Part shown: positions 1-56,018 of the stretch, piece after piece
Position numbering within the stretch: the stretch's first letter is position 1
How the letters are laid out: the number at the start of each line of letters is the position of its first letter
Assembly (NCBI GenBank): GCA_020349245.1
Contig: CP070764.1
Span: 777,446-833,463 of the forward strand
Origin: Chloroflexota bacterium
GTDB taxonomy: Bacteria > Chloroflexota > Anaerolineae > Anaerolineales > UBA4823
DNA length: 56,018 bases
Reading direction: 5' to 3'
The notes under the pieces: generated by a model
What the model was told of the DNA's origin: nothing
Databases searched by the model: none
What the model saw: the letters and a program-made list of their open reading frames with translations, nothing else
Made by a program: the position numbers and the translations under genes

Positions 1-2
1 CC

Positions 3-464
3 GATCCGGCTGAAGCACAGGTTGTGATCGATATGGAAAATGCATTCAGCGCACTGGATGCCATCGGTTGTTGTAAATTCATGGGTATGGGTCTAACCTC
101 CCAAGACATGGTCGACCTCTTGGCCCTTGCCACTGGTTGGGATATAGACATTGAGGAATACCTGACTTGCGGGGAGCGCAATTATAATCTTGCCCGGGCT
201 TTCTGCATCCGGGAAGGGATCACGCGGGAGATGGATATCTTACCTGACCGCTTGATGCAGGATCCGTTGCCCTCCGGACCTGCGGAGGACATGCTGATTG
301 ACCGAGAATCGCTGGAAGCATTGAAAGACGCCTATTATGAATTTCGCGGATGGGACAAGACAACCGGAGCACCCACCCCCAAAAAATTATTTCAACTTGG
401 ATTGGAAGATCTGATCCCCGATCTCCAGGAAGTACCCCTCGCAAAATCAGGATTAAAGTATTGA
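3..464 (+). CDS. Aldehyde:ferredoxin oxidoreductase (tungstopterin AOR family), C-terminal part; 5' end lies outside the window
   Basis: Frame open from the window start. AOR C-terminal motifs DAIGCCKF, GERNYNLARAF..REG, D.LP.R, and YYEFRGWD..TG.PT...L..LGL. Confidence 0.9.
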   Translation, partial: DPAEAQVVIDMENAFSALDAIGCCKFMGMGLTSQDMVDLLALATGWDIDIEEYLTCGERNYNLARAFCIREGITREMDILPDRLMQDPLPSGPAEDMLIDRESLEALKDAYYEFRGWDKTTGAPTPKKLFQLGLEDLIPDLQEVPLAKSGLKY

Positions 465-1298
465 ATTATCCGCTTTTTTAAGCAGTTCCTGTACGGCTCG
501 CAATTGGGATTTCGAGAGACCCAGCGTCAGCTCGGTCTCTTCATCTTCCCTGATAATCCGCCGGCCAAGACCGGAATAGCGCCACATTTTCAGGTCCTCT
601 TCCATAGGAGAACCGATGATATCCTCGCGTACGATATGCCCGTCCTCCATGACGAGCACCCGGTTGGTTTGCCGCGCCACCGATTGATCGTGGGTGACGA
701 CGATGAAGGTTGTCCTCTGACTCTGATTCAGGTCCCGCAGCAGCCCCATCAGCGCCTGCCCGGCGGAACTGTCCAGGCTGCCTGTCGGCTCGTCGGCCAG
801 CACCAGCAGAGGTTTGTTCGCCAGCGAGCGGGCGACAGCCACCCTCTGACGCTGCCCACCCGATAATTGGTTCGGTAGATGGTCCATTCGGTCAGCAAGA
901 CCAACCAATTCCAACAATTCTCTTGAACGTTTTCGCCGTTCCGACATCCCCAGGTGCCCCATCATGGGTACTTCAACATTTTCCTTGGCGGTAAGCGTTG
1001 GTATCAAATTGTGCAGCTGGAACATAAAGCCTACGGTTTTTGCCCGGAACTGATCCTTGTTTTGGATCTGGGCCAGGTCCTCTCCATCAATCAGGACCTG
1101 CCCACTGGTGGGTTTATCCAGTGCGCCGATCATATTCAGCAAAGTGCTTTTCCCGCTCCCGCTTGGACCCATCACTGTGACCAACTCCCCTACTGCGACT
1201 TTCAAATTAACCTCGTCCAAGGCGCGGATCTCTTCACCATCCCCATAGATGCGGGTTAAATTTATGGTTTCAACCAGGAATTCAGAGGCTGCATTCAT
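453..1298 (-). CDS. ABC transporter ATP-binding protein (LolD/MacB type)
   Basis: Walker A GPSGSGKS, signature LSGGQRQR, Walker B LVLADEPTG, H-loop VTHD. Start set at MNAASEF (ATG 1298) because a GGAG lies upstream. Confidence 0.95.
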   Translation of the reverse strand: MNAASEFLVETINLTRIYGDGEEIRALDEVNLKVAVGELVTVMGPSGSGKSTLLNMIGALDKPTSGQVLIDGEDLAQIQNKDQFRAKTVGFMFQLHNLIPTLTAKENVEVPMMGHLGMSERRKRSRELLELVGLADRMDHLPNQLSGGQRQRVAVARSLANKPLLVLADEPTGSLDSSAGQALMGLLRDLNQSQRTTFIVVTHDQSVARQTNRVLVMEDGHIVREDIIGSPMEEDLKMWRYSGLGRRIIREDEETELTLGLSKSQLRAVQELLKKADNSIL

Positions 1299-1317
1299 AT
1301 GGCTCGCTCCAATTTGC

Positions 1318-2652
1318 TTATTCACCGACTTCAATATCCACAAATGCGGTCATTCCCCAGCGCAGCTGATCCGGAATCTCATCCAGCTCGATGGTCACCG
1401 GATAGTTCACACCGGCGCCTTCAGTAGCCTTCGGAGCGATCCGCGTTACCACACCGCCGACGACGACATCTGGTAACGCATCAAAAGTGATAATTGCGCT
1501 GTCGCCAATTTTCACCTGGGCGAGATCGATCTCCGAGAGATCGGTTGTTTCCACCTGCAGGTGGTTGATATCCGCCAGAAGCAGCACGGGCTGACCGACG
1601 TTCACCCACTCGCTCGGGTGAACAAATATTTCACTCACATTGCCCTCGAAAGGCGCAAGCAATTCAAGATCATTCAGCGCAGACTCGGCAGCATCCAGCT
1701 GCGCCTGGGCGTTTGCCAAACGGGCCTCTGCCACCGCGAGATCGTCAGGGTCGGGTCCCTGGCTGTACACCTCGTATTCCCGCTGGGCGATATTAATTTG
1801 CGCTTGCAGCAGCTCGACATCCCCCCGGTCGGGACCTTGTTGAGCCCGTTCATATTCCCGCCGGGCATCCAGCAGGCGCGCCTGTGCGGAGGCCAGCTCA
1901 GCTTCTGCAACGGCAATGTCCAGCTCATTGCCGCTGCTCAACAGGGCGTTGAGCTTTCTCACTGCAGCATCATAGGCTTGCTGGGCATTCGCCTGGCGAG
2001 CCAGCAAATTTGCTCTAACCAGATTCTCCTCGCTCTTGCTGGCATACGGCTCAAAATCTTCGTTGGCCTTGTCCAGGGCATCCCTTGCTAAGACGACCTG
2101 GGCTTTGGCTGCATCGATATCTGCCTGGTCCGCAGTTGAAGCCAAAATACGTAAACGCCTCTCCGCGCTGTCAACTGCCTTTTCGGCATCAGCGATAGCC
2201 TGCAGGGCATTTGCTTCCCGCATCTCAGAACTAAGCAGGTCTTCCAGTGCTTTCTGCGAACTATCCAGTTCCTGGAGGGCCTGTGCAGCCAGCAGCTCCG
2301 TGTTCTTGTTCAGCTCATTCAGCGAAAGCCGGGCGCTGGCCAGCTCCAGCTGGGCAGCCGCGAGTGCTGCCAAGAGCTGTTCTTTTCCCTCCAGGCGGAT
2401 CAAAACCTGATCTACGCTGACCAAAACATCCTCGCTGACCAGGACCTCCTCCACCACCCCGGGGATCGTCATGCTCAGGGTTGCCCAATCGACAGGGATA
2501 ACAACACCCGTTGCACTGACAATCGGCGAAAAATCACTTGCGGACGTCGCAACTTCTGGCTCTGGTGTTTCCGCAGGTGAAAAGCTGCTGCAGGCTGTAA
2601 CCATAACTAAAACGATCAGGATAAACAGCAGATTTGGGCGTATTTTCTTCAT
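1318..2652 (-). CDS. Efflux periplasmic adaptor / membrane fusion protein (HlyD/MacA-like), probable lipoprotein
   Basis: Signal peptide with lipobox VTAC, lipoyl half-motifs (PGVVEEVLVSE; APFEGNVSEI), long Ala/Glu/Gln coiled coil, C-terminal LRWGMTAFV. Confidence 0.9.
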   Translation of the reverse strand: MKKIRPNLLFILIVLVMVTACSSFSPAETPEPEVATSASDFSPIVSATGVVIPVDWATLSMTIPGVVEEVLVSEDVLVSVDQVLIRLEGKEQLLAALAAAQLELASARLSLNELNKNTELLAAQALQELDSSQKALEDLLSSEMREANALQAIADAEKAVDSAERRLRILASTADQADIDAAKAQVVLARDALDKANEDFEPYASKSEENLVRANLLARQANAQQAYDAAVRKLNALLSSGNELDIAVAEAELASAQARLLDARREYERAQQGPDRGDVELLQAQINIAQREYEVYSQGPDPDDLAVAEARLANAQAQLDAAESALNDLELLAPFEGNVSEIFVHPSEWVNVGQPVLLLADINHLQVETTDLSEIDLAQVKIGDSAIITFDALPDVVVGGVVTRIAPKATEGAGVNYPVTIELDEIPDQLRWGMTAFVDIEVGE

Positions 2653-2714
2653 ATCAGCTTTTCCTTTCCCATCGGGTCCAAGCATCAATTCTCATGCAGT
2701 CTGCAAATTTCAAA

Positions 2715-4958
2715 TTATTCATATCGCAGGGCTTCAACCGGCTGCAGTCGAGTTGCCCGGTAGGCTGGATAAAGACCACCAAGTACACCGAGCAGCAGAG
2801 CTACCGAGAAAGCCCGTACAAAAATAACTAAATCCCAGTTTGGAGAAAGGATCGAACCGTACATCGGGATCAAATGAAACAAAAAAGTGAGGCCAAAAGC
2901 TATCCCAATGCCAAACAAGCCTCCCACTAAACCGAGCACGATGGATTCATTCATAATTAATCCCAAAACTCGCCTGCGCCGCCAACCGAGGGAGCGCAGG
3001 ACTCCTATCTCCCGGGTGCGCTCAAGAACCGACATCAACATCGTATTCAGCACGCCCACACCTCCCACACCAATCGCTAGCAAGGAGATCGCGGCAATCA
3101 GACCATCCACGGTTTGCATATCAGGCATCTGCTCAACGAATTCACCGCTGAGACTGGCATGAACATCCGAGAACGAAGCGTTGATCCGGATTACGATCTC
3201 TTCCGCCTGTGAGGGTTGATCAACTTTCACCAGGTACATAGTGACTTTGCGCGGCCTGCCCATGTAAGCCTGGGCATCCCGCAGGGATATCACCCCGCCC
3301 ATCTCCTCCCAGGCAGCCCCCGATTCATAAATTCCCACCACCTTGAAGCGACTGCCGCCCACCTCGATTGTGTCCCCCACTGATTTGCTGAGCGAATCAG
3401 CCATCATCCGCCCCAGCAGCATCTGATGATTGCTGGTCAGGGACTCCCCTTCCACGATATTGAACTGCTGGATGCTGTATTCATGCGGCGCATACCCGAA
3501 GATAATAAAGATCGCCCCGGAGTCAGGCAGGATAGTGCCGGTAAATCCCAGCCCGCTCACATGGGCGACTCCCGGGAAGGCGGCGATCTTCTCCCCGATG
3601 CGCTCATCCAGCGCACTGAACTCTGTATCTGCCACTCCGGATTGGCGTACGATGATCTCTGCATCTCCACCCATGGCAACGATCACATCCGTGAAACCCC
3701 CAATGAGACCCTCCAAGGCCATGATGCCGCCCACCGTGATACCGATCACACCCAATGTCAGCAGCGTGCGAGTCGTCCGCTGCCACAAATTTTGGACTGT
3801 CATACCGCCTAACGGCAGGCGATGCACCTCACTTCCAGATGTACCCCCTTCATAGCGCAAAGCTTCCACGGGTTGCAGCCTGGATGCCCGCCAGGCAGGA
3901 TAAAAGCCACCAACCAATCCCAACACCATCACGGTAATAAAAGCCTGCAACAGTATGCCCATATTGATATTTGCTGCCGAGGCACCGAAAAAACCAACCA
4001 CATTCGAAAACACCATCAGCAGCAGCCACCCCAAGAGTACGCCTACCAGTCCTCCCAGGAAGCTGACCAGCAGGGATTCGCTCATGATCATGCCCAATAT
4101 ACGCTTGCTGCTCCAGCCCGTCGCCCGCAACACGCCAATTTCCCTGGTCCGTTCTATGACCGACATCAGCTGCGCGTTCATCATGCTCACCCCGCCAATC
4201 AGGATAGCCAGGCCGGCAATCCCCCAGACAAAAGCCTGGATATAATCTCCCATGAGCTGTTTATCAGCAAATTCATCGGTCCCGCTGAGGGATAGATTTG
4301 GCCACAAACGAGAGACCCGCCGCTCAAGCCTGTCCCGCATCCCCACATCTTTGAGCTGGATATAGAAGACACTGACCTGCCTGGGCTTGCCCAGCACGTC
4401 TTGCGCATCCCGCAGCAATATCACCGCGCCATTGTCTTCTAAGGTCGCACCGGTTTCGTAGATTCCCACCACCCGGAATACACTCTCCATGATGCGAATT
4501 GAATCCCCGGGGTTCTTATTCAGCACCTCGGCTGCCGAAGCCCCCAGGATGAGCGGCTTTCCATGGGCTTGCTTCGCCTCTCGGGAGGCCAGATCTCCCC
4601 CTTCTACGATTCGAAAGCGGCTGAGCACAAAACTATCAGCGGGATATCCATACACAAAGAAATAGGGCACATTTTCCGTGGGCACAAACCCCTGCAGCAT
4701 CCCGCTCACGGAGGTAATCTCCGGCATGGCAGCCAATTGACCGGCAATACTCTCGTCCACTGAAGTGGTGGTTAAATCAACTGCGTCCGGCTGGCTGAGA
4801 ATCAAGTCTGCCTTGCTGCCGGTTAGGATCGAATCGTATCCCACCTTCAAGCCAGCTGCCAAGGCACCTAAACCGACGATCGCAGCCACACCGATACCGA
4901 TCCCGATTACGGTCAGTATGGTTCGTCCTTTTTGCCGGAAGAGGTTCTTAAATATCAT
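2715..4958 (-). CDS. ABC transporter permease, tandem-duplicated MacB/FtsX type
   Basis: Two repeats of MacB periplasmic domain plus FtsX TM module. SV.ERTREIGVLR..GW and YPA.RA.RLQPVEALRYE each occur twice. Confidence 0.92.
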   Translation of the reverse strand: MIFKNLFRQKGRTILTVIGIGIGVAAIVGLGALAAGLKVGYDSILTGSKADLILSQPDAVDLTTTSVDESIAGQLAAMPEITSVSGMLQGFVPTENVPYFFVYGYPADSFVLSRFRIVEGGDLASREAKQAHGKPLILGASAAEVLNKNPGDSIRIMESVFRVVGIYETGATLEDNGAVILLRDAQDVLGKPRQVSVFYIQLKDVGMRDRLERRVSRLWPNLSLSGTDEFADKQLMGDYIQAFVWGIAGLAILIGGVSMMNAQLMSVIERTREIGVLRATGWSSKRILGMIMSESLLVSFLGGLVGVLLGWLLLMVFSNVVGFFGASAANINMGILLQAFITVMVLGLVGGFYPAWRASRLQPVEALRYEGGTSGSEVHRLPLGGMTVQNLWQRTTRTLLTLGVIGITVGGIMALEGLIGGFTDVIVAMGGDAEIIVRQSGVADTEFSALDERIGEKIAAFPGVAHVSGLGFTGTILPDSGAIFIIFGYAPHEYSIQQFNIVEGESLTSNHQMLLGRMMADSLSKSVGDTIEVGGSRFKVVGIYESGAAWEEMGGVISLRDAQAYMGRPRKVTMYLVKVDQPSQAEEIVIRINASFSDVHASLSGEFVEQMPDMQTVDGLIAAISLLAIGVGGVGVLNTMLMSVLERTREIGVLRSLGWRRRRVLGLIMNESIVLGLVGGLFGIGIAFGLTFLFHLIPMYGSILSPNWDLVIFVRAFSVALLLGVLGGLYPAYRATRLQPVEALRYE

Positions 4959-5015
4959 CGCCCGATTTCACCAAGAATGATTCGTCCGCAGCTAAATGAT
5001 CTCCCTCAATATTTT

Positions 5016-5050
5016 GACCAATCTAAATTTTATCATAGACAAATCTAAAT
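5016..5050 (-). promoter_or_regulatory. Putative promoter of the efflux operon: extended -10 (TGATAAAAT) flanked by a 13-bp direct repeat
   Basis: GACCAATCTAAAT (5016-5028) and GACAAATCTAAAT (5038-5050), period 22 bp. Minus-strand TG-A-TAAAAT lies between them, about 70 bp upstream of the permease start. Confidence 0.4.
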
Positions 5051-5446
5051 ACACAGGTTCCTCTCAACACTTACCGGTGACCGGGTACAAAAAACCATAC
5101 CGCAAAACATCCTCCAGCAGTTAAAAATATTCACCAAATCACGCTCAGGATTTGGTTCCTGGGCAGATCTACGAACAAATTATCCCTAATGGAACTTTGA
5201 ATTTTTTGCCAACTTTCTTGAAATAAAACGATTCCTGACCTCTCGTATCTAATCCTTTCCACGTGATGAGATCCAGGGGGCGATGAACAATCGCAAAATT
5301 AAATGTATAATGAATTTTACCTGTGGCGCAAAAAAACAAGGGAACGCCTGGGGACCGTGATGGCAACACCGCTTCCACTTTGCTGCTTCTCCAAGCTTTG
5401 ATTACGGTCATCAATCCAGGAACACCTTTCACGCTTTTGGGGTGCA

Positions 5447-7132
5447 ATGAACTACGCAGAAAAGCCTTGGCTGAAGAGCTACAAATTGGGGCCATACAAA
5501 CTGGAGCAGAGTCTGGCACCTTATCCACTTGAACCAGTATACAAAATACTCGATCAAGGGGCAGAAAATCACCCTGGTCAGACAGCGATCTTCTACCTTG
5601 GCAGGAGTATAAACTACAGCCAATTGAAAAGGCGCGTCGACAAATTGGCCGGAGCACTGGCCAGGCTTGGGGTGGAAAAAGGCGACCGGGTATGTGTCTA
5701 CCTGCCGAATTGTCCAGAATTTATCATCAGCGATTGGGCTATCCAGAAAGCCGGCGCGGCAATCGTCCCCACCAGCATCCTGCGCACGGCAGAGGGTCTG
5801 CTGCACGAGGCCAGCAGTTCAAATAGCAAGGTCATCATTTGTCAGGAAAGGAACCTGGACCTCGTCCTGGGCGTAAAGGATCAATGCGATCTTGCAGAGG
5901 TCATTGTCACCTCGAATAATGGTTATGATCTCGAAGCTGTATCCGGCAGCTTGCCAAAGCATGGGCATGATTTCCGGGAACTCATAAACGAAACCGATCC
6001 AATCCCCCCGCAAGTGGAGATCGATCCCCAGGAAGACCTCTGCGAATTATCCTTCACTGGCGGTGCAACCGGGACACCCAAAGGGGTCATGATCACCCAT
6101 GCCAACCGTCTGAGCTGCATCCACCAGAGCCTGCCCTGGGTGCTGAAACCCCTGATCCATGGTTTCGCGGGTAAAGCCTCGGTGTTGATCGCCATCCCCC
6201 TCTTCCATTCCTACGGTCACTTCACCCAGCAATCTTCCGCCCTGCTGGGGCTGCGCATCCTGTTGCTGCCCGATCCCAGGGATTCAAACCTGATGATCGA
6301 GTATATAGAGAAATACCGACCTCTGTTTATCCCGGCAGTTCCCACGCAGCTGATGCGCATCGCGGATGCAGAGCTCAGCCGCATGAACTCCCTGCTGTGG
6401 AGCGGCGCAGCCCCCTTGCCGATCGAGGTTGGGCAGGCGATCAAGCGCAAAATCGGTATGCCGGTTTCACAGGCCTACGGATTGACGGAAACCTCGCCGG
6501 TGACTCACTTCAACGTATCCTCCTTCTCCAAGATCACCGGCTTCATGGCCAAGGAGAAATTCGGGATCGGCATACCAACCCCGGATACGGAATGCCGACT
6601 GATCGATATCGATACCGGTGAAGATGTCCCTGCCGGCAAACCAGGGGAGATCGTGGTCCGCGGCCCACAGGTGATGAAAGGCTACTGGCCAAAACCCGGT
6701 TCCGGGCTCACCCCGGATGGATGGCTGCATACCGGGGATATCGGAACGATGGATGAAGACGGGTATTTCCAGGTTGTCGACCGCACCAAGGACATGGTCA
6801 ACGTCTCCGGTCTGAAAGTTTACACCAACACGGTAGATGAAGTACTCTATGAACACCCGGGGGTGCTGATGGCTGCTGCCTTCGGAGTGCCCGACCCGGA
6901 GAATCCTTCCAGTGAACGGGTCATGGCGGTGATCCAGCCGAAGAAAGATTACCGGGGAACCATCAGTGAGGCGGAAATCAGAGCATTCTGCCAGGAAAGA
7001 CTATCCCCGTACGCGGTGCCAAAATTCATCGAATTCCGGGACGACATGCCGCTCACGGTGACCGAGAAAGTTTACAAAAAAGCGCTGCGAGAAGAAGTTC
7101 TGCGCAGGATGGAAAAGGATCTTACCCGGTAA
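5447..7132 (+). CDS. Long-chain acyl-CoA ligase / AMP-binding enzyme (FadD-like)
   Basis: Adenylation motifs FTGGATGTPKG, QAYGLTETSP, GEIVVRGPQVMKGYW, WLHTGD, VDRTKDM. Confidence 0.92.
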   Translation: MNYAEKPWLKSYKLGPYKLEQSLAPYPLEPVYKILDQGAENHPGQTAIFYLGRSINYSQLKRRVDKLAGALARLGVEKGDRVCVYLPNCPEFIISDWAIQKAGAAIVPTSILRTAEGLLHEASSSNSKVIICQERNLDLVLGVKDQCDLAEVIVTSNNGYDLEAVSGSLPKHGHDFRELINETDPIPPQVEIDPQEDLCELSFTGGATGTPKGVMITHANRLSCIHQSLPWVLKPLIHGFAGKASVLIAIPLFHSYGHFTQQSSALLGLRILLLPDPRDSNLMIEYIEKYRPLFIPAVPTQLMRIADAELSRMNSLLWSGAAPLPIEVGQAIKRKIGMPVSQAYGLTETSPVTHFNVSSFSKITGFMAKEKFGIGIPTPDTECRLIDIDTGEDVPAGKPGEIVVRGPQVMKGYWPKPGSGLTPDGWLHTGDIGTMDEDGYFQVVDRTKDMVNVSGLKVYTNTVDEVLYEHPGVLMAAAFGVPDPENPSSERVMAVIQPKKDYRGTISEAEIRAFCQERLSPYAVPKFIEFRDDMPLTVTEKVYKKALREEVLRRMEKDLTR

Positions 7133-7197
7133 ATTAACCGAAGGCCGAGCTTGAAGAGAACCTAAACGAACCCATGTGTTGAAAGGGGAGTTCACCC

Positions 7198-7692
7198 ATG
7201 ACTACCTACCAGTACTGCACACCAGAATGGTTGGCCAATTCTTTAATCCTTTTTCGGGACAATCCAAAATATAAGAACGCTTTCCAGAAGCTGACCATGA
7301 AAGTAGCCTTCCGCATCCGTGCGGACCCGACTTTGGGTATCGATCGGGATATCCTCTTCGCTGGCTACGTTGACCAAGGGGAGATTACCAAGCTGGCCTT
7401 CATCTCGGAATCGGAAGCCCAGGAGGAAGCGGATTATATCCTCTCCGCGTCTCCCCAGCAGTGGACCAAGCTGCTGCGCAAAGAGAGCCTGTTTGCCGGT
7501 GATATCGCCCTGGGACGGATCGCTATCGAAAAAGGCAGCAAGCCCGGTGTAATCAAGATCGCCCCTTATTCGACCACCTTCGTCAACGCCCTGACCCAGA
7601 TCGATCTGCAATTCCCGGATGAGATGTCTCCCGAAGAAATGGAGATTTACCGGGAAAAGATCAACCAATTTCGCACCGAGCTGGGTGTTTGA
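7198..7692 (+). CDS. SCP2 (sterol/lipid carrier)-like domain protein
   Basis: N-terminal TPEW, ADYILSAS..QW..LL and GRIAIEKG pattern typical of SCP2-fold proteins; good RBS (GGGGAG); directly follows the acyl-CoA ligase. Confidence 0.6.
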   Translation: MTTYQYCTPEWLANSLILFRDNPKYKNAFQKLTMKVAFRIRADPTLGIDRDILFAGYVDQGEITKLAFISESEAQEEADYILSASPQQWTKLLRKESLFAGDIALGRIAIEKGSKPGVIKIAPYSTTFVNALTQIDLQFPDEMSPEEMEIYREKINQFRTELGV

Positions 7693-7711
7693 AGTTCATC
7701 GTGGTGCAAGC

Positions 7712-8002
7712 ATGCCGGTAAAAGTCAGGGGTTATCTCACTTATAAAGCTATCATCGGGAAACAGTCGATCACGGTTGAGAACGGAGAAACGCTGACCGT
7801 GATCGAACTATTCAACTTACTGGCGGGTGAACTCGGTCGGGAATTCAGGGAGGCAATATATGATCCGCAGACCAAGGCACTGGGAGAACAGGTGGCCGTG
7901 ATTATCAATGGGCGCAGCTACCACAACCTCCCGGATAAATTGGAGACGCACCTCAAGGATGGGGATGAGGTAGCCATTTTCCCGCCCATGGCAGGGGGGT
8001 AG
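7712..8002 (+). CDS. MoaD/ThiS family ubiquitin-like sulfur carrier
   Basis: 96 aa from MPVKVR; INGR, LKDGDEVAIFPPMAGG with terminal di-Gly. Confidence 0.92.
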   Translation: MPVKVRGYLTYKAIIGKQSITVENGETLTVIELFNLLAGELGREFREAIYDPQTKALGEQVAVIINGRSYHNLPDKLETHLKDGDEVAIFPPMAGG

Positions 8003-8036
8003 ATTTATACAAAACTTTGAATATCCACCATGCGTA

Positions 8037-8522
8037 CGCTTAACGTCATGGCCAGGAACGCAGTGACGAAGCAATCTAATTAATTAGCAGGGCAGAATCC
8101 ATACGTGCTGCCAACCTCGAGTAAACGCTTAACGTCATGGCCAGGAATGCAGTGCCGAGACAATCTAATTAATTAGCAGGGCAGGATCCATACGTGCTGC
8201 CAACCTCGATCGAGCGCTTAACGTCATTGCCAGGAACGCAGTGACGAAGCAATCTAATTAATTAGCAGGGCAGAATCCATACATGCTGCCAACCTCGATC
8301 GAGCGCGTAAAGTCATTGCCAGGAACGCAGTGACAAAGCAATCTAATTAATTAGCAGGCAGGAACCATACGTGCTGCCAACCTCGAATAAGCGCTTGACG
8401 TCATTGCGAGGAACTCAGTGACGAAACAATCTAATTAATTAGCAGGGCAGAATCCATACGTGCTGCCAACCTCGATTGAGCGCTTAACGTCATTGCCAGG
8501 AACGCAGTGACGAAGCAATCTA
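8037..8522. repeat. Tandem array of about 5.5 copies of an 88-89 bp palindrome-rich unit
   Basis: Units start at 8037, 8126, 8215, 8304, 8392 and 8481 (partial). Each carries GTCAT(T/G)GC-N7-GCAGTGAC-GAAGCAATC, the perfect palindrome CTAATTAATTAG and a GGCAG...CTGCC stem. A few substitutions per copy. Confidence 0.97.
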
Positions 8523-8575
8523 CATTATTTTCTCAAATTGCTTCAATCTCCCCCCTTACCAGTAAAAGATGTTTT

Positions 8576-11500
8576 TCACTTCGGGGGTAGGCCGAACTGC
8601 TCCCGCTCTTCAGGTGTCAATTCGCGCACCAGACAGCACTCCTTGGCGTATGCGATCAGCTCCAAGGTAGAATGCCAGGTAGGGAAGACCTGCATCTTAC
8701 CCACATCTCCCGTTATGGTTCCTACCAAGACTCGAGTCCCATCTGGCGCGTATGTGGGAAAAACAACCCCCCCAACGTTATAACTGATCATCTCTCTCCC
8801 AGTGGCAATATTGTAAACTTTGGCGACGCCTTCATAACCGCCAATGATCAAGTGCTCCTCTGTCGGGGAGAGAGAAATCGTTGAGATGTCGCTAGCAATA
8901 GGGGTTGAGAACTGAGAGAGATTCTTACCTGTTTCAGCGTCAAAAATACGCACGTACCCATCCGCGCTGACCAGGATCACCCGCTGACCATCCTGTGTCC
9001 ACTTGGAATCAGAAATGGAGGCAGTAAACTCCTCTGGCATTAATGGCAAAAGCACCTGGCCCGTAGCCGCCTCCCAAATCAGCGCTTCGCCATCATTGCT
9101 GGTGCTGATGATGCGCGAGCCATCCGGAGACCAATCTATAGAATTCACTGGATAAACGTGATTCGTGAACGTTAACATTTCCTCACCGGTGTTGGAATCC
9201 CACAGGATCACATCCGTATCCCAACTTGCGGTCGCCAACTGACTCCCGTCTGGTGACCAGTCCACATCATTTATGTAATAGCCAATATTATGACCCTCAA
9301 AGGTGCTTAGTTTTTCCCCAGTAACTGCGTCCCAGATCATGGCCCCTGGCAATCCATCATGGGTAGTAGCAATCCGGTCCCCAGTGGGTGACCAGGCCAT
9401 CATATATGTCAATCCCGCATCGCCACTGAGTGTTAACAGCTGCGAACCACTTTTAGAATCCCACACCCGTAATTGCTCATCAGGTGGGCAGTTGCTACTG
9501 ATGGCAAACTGTTCACCATCCGGCGACCAGGCGACATTAGAAAACCATCCGCAAGTTGGAACCGGTACAATTAACGATGCTTCACTTAAGTTTAGTATAT
9601 TTACATTATTGTCATCACCGGCAACCAGAATGTATTCGGAATCAGGGGAGAATTCGATGCGATTCGGGTGACCCATTGTGCCAGACAGCTTGGTAAATTC
9701 TTGACCGCTGATTACATCCCAGACATGCACAAAGCCATCCGCTGCGCCAACAGCCACATATTCTCCTGTGGGGGACCAATCCGCCCACAAGGCAAAAACC
9801 ATGTCAGTGATTTCGATTAACTGCTGCCCACTTTCCGAATCCCACACCGTGACAGTTTCACCGCTTTCACGGATCAATATGCGAGACCCATCCGGCGACC
9901 AAAGCGCTTGTAAAATATTTGTCCGAGGGATAGATAGGTCCAGGACCTTCCGCCCTGTTGCCGCCTCGTAAACCTTTGCCCCTCCCACTCCACGAGTGAT
10001 AAAACGATCTCCGGAAGGTGACCAGCTTCCTACGGAAACAACCTTGGTTTCAAAATCTCCCGGGATTTTGTAAAGGGGTTCACCAGTATCTACTTGGTAA
10101 ACAATTGTGGAGTCGTCCCCAATTGATGAGATCGCGATCAGGTCACCTCTCGGCGACCATAATGCTTGAGATATTGAAATACCGAATTCTTCATTAATGA
10201 TACCTTCATATTCTGAAAGTGAATGCAATAACTCCCCTGTGTTTATATCAAATATCTTTACCAGACCATCCACAGTGTAAGTAAGGAAGCGATCTCCTGT
10301 CGGTGACCATGGTTCCCAACCGTTAATATTTGGCCAAAGCCAACCACCTAAATCATCCGTATCAAGCGTAACCCGAGCCAAGCCGGATTCAATGTCCCAA
10401 ATTTTTACCAGCGAAGTTTCAATAGTTTTTTTATCACCCAATCCCTCAATTTTCGCCAGCGTTTCTCCGAGGTGTGCAAATTTAAGCACATCTTCTTGTC
10501 CCCAACCAAGAGTAAGGACGAAATTCTCATCTGGTGACCAGCTGGCCATAGTCGGATTACCTTCCGTTATTTTGAGTAGCTGCTCTCCGGTGGCTGCATC
10601 CAGAACTCGAGCAAAGCCATTTTCGTAATCAAATTCGCCTGTTTCCACTGATCCGCCAATCAGGATCATGCTCCCGTCAGCAGACCAGTTTGTCGTTACG
10701 AGGGTTCCTATATAAGGTACAAGCATGCGTAGCCTGCTGTTTAAAATTGCCCGGGATAAAGCCCTTTCAGCCTGCCAGGTATAGGGATAATCTTCAAGTG
10801 CTTCTAGCGCCAACAATACAGCCCTTTCACGAGCATTACCATCAAGCTCAAGTTCAGATTGAGACGCCAGACCAATGGCAGCCTGGCGTAGGGCTTCTTC
10901 GCGCTGTTCTAAAGCTTCCTGCTCTGCTTCAACTGCCCTGTCACGGTCCTGTAATGCTTGCTCTTCTGCTTCGCCACGCGCGATTGCTTCCGATTCAGCA
11001 ATCGTCTGCTGAGTAGCACGTGCATTCGCTTCGTTCTCGGCGATCACTTGCTGGGTGGCACGTGCATCGGCTTCTGCTATTGCAGTGGCTGCATTATCCT
11101 GGGCGATGCCCTGCTGGTTGAAGGCGAAGATCGTCAAGCCAATCGCCACCAGGGCTGCCACGGCAAAGACGGCTACCAGGGCGCGCAGGAAGTTGCGCGA
11201 GCGGCGCTCCAGGGTGGCCTGCTGCTCTCTGCGGCGGGCCTGGTCCTCCAGGCTGGCTTCGAGGAACCGTTGTTCGTCAGGCGTCAGTGCCAGGGAGGTC
11301 TCGCCAGCCCATTCCTGAAACTGCGCCAGGCGCGAGCCGCGCAGCAGGAAGGAAGGCTCCTGGTCTCCCTGAAGCCAGTCCCGGGTGGCCCTCCCCAGTA
11401 AACGCTGCATGCGGATGTCCGCCCGGCTCTCGTCCAGCCAGCCGCGCAGGCGGACCCACTCCCTGAGCAGGGCTTCGTGAGCCACTTCGACGGTGGGTCC

Positions 11501-13408
11501 GCGGGTGACCGGGTCGCGGTCGAAGGAGAGCAGGCGGGCAGCACCAAAAGCTTCTAATACGGACCGGACCCTGGCCGGGGAGGCGAGGGCTTCCAGTTCG
11601 GCCTGGGGGACGCGGCGGCGGGTGTCTTCGGCACCTTCACCCAGGGTGACCAGGCGCAGGAAGAGCTGCCGGGCCAAGTCCTTGTCTTCGGCTTTGAGGT
11701 CCTGGTAGACCCCCTCCGCCCGTCTGCCGAGAGCACCCAGCACACCGCCGATCGACTGGTAGGCCTGCAGGGTGAGCATACGTCCTTCCCGGCGCTCGAA
11801 GAGCTCGGTGAGGGCATACTGCAGCAAGGGCAGTGAGCCGGGCTGGTCTTCCACTTCGGCGGTGATCTCTTCCACCAGACCCTTTTCGAGCACGGCACTC
11901 ACGCGCTCAGCAGGCTTGCGGATGGCCAGCTGCAGTTCTTCAGGGGTGAGGGGCAGGACAACAGCAGTGTGCTCTTCAACTAGCTTGCCGAATTGCGGGT
12001 ACATGAGCGGACGGTCGTAGAAGTCCGCCCTGAGGGTGAGCACCAGGCGCAGCTGGGAGTGCGGGTCGCTGACCGCTTCCAGCAGGTTCTCCAGGAAGCG
12101 TTCGCGCAGGTCTTCATCCTGCACGGAGACAAATAATTCTTCGAACTGGTCGATCACCAAGAGCAGGGTATCCTGTTCGGAGGGCAGCACCGCCTGGACA
12201 GCCTCGAGCAGTCCCTGGGAGAGCAGCCCGGCCAGGTCGAGGGAGTAATCGCTGGTTATGGCCAGCAGGGCCAGCTCCATCTGCTTGAAGGGCTGGGAAC
12301 CGGGGTGCATCTCGAGCATGAACCACTGGTCTGAACCGGGCAGGGCACCCTTGCGCAGGGCGGGTAACAAGCCAGCCTTGACGACACTTGACTTGCCAGA
12401 GCCGGAAGGTCCTACCACGGCCAGGAAGCGACCACTTTCATCTGGGGAAACCAGGTGTGCCAACAGCTGCCCGGTGAGGGCTTCGCGGCCGAAGAAATCC
12501 TCGCTGTCAGCTTCCTGGAAAGCGCGCAAACCCTTGTAGGGGTTGTAAAGTTCGCTTTCCGGGATGGCAGCGGATTCGACTTGCAGTTGCAGTGCCTGGC
12601 GGAAGTCAGCTGCCAAGGAAGCACCGTCGGGGTAGCGGTCGGCAGGGTTCTTGGCGGTGGCGCGCTGGATGACGCCGTCCAGTGCAGCGGGCAGGTCCGG
12701 TTGGTTCTGGCGCACGTAGGGCAGGGGTTCCTGGAGGTGCTTGGCGACCAGTTCGCCGCTGGAGGCATCCGGGAAGGGGTGCTTCCCGGTGAGCAGTTCG
12801 AAGAGCAGGACGCCCAGGGCGTAGATATCGGTCTGGGGGGAGAGGGGTTGGGACTGGATCTGTTCCGGTGTCAGGTAGGCGGGGGTACCGGTGATGACGT
12901 CGCTGGCGGTGGCAGACTGGTCATCGCTCAGCTGCTTGGCGATGCCGAAATCGGAGAGGAAGGCGTTGCCGTCCTCATCCAGCAGGATGTTGGCGGGCTT
13001 GAGGTCGCGGTGGACGATACCCTTATGATGTGCAGCATCCAGGCCGGAAGCGACCTGTTCGAGCAGGTGGGCGACCTGTTCCGGGGACCAGGCTTCACCG
13101 CGTTCCAGGGATTGGGCCAGTGAGCCGCCCTTCATCAGGCGCATGACCAGGTAGGCACCCTGGGGGTCGCGCCAGTAGTCGTAGAGCGGTACGATGTGGA
13201 GGTGCTCCAGCTGGGCGACCAGCTGGGCTTCGGCCTCGAAGCGGCGGATGAAATCGGGGCGATTGGCAAACTCGGGCTGGATGATCTTGACCGCCACCTG
13301 GCGGTCGACGGCTTGCTGGTGAGCGCGGTATACGGCACCGTAAGCCCCCTCACCGATCAATCCCAGCAGCTGGTAGCCGCGGATTGATGGGGTGGTGATC
13401 TCGCTCAT
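8576..13408 (-). CDS. Ser/Thr protein kinase - STAND (nSTAND1-like) NTPase - TM - WD40 beta-propeller protein
   Basis: Hanks motifs GEGAYG, VAVK, HRDLKPAN, DFG; NPYKGLRAF..FFGRE; Walker A GPSGSGKSS; Walker B IDQFEE; LRADFY; LPLLQYAL; AHEAL; TM helix (ALVAVFAVAALVAIGLTIFAF); many WSPDG/W-D repeats. Confidence 0.93.
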   Translation of the reverse strand: MSEITTPSIRGYQLLGLIGEGAYGAVYRAHQQAVDRQVAVKIIQPEFANRPDFIRRFEAEAQLVAQLEHLHIVPLYDYWRDPQGAYLVMRLMKGGSLAQSLERGEAWSPEQVAHLLEQVASGLDAAHHKGIVHRDLKPANILLDEDGNAFLSDFGIAKQLSDDQSATASDVITGTPAYLTPEQIQSQPLSPQTDIYALGVLLFELLTGKHPFPDASSGELVAKHLQEPLPYVRQNQPDLPAALDGVIQRATAKNPADRYPDGASLAADFRQALQLQVESAAIPESELYNPYKGLRAFQEADSEDFFGREALTGQLLAHLVSPDESGRFLAVVGPSGSGKSSVVKAGLLPALRKGALPGSDQWFMLEMHPGSQPFKQMELALLAITSDYSLDLAGLLSQGLLEAVQAVLPSEQDTLLLVIDQFEELFVSVQDEDLRERFLENLLEAVSDPHSQLRLVLTLRADFYDRPLMYPQFGKLVEEHTAVVLPLTPEELQLAIRKPAERVSAVLEKGLVEEITAEVEDQPGSLPLLQYALTELFERREGRMLTLQAYQSIGGVLGALGRRAEGVYQDLKAEDKDLARQLFLRLVTLGEGAEDTRRRVPQAELEALASPARVRSVLEAFGAARLLSFDRDPVTRGPTVEVAHEALLREWVRLRGWLDESRADIRMQRLLGRATRDWLQGDQEPSFLLRGSRLAQFQEWAGETSLALTPDEQRFLEASLEDQARRREQQATLERRSRNFLRALVAVFAVAALVAIGLTIFAFNQQGIAQDNAATAIAEADARATQQVIAENEANARATQQTIAESEAIARGEAEEQALQDRDRAVEAEQEALEQREEALRQAAIGLASQSELELDGNARERAVLLALEALEDYPYTWQAERALSRAILNSRLRMLVPYIGTLVTTNWSADGSMILIGGSVETGEFDYENGFARVLDAATGEQLLKITEGNPTMASWSPDENFVLTLGWGQEDVLKFAHLGETLAKIEGLGDKKTIETSLVKIWDIESGLARVTLDTDDLGGWLWPNINGWEPWSPTGDRFLTYTVDGLVKIFDINTGELLHSLSEYEGIINEEFGISISQALWSPRGDLIAISSIGDDSTIVYQVDTGEPLYKIPGDFETKVVSVGSWSPSGDRFITRGVGGAKVYEAATGRKVLDLSIPRTNILQALWSPDGSRILIRESGETVTVWDSESGQQLIEITDMVFALWADWSPTGEYVAVGAADGFVHVWDVISGQEFTKLSGTMGHPNRIEFSPDSEYILVAGDDNNVNILNLSEASLIVPVPTCGWFSNVAWSPDGEQFAISSNCPPDEQLRVWDSKSGSQLLTLSGDAGLTYMMAWSPTGDRIATTHDGLPGAMIWDAVTGEKLSTFEGHNIGYYINDVDWSPDGSQLATASWDTDVILWDSNTGEEMLTFTNHVYPVNSIDWSPDGSRIISTSNDGEALIWEAATGQVLLPLMPEEFTASISDSKWTQDGQRVILVSADGYVRIFDAETGKNLSQFSTPIASDISTISLSPTEEHLIIGGYEGVAKVYNIATGREMISYNVGGVVFPTYAPDGTRVLVGTITGDVGKMQVFPTWHSTLELIAYAKECCLVRELTPEEREQFGLPPK

Positions 13409-13672
13409 TTCGCCCTCCTATTTGGCAATAATTAACCAGGTTCTATTCTATTGAAAATTGTCAGGTAATTTTCAGGGCTTGCGATGCTGGCAATGATGAG
13501 GAGAAACAGCCCCCTGGATGCTGGTGGGTGAACATTGAGGTTTTTGTTGCCTGAATCAGCAATGTAAAACTAGAATACAATGAATAATTGCTGATGTCAA
13601 CCAAAACGAAAAGATTCATCTCATAGGGTCCAGTCTTTGTACCAGCATTCCAGATTTGGAACGGGCACATTC

Positions 13673-14068
13673 TCAACCCTCAAGAAACTCTACCACCCCC
13701 AGATTACCGTCAACCAATATCCTCTGCCCGGAGTGCAGCATTTCAATCGGCACCTGGTCCACGCAGGGGATTTCGGCGATGATGCAGCCCACGGCGGTGA
13801 TCGGCTCGCATTCCGCGTTGATGATCGCCAGTGGTGCTTTTCCGGCGTGCTTCAAGCGATAGAGGGTATAAGATCCGACCGTTGACCCCTTGCCGGTCGG
13901 AAATACCAGCACTTTTCCAGCGATCACCTGCCCTTCCAGATCGTGACCACGCTCGACAACCACCCCACTCTCAGGGTCAACGCCGCCAAAAAAGGAGATG
14001 CCCTTCACCCCAACCAGCGCTTCACCAACTGCTCTTCCCCCGTAAATCTTGCGCCCCTGCCATTTCAT
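13673..14068 (-). CDS. Aconitase X swivel (small) subunit, DUF126; probable phosphomevalonate dehydratase small subunit
   Basis: ISFFGGVDPESG, GKVLVFPTGKGSTVGS (catalytic Ser motif), API..AEIP.VD; overlaps the stop of the large subunit by 4 bp. Confidence 0.88.
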   Translation of the reverse strand: MKWQGRKIYGGRAVGEALVGVKGISFFGGVDPESGVVVERGHDLEGQVIAGKVLVFPTGKGSTVGSYTLYRLKHAGKAPLAIINAECEPITAVGCIIAEIPCVDQVPIEMLHSGQRILVDGNLGVVEFLEG

Positions 14069-15288
14069 GGTTCCATCTCCACCCTCGGCTCACCGAGAGC
14101 TGCCAGGACGACTTCATCGAAAGGTTTCAAGATAGTCTGGAACTGGTTTTTCCCGGCAGCATAATAACAAGCCTTGGCGCTGTCCGTCACCAGCGCTTTA
14201 AAGCGTCCTTTGATCGGTGCCACGACACAACAGGTGTCCGCGGCGAACTTGGCCCCGCTGGCTTCGATCATCGCCGTGTATCCCATGCGATCGGCGATCT
14301 GCTTGGTTGGACGGGCGGTTGTGATCCAGAATTCCTTGACCACCTGCTTACCTTCCAGCAGCTCGGCAATGCGGGCGATCTCTTTTATCGAGAGATGCGG
14401 GCAGCCCAGGCTGACAAAATCCGCTTCTCCGGCATCCCCGCTGGTTAATGCCGCCTTGGCAGCTGCCAGATCGCCCCGGGTTATGGTAACCGAAGGTTCG
14501 GGTGGGGAAAATTGGCTCGCTTCAGGCGTGATGTGTTCCATGTGAAAGAGGGCTGTCCCGCCATAAGTAGCCAGGCTGGCAGAGAAGGATTTCAGCTGCT
14601 CGAGCGTTGCATCTCCCACACCACGGATGAACGGCACAGAGATCCCTTCCAGAGCCTGGAGGTACTCACCGATCACCCTGCCCAAGGCTCCAAAATCATC
14701 GTTCCCCTGTAAATCCACATAAATGTCGAAGGTGAGCTGGGGCACCCGATTCTGATCGAGGTGCATTCCATAGGCCGCTGTGTGGCCAGTCAGCGCGGCT
14801 GCCAAAGCGCTGGGACCGCCTTCCCGGTTGCTGCGTGCACCCAATACAGAATTGGCAAAGCACACCGCGCTGCTCTCAGCCCAGGCGACATGCTCTCCGA
14901 AATGGGGGAGATTGCCGGACAGGTAAGGCGTGCAGGTGCAGGTCGTGAGCACGTTCATGCGGGCGAAAGCATCGATCACCTGGGTCTGTTTCTCAGCGAA
15001 ATCGGCCGCGATACCCAGCGCCTGCCAGTTTTCAACATCCATGCCAGCTGGATTCAATGTGGTCAGGACGCGGGCCCGGCCGCCTCCCTCTGCCATTTCA
15101 GACAAGAAATGCAAACCTGCCTCACCCAGGTTGTCATAGCTCACCCCGGCGATCTGCACCGAAGTAACGGGAATCATGCGTTGTGCGCCGTAGATCGTGC
15201 CCAGTGCCACCAGGATCTCCATCGCTTTTTGTGTCGCCTTGCCCTGCTCTCCCGCCAGCATGGCCTGTTCTTCTTTCGAAAGCTCCAT
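14065..15288 (-). CDS. Aconitase X catalytic (large) subunit, DUF521; probable phosphomevalonate dehydratase large subunit
   Basis: TTLNP, TCTCTPY, WAESSA, NSVLGARSNREG, LGCPH, DTCCVV, TDSAK. Start set at MELSKEEQ (GAGG upstream). Confidence 0.9.
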   Translation of the reverse strand: MELSKEEQAMLAGEQGKATQKAMEILVALGTIYGAQRMIPVTSVQIAGVSYDNLGEAGLHFLSEMAEGGGRARVLTTLNPAGMDVENWQALGIAADFAEKQTQVIDAFARMNVLTTCTCTPYLSGNLPHFGEHVAWAESSAVCFANSVLGARSNREGGPSALAAALTGHTAAYGMHLDQNRVPQLTFDIYVDLQGNDDFGALGRVIGEYLQALEGISVPFIRGVGDATLEQLKSFSASLATYGGTALFHMEHITPEASQFSPPEPSVTITRGDLAAAKAALTSGDAGEADFVSLGCPHLSIKEIARIAELLEGKQVVKEFWITTARPTKQIADRMGYTAMIEASGAKFAADTCCVVAPIKGRFKALVTDSAKACYYAAGKNQFQTILKPFDEVVLAALGEPRVEMEP

Positions 15289-15421
15289 GATTCTCGTCTT
15301 CCTCACCACGGTATGAATGGGTGTCATGGCGAACCCCGCTGCTTCTCGGGATAAAGGGATCCCAACGCAGAGGATTCAAACCATTCATCAACACCAGATC
15401 TTAATCAATCGTTATGAAAAG

Positions 15422-16732
15422 TTAACCGCCTTCTTCTAGGAACCTCTCCAAATCAACCTCGGGATAATCCACCTTCTCAAATGGTTTCGCATCTTCCCCA
15501 AGCGGCTTGGTCAGATCAAAACCGATCTTGGTGGTCAGGTGGCTACCCAGTTCAGCACTCGGATCCAGGCTGGATCCCCTTTCTTTCTCCTTGACAAACA
15601 AATCCTCATCACCCTGGAAGCGGGTCGCCATCGCCCATTCCACTTCCAGCGGGTTGTAGATATCAATATCTTTATCCACGATGAAGACGTGCTTGCAGGA
15701 GCTATGGCCTGCAAAAGCTGCCTGGATGGCTTTTATCCCGTCCTCGGGGCTTTGTTTATCAATCTGCACGACCGCGTGCAGCCAGGAGCAGCCTCCGGGA
15801 TTCACATTCACATCCAGGCAGCGCACCACCTGGTTTACGCGCTGGTAGATTGTCGGCTCGCGGGGCATTCCCATCAGCAGCTTGTGCTCAAGCCCTCCGG
15901 GCAGCAAAGCCTGCCAGATGGCGTCACCGCGGTGGGTAATGGTCTGAATTTCAAAAACCGGTTCCCGGCGGATCACATCCCGGGTTTCAGTGAGGTCGAC
16001 AAATGGGCCTTCTGCGTGACGCCTGTGGGCGAACACTCTCCCCTCCAAGACGAACTCGGCTTCGGCAGGCACCAGGAGATCGACCGTCTTCGCCTGGACA
16101 ACCTCCAGGGCTTCTAAAGCATTGGCGATGGTCAGCTCATCGATTCCAATTTCCACGGAAGTCGCCGCGGCTGCCAGCACGTTTGGGGGGCAGCCCACAC
16201 ACAGCGCAACTTCCATTTCGCCCAAATCGTTTAGGAAAGTGTCAAAATTACGCCCGGCAACCACCCGCATGGCCATCTCTTTAGAAGAGAACTGCATGCA
16301 GCGATGGAAGTCGAGATTCTGCCCATATTGGGGATGTTTGCTGATCACCACCCCGGAGGTGATATACCGACCTCCATCGCCGGCAAAGTGACGCAGGATC
16401 GGCAATTGGTCCAGATCTGGATCAGCGATCACCACCTCCTGGCAGGCAGCTGCAGAGACAATTTGGGGTGCTGAACGGTTCTCAATAGCCCGCGAAAGGG
16501 TAGGGATGATCTCCCCGGTGGGGAGATTGAAATAATCCGCGAAAGCTGCCTTGTTTGGAAACAGGTTGCCCACGACCCGAAAGTTTACCTCCCGGGGTTG
16601 CGCAAAAATCACCGGTCTTGGCTCCAGTTTCTTGAGCACTGCTGACATCTCGTAGGTGCAGGAAACCGGGTTATCTACGATGACGAGCTGGTCTTGATCC
16701 TCTAAACGCTTGATATAGTTTCTGAATGACAT
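15422..16732 (-). CDS. UbiD family prFMN-dependent decarboxylase; probable anhydromevalonate-phosphate decarboxylase
   Basis: DGGRYITSG, HR, VPAEAEFVLEG, EGPFVD, VD.DIDI....VEWAMATRFQ, SLDPS, KIGFD.T; upstream of the AcnX pair on the same strand. Confidence 0.9.
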   Translation of the reverse strand: MSFRNYIKRLEDQDQLVIVDNPVSCTYEMSAVLKKLEPRPVIFAQPREVNFRVVGNLFPNKAAFADYFNLPTGEIIPTLSRAIENRSAPQIVSAAACQEVVIADPDLDQLPILRHFAGDGGRYITSGVVISKHPQYGQNLDFHRCMQFSSKEMAMRVVAGRNFDTFLNDLGEMEVALCVGCPPNVLAAAATSVEIGIDELTIANALEALEVVQAKTVDLLVPAEAEFVLEGRVFAHRRHAEGPFVDLTETRDVIRREPVFEIQTITHRGDAIWQALLPGGLEHKLLMGMPREPTIYQRVNQVVRCLDVNVNPGGCSWLHAVVQIDKQSPEDGIKAIQAAFAGHSSCKHVFIVDKDIDIYNPLEVEWAMATRFQGDEDLFVKEKERGSSLDPSAELGSHLTTKIGFDLTKPLGEDAKPFEKVDYPEVDLERFLEEGG

Positions 16733-16876
16733 GAGGCATCCTGTTGATCTGAGTTTTACTCATCTCTCCAACTATACTTTTGGCGAGATAATTGGTCAAG
16801 TAGGTGATCAGATGATAAGATATTATCAATAAGACATACCATATCCATTTTATAGTAAATCTTGAAGGAGTGAAAA

Positions 16877-17239
16877 ATGGCTAAGATACTCGTCCACATA
16901 ACCCACGGCCCTGAACATCCAACCAGGGCAGTCCTGGGATTTCACGTTGCCAAGGCTGCTCTGGATGAAGGCCATTCAGTAACTTTGTTCCTGGCTGGTG
17001 ATGGGGTTCAGTTGATGCGAGATGGCGCTATCAACCATGTAAATGGTCTCGGAACCGGTAATCTTCGTGAACTCTATGATGCAGTTGTTGGCGGTGGGGT
17101 CAAGATTTATTTGTCGGGGATGTCCTCAGAGACAAGAGGTCTGACCAAAGAGGAATTGGCTGGGAAACCTTACGAGTTTGCATCCCCGAAACAGCTCGTC
17201 CAGCTGGCAGTCGAGCATGATCGGATGTTTAATTATTGA
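16877..17239 (+). CDS. DsrE/DsrF-like family protein lacking cysteine
   Basis: ITHGPE, GHSVTLFLAGDGV, GVKIYL..MS..RG pattern of the DsrE fold; strong RBS AAGGAG. Confidence 0.75.
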   Translation: MAKILVHITHGPEHPTRAVLGFHVAKAALDEGHSVTLFLAGDGVQLMRDGAINHVNGLGTGNLRELYDAVVGGGVKIYLSGMSSETRGLTKEELAGKPYEFASPKQLVQLAVEHDRMFNY

Positions 17240-17396
17240 GCAGTCAAGTATCATGGGTCCCCGTTTGCAATCCGAGAGAGATTTCCATTTCCAAGTATGA
17301 ATCAAGGAATGAATACTGTGAACTGCCACAGTTTCAAAAGCAATAAGAGTCTAATTCCATATCCGACCTACTCACTAAGCGAGAGGAGAAATTCTC

Positions 17397-17768
17397 ATGG
17401 CAAAAGATCTGACTGTTTTTTTAGCAAATCGTCCCGGGACGTTAGCAGACGCTGGCGAAGCACTTGGTAAAGCAGGCATAAATATCGATGGGCTGGGTGG
17501 TTTTCCCTGCGAGGGCAAAGGCACGCTGCATATCCTCGTAGAAGATGGCAATAGAGCCAAAGCTGCGCTGGAAGCCGCGGGACACACAGTCCATGAAGTG
17601 CGAGATGTTCTTGTATATGAAATTGATGACAAGCCAGGCGAATTTGGCAGGATCTGTCGCTTGATCGCAGATGCGGGTGTTAACATCGATCTGGCATACA
17701 CTGCTTCGCAGAGTCGCATTGTCCTGGGGACAGATGACCTGGACAAAGCTCGCGCTGCGCTCGGGTGA
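17397..17768 (+). CDS. ACT-domain (tandem ACT) ligand-binding protein
   Basis: Two ACT repeats: NRPGTLA...LGKAGINI and DKPGEFG...IADAGVNIDLAY; RBS GAGGAG. Confidence 0.88.
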   Translation: MAKDLTVFLANRPGTLADAGEALGKAGINIDGLGGFPCEGKGTLHILVEDGNRAKAALEAAGHTVHEVRDVLVYEIDDKPGEFGRICRLIADAGVNIDLAYTASQSRIVLGTDDLDKARAALG

Positions 17769-17879
17769 ACCCGAGTTCTCGCATCCCTCCCATAAAGGCT
17801 GCCCAGGTTAGCATAACCGTGGTTAAAGTCTTTATCCTAATCTTCACCGGCAGGCGGTAGCCAACGTTACTTGCTGAGG

Positions 17880-18290
17880 AGATTATTAAGCTCTGGAGCC
17901 ATGGCGAGGCATTTCCAACCAGGGAGTCAGCATTACCTGCTCTGGAACCAGTGACCAGGTATTTATCTGGGTTATAAAGTCTTGCAAGGTTTAGCGAACG
18001 GCAACTTTTACCGGCAAGTCTTGAGATTCCACCGCAGTAAAAAAAGGACCTGCAGGGTAAATTCTGTCCCAAGGACAGATGACTCTGCCATGCGGCCATC
18101 CACTTCAATTGCCTGGCCAACTCCCCATCTGGATTCCGATGAGATCTCTGGATTATGAGCGTCCCCGCTTCGCCTCGTCACCAACCGTGAAATGGTACTG
18201 GAATAAAAATGATTCTAACTCCTGCGCTTCTTCCAGTATAAATCGGCTCGCCTGCTGGAAAGCCTCTGTTGACAGCTTCTTCGGTTGCAG
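17880..18290 (-). pseudogene. Degraded gene of a prenyltransferase/terpene-cyclase-repeat-like (QNPDGG motif) family
   Basis: Pieces in different frames join into KKLSTEAFQQASRFILEEAQELESFLFQYHF / RNPDG-(fs)-GVGQAIEVDGRMAESSVLGTEFTLQVL / VKVAVR*-(fs)-LARLYNPDK..ASPW. Contains stops and frameshifts and has no valid start. Family assignment is from memory. Confidence 0.6.
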
Positions 18291-18335
18291 CGTCGTAACC
18301 TTGCATTCACAGCTTTAATTTACATGCTCAATAAT

Positions 18336-19223
18336 TCAATTAGCCAGGAAATCATCGATCACAGCGAAATATTCCTGCTGATGGGTGATGGCGATCCCGT
18401 GCTCACCTCCTGAAAACATCTTCACCTGCGCCTGAGGGTAGAGCTTGGTCATTTCTTCCCGCTTTTCAGGCGGAGTCCCTGGATCCTGCGAACCAAATAC
18501 GAGGAGAATGCGACCCGGCCAGCTCTGCAGGTCTTCAGCTGAAAAGGAATAATTTTCAGTTTGATCGATCAAGCGCTCCATCAGGGCCAATATATCAGCC
18601 CGGCCGATGCGGAAATAAACCGCTTCACGAACCAATGCCCACATCAAGGCAAATTCGGGTATTTCAGCTTTTGTGCTCTCCAGGCGTGAAAAAGAACGGT
18701 TGATCATCCAGCGCAGTAAGAAGGTCGGCGTAATTTGAAACCAGACCATTAAACGAGCGAGCTCTTGGCTGTTTTCCTTGTTGGGAGGTCCCACAGCGGT
18801 GATGACCATCTTGTTGATCCTTTCAGGGTACTGGCGTACAAAAGATTGGACCATCCAACCCCCGTATGAGCCGCCCATGACCGCGAATTGATCAACACCC
18901 AATTTATCCAGCAACTGGATAAAACCCTCAAAAAGATCATTAATTTTTTCGATAGGCGGATAGTCTGGCGAGATAACGCGGTATTTTTGAGCGAAATGCG
19001 CTAAAGAGTTGAAAGACACTTCGGCGACAGCGGTTCCCCCGGCGGGGATAAACAGCACCTGTTCACCTTCACCCGTATCGATGAAACGCCACTGGTTTCC
19101 ACCTATTTCTGCTGTTTGATAGGGATAGCTCTCGCGGAATGCAAGCAACCGAGCCCGCGAATCGCTTGGCACATTCTGATATAATCTTGCGATTCTGGGA
19201 TCTGAGCTGATGGATTTGGTCAT
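18336..19223 (-). CDS. Alpha/beta hydrolase
   Basis: Nucleophile elbow GGSYGG, acid GSQDP, His GGEHG; RBS AAGGAG. Confidence 0.88.
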   Translation of the reverse strand: MTKSISSDPRIARLYQNVPSDSRARLLAFRESYPYQTAEIGGNQWRFIDTGEGEQVLFIPAGGTAVAEVSFNSLAHFAQKYRVISPDYPPIEKINDLFEGFIQLLDKLGVDQFAVMGGSYGGWMVQSFVRQYPERINKMVITAVGPPNKENSQELARLMVWFQITPTFLLRWMINRSFSRLESTKAEIPEFALMWALVREAVYFRIGRADILALMERLIDQTENYSFSAEDLQSWPGRILLVFGSQDPGTPPEKREEMTKLYPQAQVKMFSGGEHGIAITHQQEYFAVIDDFLAN

Positions 19224-19256
19224 CGCCTCAATTCTCCTTCAGGACAACTGGAAGGA

Positions 19257-19985
19257 TTATTTAATTTCCCATAACCTGCTGAATGTCTCTTGCAGTCGCT
19301 GGCTGAGCAGGTCGCCACCGTGGGTGGTCACATCATCCTCATTTTCGAATACTACATATGGAACCTGGAAACTGCCCACGCTGAGATATTTCGATGATTG
19401 CGCGGCCATAATCATTTCATGCCAATCATCTGTTCGATATAATCGTTCCAATTTCTCATCTTCTAGGCTGTGCTCCAGGATGCTATCCGGACGCTGTGGA
19501 TTATAACGCAAGCGGTTTTTCCGCTGGGATTCCTCGTAAGAGACGTCCACATAAACAACCCCGGCTTCCGACAGGATTTCTTCTGAAAGGTGTTTGAAAG
19601 CTTGGGTATATCCTCCATGCTGGCTGCCCCTGGAGAACTCGACGATGGTGGTCTTCGATTGGTGGTACGCCGGGTCATCCCTAAGACGCTTGTGGTATTC
19701 CAGGCCAATTCTTCCGATCAATACATCCCATAGATAAGGATACTTGAAATATCCATCTCCATCGGTATGCAAGCGGGGTTTTGAGAACTTCTTTTCCAAG
19801 ATCAAATCTTCCTCAAACCATGTCCAGAGCATTGGAAAATCGTCGATCACATCCAATTCTCCTAGGTGAAATCTCTCCCGGCGGCTGGTTAAATCTACAC
19901 CATGCAAGAAATCGGTAATTTCGCTCTTACCAGCAGCTGGACGTCCCAGCAGGATGATGACTTTGAAGTGTGCGTGGTTTTGCAT
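19257..19985 (-). CDS. Uncharacterised P-loop NTPase / nucleotide-kinase-like protein
   Basis: N-terminal KVIILLGRPAAGKS Walker A and a kinase-like lid region (SYEESQRKNRLR). Start set at MQNHAH after GGAG. Confidence 0.65.
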   Translation of the reverse strand: MQNHAHFKVIILLGRPAAGKSEITDFLHGVDLTSRRERFHLGELDVIDDFPMLWTWFEEDLILEKKFSKPRLHTDGDGYFKYPYLWDVLIGRIGLEYHKRLRDDPAYHQSKTTIVEFSRGSQHGGYTQAFKHLSEEILSEAGVVYVDVSYEESQRKNRLRYNPQRPDSILEHSLEDEKLERLYRTDDWHEMIMAAQSSKYLSVGSFQVPYVVFENEDDVTTHGGDLLSQRLQETFSRLWEIK

Positions 19986-20097
19986 GGAATGCTCCATTGA
20001 TGCCTGTCTTAATAGGGAGATTATCCCAAATAATCGGGATTCAGACCAGCTCTCCCCCAGATTTTGAAGGATACTTGCGGCAACAAATTCTTGCATG

Positions 20098-20131
20098 AAA
20101 AAATGCCCCGCTAGTAGATGCGGGGCATTTT
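20098..20131 (-). terminator. Intrinsic terminator downstream of the cold-shock gene
   Basis: AAAATGCCCCGC-N8-GCGGGGCATTTT perfect stem with A/T tracts on both sides. Confidence 0.85.
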
Positions 20132-20152
20132 ATTCTGTAACCTTGAAAACAT

Positions 20153-20365
20153 TTAGTTCAAAGGTGTTACGTCAGCAGCTTGTAATCCCTTGGGACCTTC
20201 TTCGATGGTGAATTCCACTTTCTGCCCTTCAAACAGGTTGCGGAAACCATCCGCGTTGATGGCGGTGTAGTGGACAAAGACATCTGGTCCTTCTTCCTGA
20301 GAGATGAAGCCATATCCCTTGCTACCATTGAACCAATTGACTGTGCCGATGATACGTTCTGACAT
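20153..20365 (-). CDS. csp: Cold-shock protein (CspA family)
   Basis: GTVNWFN, RNP1 KGYGFI, RNP2 DVFVHY, GPKGLQA; RBS AAGGAG. Confidence 0.97.
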
Positions 20366-20512
20366 TTACTTGCTCCTTCTTTTCTTACGTAAGATTTATT
20401 AGGAATGGGCAGCTTCCTGATAAGAGCATTCATTAAAAAATGACCCAGGACTTACGCCTTGGGCCATCGTCCTACTCAATAATCAGTAACATACCGACAT
20501 TCTAACTCGGCG

Positions 20513-20541
20513 ATCATACCAGCATATGGCGAGCTTGTCAA
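20513..20541 (-). promoter_or_regulatory. Sigma70-type promoter of the csp gene
   Basis: Minus strand TTGACA-17 nt-TATGAT with an extended-10 TG; implies a leader of about 140 nt. Confidence 0.8.
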
Positions 20542-20929
20542 ATGCAATTTTTAACTCCAGATACTTGAGTTGATCTATCTCATAGCTTCGAGCAGGACCA
20601 AGGATTTTAGATCATTTCAAGCTGTGGATTCAAAACTTACTTGGAGAATTTGAGGTAATAATCAAACCAGAGCAAATTCAACTGTAACAAGCCATAAACC
20701 GGATGCACTATGCGAGTAGATTGAATTTCCTTCAATAGTTGCAGACCTTATTTGAAAATCGAGGTTGTGCTTATTAAGCAGAGGAAGATAACATATTCAT
20801 TTTGGGCGAATAAAACAACCATCCTCTCCAAGTGATTGGCGAGTGATGGTTGATGAACCAGTTTCTAGTTAGATTAAATCTGTTTTAGATCGCCAATCGA
20901 TCCTCAAATCCCGCTTATAATACCCCTGT

Positions 20930-22261
20930 ATGTTGAAGCGGATATTCATTTACCTTCCAATCTTCTTATTATGCCTGTTGTTTGTATTGCCACCAGCTAC
21001 CTCAGCACAGGATAATGACCAACAGGTGTTGCAACTCACCGTTGAAGGTCCTCTTACACCTTCCGTGCTGGGTTATATAGAGCGCGGTTTAACCACTGCA
21101 CAACAAGAAAATGCCCAAGTGCTTATCTTGATGTTGGATACGCCTGGCGGCAGTGTCGATCTGATGAATGAAATCGTCCAGGTGATCCGCACGAGCAGCA
21201 TACCTGTCGTGGTATATGTTGCTCCCCAGGGTGCGATCGCGGGCAGCGCAGGTACGGTGATCACCTTGGCCGGGCATGCCTCCGCGATGGCACCAGAGAC
21301 TGCCATGGGTGCCGCCAGCCCAGTTAGTGCTGAAGGTCAGGACCTGGGTGAGACAATTGAAGCCAAGGAAAAGAACATCCTCAAAGCGCTCGTACGTTCC
21401 TTGGCGGAGGGGCGTGGCGAAGAAGCTGTTCGAGTGGCGGAAGAAACTATCGAATCTGCCCATGCAGTCACTGCAAGCGAAGCATACCAAATCGGCCTTG
21501 TAGACTTCATCGCCGTGAGTGTATCCGATCTCCTGGAAAAGTTGGACGGATACCAGGTGAGCACCATCGATGGCGACGTGACCCTGGATACCTCAGATGC
21601 AGCAGTGATATCCTTCGAACAAACTTTTATTGAAACCCTTTTAGGCGTACTCACCAACCCCAATATCGTCTTCCTGCTGCTAACTGTTGGCGTACAGGCT
21701 ATCCTGATTGAACTTTCCAGTCCGGGTGGCTGGATCGCGGGGTTCATCGGTGCAGTTTGCCTGGCACTGGCTGCTTATGGTTTGGGATTTCTCCCTGTCA
21801 ACTGGTTTGGATTGATTTTCCTGGCAATCGCCTTCGTATTATTTGTCCTGGACATCAAAGCCCCGACCCATGGGGCGTTAACTGCAGCAGGATTAGCCTC
21901 GCTGATCGTTGGTTCACTCGTGCTGTTCAATTCGCCAGGCACGCCAAGCTTCGCCCGAGTTTCAGTCCCCCTGGTGATCGGCGTATCAATTGCGACAGCC
22001 GGCATCTTTTTTATCATACTAACCATCGCTCTCCGGGCGCAAAGAGCTCCGGTTCGCATGGGAGGGGAATCGCTGATCGGACGCACCGGCTCTGCGCGTA
22101 CAAATATCTCCCCGGTCGGCACTGTTCAGCTCGGTGGAGAATTGTGGACTGGTGAGCTGGCTAAAGGGGAAAAACCAATCCCGGAAGGCTCCCCGGTCGA
22201 AGTCATCGAAGTTCGTGGGGTTAGAGTCATCGTGAGGGGAGAAAAGCAAGAGGATTCCTGA
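20930..22261 (+). CDS. nfeD: Long-form NfeD: ClpP-class membrane serine protease with OB-fold C-terminus
   Basis: Signal peptide, LDTPGG, PVVVYVAP.GAIAGSAG (Ser), MAP.T.MGAA, several TM helices, C-terminal G.VQLGGELW OB domain. Confidence 0.92.
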   Translation: MLKRIFIYLPIFLLCLLFVLPPATSAQDNDQQVLQLTVEGPLTPSVLGYIERGLTTAQQENAQVLILMLDTPGGSVDLMNEIVQVIRTSSIPVVVYVAPQGAIAGSAGTVITLAGHASAMAPETAMGAASPVSAEGQDLGETIEAKEKNILKALVRSLAEGRGEEAVRVAEETIESAHAVTASEAYQIGLVDFIAVSVSDLLEKLDGYQVSTIDGDVTLDTSDAAVISFEQTFIETLLGVLTNPNIVFLLLTVGVQAILIELSSPGGWIAGFIGAVCLALAAYGLGFLPVNWFGLIFLAIAFVLFVLDIKAPTHGALTAAGLASLIVGSLVLFNSPGTPSFARVSVPLVIGVSIATAGIFFIILTIALRAQRAPVRMGGESLIGRTGSARTNISPVGTVQLGGELWTGELAKGEKPIPEGSPVEVIEVRGVRVIVRGEKQEDS

Positions 22262-22496
22262 TAATCACCAACCTGATCGTTGAAAATCAACCAATACGAA
22301 TAGATAATAGACCAGCAGATTTATTCGCCGTCCCACACATGACGATTTTGCGTGCAAGCTGAACACGAGGCGTTCCCTGCTCATAAACTGTAATTAACGT
22401 GCTTCTAACAAGCATTGGAATGTTCTGAGGTAGAATTACTCAAATAAGCGGACAAAAAAATCGGGAGAGAATTACTGGTACCCCACAGGAATCCAA

Positions 22497-23432
22497 ATGC
22501 CCCATATACCCACTCGTGATCGAATAAAGTCAAAAAGTGAAAACGCCACACCACTGCGCCGTCCGGAATGGATTAAAGTACGCGCTCCCTCTGGAGAAAC
22601 CTATGAATGGCTGCAGGACCTGATGCGCTCCAAAGAACTCCATACAGTGTGTGAAGAAGCGATGTGCCCAAATCTAGGTGAGTGCTGGGGGGCCGGCACA
22701 GCCACCTTTCTCATGCTGGGTGACATCTGTACCCGCACATGTGGTTTTTGTGACATCAAGCGCGGTAGACCAGCCCAGCTGGACTGGATGGAACCCGAAC
22801 GAATTGCCCAAGCAGTCAAAACGATGGACCTAAAACACGCGGTGATCACCAGTGTGAACCGTGACGACCGTAAAGACGGCGGAGCCCCAATTTTTGCCAT
22901 GGTGATCCGCAGAATCCGGGAGATCCACCCGGGATGTTCAATTGAAGTCCTGATCCCGGATTTCAAGGGCAGCATTGAAGCTTTAAAAATTGTCCTGGAT
23001 GCACGTCCCGAAATACTCAACCACAACGTTGAAACCGTGCCTCGCCTATTCAAGGAAGTCCAACCCCAGGACCGGTACGAGTGGGCTGCTGCTACCTTGT
23101 CCAATGCAAAATTACTCGACCCAGAAGTACTGACCAAATCGGGGATCATGGTTGGACTGGGAGAGAATATTGAAGAAGTACAGGATGTGATGCGGGACCT
23201 TCGTTTCTGGGGGGTAGATATCCTCACAATCGGTCAATATCTGCAACCGAGTAAAAAACACCTGCCCATCTCCCGCTATTACACCCTGCAGGAATTCGCA
23301 GAGCTTCGAGAATTTGGTCGTGAGATTGGATTTCGCTGGGTTGAGAGCGGTCCGCTGGTCCGGTCTTCTTATCATGCTGCTGAACAAGTGCGTGCATTGA
23401 GTAGTGTGCACCGCCAGCTTTACGGCACCTGA
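22497..23432 (+). CDS. lipA: Lipoyl synthase
   Basis: [12 protein letters not shown] auxiliary-cluster motif, radical [30 protein letters not shown]. Confidence 0.97.
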
Positions 23433-23458
23433 TCAGCTAAACTCCATATATTAATAAC

Positions 23459-23495
23459 AACAGCCCTCCGTGTTGAATTGTTGGAGGGCTGTTTT
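23459..23495. terminator. Probable bidirectional terminator between lipA and nuoN
   Basis: AACAGCCCTCC-N13-GGAGGGCTGTT inverted repeat between convergent genes. Confidence 0.75.
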
Positions 23496-23497
23496 AG

Positions 23498-24955
23498 TTA
23501 GAAGGCTGATATGGCAGCCTGATAAGCCCAATTTAATAAGGGTAGGGAAAACACTCCCAGGAGTATCATTCCTATTCCAGTAACAGCAGCGGTAAGGTAG
23601 AGCCAATTATCCCTTTCGACCTCTGGTTCACCATCGTGCATATACATGAATATCACAACCCGCAAATAGTAATACGCCGAGACCAGAGAAGTGAGCACCC
23701 CAATGATCGCCAGCCAAACAAATCCACCATCGATCACGCTGCGAAAGAGGTAAAACTTACCGATGAAACCCAATGTGGGTGGTATCCCGGTGAAAGAGAG
23801 CATCGAGACAGTCATGATAGCGGCTAAAATGGGGTACTTACGGCCCATCCCGGCATAATCGCTGAGCTGCAAACCCCTCCCCTCAGTCTTCTCCAGAGCG
23901 ATCACCACAGCCCAGGCTGCGAAGCTCATGAAAGCATATGCCAGTAAGTACAACAACGCGGCCGCAATTGCGTCATCAATAACTGCTTCTTGGCCATATG
24001 GAACCAGAGCCATAAGGATATACCCTGCCTGGGCGATGCTCGAGTAAGCCAGCATGCGTTTGATATTCGTTTGGGCAATCGCGACCACATTCCCCAGGAT
24101 CATCGTCAAGGCAGCTAATCCCCAAAGAACGTTGGTGAAGTCGATCGCCAGCACACCAAACGAAGTGACAAATAAGCGCATCAAGGCGGCAAAGCCACCG
24201 ACTTTCGCACCTACTGCCATAAAAGCCGTTACCGAGGAAGGCGCTCCTTGATAAACATCCGGGGTCCACATGTGAAAGGGGACCGCGGCAACCTTGAAAC
24301 CCAGACCAACGAGGATCAAAGCGCCGCCAACAGCCAGCAAAGACAGGTCAGCACTGCCACTCTGAATGGTTTGGAGAACATTGTTCAATCCTGTGTATCC
24401 GGTTGCCCCAAATATAATTGCGACCCCATATACAACAAATCCACCAGCAAAAGCACCCAACAAGAAGTATTTGATCGCTGCCTCTTCAGAATCCGAGCGT
24501 GGTCGGGCAAAACCTGCCAAAACGTAGAGAGGGATCGAGAGCAGTTCCAAAGCCAGGAAAATTACAATCAGGTCCGCGGCCATCGCCATCAAGACCATCC
24601 CGCTGATCGAGAACATCAACAGCACATAGTACTCCCCCCGCTGGATTCCCAATCGAGTCAGGTATTCATATGAGAGCAGGATGGCAACCACGCCGCTGGT
24701 CAGGACCAGTATGGTCAGGAATTGAGAGAAACCATCTACCACCAGCATTCCCCCAAATGCTTCGACATCAACACCAGATTGAGCGATCGTGAAGCCCGTG
24801 GTGACCAGCAAACCAGCTGCCGCCAGAATCGCAGTCCATGCCTTGCGGTCTTTCGGAATAAATAAATCCACCAACAGGAGTACGCTTGCCCACAGGATAA
24901 GAATACTCAGTGGCAGGATTTTTATCAGGTTGGCAGTTAATTCTCCCAGTGTCAT
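23498..24955 (-). CDS. nuoN: NADH-quinone oxidoreductase subunit N
   Basis: EAAIKYFLLG, FKVAAVPFHMWTPDVYQGAP, NIKRMLAYSSI, GIPPT.GF.GK; last gene of the operon. Confidence 0.96.
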   Translation of the reverse strand: MTLGELTANLIKILPLSILILWASVLLLVDLFIPKDRKAWTAILAAAGLLVTTGFTIAQSGVDVEAFGGMLVVDGFSQFLTILVLTSGVVAILLSYEYLTRLGIQRGEYYVLLMFSISGMVLMAMAADLIVIFLALELLSIPLYVLAGFARPRSDSEEAAIKYFLLGAFAGGFVVYGVAIIFGATGYTGLNNVLQTIQSGSADLSLLAVGGALILVGLGFKVAAVPFHMWTPDVYQGAPSSVTAFMAVGAKVGGFAALMRLFVTSFGVLAIDFTNVLWGLAALTMILGNVVAIAQTNIKRMLAYSSIAQAGYILMALVPYGQEAVIDDAIAAALLYLLAYAFMSFAAWAVVIALEKTEGRGLQLSDYAGMGRKYPILAAIMTVSMLSFTGIPPTLGFIGKFYLFRSVIDGGFVWLAIIGVLTSLVSAYYYLRVVIFMYMHDGEPEVERDNWLYLTAAVTGIGMILLGVFSLPLLNWAYQAAISAF

Positions 24956-24974
24956 TTAATCCTTCTTTCGGTCA

Positions 24975-26486
24975 TCATGGCAGTCCAGCCATCGCAGCAA
25001 CCTGAATCGACTCGACCAGTTTTGCGACAGATGCTTCCATCAAATTGAAGAATGGTGAGGGATACAAACCAATCCAGAATATGAGCACCAGCAATGGAAC
25101 CAAGGTGATGATTTCCCGCAGATTCATGTCTAAAAGTTTGCGGTTTTCTTCCTTATCCACTGGCCCGAGGAATAATTTTTGGAACATATACAGCAAGTAA
25201 ATTGCCGCCAAGATCACCCCTACAGCTGCCAGCGCTGCGTACCAGGGATTGTTGAGAACTTTAGAACCAAATGCGCCAAGCAAGATCGTGAACTCACCGA
25301 CAAAACCATTCAAACCTGGCAATCCCATGGAGGACAAGGTTACGATCAAGGTCAAAACAGCATAAACTGGCATCACCTTCCATAACCCACCGAAGGCATC
25401 CATATCGCGGGTATGTCGTCTTTCGTAGATCATGCCGACGATTAGAAACAATGCGCCAGTGCTGATCCCGTGATTGATCATTTGTAGAATGCCACCCTCC
25501 ACACCTTGTGCGTTGATGGCAAATAAGCCCAGCATGACAAAACCCAGGTGGCTGACAGATGAATATGCCACCAATTTCTTGACATCTTTCTGGGCATAGG
25601 AGACCATCGCGCCATACAGGATGCCAATTACCGCCAGTACGGCAATCCAGGGAGCAAGTTGAACTGAGGCTTGGGGGAACATCGAGAGATTAAAACGCAG
25701 GAAGCCGTAAGTACCCATTTTCAACAAGACACCCGCTAGGATCACTGAACCTGCTGTTGGTGCTTCCACATGTGCATCCGGCAACCATGAATGCAGCGGC
25801 CACATTGGAACCTTGATGGCAAATGCGGCAGCAAATGCCAGGAAGAGCCAAATCTGGATATTCCCGGGTATTGAGGCATTTGCGACCAATTCTGGTACCG
25901 AGAACGTCCCCTGGCTGATCCCCAGCCACAGGATCGCCAGCAGCATTAAGATCGAACCCGCCATCGTATAGAGGAAAAACTTGACTGCAGCATAAACGCG
26001 ATTTGGACCTCCCCAGATACCGATCAAGAAATACATCGGGACAAGCGTGAATTCCCAGAAAATATAGAACAAGAAAAGGTCCAAGGAGAGGAAAACCCCC
26101 ACCATGCCAACTTCCAACAACAGGAAGAAGATCATGAATTCCTTGACCCTTTCCTCAACCGCAGTCCAAGTAGAGAGGATCGATATCGGCGTCAGGAATG
26201 TGGTCAAGAGCACCAGTAAAATGCTCATCCCATCGATTCCCATTAAATATGCGATCTCCCAGCCTGCCACCTTTATCCAGGGAATATCGACCACCATTTG
26301 AAGATCTGGATCAGCCGGATTGAAAAGCACCATCACCCATATGGAAATCCCGAAGGTGATCAACGAAGCAATTAATGCTATCCAGCGGATGGCTGTTTGT
26401 TGTTCCCGGTTAATGAACAGGATCAGCAAAACACCCAGCAGGGGGAAGAACGTGACCAATGTAAGGGGGTGAAGCAAGAAGTCCAT
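24975..26486 (-). CDS. nuoM: NADH-quinone oxidoreductase subunit M
   Basis: FYIFWEFTLVPMY, KFFLYT, KVPMWPLHSWLPDAHVEAP, LLKMGTYG, GLPGLNGFVGE. Confidence 0.96.
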   Translation of the reverse strand: MDFLLHPLTLVTFFPLLGVLLILFINREQQTAIRWIALIASLITFGISIWVMVLFNPADPDLQMVVDIPWIKVAGWEIAYLMGIDGMSILLVLLTTFLTPISILSTWTAVEERVKEFMIFFLLLEVGMVGVFLSLDLFLFYIFWEFTLVPMYFLIGIWGGPNRVYAAVKFFLYTMAGSILMLLAILWLGISQGTFSVPELVANASIPGNIQIWLFLAFAAAFAIKVPMWPLHSWLPDAHVEAPTAGSVILAGVLLKMGTYGFLRFNLSMFPQASVQLAPWIAVLAVIGILYGAMVSYAQKDVKKLVAYSSVSHLGFVMLGLFAINAQGVEGGILQMINHGISTGALFLIVGMIYERRHTRDMDAFGGLWKVMPVYAVLTLIVTLSSMGLPGLNGFVGEFTILLGAFGSKVLNNPWYAALAAVGVILAAIYLLYMFQKLFLGPVDKEENRKLLDMNLREIITLVPLLVLIFWIGLYPSPFFNLMEASVAKLVESIQVAAMAGLP

Positions 26487-26564
26487 AGCTTGTCCTCGTT
26501 CTGAAGTTAGTCACAGCCTTTTTGAAATGCTTCTATTCCGTCCAGGAAAAGAAAGCGGGCTTGT

Positions 26565-28661
26565 TTAGCGTAAAATCAGATAGCCAATAATGACGACCAC
26601 ACCAAGTAATACCGATAATGCGTAGTTCCTGACATAACCGGTTTGAATTTTCCGCAGGCTGCCGGCAATGCGTACTGTAACCCTGGCTATGCCATTGGCG
26701 ATACCATCAATGAAGCCCAGGTCAAATGCACCCGCCAGGAACCTCGCTGACACTTTAAATCCACGGGCAATAACACTGTCGTGGAACCAGTCGTGCCAAA
26801 AACGCCAATCAACTGTTTCTGCCAAGAAATGAGATATCCGCACATAAGGATTCAAAATGATTGCTGAATATAACTCATCCACCCACCACTTGTTTTCCAT
26901 CCCGGTAAATATGGGTCCAAGCCATTGCCGCAGTGGATCGTCAGGTCTTTTTGCCGGCGGTAGATCCTGCAGCTGCTTGTATCGCCAGCTGTAAACGGCC
27001 CATGACAAGAAAAGGCCGAAGGCTGCAACCAGTGTGGCGACAATGGCGGTGACAATATTGAACTCAACGGGATGAATGGTCGTCACCGTGTGTTCGAGCC
27101 ATTCAGCAAACGAGTGCAGCCGCGGCAGGTTCAGAGTACCACCCACAGCAGAGAAGAATGCCAGCACGATCAGAGGTACCGTGATTAATGCCGGATTCTC
27201 CTTGGCGTGTTCAGTAGCTTCTGAGCGAGATTTCCCAAAGAAGACCATCAATACCTGCCTGCCCATGTAAAAAGCGGTCAGGAATGCTGCAAATATTAAA
27301 ATCCAATAGGCGGGCGGGAAGAGCATCTGCTCCTCCAAGAGGATCTCATCCTTCGACCAGAAGCCGGCAAAGGGAAAAATACCGACCAGAGCCAGGGAGC
27401 CAATTAAATAAACCCAAAAAGTTGTTTTCATCCGGGTGCGCAATCCACCCATGTTGCGCATATCTTGCGGGTCGAATTCGGTTCCCCCTTTCTTACCTTT
27501 GCTATTATGCTCCAAGTGATGGTGACCATGCTCAATTCCCAGGATCACAGAACCTGCACTTAAAAAGAGCAAAGCCTTGAAGAATGCGTGTGTGACCAGG
27601 TGGAACATCCCCGCTGCATAGGCACCAATACCAACTGCGGCGACCATGAAACCCAGCTGGCTTATCGTCGAATAAGCTAAAACCTTTTTTATATCAAATT
27701 GCCCCACGGCGATGGTGGCAGCAAAGAGCGCCGTAATCCCACCAACCAAGGCAACAATATCCTGGGCTTGCTGCACTGTTTCGTAAAGTGGAAATGAACG
27801 GGTGATCAAATACACACCAGCGGTAACCATGGTGGCAGCATGGATCAATGCCGAAACGGGCGTGGGACCTGCCATGGCATCTGGCAACCAGACATAGAGG
27901 GGGATCTGGGCTGATTTCCCCGCCACGCCAACAAGCATGAGCAGGGTGATCGCCAAGATGACAGATTCTGACACTTGTGCGGATTGGGCAAATACCTCTC
28001 CAAAATTCAAGGAACCGAAAGCCCCAAACATGATAAAAATGGCGATCAGCATACCAAAATCGCCAACACGGTTGGTGATGAACGCTTTCTTCGCTGCCAG
28101 GGCATTTCCGATGCCATCCTTCCCTTTCTCGAACCAAAATCCGATCAGCAGGTAGGAACACAAACCAACACCTTCCCAGCCCACAAAAAGCATCAGGTAA
28201 GAATCCGCGCTAACCAGGACCATCATGGCTGCGATGAATAAATTCATATAAACGAAGAAGCGCCTGTATCGCCCCGGATCGCCTTGAAAGCGCACATCAT
28301 CATGCATGTAACCAATCGAGTAAATGTGGATTAACGTTCCGACTCCAGCCACGACCAGCATCATCGTCACGGAGAGCGTGTCAACTTGAAATGCCCATTC
28401 GATCTGCAATTCACCGATACTGATCCAATCCACCAGGGGAACGATCACTTCTTCCGGATGGTTTAGTAAGGAAACACCTAATATCACGGCAACAAGGAAT
28501 GTCAGGCCTGCTGCAATACTGGCGATCCACCCGATGGCTTTCTCCCCTAACCACTTACCAAAGATGATATTGAACAGCAACCCGATCACTGGAATAAAAA
28601 CAACCAGGGGAACGAGATTGAAGAATGTAGGTCCAGATGCAGCTGTTTCGCTCAGGAACAT
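26565..28661 (-). CDS. nuoL: NADH-quinone oxidoreductase subunit L, with a lengthened lateral amphipathic helix
   Basis: GWEGVGLCSY, NRVGD, KSAQIPLYVWLPDAMAGPTPVSALIHAATMV, HAFFKALLFL, QTGYVRNYA. Confidence 0.96.
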   Translation of the reverse strand: MFLSETAASGPTFFNLVPLVVFIPVIGLLFNIIFGKWLGEKAIGWIASIAAGLTFLVAVILGVSLLNHPEEVIVPLVDWISIGELQIEWAFQVDTLSVTMMLVVAGVGTLIHIYSIGYMHDDVRFQGDPGRYRRFFVYMNLFIAAMMVLVSADSYLMLFVGWEGVGLCSYLLIGFWFEKGKDGIGNALAAKKAFITNRVGDFGMLIAIFIMFGAFGSLNFGEVFAQSAQVSESVILAITLLMLVGVAGKSAQIPLYVWLPDAMAGPTPVSALIHAATMVTAGVYLITRSFPLYETVQQAQDIVALVGGITALFAATIAVGQFDIKKVLAYSTISQLGFMVAAVGIGAYAAGMFHLVTHAFFKALLFLSAGSVILGIEHGHHHLEHNSKGKKGGTEFDPQDMRNMGGLRTRMKTTFWVYLIGSLALVGIFPFAGFWSKDEILLEEQMLFPPAYWILIFAAFLTAFYMGRQVLMVFFGKSRSEATEHAKENPALITVPLIVLAFFSAVGGTLNLPRLHSFAEWLEHTVTTIHPVEFNIVTAIVATLVAAFGLFLSWAVYSWRYKQLQDLPPAKRPDDPLRQWLGPIFTGMENKWWVDELYSAIILNPYVRISHFLAETVDWRFWHDWFHDSVIARGFKVSARFLAGAFDLGFIDGIANGIARVTVRIAGSLRKIQTGYVRNYALSVLLGVVVIIGYLILR

Positions 28662-28743
28662 GGATTAGCTCTCCAAGTCAGCCAAAATGATGATTCGATC
28701 AAAAATCCTAATCAATATTTCCAAACCGGTCCGAGTATCCTGC

Positions 28744-29043
28744 CTATTGCTTCAATTCATTCAGCTCGTCGACGTTAATGCTCCGCTTGGTTTTGAAGAT
28801 AGCTACGATCAATGCTAATCCCACGGCCACCTCTGCAGCGGCAACTGTGATCACAAAGAAAACCAGCACCTGCCCATTCAATGACTCATGAAGTTGGGAA
28901 AAGGCAACGAATGCTAGATTTGCCGCATTGAGCATCAATTCCACCGACATGAAGATAACGATAGCGTTTCGCCGGACCAAAACTCCCAGAGCACCGATCG
29001 TGAATAAAATTGCGGAAAGCACGAAGTAATATGAAACTGGCAT
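28744..29043 (-). CDS. nuoK: NADH-quinone oxidoreductase subunit K
   Basis: [26 protein letters not shown]. Confidence 0.96.
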
Positions 29044-29103
29044 TTCCTGTAGCTCCCGTAGGTTATGAACTTTCCAGATGAAACAATTTACAAATCACTG
29101 GAC

Positions 29104-29622
29104 TCATGATTTTTGATCCTTGGTCAGCACGATTGCACCAATCATCGCCACCAATAAGAGCACCGAGGTAATCTCAAACGGCAGCAGATATTCATTGAAC
29201 AACAATAAACCAATATCTGTCGGACTAGCATATCCGGAACTCAATGTGCCAAATCTCGGGAGTATCCCCTGCTGAAATCCAAGGGAATAAATAATGTAGC
29301 CGGTTTCGACGAGCAAAACTACGCCGAGTAGAATTGCAACCGGTCGTTGCCAGGGGAGATTTTCATCCTGGCGCAATTGTTCAGCACCCAGGAGCATGAT
29401 CACAAATAAGAATAAAACCATGATCGCTCCGGCATATACGGTAACCTGGGCCATAGCCAGAAATGGTGAACCCAGTAATAGAAAAAACACAGCAATAGTG
29501 GCGAAATTGATGACCAGGAAGAGGGCAGAATAAACAGCATTCCGGCTGAGTAGCATGCTGAAAGCAGAAGCAATTGCCACCACCGCTAATAAAATAAAGA
29601 GTATGAAGTCAGAAGTCATCAT
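29104..29622 (-). CDS. nuoJ: NADH-quinone oxidoreductase subunit J
   Basis: VYAGAIMVLFLFVIMLL, YLLPFEITSVLLLVAMIGAI. Confidence 0.96.
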   Translation of the reverse strand: MMTSDFILFILLAVVAIASAFSMLLSRNAVYSALFLVINFATIAVFFLLLGSPFLAMAQVTVYAGAIMVLFLFVIMLLGAEQLRQDENLPWQRPVAILLGVVLLVETGYIIYSLGFQQGILPRFGTLSSGYASPTDIGLLLFNEYLLPFEITSVLLLVAMIGAIVLTKDQKS

Positions 29623-29658
29623 TCACCCGATTTTTCATAGAGTTCCAAAGCACCAAGA

Positions 29659-30168
29659 TCAATCTGTGGGATCCAGCATCACAGGAATAGAGCGATCAAA
29701 TTTACCCGGCTCAACTTGCTGAGGAGTTGGTTTCCCAGTTTCCGGTACCGGAACAATCAATCTTTCCTTGGTATAAATCGCGCTTTCCCGATTGGTAAAA
29801 GATAGTTCGTAATTATCACCCAGGATGATCGCTTCCGTGGGACAGGCATCTTCACAATAACCACAGAAAATGCAGCGCAGCATGTTGATTTCGTACGTGC
29901 TGGCATACCGTTCACCTGGAGAAAACCGCGTTTGATCTGTGTTTTCGGAAGATTCAACAAAAATCGCATCCGCTGGACAGGCTGCTGCACATAATGCACA
30001 TCCAATGCACTTTTCTAATCCGTTCTCGTAGCGGTCCAAGAAATGCCTTCCTTTAAACCGCCGGGTGACCGGTAACTTATGCTCAGGATATTGGACCGTG
30101 ATAGGCTTTCCGAACATCGCCTTGAGCGTGGTCATTAAACCCCGAGCAAGGCCAACAACTGCACTCAT
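29659..30168 (-). CDS. nuoI: NADH-quinone oxidoreductase subunit I
   Basis: TVQYP; two 4Fe-4S motifs CIGCALCAAACP and CIFCGYCEDACP. Confidence 0.96.
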   Translation of the reverse strand: MSAVVGLARGLMTTLKAMFGKPITVQYPEHKLPVTRRFKGRHFLDRYENGLEKCIGCALCAAACPADAIFVESSENTDQTRFSPGERYASTYEINMLRCIFCGYCEDACPTEAIILGDNYELSFTNRESAIYTKERLIVPVPETGKPTPQQVEPGKFDRSIPVMLDPTD

Positions 30169-30170
30169 TC

Positions 30171-31175
30171 CTAACCTCCAATCAATACCAATACAACTGC
30201 AGTGAGGAACACGTTCGCCAGAGCGAGCGGTAATAAGAACTTCCAGCCGAACGCCATCAAGCGATCGTAACGCAATCGCGGTAGGGTCGCCCGGAGCCAG
30301 ATAAGGACGAACAGCAGGACCATGATCTTGAAAAACAGATAGAAAGGTCCCAAAATGGGAACCTGGTCAACAAAAGGTCCCTGAAAACCACCCAGGAATA
30401 GGGTGGCACCAATGGCACAGACAGCGATCATCTTGACATACTCTGCCATAAAAAACAGGGCGAATTTCATTCCCGAATATTCAGCGTGGTAACCAGCGGT
30501 CAGCTCTTGTTCCGCCTCTGGCATATCAAATGGTGCCCTGTTCACTTCGGCCACTGAAGCCACGAAGAAGATGATCGCGCCAAGCGGTTGGTAGACGATA
30601 AACCAGATTGGCTTCTGAGCTTCAACGATGCCCATCAGGCTCATCGTCTCCGCGATCAGGATGGGGCCGATCAGGGCAAGACCTAGAGCCAGCTCGTAGC
30701 TGATCATCTGGGCAGATGAACGCAAACCACCCATCATGGCATATTTGTTATTTGACGACCAACCTGCCATGACAATTCCATAAACCGAAATCGAAGCGAT
30801 TGCAACCAGGTATAGCACGCCAACATTGATATCGACGAGATATAGGGGAATTTCTCGACCAAATACGACGATCTGCGTCCCCCAGGGGATCACGGCGAGG
30901 ATCACCAGGGCCGGAAACACGGTAACCATCGGGGCTAATATAAAAACGATCTTGTACGCCTGTGCAGGGATCAATTCTTCTTTAAAGATTAGTTTGATCC
31001 CATCAGCCACCGGCTGGAGCCAGCCTGAAGGCCCAGCCCGGTTGGGCCCAATGCGCACCTGTATCCGGGCTAACGCCCTGCGCTCATAAAAAGTAAGGTA
31101 AGCAAAGCCGGTGACACAGAAAAGGAGGATGACAACGGCCTTTACGATCCACTCGATAATCAGCAAATAATCCAT
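30171..31175 (-). CDS. nuoH: NADH-quinone oxidoreductase subunit H
   Basis: R.GPNR.G..G.LQPVADGIKLIFKE, AQMISYE, NRAPFDMPEAEQEL..GY..EYSG, LPRLRYD. Confidence 0.96.
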   Translation of the reverse strand: MDYLLIIEWIVKAVVILLFCVTGFAYLTFYERRALARIQVRIGPNRAGPSGWLQPVADGIKLIFKEELIPAQAYKIVFILAPMVTVFPALVILAVIPWGTQIVVFGREIPLYLVDINVGVLYLVAIASISVYGIVMAGWSSNNKYAMMGGLRSSAQMISYELALGLALIGPILIAETMSLMGIVEAQKPIWFIVYQPLGAIIFFVASVAEVNRAPFDMPEAEQELTAGYHAEYSGMKFALFFMAEYVKMIAVCAIGATLFLGGFQGPFVDQVPILGPFYLFFKIMVLLFVLIWLRATLPRLRYDRLMAFGWKFLLPLALANVFLTAVVLVLIGG

Positions 31176-31187
31176 GGAACCATCCTG

Positions 31188-33725
31188 TTATGTCACGACC
31201 TGTTCGACAAGCTTTATTTCGACCGACATCGGTTCCCGAATTGGCAAGCCCATGCTGCGCGGCGATAAAACCACACCTTCCTGGATTGTTTCATCGAGAC
31301 GAGCAACAACCTCATAATCAAAGTCCAGGCAATGGAGATGAATACGATCGCCATCCTTTATGCCCAGGTGAGCCACCGATTCCGGGTGAATGATGATGAA
31401 GGGTTCAGGGATTCGTCGATGCAGCAATTCAGCAGTCATGACCGTTTGTCCACGGTCGTAGAGAATTGTGATGGGATATGCAGTGAGTTCATCTCCCTCA
31501 CCCGGCAGGGCATCTCCAGGTTGCACTGCTGACAAGGAAACCGGCTGGCCTTTTTGGGATGCCGGTGGGACCTGATAACCTAGGCCTTGAGAATTCTCAT
31601 AGGAAGTACCACCGTAATATAAATCACTGCGACCGATTATTGGCCACTGTTCAGCCACAGCGGAAATTTTCCCATATGAGACTTCTGCATAATCGGGGAT
31701 TTGTCCAGCAATTTGATCCATGATGCGGATCGGGTGCCTATCCTCAAGGTCAATCCCGGCCAACCTGCTGATCTGGGCAGTGATGGCAAAATCTGGACGA
31801 GTTTGCGGGCGTGGAGGAATCCCGGCGTAGAAGCGCTGTACTCGCCGCTCAGCATTGGTGAAGGTCCCTTCCCGCTCAATAAATGTTTTGGCTGGTAGGA
31901 CAACGTCCGCCAATTTCGCTGTCTCGGTTAAATAGATGTCCTGGACAAGAACGAAACCAGCGGATTGAATCGCTTCAGCCAGTTTCGGATTATCACCAGC
32001 AGGATCTGCTGCTGCGATATAGATTGCTTGCTTTGTGGTCAAAACCTCATTCAGGTTTGGGACGGGTTGAAAACCCATATCCCAGGCACCCTGAGTATTT
32101 CCACGCGGCCATACCGGGATCAAACCATTATTGACCTTACCGATGTGCCCCGTGCTGATCAATAGATTCGCACATGCCTGGGCGAGCTGCTGGGATGATT
32201 CGAAGCCGGTCCCCTCACTCCCATAGAAGATGAGCACATTTTCCGCCTCGACAATTTCCTTGGCTGCGGACTTTACCTCCTGGGAGCCTCCAAGTTGGTT
32301 AAATTTATCCGTAAGCTCGACCCTTTTCTTAGATAGTGCATTGGTCAGTGCAATCACCAAGGCTGCTTCCCCTCCGTACGGATAACGGAGGACATGGCTG
32401 GCTGAACGATCAGTTTTCGTGTGCCGGGGATTGGCGACGATCAATTTGGCACCTCGTTCAGCTGCCTGTTTGACTCTCAGCCAGTAAAGGGGGGCTTCTT
32501 CTTCCAAATCAGAGGCGACAACCAGGATGGTTGATTCTGGTCCCAGGTCTGAGAGATTTGTTCCCTGGCTGACTCCAACTTGGGCAACCAGGTCCCCGCC
32601 TGCCATTTCAGAAAGAAGCGCTGAACTACCTCCCAAGTGCTTGGATAACGCCTGCAGATTAAACAGATCTTCATTTGAGATCCGCCCGCTGACCAAAGTC
32701 AGCAGATCCGAGCCGGCCTCTTTTAATTTGCTGGCTGCTATTTTGAGGGCATTGTCCCAGGTTGCCGGGGTTAATTCTCCGTTTTCTTTTACTAGGGGCT
32801 GAATCAACCGATCTGGACTGCTGGTGTAATGGTGGGCAAAGCGACCTTTATCGCAAATCCAGATTTCATTCACAGCCTCATTCTGTCGGGGCAGGACTCG
32901 CTTGACGACGAAATCACCGCCAGTTTTGTGCTCCCGGCGGACATTCAAAGTCAGATTGCACCCAACGGGGCAGTGCGTACAGATCGAGGCAACCGCCTTC
33001 ATCTCCCAAGGTCTTGCCCCAAAGCGAAAATCGCTAGTTGTTAGAGCTCCAACAGGGCAGATATCTGTCGTGTTTCCCGAGAAATATGAATCGAAACCAG
33101 GTTCAGAATACGTCACAATTCTTAAAGATCGACCACGCTGTTCGAAGCCAATGACTGCATCATCCACGATCTCATCCTGAAAACGAACACAACGACCGCA
33201 CTGGATACAGCGCTCGCGATCGAGGAAAATCAATTCACCAAGTGGATAATGCTTCTCAAAATGGATTTTTTCATCATACAGGAAACGGCTCTCACCTGAT
33301 CCAAAATCCATGGTCAGGTTCTGCAGCGGGCACTCGCCACCCTTGTCACATACCGGGCAGTCCAAGGGATGCGAGGTGAGCAAGAATTCAATAACATCCT
33401 TTCGAGCACGGGCGACTTTATCTGATATACCGCGTACAACCATTCCCTCCGAGACGACTACCGTGCAGCCAGTCTCCAATTTTGGGGCAAACTGGATTAC
33501 ATAACTACCATCCTCATTACGTTCCAGCTCACCGGTTTTACGGCTCATCTGCGGTCGGCCGATCTCGACCAGACACATGCGGCACATCCCCACCGGCTCC
33601 ATCTTGGGATGATAACAAAACACCGGGATATCCACACCTGCTTTTTTGGCAGCATCCACAACCAGCGTACCCGGGGGCACCTGGACTTCTAATCCATCTA
33701 TCACCACACTTATCAGTTGACCCAT
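31188..33725 (-). CDS. nuoG: NADH-quinone oxidoreductase subunit G
   Basis: FCYHP..CRMC...C (N1b), HPLDCPVCDKGGEC (N5), CIQCGRC...CP (N4), CTHCPVGC...CDKGR (N7). Start set at MGQLIS after GGAG. Confidence 0.95.
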   Translation of the reverse strand: MGQLISVVIDGLEVQVPPGTLVVDAAKKAGVDIPVFCYHPKMEPVGMCRMCLVEIGRPQMSRKTGELERNEDGSYVIQFAPKLETGCTVVVSEGMVVRGISDKVARARKDVIEFLLTSHPLDCPVCDKGGECPLQNLTMDFGSGESRFLYDEKIHFEKHYPLGELIFLDRERCIQCGRCVRFQDEIVDDAVIGFEQRGRSLRIVTYSEPGFDSYFSGNTTDICPVGALTTSDFRFGARPWEMKAVASICTHCPVGCNLTLNVRREHKTGGDFVVKRVLPRQNEAVNEIWICDKGRFAHHYTSSPDRLIQPLVKENGELTPATWDNALKIAASKLKEAGSDLLTLVSGRISNEDLFNLQALSKHLGGSSALLSEMAGGDLVAQVGVSQGTNLSDLGPESTILVVASDLEEEAPLYWLRVKQAAERGAKLIVANPRHTKTDRSASHVLRYPYGGEAALVIALTNALSKKRVELTDKFNQLGGSQEVKSAAKEIVEAENVLIFYGSEGTGFESSQQLAQACANLLISTGHIGKVNNGLIPVWPRGNTQGAWDMGFQPVPNLNEVLTTKQAIYIAAADPAGDNPKLAEAIQSAGFVLVQDIYLTETAKLADVVLPAKTFIEREGTFTNAERRVQRFYAGIPPRPQTRPDFAITAQISRLAGIDLEDRHPIRIMDQIAGQIPDYAEVSYGKISAVAEQWPIIGRSDLYYGGTSYENSQGLGYQVPPASQKGQPVSLSAVQPGDALPGEGDELTAYPITILYDRGQTVMTAELLHRRIPEPFIIIHPESVAHLGIKDGDRIHLHCLDFDYEVVARLDETIQEGVVLSPRSMGLPIREPMSVEIKLVEQVVT

Positions 33726-33807
33726 ACTCGCTCCATCTTTTGTGACAATAACATTGAGAGCGTATTCTTCAAACAACCAGATTAATCAAATCGCTTGTAA
33801 TCTTTGG

Positions 33808-35079
33808 TTATTCTGTGTTTGAATTCTCCTTGACCTTGGACTTGAAATCAGCCTCAAACCGCTCGAGCCCGGAAGTAACCGCTTCGATAGAAAATTCACC
33901 AAGGGCGCAGAGACATTTACCTTTAATTTGCAGGGCTACTTCGTTCAGCAATTCAACATCCTTCCAAGATGCGTCTCCGCCATGAACTCGGTCGATAATA
34001 TGGCGCATCCAATATGTTCCTTCCCGACATGGAGTACATTTTCCACAAGATTCATGACTGAAGAAGTGCAGCGTTTTGTGGAGGACCCAATCAATACCCA
34101 CCGAATCGTCAATTACGATCACAGATGCAGATCCCAGGGCGGCACCCAGGTTGGGCACACTTTCATAATCCATGGGAGTATCGAGAGCTTCTTCATTGGC
34201 AATGATCAGCGAAGATGAAGCTCCGGCAGCCATGATGGCTTTGATCTTTCTTCCATCGGGGATGACGCCGCCATGCTCAAAGATCAATTCCCGGAAAGTG
34301 GTCCCCAGAGGCAGCTCGTAATTACCGGGCTTATTCACCCGGCCTGATAGGCTGAATATCTTAGGACCAGTGCTTTTTTCAGTTCCAATCGACGTATACC
34401 ATTTCACGCCGCGGGTAATGATCAGCGGTACATTGGTCAGCGTCTCTACATTATTGACCACAGTGGGTTTTCCATACAACCCATACGAAGGCGGGAACGG
34501 GGGACGTAATCTGGGCTGACCCAGTTTACCTTCCATTGACTCAAGCAGGGCGGTTTCTTCGCCGCAGATATATGCACCTGCTCCGAGGTGGGTGAAGATC
34601 CGCAAGGAATACTCGGTACCAAAGAGATTTCCGCCCAATAATCCAGCGTCTTCCAGCTCTTTGATCTGCTGATCCAGCTTGGCAGCGATCTGCCAGAACT
34701 CACCTCGCAAGTAGACGTATGCTTCATTGGCCTGGATCGCAAAGGCAGCCAGAGCAACCCCCTCCAGGAATTGAAATGGGTTGCCTTCCATGATCTCACG
34801 GTCCTTGAAGGTCCCTGGCTCAGATTCATCCGCATTTGCCACGACGTAGTGCGGCCAATTCTCATTGTCGATGAATGTCCATTTCAATCCCGTTGGAAAG
34901 CCCGCGCCGCCCCTACCACGCAGCCCAGAGGATTTCACTGCATCCGTAACATCATACGGATTCATGCTTGTGACTGCTTTGTGGAATGCTTCAAAACCAC
35001 CATGCTGACGATAGATATCCAGCTGGTTCAAATCTGGTATTTGGCGATGGCGCAGCAAGATAAGTTCATTCATCGTCAT
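33808..35079 (-). CDS. nuoF: NADH-quinone oxidoreductase subunit F
   Basis: GLRGRGGAGFPTG.KW, NADESEPGTFKDR, GAGAYICGEETAL, ESCGKCTPCREG. Confidence 0.96.
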   Translation of the reverse strand: MTMNELILLRHRQIPDLNQLDIYRQHGGFEAFHKAVTSMNPYDVTDAVKSSGLRGRGGAGFPTGLKWTFIDNENWPHYVVANADESEPGTFKDREIMEGNPFQFLEGVALAAFAIQANEAYVYLRGEFWQIAAKLDQQIKELEDAGLLGGNLFGTEYSLRIFTHLGAGAYICGEETALLESMEGKLGQPRLRPPFPPSYGLYGKPTVVNNVETLTNVPLIITRGVKWYTSIGTEKSTGPKIFSLSGRVNKPGNYELPLGTTFRELIFEHGGVIPDGRKIKAIMAAGASSSLIIANEEALDTPMDYESVPNLGAALGSASVIVIDDSVGIDWVLHKTLHFFSHESCGKCTPCREGTYWMRHIIDRVHGGDASWKDVELLNEVALQIKGKCLCALGEFSIEAVTSGLERFEADFKSKVKENSNTE

Positions 35080-35570
35080 GCATCCTGCTTTCGGAAGGTT
35101 TCGATCACTTTCAAAGCGCTGTCCATGGTCTGGTTCTCGTAATAAGATATACCCTCAGGGGATTGCACCTGGAACATCGGTGCTCGATCGCAAGCAGCCA
35201 AGCACATAACCGCTTCAACTGTCACCGACCCGTCTGCGCTGGTGCCACCCACTTTTACACCCAGATTCTCACACAGCTGCTCCAGGAACTCATCAGACCC
35301 CCGCAATGCACAGGGGAGATCATTACAGACCTGTACCCGAATTTTCCCTCCAGGATGGTCATGGTAAAGCGTGTAGAAGCCAACAACTGAAGCCACGTCA
35401 GTCGGGGTAATGCCCAGGATTCCACCGATCTCAACTATATCCTCTTTGGTGATATAGCCTCCCTCTTGCTGGGCTAGATACAACAAAGGCATCACAGCCG
35501 AACGTTTTTGATCAGGGGGATACTTGGCTAATATGACCTCAATTTCTGCGGCGTATTTTTCAGCTATCAT
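35076..35570 (-). CDS. nuoE: NADH-quinone oxidoreductase subunit E
   Basis: FYTLY, VCNDLPC, CLAACDRAP 2Fe-2S ligands. Confidence 0.95.
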   Translation of the reverse strand: MIAEKYAAEIEVILAKYPPDQKRSAVMPLLYLAQQEGGYITKEDIVEIGGILGITPTDVASVVGFYTLYHDHPGGKIRVQVCNDLPCALRGSDEFLEQLCENLGVKVGGTSADGSVTVEAVMCLAACDRAPMFQVQSPEGISYYENQTMDSALKVIETFRKQDA

Positions 35571-35588
35571 GTTCCCTCAAATCGAGCA

Positions 35589-36818
35589 TCAACGATCAAT
35601 ATCTCCAAGAACAAAGTCGGTGGTTCCAATCAAAGCGACTAAATCTGCTACCAGGTGACCCTTCGCCAGAACAGGCAAGATCTGAAGATTATCAAAGGAA
35701 GGTGTCCGCCAATGGACCCGGTAAGGTTTGGTTCCGCCATCACTTTCCAGATACACTCCCAGGACACCACGCGGGGATTCAGTGGCCGCATAAACGGAAC
35801 CTTTGGGCATTTCATAGCCTTCCGTCCACAGCTTGAAGTGATGGATGACAGCCTCCATGCTGGTCCCAAGCTCAGACCGCGGGGGTGGGACAAACTTGCG
35901 GTTGTTGCTACGAACAGGTCCATATGGCAGCTTGTCTAAAGCCTGTTCCACGATGCGCAGGGACTGCCGCATCTCCTCCATCCTTACCAGGTAGCGTGCA
36001 TAGGTATCACCATCGGTATGGGTTGGGATCTCAAATTCGTACTGCTCATAACCTATATAAGGGTGAGATTTCCTAAGATCTTGTTTTACCCCTGAAGCGC
36101 GCAGCATCGGTCCGGTGACACCATAATGGATCGCCTCCTCCACCTTGAGAATTCCCAGGCCCTTGGTCCGATCGATAAAAATCGGATTCTCATTTAACAT
36201 GCCTTCGTATTCACTGATCCGCTTGGGAAAGGTCTTGATAAATTCTCGGACTGCACCTTCGAACTCCACTGGAACATCCCGCCAAAGACCCCCGGGGCGG
36301 AAATACGTGGTCATCATCCGCTGGCCTGAAACCATCTCGTTGATATCCAGAATCATTTCCCGTTCGCGAAAGGTGTACCAGAAGACGGAGATTGCAGCCA
36401 GGTCCAAGGTATGGGTTCCCAGCCAAACCAAATGTGAGGCGATCCGCTGCAGTTCGGTGAGGATCACCCGGATTGCCTGAGCCCGCTCTGGCACATCCAA
36501 ATCTGCCAGCTTCTCGATCGCCATGCAGTAGACCAAGTTGTTGCCGAGGTTGTTAAGGTAATCCAGCCTGTCCGTCATCACTGCAGCTTTCTCATACGAC
36601 TTGGCTTCCATATTCTTCTCAATCCCGGTATGCAGGAAGCCAATATCCGGAAAACAATTCACAACGATCTCGCCATCCAGTTCGAGCAGTAAACGCAGTA
36701 CTCCATGGGTGCTGGGGTGCTGAGGGCCCATATTCAGCAGCATGGTTTCGCCTTTTATGGCTCGTTCAGAAACCAGATGTCGCAATTCTTTGAATGCAAA
36801 TTCTGATTGATCTAACAT
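35589..36818 (-). CDS. nuoD: NADH-quinone oxidoreductase subunit D
   Basis: NMGPQHPSTHGVLR, DRLDY, ESPRG, C-terminal GDIDR; no NiFe CxxC. Confidence 0.96.
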   Translation of the reverse strand: MLDQSEFAFKELRHLVSERAIKGETMLLNMGPQHPSTHGVLRLLLELDGEIVVNCFPDIGFLHTGIEKNMEAKSYEKAAVMTDRLDYLNNLGNNLVYCMAIEKLADLDVPERAQAIRVILTELQRIASHLVWLGTHTLDLAAISVFWYTFREREMILDINEMVSGQRMMTTYFRPGGLWRDVPVEFEGAVREFIKTFPKRISEYEGMLNENPIFIDRTKGLGILKVEEAIHYGVTGPMLRASGVKQDLRKSHPYIGYEQYEFEIPTHTDGDTYARYLVRMEEMRQSLRIVEQALDKLPYGPVRSNNRKFVPPPRSELGTSMEAVIHHFKLWTEGYEMPKGSVYAATESPRGVLGVYLESDGGTKPYRVHWRTPSFDNLQILPVLAKGHLVADLVALIGTTDFVLGDIDR

Positions 36819-36827
36819 AAATTTAAC

Positions 36828-37346
36828 TCACTCTTTAGCGTAAGGTTTATCCCGGTCAATTTCTTCAGCATTGAAAGAGAATTGCACCTCTTCATAACCC
36901 AAAGGATAATCCTTGCGCAGTGGATGTCCCTGCCAGTCATGCGGCATCAGTATTCGCCGCAAGTCTGGATGACCTTCAAAGTGTATGCCAAACATATCCC
37001 AGATTTCCCGTTCCCGCCAATTTGCATTAGCATACAATTCCACAACGCTCGGCATACTAGGAGATATCCCGGATACAGGAACACGTATGCCAACCCGCAG
37101 ATGTCCCTCGATGGCATAAAGCCAATAAACCACATGAAAACGCGGTTCTTCCTGAGGCCAATAATCGACCGCGGTCATGACTTCCAGGAAGGTAAAACCA
37201 AATTCGTCGCGCAGTGTTCGACAAATTTCAACAATGTCTTCTCTGGAGACAATGAAACTGGTCTCTCCCCGGAATTCCAGGATTTCCACCTTAAAATGCT
37301 CTGCTAAATTGGAGGAAATGTTCTCAAGTTTATTATTCATGGCCAT
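36828..37346 (-). CDS. nuoC: NADH-quinone oxidoreductase subunit C
   Basis: [34 protein letters not shown]. Confidence 0.96.
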
Positions 37347-37359
37347 TTACCCAAGCCTT

Positions 37360-37842
37360 CTATGCCCAGGATTTCAGGGATTCACCGCGCACTTTTTCGT
37401 GCAGCGTTAAAATTCCATGCACCAGTGCTTCCGGTCTTGGTGGACATCCAGCAACATACACATCAACCGGCATGATTTCATCAATACCCTGCACGATGGC
37501 ATAGTTGTTGAAAACACCGCCACAAGAGGCACAATCGCCCATCGAAACCACCCACTTCGGATCAGGCATCTGATCGTACAGCAACCGCAAGACGGGGGCC
37601 ATTTTCCGGGTGACGCGTCCGGAGATGATCATCAGATCGGATTGGCGCGGCGTTGCACGCATCAATTCCATGCCGAAGCGGCTCATATCGTGCTTGGCTG
37701 CTTGACCAGCCATCATTTCAATGGCACAACAGGCCAGCCCAAACAACATCGGCCACATGGCATAAGTACGCGCCCAATTTACAGCTTGCTCAAGGCGCAA
37801 GGTTACTGCGCCTAAATCACCTGCTTTCTGTTCTATTCCCAT
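37360..37842 (-). CDS. nuoB: NADH-quinone oxidoreductase subunit B
   Basis: [42 protein letters not shown]. Start at MGIEQK, overlapping the end of nuoA. Confidence 0.96.
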
Positions 37843-38189
37843 TCCAATGCTCCTTTCTTCCAAGCATAAACATATCCAACCAATAAAATCAAAATGAAGA
37901 TGAGCATTTCGATTAATCCAAATAAACCCAACTGTCGGTAGGCAACCGCCCAAGGGTAAAAGAAAATCACCTCGATGTCAAAAAGGATGAATAACACAGC
38001 CACCAGGTAAAATCGGACTGGCAGACGGCGAGTTCCTGGTCCAATCGGGGTCATCCCCGATTCATACGGCTGAGACTTGCGACTAGTGGGACGCCGGGGG
38101 CCAAAGGCGTGACCAAGCACAACGACTAAACCCGCCAGCAAAACAGCAAGGATAAATAAGATGGCAAGTGGTAAATAATCGAAAAGCAT
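37833..38189 (-). CDS. nuoA: NADH-quinone oxidoreductase subunit A
   Basis: [32 protein letters not shown]. Start set at MLFDYL. Confidence 0.95.
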
Positions 38190-38318
38190 AAGACATTCTC
38201 TGCGACTTAAAATAGTCAGGGGTAGTCGTATACCCCAAACTATCCTAACACCCTGGAAACCAGGGCTGATAATTTTAAGGAACGCCACCCCAGCCTTACC
38301 TTCTCAAAAAACTCACCT

Positions 38319-38347
38319 ATCTTATCACATGGTTAAGTAGGTGTCAA
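38319..38347 (-). promoter_or_regulatory. Sigma70-type promoter of the nuo operon
   Basis: Minus strand TTGACA (38347-38342), 17 nt, then TAAGAT preceded by TGn; about 130 nt upstream of nuoA. Confidence 0.7.
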
Positions 38348-38372
38348 ATTTCACAATCTGTTTCAGAAGGTG

Positions 38373-40331
38373 TCAATTTCTGCCGTTAATTATAGCCTTA
38401 ATATCAAAGATATACACACCTTCCTGTTCATAAACCAGCTCGATGCCAGCACAATTCTCAAATTGATCCGGTTGAATTGTCCCTTTATTTTCTGTCAGAT
38501 AGATGTGAGTCAAAGATTCCGCCGCTACCACCTGCCAAAATACTTCATTACAGCCTTCGATCTGGGTAACCAAATCAGCTCCCTGGTTTATATGGCTGAC
38601 ATAGGCTTGTTCTCCCATTCCATATAAGCCGTTCGGCAGGATCGCTAGCCTACTTGAAAGTGGGGTGATCCACCAGCCCCCATCCACTCCCCGGTAGTTA
38701 CCATACTGCCAGTGGGTTACATTTATCAAGAACCGGGCTTCCTGGGGCAGATGACGATCAATCCAATTGATCGCCTGCAGGTCTGCATCGCCTGCTAAAA
38801 TAGTTGCAGAATTGATCACCGTGCGCGTTTCCCACAAGCCCCAGGTGAGGAGTGCTCCAATAACGATCAAAATCAGTACCGTCTTCAGTGGCGCGATTTT
38901 GGCTGTCTGCCGCCAATCCACAGCACTGAGAAGGAAATCAGAAATTAGCATTGCCGTAGGGAGGAATAAGATGATTACCGCGTGATCGGGTCTGAAAGGT
39001 GCAATGTAAATTCCCACCGGCAAACTGAAAATGATCAGGGCGAGCGTCCATAATCCGAAACTACGGGTGCGCTGTCGTACCAAGGAGAGGACCAACCCGG
39101 GCAAAGCAGCGAATAATAGCACATGATTGCGCGTGGGACCTAATAAACGCCACAGGTAATCAAAATACTGCGGAAAATATAATCGATCCACCGCTTCCAA
39201 AGTTGGTTGAATGGAAACCAATTTAACCCCACCCTGAGCAAATCCCCACATGCGGTAAAGCCAGGGAGCCGCCATTATCAAACTGAGCAGGGTTGCCAAT
39301 AACACGGGCAACCAGGTAGTTCTCCCAGAAAATGCTTTTGCGCGGAAATCTCTAACCAAACTGAGGATGAAGACGATGATGAGAAAAGCCGCCAGCAACA
39401 AGCCAACATAATAATGCGCTAAGAGGATGCCAGCTGTAACCACGCTCAGGCTGAGCAGGCGCGATATTTTCTTCCCTTTGTTGAGGATATCCAGAACGAG
39501 TCCCATGGCAAGGGGTAGAAGCACCATCCCGGTTAATAATGTATAGCGCCCCCAGGTGAGGTAGTATGCAGGCATCTGGGTGACAAAGCCGACGAGGAGT
39601 GCACTCAACACCGCTCGACGCCAGTCAGCCCACAGGGCTTTGCCAAGCCTATAAACTGCTAATGCTATCGCAGCGTTGAGGGCTTGTCCCAGGTAGAGAA
39701 CAGCATCTTGGCTACTTTGGCCGGAAAATTCCCTGAAGACTGCTGTCAGGGCATGAAATGCATAATGGTAATAAAACGGAACTGGCATATACGGTTCGAA
39801 CGTTTTCGGTAAACCCCCGTTTTCCCCGATCAGGCTCACAATTTGAACATGGTGGACCGAGTCCACCCACAACGGGAGGACAACATCCTGGATTTGATAA
39901 AACCGCCAGGCAAGGATAGCCATGAAAGTTAGACCAAGAACGAGACAGGGCATCCAGGTTAATGGAGCTGATCGCCAGCTGGTTGCAGACCTGGAAAAAA
40001 CCTGCCCGGATCCGGGGTATCCAGCAACATGAACACCCCACTGTGCACGAGAAGAGCGATCTAACCACCATCGTCTTATACCCCAAATCGCGGGTGGAAC
40101 CAGCAAACAGTACAAAACCAGCAAGGTGATGGAAGAAACCTGCCAACCAACTAGATAGGCATACAAAGCAAATATACTGGTAGCCGAGATGCTAATCCCG
40201 AGGATATCGCCGAGGCGCTCAAACGCGTCCTGTTCCGGATCCCAAAATAAAACCAGCCAGGCCAAGCCTGGCAGGAAAAGCACCATAACCCCGGTAAAGA
40301 GGGTCCAGGTGGTGGAAAGGATGGATGTCAT
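38373..40331 (-). CDS. Polytopic membrane protein, GT-C glycosyltransferase-like (DUF6541-like)
   Basis: More than 12 hydrophobic segments; loop motif PLWVDSVHH; YHYAFH; WGRYT; soluble C-terminal domain (AINWI..LP...FL.N). Family call is tentative. Confidence 0.55.
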   Translation of the reverse strand: MTSILSTTWTLFTGVMVLFLPGLAWLVLFWDPEQDAFERLGDILGISISATSIFALYAYLVGWQVSSITLLVLYCLLVPPAIWGIRRWWLDRSSRAQWGVHVAGYPGSGQVFSRSATSWRSAPLTWMPCLVLGLTFMAILAWRFYQIQDVVLPLWVDSVHHVQIVSLIGENGGLPKTFEPYMPVPFYYHYAFHALTAVFREFSGQSSQDAVLYLGQALNAAIALAVYRLGKALWADWRRAVLSALLVGFVTQMPAYYLTWGRYTLLTGMVLLPLAMGLVLDILNKGKKISRLLSLSVVTAGILLAHYYVGLLLAAFLIIVFILSLVRDFRAKAFSGRTTWLPVLLATLLSLIMAAPWLYRMWGFAQGGVKLVSIQPTLEAVDRLYFPQYFDYLWRLLGPTRNHVLLFAALPGLVLSLVRQRTRSFGLWTLALIIFSLPVGIYIAPFRPDHAVIILFLPTAMLISDFLLSAVDWRQTAKIAPLKTVLILIVIGALLTWGLWETRTVINSATILAGDADLQAINWIDRHLPQEARFLINVTHWQYGNYRGVDGGWWITPLSSRLAILPNGLYGMGEQAYVSHINQGADLVTQIEGCNEVFWQVVAAESLTHIYLTENKGTIQPDQFENCAGIELVYEQEGVYIFDIKAIINGRN

Positions 40332-41951
40332 CTAGCCAAAATAGTCCCGCAGGTGGCGGCTACGAGTCGGGTGGCGCAATTTTCTTAAAGCCTTGGCTTC
40401 GATCTGGCGTACTCTTTCACGGGTGACATTGAAGTGCTGTCCAACCTCCTCCAGGGTGTGATCCTTGCCATCTATCAATCCAAAACGGAGCTCCAACACT
40501 TCCCGTTCTCGGTCAGAAAGCACAGCGAGTGCATTTTTTACCTGCTCGCGCAGCATTTCACGGGCAGCCGCGTCCATGGGCTCAAGCGCATCCTGATCCT
40601 CGATGAAATCTCCAAGCTGGCTGCTGTCTTCTGTCCCTACGGGGCTTTCCAAGGACATCGGCTCTTCAGAAGCCCGAATGATCCGGCTGACTTTATTCGC
40701 AGCACGCATCCAGCGCCGGCGTACATCTAGCGGAATTTGAGTTCCATCTGCATTCGCCTGGAGGATGACCTCAACATCTTGTGGTTCCATGAAACCGGCT
40801 TCCAAGGCGAGCTCATCGCTATTGGGTTCCCGACCCAAGGTTTGAATCAATTTACGCTGCGCACGCATCAAACGATTGATCGATTCAAAAACATGAACCG
40901 GAATGCGGATTGTACGCGCCTGGTCAGCGATCGAGCGGCTGATCGATTGGCGGATCCACCATGTTGCGTAGGTGCTGAATTTATATCCACGAGTCGGATC
41001 AAATTTTGCGACCGCCCGCAATAAGCCGATATTCCCTTCCTGGATGAGATCAAGGAAAGTGCTCCCACGGCCAATATATCTTTTGGCAACGCTCACAACG
41101 AGACGCAAATTTGCCCGGATGATTGCGTTGTGGGCGTCGCGAGCCCGGTAGCGAGCAAATTCAATCTCCTCCTGCAACAGCTCATCCTCGGGCAAGTGGC
41201 GGATATATGTTCTCGTGATCGGTAGCTTTCCATTACTCGCCAAATATTCGTCAAGGTAAATTGCGACCGAATCAGGCATCAGGTAAAGACAGACAAAGAC
41301 AGTGAACGCGTTGCGAGCAACAACATCCCATAAGGGATCGTTCCCCCATAATCCATTATCCAGGTAGGCGTGCAGATATGACGGTGTTTGGGAGATCCAG
41401 GTCTGTCGCAACATGCGTGCTTCACCCAGCATGAGCCGTAAATCTGGCAAGTCAAAACCCAGGCGGATCGTATCTTCCACAACCCGCTTCCAAGAGGTCA
41501 ATAATTCCTCATAAAGCGCTTTGAAGATTCCTTGATGAAGCGAGTCTCCCTTGCGGATCAAAGGATGCTGGCGAACAAGTGATTCCACTCGCCGAGAAGC
41601 TTCCATCTGGGTAGCCAACCAGAACTCTTGATCTGGTTCGAGAAGTTCAATACCCCCGATCTCTTTTAAATAAAGCCTGACCGGATCGTCACCCAGTTCA
41701 GCTGCCATGCTTGGATCTTCAAGCAGATCGGCTGGCTGTTCCTTGCGTATCTCGTCTAGTTCTTGTTCCTCGCGCGATAGCTCTTCTTCATCTGGTTCGC
41801 CTTCCTCATCCAATCCAGCTTCAGAAAGCTTCTCGGCAACATCATTCATTGGCAGAGTGCCTTCGCTCAGATCTTGCGGATCCTCCACAGAATCCCCCTT
41901 TCCGGAAGCCACCAGTTTGTCTAAGTCTCGCGAATCTGATTCTCGAGTCAA
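40332..41951 (-). CDS. rpoD: Primary RNA polymerase sigma factor (sigma70 family)
   Basis: Region 1.2 [11 protein letters not shown]; region 2 [35 protein letters not shown]; region 4 [28 protein letters not shown] start; follows dnaG. Confidence 0.93.
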
Positions 41952-41967
41952 GAAAGTCCTCCGATCA

Positions 41968-43905
41968 TTATTGAATCATATGACTCGTATAAAAACCCAA
42001 CGCCCTGTCAAGCCTGTTACGAGCAGCAATATATTGAACCATTGTATTTTGGTATTCCACAAGATTATCCTCTGCGGTTATTTGAGGTTCCTCCATCAGG
42101 TACTGGATATGCTCGATCTGCTGGTATAAACGGCGCTGGCGCAGAACTAAGACTGTACGCACCAGATCTTCGAGCACTTTATCTTCATTGGGATCCAAAT
42201 TATCTGTCTTCATCAGCAGCTGATCAACTAATTCCATGAGGGGTAATGACAAGCTATTTTGGACAAAAAGCTCGGGCTCAGCATGGTCTTGTTTCAAAGA
42301 TTCATCAACTAGCTGCAGTAAAGCCTGGTGATCTCCAGATTGGAAGTCATTGATTGATAGCCGGTTAAGCCCATTCTCCTGCAAGGCTCGATCAACTTTA
42401 TAAACCAGCTCCGGACGGCGTAGCAACACACCCAGGCAATGTGATTCTAGTAAATCCGGAGTAGCATGGATCGGCAGGTCCTCCTTGCGTGACCCTCGAA
42501 TCTCAACTTCTGCAGAGTCCTTGCGAGTCAATGGACGCCGCGGCCTCCTGGCTACTGTCGCCTCCGTAAATGCCCGCTCATTGACCTTAATCAGCCTTGC
42601 CAATCGCTGGCGGTATGCTTCACGCTCCACAGAATCGGGGACATCTGCAATCAGCGGTAATACCTGATTTGCTATGCGGGATTTTACTTTCGGGTCATCG
42701 AGGTTCTGGTCTCTGACCAGAGTTTCCATAACATGGATCACAATAGGACGTGCTTCAGAAATAATTCGCTCCCAATTCGCAGTATCCTGCATAACGACCT
42801 CATCAGGATCCAAACCCTCTGGTAATGTCGTTACACGAATATCTGCATTGAGCCGGGCTTCATTGCCCAACATTCCCCTCGCATCGAAAACCGGGTCAGC
42901 TTCCCGGTCGAGCGATTGCCGGGCAATTTCCAGACCTCTCAGGGTGGCTTTATCGCCCGCGGCATCCGCGTCCAATGCCAGGACCATGTTCCTTGAAAAA
43001 CGTTTCAACAATCTCAGCTGGTATTCCGTGAGAGCTGTTCCCATCGGAGAAACCGCGTTGGGAAATCCTTCCTGGTGCAGGGTGATCACATCCAGATATC
43101 CTTCCACGATCACGACCTGGCTTTGCTTGCGGATTTCCTTTTTTGCTTTATCCAGACCGTAGAGGAGGTGGCTTTTATCGAACAGTACCGTCTGTGGTGA
43201 GTTGAGGAACTTCGGTACATCCTCAGGATTGATGATCCGGGCGCCAAATCCTGCCATGCGGCCACGCTCATCTCGTATCGGGAACATAATCCTGTGTCGG
43301 AACCGATCGTAAACCGCTGATCGATCATCACCATCTGCTTCCTCGCGCACCGAGACCAATCCGCTGGCAATGATATCCTCCTGACTGTATCCCTTGGAGC
43401 TGAAGTGGTTGAAACCAGCCTCCCAAGAATTGGGGGCATACCCGAGACCGAACTCCTCAATAGTTCGATCGTTCAATCCGCGTTCCTGGTGGAGATAATC
43501 CAAAACCGGATTACCTGCCGGCGTGTTGAGTAAATTGTGACGAAAGAAGGCGACTGCATCTTCGAGCAGCTTTCTGAGATGTTCATGCTCTTCAGCTTCT
43601 TCCTGCTGAGTAGGACTCAATGGCCTGAGTTCAACCCCCGCTTTCTCAGCTAGATTTCGCAGGGCTTCGCTAAAATCCCAACCTTCTTTCTTCATCACGA
43701 AACCAAAGATATCACCGCCCTCATTGCACTGGCCGAAACACCGCCACGAGGCAGTTTCAGGAAAAACAACGAATGCTGGCGTGCGGGTATTGCTGTGGAA
43801 GGGACAAAAACCAGTATAATTCTTCCCTGATTTCCGCAGCTGCACGGTCTCAGAAACTAAATCTACAATATCAATCCGGTTCTTGATCTCATCTATCGTG
43901 GACAT
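41968..43905 (-). CDS. dnaG: DNA primase
   Basis: Zn finger CPFH..TP.F..CFG.C, DRFR.RIMFPI, K.LNSP, Toprim VEGYLD, DADAAG, DPDE. Confidence 0.97.
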
Positions 43906-44149
43906 AATCCGCCTGAATTTATCTTTAGAAACCTAAATCCTTAAACACTCGAGGCTTTGATTCGGTTTTGTTTACCTTAATTTACAGGCATCTCCTTGCT
44001 GTCTTTGATGATTTTGAGGGGGATTCATTATACCAGTTGCCTGGAAACTTATCGCCAGATGAGCACAACCCTTCAGGGTTATTAGCTGCACTCTCAAAGG
44101 GTGAGAAATACCACTTTTCAAAACTGAAAACAATTATAATAATTTTAGG

Positions 44150-44707
44150 ATGAATATTGCCCCTTACGATGAAGCATATATCTCTGTGGATGTTGAAACC
44201 GCGGGTCCCATTCCCAGCCAGTACTCCCTGCTCTCCATCGGCGCCTGCACGATATATACACCGCAGAAGTCTTTTTACGTAGAACTGCAACCGTTCAATG
44301 ACCTGATGCTCCCGGACACCTTTGAAATCCATGGGCTTGATTTCGAAGGATTAAAAAAAACCGGGCTTCCGCCTATTGAGGCTATGGCTCTCTTCGATGC
44401 TTGGCTTAAAGAGGTTGTACCAGCCGATCGGATGCCAGTATTTGTAGCCTTCAATGCACCCTTCGATTGGATGTTTGTCTCCGAGTACTTTCTGCGCTAT
44501 TTAGGTCAAAACCCCTTTGGGCATGCCGCACTGGATATCAAGGCATACTACATGGGGATAACAGGATCTACCTGGAAAGAAACATCCATGAAGCATGTCT
44601 CGAAAGACTACTTGGACGGCAGAGAGATCAGCCACAACGCCGAAGAAGACGCTCTAGACCAGGCAGTCATATTTTCCCGTTTATTCAGAACAGCAAACAG
44701 ACCATAA
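44150..44707 (+). CDS. DEDDh 3'-5' exonuclease (DnaQ/RNase T-like)
   Basis: ExoI SVDVETAG, ExoII AFNAPFDW, ExoIII HNAEEDA. Confidence 0.88.
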   Translation: MNIAPYDEAYISVDVETAGPIPSQYSLLSIGACTIYTPQKSFYVELQPFNDLMLPDTFEIHGLDFEGLKKTGLPPIEAMALFDAWLKEVVPADRMPVFVAFNAPFDWMFVSEYFLRYLGQNPFGHAALDIKAYYMGITGSTWKETSMKHVSKDYLDGREISHNAEEDALDQAVIFSRLFRTANRP

Positions 44708-44869
44708 CTACTGTAACAATTTGCAGTGCATTTCGGTTTAACCTATAGTTTTGTGGATAAGGTAGTAGTTTATCTTAGCCAACGGCTGCCGCCACACTTG
44801 AGAAACACTTTATCGTCTGAACCACCGTTCTTATCAAGAAATCAGGATAACTTACAGGAGAAACGAAGA

Positions 44870-46201
44870 ATGAAAGACACCGATTCATCCAAACCTTCGA
44901 TGGAACTGAAGATGATTATTGAATCAGCCAAGCAGCTCGGCGTGGAGATCAGCGAAACCGAAGCACTGCAGTGGTTATCGGCGATGGCAGCTGAAACCGA
45001 TACAGAAATTTCGATGGACCTCGAGACAGGTGTATTTGGGCACAAAGTAGTCATGTTGGATTTCAGCCCCACTGAGCTGGCCCGCTTCAGGGAGATCGGT
45101 CGCCTGGTTGAGTTCAAGGACCAGCCAGGGGTAGTGGAAACCGCTCTGGCTCTGTCTGGCTCGTCTGCCCAATCCAAGATTCAAACTTATCCAGGAGATT
45201 GCGATTATTTCGAACGGGTTAATATTATCGCCGACACCCGTGAAGAAGCCTGCCGGATTCTCGCCAAGATCATGCGGGAAAAAGCATTGGAAACGCTCAA
45301 AGGACCCACCTGGCAGCTGATCGAAGTCAAGTTCGGTTCACACCCAGAAGACATGGTCAAAGGGGACGAGTTTATAAACAAGGGCTCCCCGATTTCGTGG
45401 GCTCCAAACGAGATCGAAGCTGGCAAAATTGAAGGGTTCCACCCCGATGGCACAGAAGCGGTTGTCCAATGGGATGAGGCTGCACTGGATCCCGGTTGGT
45501 GCAAATTAGATTGGGTGATCGCTGATCCAGCGCGAGGAAAACTGGCGAACGCAAGCAACATGCTCGATGTAACCTGGGAAGCCCCGGATAGCAGCATCAC
45601 CCCGCTGGATAATTACCTGGATGCGTATTTCCAGGAAGTCTACCTGGAGGCAGAGTCGGTGCCCATTTTTTCCAAGCTGATGAAACATGTCTCCCCGGAT
45701 GCCCTGGACGATTATGTCGCCCAGCTTGAAAAAGAGGTTAACAAGTACCTCACCAAAGACGTCAATTATGGTAAAGCCGCCAAACGAATGTACAACGTAT
45801 TTCGATTAACCGGTCGCTATGAAGAGGCTGCCTTTTTGAGGGAACTGTTCGATGAGCCGACAACCATGCTGTACCAAGTGTGGTCACTGATCCGCACTAT
45901 CGACGATAGTTTCTTCCCCGGATCACAGATTTCAATGGATCACGTGCTCCAGCAGGCAGATCATTTGATCATGTCTGTCATTGAAGCGTTGGAAGGGGAA
46001 CAAGAAACGGAGATCGTGCGCCGTCTGCTCACCCTGCGCGACAGCCTGACCCGCCAGGATTCTACCGATCATCTATCCGCAGAAGCAGAAGCAGCCCGGG
46101 AACATGTGATCAATATTGTCAACAATTTCTTCTATGAGAAGTTAAACTCGATTCCCACCATTAAATCCTATATGGATGAGTTTAACCACCAAGAATCCTG
46201 A
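44870..46201 (+). CDS. Uncharacterised protein with a Pol-beta superfamily nucleotidyltransferase signature
   Basis: LSGS-x11-DCD-YF matches hG[GS]x9-13Dh[DE]h; candidate third Asp in CKLDWV; helical C-terminus. Start at ATG 44870 after AGGAG. Confidence 0.6.
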   Translation: MKDTDSSKPSMELKMIIESAKQLGVEISETEALQWLSAMAAETDTEISMDLETGVFGHKVVMLDFSPTELARFREIGRLVEFKDQPGVVETALALSGSSAQSKIQTYPGDCDYFERVNIIADTREEACRILAKIMREKALETLKGPTWQLIEVKFGSHPEDMVKGDEFINKGSPISWAPNEIEAGKIEGFHPDGTEAVVQWDEAALDPGWCKLDWVIADPARGKLANASNMLDVTWEAPDSSITPLDNYLDAYFQEVYLEAESVPIFSKLMKHVSPDALDDYVAQLEKEVNKYLTKDVNYGKAAKRMYNVFRLTGRYEEAAFLRELFDEPTTMLYQVWSLIRTIDDSFFPGSQISMDHVLQQADHLIMSVIEALEGEQETEIVRRLLTLRDSLTRQDSTDHLSAEAEAAREHVINIVNNFFYEKLNSIPTIKSYMDEFNHQES

Positions 46202-46215
46202 GGGTGTATCTCTCT

Positions 46216-49269
<3,054 letters not shown>

Positions 49270-49454
49270 ATCGGATTGTAATTCTCTGAAGATTTTTTTC
49301 GTTTTCGTAAACGATTAATGAATTATAACCTCTCGGGTAGCCTAGAATCTCTCCGCAGATCATCGATTTCCCAGGCTCCAATCACGGTTAGAGTCCCTGC
49401 TATAAATGGTCAGCTGCAAAGAATTCAAAAAAATAAGGAGGCGGATCCTGGCTT

Positions 49455-51308
49455 TCAATCTGTTGCTGGTACAGCTTCTGCCGGGGAGGTCTCGGCAAAT
49501 GTCTGCGAGGTGAAGTAGGAGAGCACATAGCCAATCACCCCAGCCAGGAGGGAGGCCAGCAAAATGCCTGCCTTGGCCTGATCCAGCAGCTCTGGATTTC
49601 CCCGAAATGCATTGCCGGCGATGAAGAGGGACATGGTAAAACCAATCCCAGCCAGCCAGCTGGCGCTGAATACCTGCCGCAAGCTCACATTTCTCGGCAT
49701 ATCACCCAAGCCCAAGCGAACAGCAAGCCAGGTAAACAAGGTAATTCCGACTGACTTCCCGATCACAAGACCCAGCACAACCCCAATACTGACCATGCTG
49801 ACCAGGCTCTGGTCTAATTTCAGAGTAACTCCGGCATTCGCCAGGGCAAAAATCGGTAAGATCAGATAGGTTGTCCAGGGAAGCAGGCTGTGCTCTAAAC
49901 GCTGTGCCGGCGATTGCATGCGGTCAGCGACGGTTTCCAGAGTTTGAGCTGCGACCTGGGTGCGATTGGCCGTCTGGGCGCTCGGCAGTTCAAATTCACT
50001 CAGAACAGATACACATTGAGCCAGCAGCGCCTTTGTATCCGGTGCCCCCCAGGTAGGTATGGTGGCAGCTAACAGGACACCAGCAATGGTCGGGTGGATG
50101 CCTGAATCCAGGAATGCCAACCAGAGAGCGATACCCAGGAGTGCGTATGGTAAAGGCGAGTAGACCCGAGCCCTGTTCAATCCGATCAACACCAGCAGGA
50201 TCACCGCGGCGATCAGCAAGCTGATCCAGTGGACATCAGACGAATAAAATATCGCCAATACGAGGATCGCCCCAAGGTCATCCGCGATGGCCAGCGCAGT
50301 AAAAAAGATCTTGATCGAAAGCGGAGCCCTGCTGCCCAGGAGAGCCAGGACACCCAAGGTAAAAGCGATATCGGTGGCCACGGGGATTCCCCAGCCTGGT
50401 TCACCAGGTCCTCCAGCGTTGAAAATCAAATAGATCCCCGCTGGCACGACCATGCCACCGAGTGCTGCTGCCAGCGGCAGAATCGCCCGCCGGGGTCTCG
50501 ATAACTCTCCGATCGTCAGTTGCCTTTTTATCTCCAAGCCGACAACGAAGAAAAATATCACCATCAATCCATCGTTAATCCACTCGATGAGTGGTAAACC
50601 AAATATGAATTGGCCAAATCCGAGCTCCAGTTCGGTTTCCCAAAAATGGAAATAAGATTCCGCAGCGGCTGAGTTTGCCCATAACAGGGCGATCAGAGCG
50701 CTGATCAACAAGAGAATACCGCCAGATGCCTCGATGCGCATAAATTCCTGGGCTAATCTCCTGACCTGGACTCCGAGGGGTTTTTCGATCGCTTCTAAAA
50801 GCGATTCCAGGTCCCAGGCGCCATCATAGCGGTCGCCATTGATGAAAAATGTGGGCGTGCCGTTGACACCGCTGAGCACCCCATCGTGGAAATCGTCTTT
50901 CACCCGTCCGGCATACACGTGATCTTCTAATTCCTGCTTGAAACGCTCTTGGTCGAGTTCCAATTCAGCAGCATAAGCCATCAGGTGATCTAATTCCAGG
51001 GCTTCTTGGTGCTCCAGGATGAATTCCAGCATCTCCCAGAATTTTCCCTGGGCTCCAGCAGCTTCAACCGCTTCAGCAGCCAGCTGGGCATGGACGTGGG
51101 AGGATCTGATCGGAAAATGGCGGAATACATATCGCAGCCTGCCCCCCATCCGCTCACGCAGTTCGCGGATTACGGGGTTTACCTGCCGGCAGTATGGACA
51201 CTCGAGATCACCGTACTCCACCAGGGTAATCGGAGCATCATCTGGACCCAGCACATGGTCGCCTTCACTTACCGGTTGCACCAGTTTTGATGTTGTTTTC
51301 GTGGCCAT
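49455..51308 (-). CDS. nhaA: Na+/H+ antiporter NhaA with an N-terminal DsbA/thioredoxin-like domain
   Basis: N-terminal EYGDLECPYC..YVFRHFP..GTPTFFING; NhaA motifs WINDGLM..FFF.VGLEIKR, ATDIAF, LAIADDLGAI, GIGFTMSLFI. Confidence 0.92.
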   Translation of the reverse strand: MATKTTSKLVQPVSEGDHVLGPDDAPITLVEYGDLECPYCRQVNPVIRELRERMGGRLRYVFRHFPIRSSHVHAQLAAEAVEAAGAQGKFWEMLEFILEHQEALELDHLMAYAAELELDQERFKQELEDHVYAGRVKDDFHDGVLSGVNGTPTFFINGDRYDGAWDLESLLEAIEKPLGVQVRRLAQEFMRIEASGGILLLISALIALLWANSAAAESYFHFWETELELGFGQFIFGLPLIEWINDGLMVIFFFVVGLEIKRQLTIGELSRPRRAILPLAAALGGMVVPAGIYLIFNAGGPGEPGWGIPVATDIAFTLGVLALLGSRAPLSIKIFFTALAIADDLGAILVLAIFYSSDVHWISLLIAAVILLVLIGLNRARVYSPLPYALLGIALWLAFLDSGIHPTIAGVLLAATIPTWGAPDTKALLAQCVSVLSEFELPSAQTANRTQVAAQTLETVADRMQSPAQRLEHSLLPWTTYLILPIFALANAGVTLKLDQSLVSMVSIGVVLGLVIGKSVGITLFTWLAVRLGLGDMPRNVSLRQVFSASWLAGIGFTMSLFIAGNAFRGNPELLDQAKAGILLASLLAGVIGYVLSYFTSQTFAETSPAEAVPATD

Positions 51309-51311
51309 CAC

Positions 51312-51863
51312 TCATCCCTCCTCTGTTTGGATTGACTGCAATGCAGATAAAATGCCATCTGCACCTGGATTGACCCCGGGTGGAGATAAATAGCTCCACT
51401 GGATGATACCTTCTTCATCAATAACAAATAATGCCCTTTCACTGAGCCCAGCCTCGTGATCATAAACGCCATAGCACCTGGCAACCTCCCCCTTGGGTTC
51501 AAAATCTGACAAGAGCGGAAAATTTAATCCCCGGTCTTCAACATAAGCGCCGTGACACCAGCGCCCGTCAACCGAAATACCCAATAACTGGGCATTGTAC
51601 CGTTTGAACATCGGCAGTACTTCATTATAAAGGGCCATCTGGTCCCCACAAACCGGGCTCCAGTCGGCCGGGTAGAAGGCCAGGATAACCGGAATTCCCC
51701 GGAAATCAGCCAATGAAACCGCTTCCCCAGAAGAACTGTCTAATTTGAAATCAGGCGCTGCGGTTCCAGGGGGCAATATCTCTCCAGGATAAGCACTCCC
51801 ATTCTTCCCTGGAGATTCATCGATAGCCACCGCCTGTTTGTCTCTCTTCCAAAACTGGTTCAC
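51312..51863 (-). CDS. Peroxiredoxin (AhpC/TSA, AhpE-like)
   Basis: APDFKL, FYPADWSPVC (peroxidatic Cys), GISVD, LLSDF, ERALFVID; GTG start with AGGAAG upstream. Confidence 0.88.
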   Translation of the reverse strand: MNQFWKRDKQAVAIDESPGKNGSAYPGEILPPGTAAPDFKLDSSSGEAVSLADFRGIPVILAFYPADWSPVCGDQMALYNEVLPMFKRYNAQLLGISVDGRWCHGAYVEDRGLNFPLLSDFEPKGEVARCYGVYDHEAGLSERALFVIDEEGIIQWSYLSPPGVNPGADGILSALQSIQTEEG

Positions 51864-52059
51864 TTCCTTTCCTCCTGACGAACCTGGTCATTTGACCTGA
51901 ATCTTGATAATCTTACCACTACTCACAATTGCCACTAGATTTTACCGGAATATCTCGCACTTCATCAAACCCAGGGAGATATCAAAAGCACTGCAAGACA
52001 GCCTTTTACCGAACGTTCTTGCCGCGGGACGAAATCCCATCCCTCGATGGGAACCTTGA

Positions 52060-52090
52060 AATAAAAGAGCTGCCCGAGAGGGACAGCCCT
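52060..52090 (-). terminator. Probable intrinsic terminator after the dsbA-like gene
   Basis: Minus strand GCTGTCCC-TCTC-GGGCAGC followed by TCTTTTATTT. Confidence 0.55.
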
Positions 52091-52130
52091 GTCATTTCTA
52101 AAGTAAAGGATTTGGTACGAATGAGCTGGC

Positions 52131-52970
52131 TTAGGGAATTTCTCCGGCTAATTCTTTTTCGATCACCTGCTGGAAAATCTCGAAAGGCTGGGCACCGACC
52201 ACCGCGATCCCGTTAATGAAGAAGGTCGGGGTGGAACGAACGCCTAAGTTCGCTGCGAAATCAAAATCCGACTGGACTTCCTGCTGGTAGCGACCGCTCT
52301 CGAAGCATTCCTGGAACGCCTCTTCATCCATTCCCAATTGGTTGGCATATTCCAGATAAGTTTCCGGACTCAATTCGAGGTCCATACTGAACAATTTGTC
52401 ATGATATTCCCAGAAAAATCCCTGCTCGTTGGCACAGTTCGCCGCCTCCGCTGCGGGCTTGGCATTCACATGGATGGATTCGAGGGGGAAATCTCGGTAA
52501 ACAAAACGGATTTGATCCCCGTAGGTATCTAGAAGCTGCGAATAAACTTCCGCATGCCACTGGCGGCAGTATGGACACTCATAATCACTGAATTCGATTA
52601 TGGTGATCGGAGCGTCTTCTGATCCGAGAAACGGATCATCATCGACCGGGACATCGTAGCGCACAACCTGGGGTGTTTCTGCAGGCAAATTCTGGTTGGA
52701 TTCGGGCACCACCACGGATTGCTGCTGGCTGGAGGTGCCTTCGTTCGAGGCCGAGTTGAACAAACCCGGAACAGGGAACCAGCCGCGCAAAAAGAAGCCA
52801 AGAATCAAGCCCACCACAAAAATCAGGGGCATGATGAATGCATACAGGTGCCACCTGCGCAGGGTGATCGTCACCTCCCCCGGGCGCGGCTCGGGTGCTG
52901 AGGGGGTTTCAGGTTCTTCGAGCGTAGATTCGACTTCGAAATCTTCTTCAGATTGGTTTTCTTTGGTCAT
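52131..52970 (-). CDS. Membrane-anchored DsbA/BdbD-like thiol-disulfide oxidoreductase
   Basis: One TM helix, EFSDYECPYC, YRDFPL, STPTFFING (cis-Pro), GAQP. Confidence 0.92.
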   Translation of the reverse strand: MTKENQSEEDFEVESTLEEPETPSAPEPRPGEVTITLRRWHLYAFIMPLIFVVGLILGFFLRGWFPVPGLFNSASNEGTSSQQQSVVVPESNQNLPAETPQVVRYDVPVDDDPFLGSEDAPITIIEFSDYECPYCRQWHAEVYSQLLDTYGDQIRFVYRDFPLESIHVNAKPAAEAANCANEQGFFWEYHDKLFSMDLELSPETYLEYANQLGMDEEAFQECFESGRYQQEVQSDFDFAANLGVRSTPTFFINGIAVVGAQPFEIFQQVIEKELAGEIP

Positions 52971-53114
52971 AGTAGTCCGAATTATATCACCTGGAAAAGG
53001 GGCAGAATTAAAACCGGATTAGACTTTCATAACCGCAAACCTGATCCTTGCATGATTAGGGACCTGGTTGATATTTGGTAGCAAAATTTAAGATCAGTTG
53101 CCAACAACCACAGG

Positions 53115-54500
53115 TTACTCGAATTCCCCATAATTTCGTGATTCGGCTGTACCAGGAACTGGCTCATCTTCAGCAGGCATGGCATCTGGCAGCTCATCTT
53201 CGAGGTTGCGCACGTGCGAATTGAGATAGCCGCCACCTGCTACCAGTACAGTAACTACACCAATCAGGATGAACATGAAACCAGTCCCCCGGCCTGGACC
53301 CACGCCGATCAGCTGGCCCACGGTATCAGCCAGGGCACCCCCTTCAACCAGCAGCGGGTTGAAAACGTTGTCCGCCAGGGGTCCTGCTATCAGGTATGCC
53401 AGGGGCATGGTAGACCAGGCGATCATCCGCCGCACAGAGAAGACCCGCCCCTGGACATCCGGGGCAACCTTGCTCTGCCAGATAGCCTGGCTGGAGCCGT
53501 TGATGATTGGCAAGGTCAGCATCAGCAGGAATCCCGCTGCCGCAAGAACCGAAATCAGCGGGCTCACCCCCAATAAGGAGGTAAAAAGCCCGGAAAGCAT
53601 TAAGAATCCCAGGACCCCGTGGATGCGCCGCTTGGGCCCTCCCCAGGCGCTCATCACCAGGGTCCCGACAAGCATTCCCAGGCCGACGATCGAGAAAAGG
53701 TAGCCTAACATATCCGCGGAGGTTAGATCCAGGATCAGGGGCGTGATCAAGGGCATGATCAGGCTAGAGAAAAAATTCGTGGCGGCAAATATGAACAGCA
53801 ATCCCAGCAAGCCAGCCCTGGCAGAGATATACGTCCAGCCATAAATTGCTTCTTTCCAGATCGAACCCTTGCCCTCTTCCCCGGCCGCGCTTCTCTCCGG
53901 GCTGGGGACCCTGACCAGCAGTAAAGTCAGCACGGCAAAGAGGTAGGTGGCGAAATCGATGGCAATCACACCGATCAGGCCGGTGGTAACGTACAGCGCG
54001 CCGGCTGCAGCCGGGGCGACCAGGTTGGAGATCGCTTCACCGATCTGTACCATGCCGCCGGCGCGGCCGAGCTGTTCCTTGGGCACCAGCAGCGTGGTAA
54101 CCGCGGAGTATGCCGGCCACTGGAAGGTGCTGAATGCAGAGTTTACCGCCGTGGCCAGGATAATGTTCCACACCTGCAGGTTATCCGTCATGTACAGGAT
54201 GGCGATCGCCAGGGTAGCCAATCCCGCCCCGGTATCGCTCATGATCATCACCCAGCGGCGGTCCCAGCGATCGACCAGGGCTCCTGCAAATGGGGAGACC
54301 AGCAGGTTCGGAACGGCGAAAGCCAACATATTCATGGCAAACAGGGTTACCGATCCGGTTTCCTGGTAAATCCACACCCCGAGGGCAAAACCGGTCAGCG
54401 CTGAGCCGATCGTTGAAACCAGCTGCCCTGACCAGATGATGAAGAACGTACGCATGCTGCTGGTGATCTTGCTGGGAGATTTGGCTGGAGAGGCTTCCAT
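53115..54500 (-). CDS. MFS transporter (MefA/DHA3-like efflux)
   Basis: FFIIWSGQLVS..GS, motif A GALVDRWDRR, QGRVFS, about 12 TM helices. Start set at MEASPAK. Confidence 0.9.
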   Translation of the reverse strand: MEASPAKSPSKITSSMRTFFIIWSGQLVSTIGSALTGFALGVWIYQETGSVTLFAMNMLAFAVPNLLVSPFAGALVDRWDRRWVMIMSDTGAGLATLAIAILYMTDNLQVWNIILATAVNSAFSTFQWPAYSAVTTLLVPKEQLGRAGGMVQIGEAISNLVAPAAAGALYVTTGLIGVIAIDFATYLFAVLTLLLVRVPSPERSAAGEEGKGSIWKEAIYGWTYISARAGLLGLLFIFAATNFFSSLIMPLITPLILDLTSADMLGYLFSIVGLGMLVGTLVMSAWGGPKRRIHGVLGFLMLSGLFTSLLGVSPLISVLAAAGFLLMLTLPIINGSSQAIWQSKVAPDVQGRVFSVRRMIAWSTMPLAYLIAGPLADNVFNPLLVEGGALADTVGQLIGVGPGRGTGFMFILIGVVTVLVAGGGYLNSHVRNLEDELPDAMPAEDEPVPGTAESRNYGEFE

Positions 54501-54717
54501 GTGTGATTTTCCTTTGGCTAACTCTCTGCTGGCGATAGGCCTTGATTTAACATCCTGCAATTATACCGGCTGATCCACCGGATTTGGGCTGTTTCTCAGC
54601 AGGATTGCCGGGAGTCCCTCTCGAACAGGAAGCAATTATTGCTGCGCGCAAGATAGAATCAATTTGAATAACTATGAATAATGGGGGGAATCGTACTAAG
54701 AATAAAGGCTAATGCCC

Positions 54718-56018
54718 TTATTCGCACAGGGGTTCGACGCTGTATAAGATGCGCTCCGTACAGGTAAATTCACGCACGTAACGATTGTTTTCAATCCATT
54801 CAAGCAGCTCCTCGAGAGACGAAGGGCTATCCAGGCTCCACTGGACGATGCGCCCGTCCTCCCCGGCGGTGAAGGCCGACGATCCATCCGGGCTGAAAGC
54901 TGCCCCCAGGATAGGATGCCCATTGTGACCATTGAAGCGGCGCAGCACCTCCCCGGTCTGCAGGTCCCACAAAATAACCAATCCGTTTTCAGTGCCCAGG
55001 AGTGCCGTGCGACCGTCCGGTCTGATGGCTGCGGAGTTTATTTTCTCCAGGCCCTGGTATTGACGTATTTCTTCACCAGTCCCCACATCCCACAGGTGTA
55101 AACCGTTGGTCTTTGAAGTAGAAATAAGCCTCTCCCCATCAGGGCTGAAGACGACTGTGTCCGTTGCGAACTCATTAATTGGGAAATCGAATGTACCGGT
55201 TTGTGCGTATATTCGGGAGACTAATTTACCGCTTTCTGCATCCCAGAGGGTGATGCCGCTTCCACCCGCTGATACCAGCCTTTGACCATGCGGACTGAAA
55301 TCGAGGTCATTCAATCCTTCAATATCCGGGGTGGGAATGAACTTGTGCTCATCCGTATCGATCTCCCAAAGGATCAAACTCCTATCGCGCGAGGAAGAAG
55401 CAAGTGTCTTGCCATCCGGGCTAAAGGCTACACCTGTGACCTGGTCGGTATGACCCAGGAAGGTGCGCAGCTCCTCCCCGGTCTCGAGATCCCACAGCTT
55501 GATGCTTCGATCGGCGGAGGCGGAGGCCGCCAGGCGGCTGTCCGGGCTGATATCGATGGTCAGGACCGCAGCGGTATGCCCAGTGAAGGTGCGGAGTAAT
55601 TCTCCGCGCTCAATGTCCCACAGGCGAAAGACATCCTCACCTGCGCCTGCTGTCCGCGACTCGCTGCCGCCGCTTGCGAGCAGGTACCTACCGTCCGGCG
55701 AAACCGCAAGTGTGGATACAGGGGAGAAGTAACTCGCGAACTGCCTGACCTGGTGTGCAGGGACCAGGTCCCCTACTACCAGATCGCCATCCCCCCACGG
55801 TGATAGAACAGTTCGCCAGTCCGGGCTGAAGGAACCACCGGACACGTACAACTCGTAATCAAAGTAGACCATCGCTTCTCTGTTCACCAGGTCCCACAGG
55901 ATGCCTCCGTCAGCTGCACTGAATAGCGCCCTGGTTCCATCCGGGCTGATTACCACAGTTTGATGTTCATTGTCATACCCATCAAAAGAATCAATCACCT
56001 GGCCAGTCTCAAGATCCC
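54718..56018 (-). CDS. WD40-repeat protein, C-terminal part; 5' end lies outside the window
   Basis: Repeated GH...FSPDG...LWD units; frame open to the window end; C-terminal RE(F/L)T..ER..Y tail like the gene at 8576-13408. Confidence 0.9.
   Translation of the reverse strand, partial: DLETGQVIDSFDGYDNEHQTVVISPDGTRALFSAADGGILWDLVNREAMVYFDYELYVSGGSFSPDWRTVLSPWGDGDLVVGDLVPAHQVRQFASYFSPVSTLAVSPDGRYLLASGGSESRTAGAGEDVFRLWDIERGELLRTFTGHTAAVLTIDISPDSRLAASASADRSIKLWDLETGEELRTFLGHTDQVTGVAFSPDGKTLASSSRDRSLILWEIDTDEHKFIPTPDIEGLNDLDFSPHGQRLVSAGGSGITLWDAESGKLVSRIYAQTGTFDFPINEFATDTVVFSPDGERLISTSKTNGLHLWDVGTGEEIRQYQGLEKINSAAIRPDGRTALLGTENGLVILWDLQTGEVLRRFNGHNGHPILGAAFSPDGSSAFTAGEDGRIVQWSLDSPSSLEELLEWIENNRYVREFTCTERILYSVEPLCE

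Follow-up and report, generated by a model that had tools for sequence, protein, structure and literature searches.

Complex I is usually credited with 4 H+ per 2 e-, a stoichiometry that is read straight from its gene content. The nuo locus described here poses the question of what happens when the genes and the architecture of the encoded protein do not agree. The lateral helix of its NuoL, which straps the membrane arm together, has a length that implies four pump positions, whereas the genes provide three. What, then, fills the additional length of the strap?

The window, by which we mean the whole stretch of DNA that was analysed, comprises 56,018 nt of contig CP070764.1 (assembly GCA_020349245.1, positions 777,446-833,463). 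All coordinates below refer to the window unless they are given as G000:C1. A complete nuoA-N operon (23498-38288) is located on its minus strand, and each of the 14 ORFs was matched to its own Pfam family. All 14 core genes of a canonical NDH-1 (14/14) are thus contained in a single operon. The genes nuoB, nuoC, nuoD and nuoI stand in line with the others, and nuoC and nuoD are unfused. The operon is made up as follows:

26565..28661, minus strand: nuoL, 698 aa, L1-type, with a two-module lateral helix (ORF; PF00361, PF00662, PF06455)
24975..26486, minus strand: nuoM, 503 aa, the sole nuoM of the operon (PF00361, 272 bits)
23498..24955, minus strand: nuoN, 485 aa (PF00361, 240 bits)
28744..38288, minus strand: nuoA-B-C-D-E-F-G-H-I-J-K, the remainder of the 14-gene NADH-type operon (one Pfam family per ORF)

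The intergenic gaps measure 78 bp between nuoL and nuoM and 19 bp between nuoM and nuoN, and nuoL is separated from nuoN by a single PF00361 gene. ORF positions and Pfam matches therefore bear out the original prediction of a nuoA-N operon with one nuoM and these two gaps. In a sequence search of the PDB, the top matches of the NuoL protein were NuoL/ND5 chains. The Shine-Dalgarno strengths of the three antiporter genes are alike (nuoL -6.4, nuoM -5.9 and nuoN -6.0 kcal/mol). No stronger translation start for nuoM was found, and the ribosome-binding sites give no hint of a double NuoM dosage.

The features of the NuoL strap that matter for the following are:

26643..26879, minus strand: lateral-helix span D595-Q673, 79 residues, from (KWWV)DELY to QTGY (translation; AF2)
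26808..26879, minus strand: segA, the first helix module, residues 595-618, template of the duplication (profile comparison with the insert)
26721..26807, minus strand: insert (residues 619-647), made up of a 5-residue linker followed by a copy of segA with 24 residues (without counterpart in orthologs L011, L023, L026 and L123; pLDDT 87-67)
26571..26633, minus strand: TM16, the anchor helix (residues 677-697), canonical in sequence (AF2 helix; consensus near that of 39 canonical NuoL)

Translation of the minus strand yields the 79 residues from D to Q that had been claimed for this helix. In NuoL of E. coli K-12 the same span measures 46 residues, within the range of about 46-50 that the original prediction gives for canonical NuoL. 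Counts made by hand on alignments gave 49 residues for M. smegmatis, 49 for NdhF of T. elongatus and 51 for Paracoccus. We further compared 75 NuoL ORFs drawn from 80 related loci, where the span is 49-52 residues in 55 sequences and 75-80 in 20. From this set, L082 was dropped as a frameshift artefact and L089 on account of a loop-like insert, which consists of 16 residues and is rich in Gly, Pro and Asp. Aligned with its short sister orthologs, which have 50 residues in this span, the window NuoL shows a net insertion of 29 residues. This is a lengthening by about one 26-residue module, as expected of a 2M complex I, and the helix contains two modules in place of the one found in the canonical 14-subunit NDH-1.

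The extra segment had been suspected to be an internal duplication, and comparison of the modules supports this. In this sequence alone, the insert aligns with segA at a local score of 24, which was matched by 44 of 5000 shuffles. The same comparison with a profile built from 31 orthologs gives 27.5, and none of 2000 column shuffles matched this score. For the insert against the last module (segB), 918 of 5000 shuffles matched the score with the single sequence and 18 of 2000 with the profile. A hydrophobic-moment scan revealed that the amphipathic pattern of segA is repeated in the insert, a result that does not tell the models apart. The NuoL strap carries a tandem copy of its 24-residue first module with a 5-residue linker and is 29 residues longer in all. 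If helical, the added length amounts to ∼43 Å. The insert bears the conserved motif DW(R)FWHDWFH(D/E), which is the best-conserved part of the strap. Near its midpoint it contains a conserved Gly, located at the position of the helix-kinking Pro of segA.

To follow the insert through relatives, related loci and regions of related genomes were pooled, and pairs with at least 98% identity were merged, resulting in 46 distinct L1-type NuoL. Record titles place the clade that these proteins form in Anaerolineales and Anaerolineae. The strap spans 79 residues in 31 of them, 80 in 10, 78 in one and 50 in four, with no intermediates. The long form is thus found in 42 of the 46. A second nuoM occurred in none of the 36 long-helix orthologous operons in which M and N were visible (0/36); all 36 have the order L-M-N. 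The gaps between these genes in relatives were also inspected for a hidden pump gene. They contained only unrelated sequence, in the form of small toxin-antitoxin-like genes, an ORF of 300 aa and an insert of 3.2 kb.

The four short orthologs (L011, L023, L026 and L123) have exactly 29 residues fewer, corresponding to residues 619-647. In trees built without the helix columns, L011, L023 and L026 form one group that is nested within the long forms (SH-aLRT 97, 99 and 96). This means that the insert has been cleanly lost in a secondary event at least once. The trees do not resolve the branching order among the deepest lineages of the L1 clade, where L123, L2, L031 and Thermoflexus are placed. 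Among the 42 long L1 proteins, mean pairwise identity is 0.66 in the core, 0.53 in segA, 0.50 in the insert, 0.43 in segB and 0.64 in TM16. The rate of change is as low in the insert as in the remainder of the helix, and the insert is under purifying selection.

An AF2 monomer run on a 64-sequence NuoL alignment produced a model with a pLDDT of 88.6, in which residues 591-669 form a single unbroken helix, followed by TM16 at 677-697. Over most of the insert the pLDDT lies at 82-88, and past residue 640 it drops to 51-67; as the model is a monomer, it does not show the path of the helix inside the complex. Foldseek matched the model to NuoL/ND5 chains at E ∼1e-38. The rmsd is 11-13 Å against full chains and 2.8-3.0 Å against entries in which fewer residues are modelled. 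This gap fits a displaced TM16, the C-terminal anchor of the strap, in the predicted structure, and is not a measure of how far the helix reaches. A PDB sequence search returned no entry that aligned through the two-module helix, and hence no solved complex with a two-module strap.

The anchor itself has changed little in sequence. TM16 of the long L1 proteins is 0.394 identical to that of 39 canonical NuoL (ratio to core identity 0.78), and TM16 of the short L1 proteins 0.337 (ratio 0.66). When the 39 canonical NuoL are compared with each other, the value is 0.348 (ratio 0.63). For pairs matched in core divergence, TM16 is 0.596 identical between two long proteins and 0.459 between a long and a short one. 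In canonical enzymes, TMH16 adjoins ND2 and ND4L, and TMH4 of ND6 is located at that interface, as stated in the passages cited from PMC8762328; PMC8357420 and PMC13073174 offered no information on where TM16 docks. Because its sequence stays canonical, the TM16 of the long strap most likely docks at the usual site beside NuoN, NuoK and NuoJ. With the anchor unchanged and the strap straight and 43 Å longer, a spacer would be needed, and the strap would extend over a further unit of pump size between NuoL and NuoN.

Long straps are also found beyond the L1 clade. Among the best 150 cluster representatives, 133 were assessable (10 with fewer than 560 aa and 7 without the anchor columns were left out). 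Their spans are 48-53 residues in 91 cases, 75-80 in 38, 101-103 in three and 130 in one. The length of the strap helix is quantised across the family. Several long straps are accompanied by a single nuoM. In L042b, a span of 75 residues occurs with one nuoM in an A-B-C-D-H-J-K-L-M-N cluster, and in L052b a span of 76 with the order L-M-N. L125, from an Anaerolineales genome, has an E. coli-like NuoL with a clean 24-residue repeat of segA, a span of 70 and one nuoM. Finally, two genomes of the same order (G058 and G085) possess a three-module strap with a span of 103, and each whole genome contains only nuoL, nuoM and nuoN. A three-module strap alongside three pump genes means that the number of modules need not track the number of pump genes. 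If the strap acted as a ruler, three copies of NuoM would be demanded in these two genomes.

The genome from which the window derives consists of one contig of 4.5 Mb and encodes eight PF00361 genes. Three of them are in the window, four in a second cluster, and one is an orphan:

G000:C1:3737097-3746336: second cluster nuoA-H-J-K-L2-M-M-N (L2 723 aa, M 523, M 491, N 485; Pfam)
G000:C1:3741822-3744878: M2a (523 aa) and M2b (491 aa), NuoM paralogs
near 3.842 Mb: nuoB, fused nuoCD and nuoI, the set belonging to the second complex
G000:C1:508894-510294: orphan divergent antiporter-like protein, 466 aa (PF00361, 54.6 bits)

The search for further nuoM genes in the genome thus identified two. Both belong to a 2M set of the Chloroflexi type, which is complete, stands apart from the window operon and includes a long NuoL2 (span 78 residues). 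M2a and M2b are 44% and 36% identical, respectively, to the NuoM of the window (M1). The Chloroflexi 2M arrangement is present in this set and not in the window operon. The orphan, whose top PDB match is NuoN (E 1e-8), is part of its own conserved three-gene membrane cluster.

A count of PF00361 genes in 81 genomes that are at least 90% complete revealed that most genomes of the order have both complex I sets, with seven strong matches as the usual number. According to the original prediction, a second nuoM elsewhere in the genome would speak against double use of the one in the operon. Two such genes do exist in trans, but the relatives show no link between helix and cluster. G041 has a short L1, yet both the 2M cluster and the orphan are present. 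Conversely, the 2M cluster is missing from G015 (5 contigs, 95% complete), in which a long and intact L1 is accompanied by one M, one N, the orphan and no other member. Its congeners G097 and G107 have seven PF00361 matches each, which suggests that the cluster was lost recently in G015, or that it falls into an assembly gap. Together, G041 and G015 indicate that helix length does not track the 2M cluster. In line with this, three genomes (G044, G046 and G058) combine a long strap with one nuoM and no spare nuoM.

How does the window operon relate to known enzymes? The 2M complex I of Chadwick, Hemp, Fischer and Orphan (2018, ISME J 12:2668) is taken here as it is presented in the citing papers PMC6606698, PMC7117926 and PMC9040806. 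In the relevant passages, it is defined by a lengthened NuoL together with a second NuoM (PMC6606698), and its Chloroflexi version is described as having the order nuoL-M-M-N and, at a separate location, nuoB, nuoI and a fused nuoCD (PMC7117926). By this account, the window operon is similar to 2M complex I in that the NuoL helix is longer by one ∼26-residue module at the same location. It differs in having nuoE/F/G, an unfused nuoC and nuoD, and no second nuoM. The 2M set of the same genome has a strap of nearly the same span (78 residues compared to 79), and most genomes of the order contain it alongside the L1-type operon. However, its L2 is only 49% identical to L1 and has another module duplicated; the set has two nuoM, a fused nuoCD and no nuoE/F/G. 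In L2 and in L065, which is a true L-M-M-N locus with a span of 75, the doubled unit is one that begins with xxV(I/V)DGxVN (VIDGxVNG-type), whereas the window insert has 29 residues and copies segA. As L2 and L065 repeat a different unit, the L1-type insert looks, from the sequences, like a duplication independent of theirs.

With canonical complex I (E. coli, T. thermophilus, M. smegmatis and P. denitrificans), the window enzyme shares the 14 genes, the fit of the NuoL core and the sequence of TM16. It departs from these enzymes in its span of 79 residues, compared to 46-51, and in the rmsd of 11-13 Å upon full-length superposition. A long helix in a canonical gene context has been described for Ca. 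Manganitrophaceae (Nitrospirota), where Complex_I_1 and Complex_I_2 have canonical gene content and order and a NuoL with an HL insertion (Yu et al. 2022, mBio, PMC9040806). In the passages concerned, the authors find this insertion curious and consider that it may provide room for extra pumps or mark an evolutionary transition. The window operon likewise combines canonical gene content with an HL insertion. The likeness concerns the architecture. Going by these passages, the present case is different in that the trait has been followed through an order, where 42 of 46 proteins are long and a single nested loss occurred, and in that the unit of duplication is defined. In our literature search, which covered the 2018 2M survey through citing papers, HL insertions in one-nuoM clusters were mentioned only in PMC9040806. 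Particular to the present case are the 14-gene NADH-type operon, a segA-type duplication of its own with a conserved motif, retention across the order with one clean reversal, and a co-resident true 2M set.

The quantised lengths, the purifying selection on the insert and the canonical TM16 together point to a fourth pump-sized position. In solved complexes, the length of HL scales with the number of antiporter-like subunits, which is one in MBH, two in Mrp and MBS and three in complex I (PMC8165549, in the passages cited). A strap that keeps its usual anchor would cover, between NuoL and NuoN, an additional unit of the size of a pump. Since no orthologous operon has an extra gene, the most economical occupant of this place would be a second copy of the same NuoM, such that an L-M-M-N complex is built from a single gene and the length of the helix governs the copy number. 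The 29-residue deletion in the nested subclade would then restore L-M-N. We put this forward as the likeliest occupant, in the form of a tentative proposal that has a reasonable chance of being right without being probable. An extended version, which we regard as rather doubtful, holds that the lateral helix would act as a ruler that sets the number of copies of one NuoM. In this scenario, the operon would encode a five-pump L-M-M-N NADH dehydrogenase from a single nuoM. Duplication of the helix module would have come first and duplication of nuoM, leading to true 2M enzymes, later. The clean 29-residue deletion in the nested subclade would then toggle the enzyme back to L-M-N and four pumps, with gene content unchanged.

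A complex prediction with two copies of NuoM (residues 1-498 each), run without controls, returned a score of 0.00, which counts neither for nor against contact between them. With menaquinone as the acceptor, the oxidation of NADH releases too little energy to move 5 H+ per 2 e- against an ordinary proton-motive force. These energetics weaken the case for double use, as do the equal Shine-Dalgarno strengths and the genomes with a three-module strap and one nuoM. The same points agree with a complex that stays L-M-N and in which the strap is merely a longer brace. Here, the added module would be kinked on the membrane surface, reach further along the arm, or touch another partner or a neighbouring complex, and it would serve stability or assembly instead of stoichiometry. 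The recurrence of long straps with one nuoM in unrelated lineages (L042b, L052b and L125), the restriction to three antiporter genes per genome in G058 and G085, and the conserved Gly in place of the helix-kinking Pro would suit such a brace. However, a slack loop would not need to be held at 78-80 residues, without intermediates, over deep divergence. TM16 moreover retains its canonical docking sequence, AF2 models the insert as a continuous helix, and the true loop-type insertion of L089 looks unlike it. We consider the longer brace possible, if doubtful.

Alternatively, the fourth unit could be supplied in trans, with M2a or M2b from the 2M cluster built into the 14-subunit enzyme. The second cluster is present and complete, including nuoB-CD-I, and the two sets share most genomes of the order, but this cluster encodes a long NuoL2 itself, and its pump genes match its own requirement. 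The modest identity of M2a and M2b to M1, the short L1 in the presence of the cluster (G041), the long L1 in its absence (G015, though its congeners have the cluster) and the long straps without a spare nuoM (G044, G046 and G058) render this supply unlikely. We find it very unlikely that the insert is a neutral relic, persisting from an L-M-M-N ancestor that lost nuoM2. Such a history could accommodate the loss of the insert in one subclade and the placement of L2, along with another long NuoL, close to the root of the L1 clade, where the tree gives no resolution. Yet none of 36 L1-type operons has two nuoM. In L2 and L065 the doubling is of segB type; the segA duplication differs from it and probably had a separate origin. 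The insert is also conserved like the flanking helix and shows no decay in length. Among the three outcomes that the original prediction had offered (double use, supply in trans or relic), its premise of a 2M-length helix with one nuoM holds and double use is our leading, tentative answer. The neutral relic is disfavoured by the 42 of 46 proteins at 78-80 residues, the slow evolution of the insert and its clean return to 50. It is highly improbable that some other membrane protein encoded elsewhere fills the position. The 466-aa orphan would be an example, being a distant PF00361 member (54.6 bits) that resembles NuoN and occurs in G015; but it is also found in the short-L1 genomes G041, G042 and G043, is absent from G058 and has its own three-gene membrane cluster. 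The orphan was rejected as the fourth unit, as its presence does not follow helix length.

Taken together, we favour a second copy of the operon's own NuoM as the tentative occupant of the extended strap. If one nuoM product does serve twice, pumping capacity could not be inferred from operons, and counts of helix modules would be the better predictor. If there is no extra pump, the lengthened NuoL would be unreliable on its own as a criterion for 2M calls in genomes and metagenomes. The sister orthologs with 79 and 50 residues, which have the same gene content, constitute a natural on/off pair for experiment.

The source genome encodes a second complex I set, of the Chloroflexi 2M type, outside the window (loci L091 and L095):

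G000:C1:3737097-3746336 and ~3841500-3844460, Chloroflexi-type 2M complex I set.

Its genes are ordered nuoA-H-J-K-L2-M-M-N, L2 being the NuoL of this set. nuoB, a fused nuoCD of 580 aa and a nuoI-like gene also belong to it and are followed by a gene for a Mrp/NUBPL-type Fe-S ATPase. The set lacks a nuoE, nuoF and nuoG of its own. A divergent antiporter-like protein is encoded elsewhere in the same genome, in a conserved cluster (L090) with an ortholog in the relative G015 (L093):

G000:C1:508894-512462, minus strand, three-gene membrane cluster.

The antiporter-like protein (466 aa) matches PF00361 at 54.6 bits, and its top PDB match is NuoN (1e-8). The other two members, of 523 aa and 197 aa, have no match in Pfam or PDB.

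Within the window itself, we also noted the following:

Window ~27462-27536, minus strand, His-/Lys-rich loop of NuoL (residues 376-400), beginning EHGHHHLEH.
Window 38373-40331, minus strand, 652-aa ORF immediately 5' of nuoA.

The loop is absent from E. coli NuoL; residues 387-399 are coil in the AF2 model, where the block has a pLDDT of ~74-75. For the ORF, a Pfam search at E <= 0.001 returned no match.

Some relatives carry unrelated genes in the nuoL/nuoM/nuoN spacers. These are small gene pairs resembling toxin-antitoxin systems, an ORF of 300 aa, and a block of 3.2 kb that contains ORFs of 269 and 761 aa:

L018:2821-3373 and L018:4920-5532; L017:13012-14131; L032:13733-16914, inserts between nuoL, nuoM and nuoN.

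In G007, from the same genus, the nuoM behind nuoL is truncated after 282 aa (L099, G007:C1:458400-467000), and additional fragments resembling NuoM and NuoN are located at a distance of 1.6 Mb (G007:C1:2053357-2055343). Either this region has been rearranged or the genome is misassembled here.

The lateral-helix span of NuoL is strictly quantised, at about 50, 75-80, 101-103 and 130 residues (133 assessable among the best 150 cluster representatives). Three representatives (P0083, P0116, P0126) have three helix modules and spans of 101-103, while P0110 has four (span 130). A clean 24-residue unit, the first helix module, is tandemly repeated in an E. coli-like NuoL from an L-M-N operon of another Anaerolineales genome, giving a span of 70 versus 46 in E. 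coli:

L125:6004-7983, minus strand, E. coli-like NuoL (G025).

Three-module helices (span 103) also occur in two relatives:

L129:5846-13530, nuoA-H-J-K-L-M-N cluster (G058).
L130:4591-12386, nuoA-H-J-K-L-M-N cluster (G085).

Genome-wide, G058 (96% complete) and G085 (94% complete) each contain only three PF00361 genes, and strap modules therefore outnumber pump genes.
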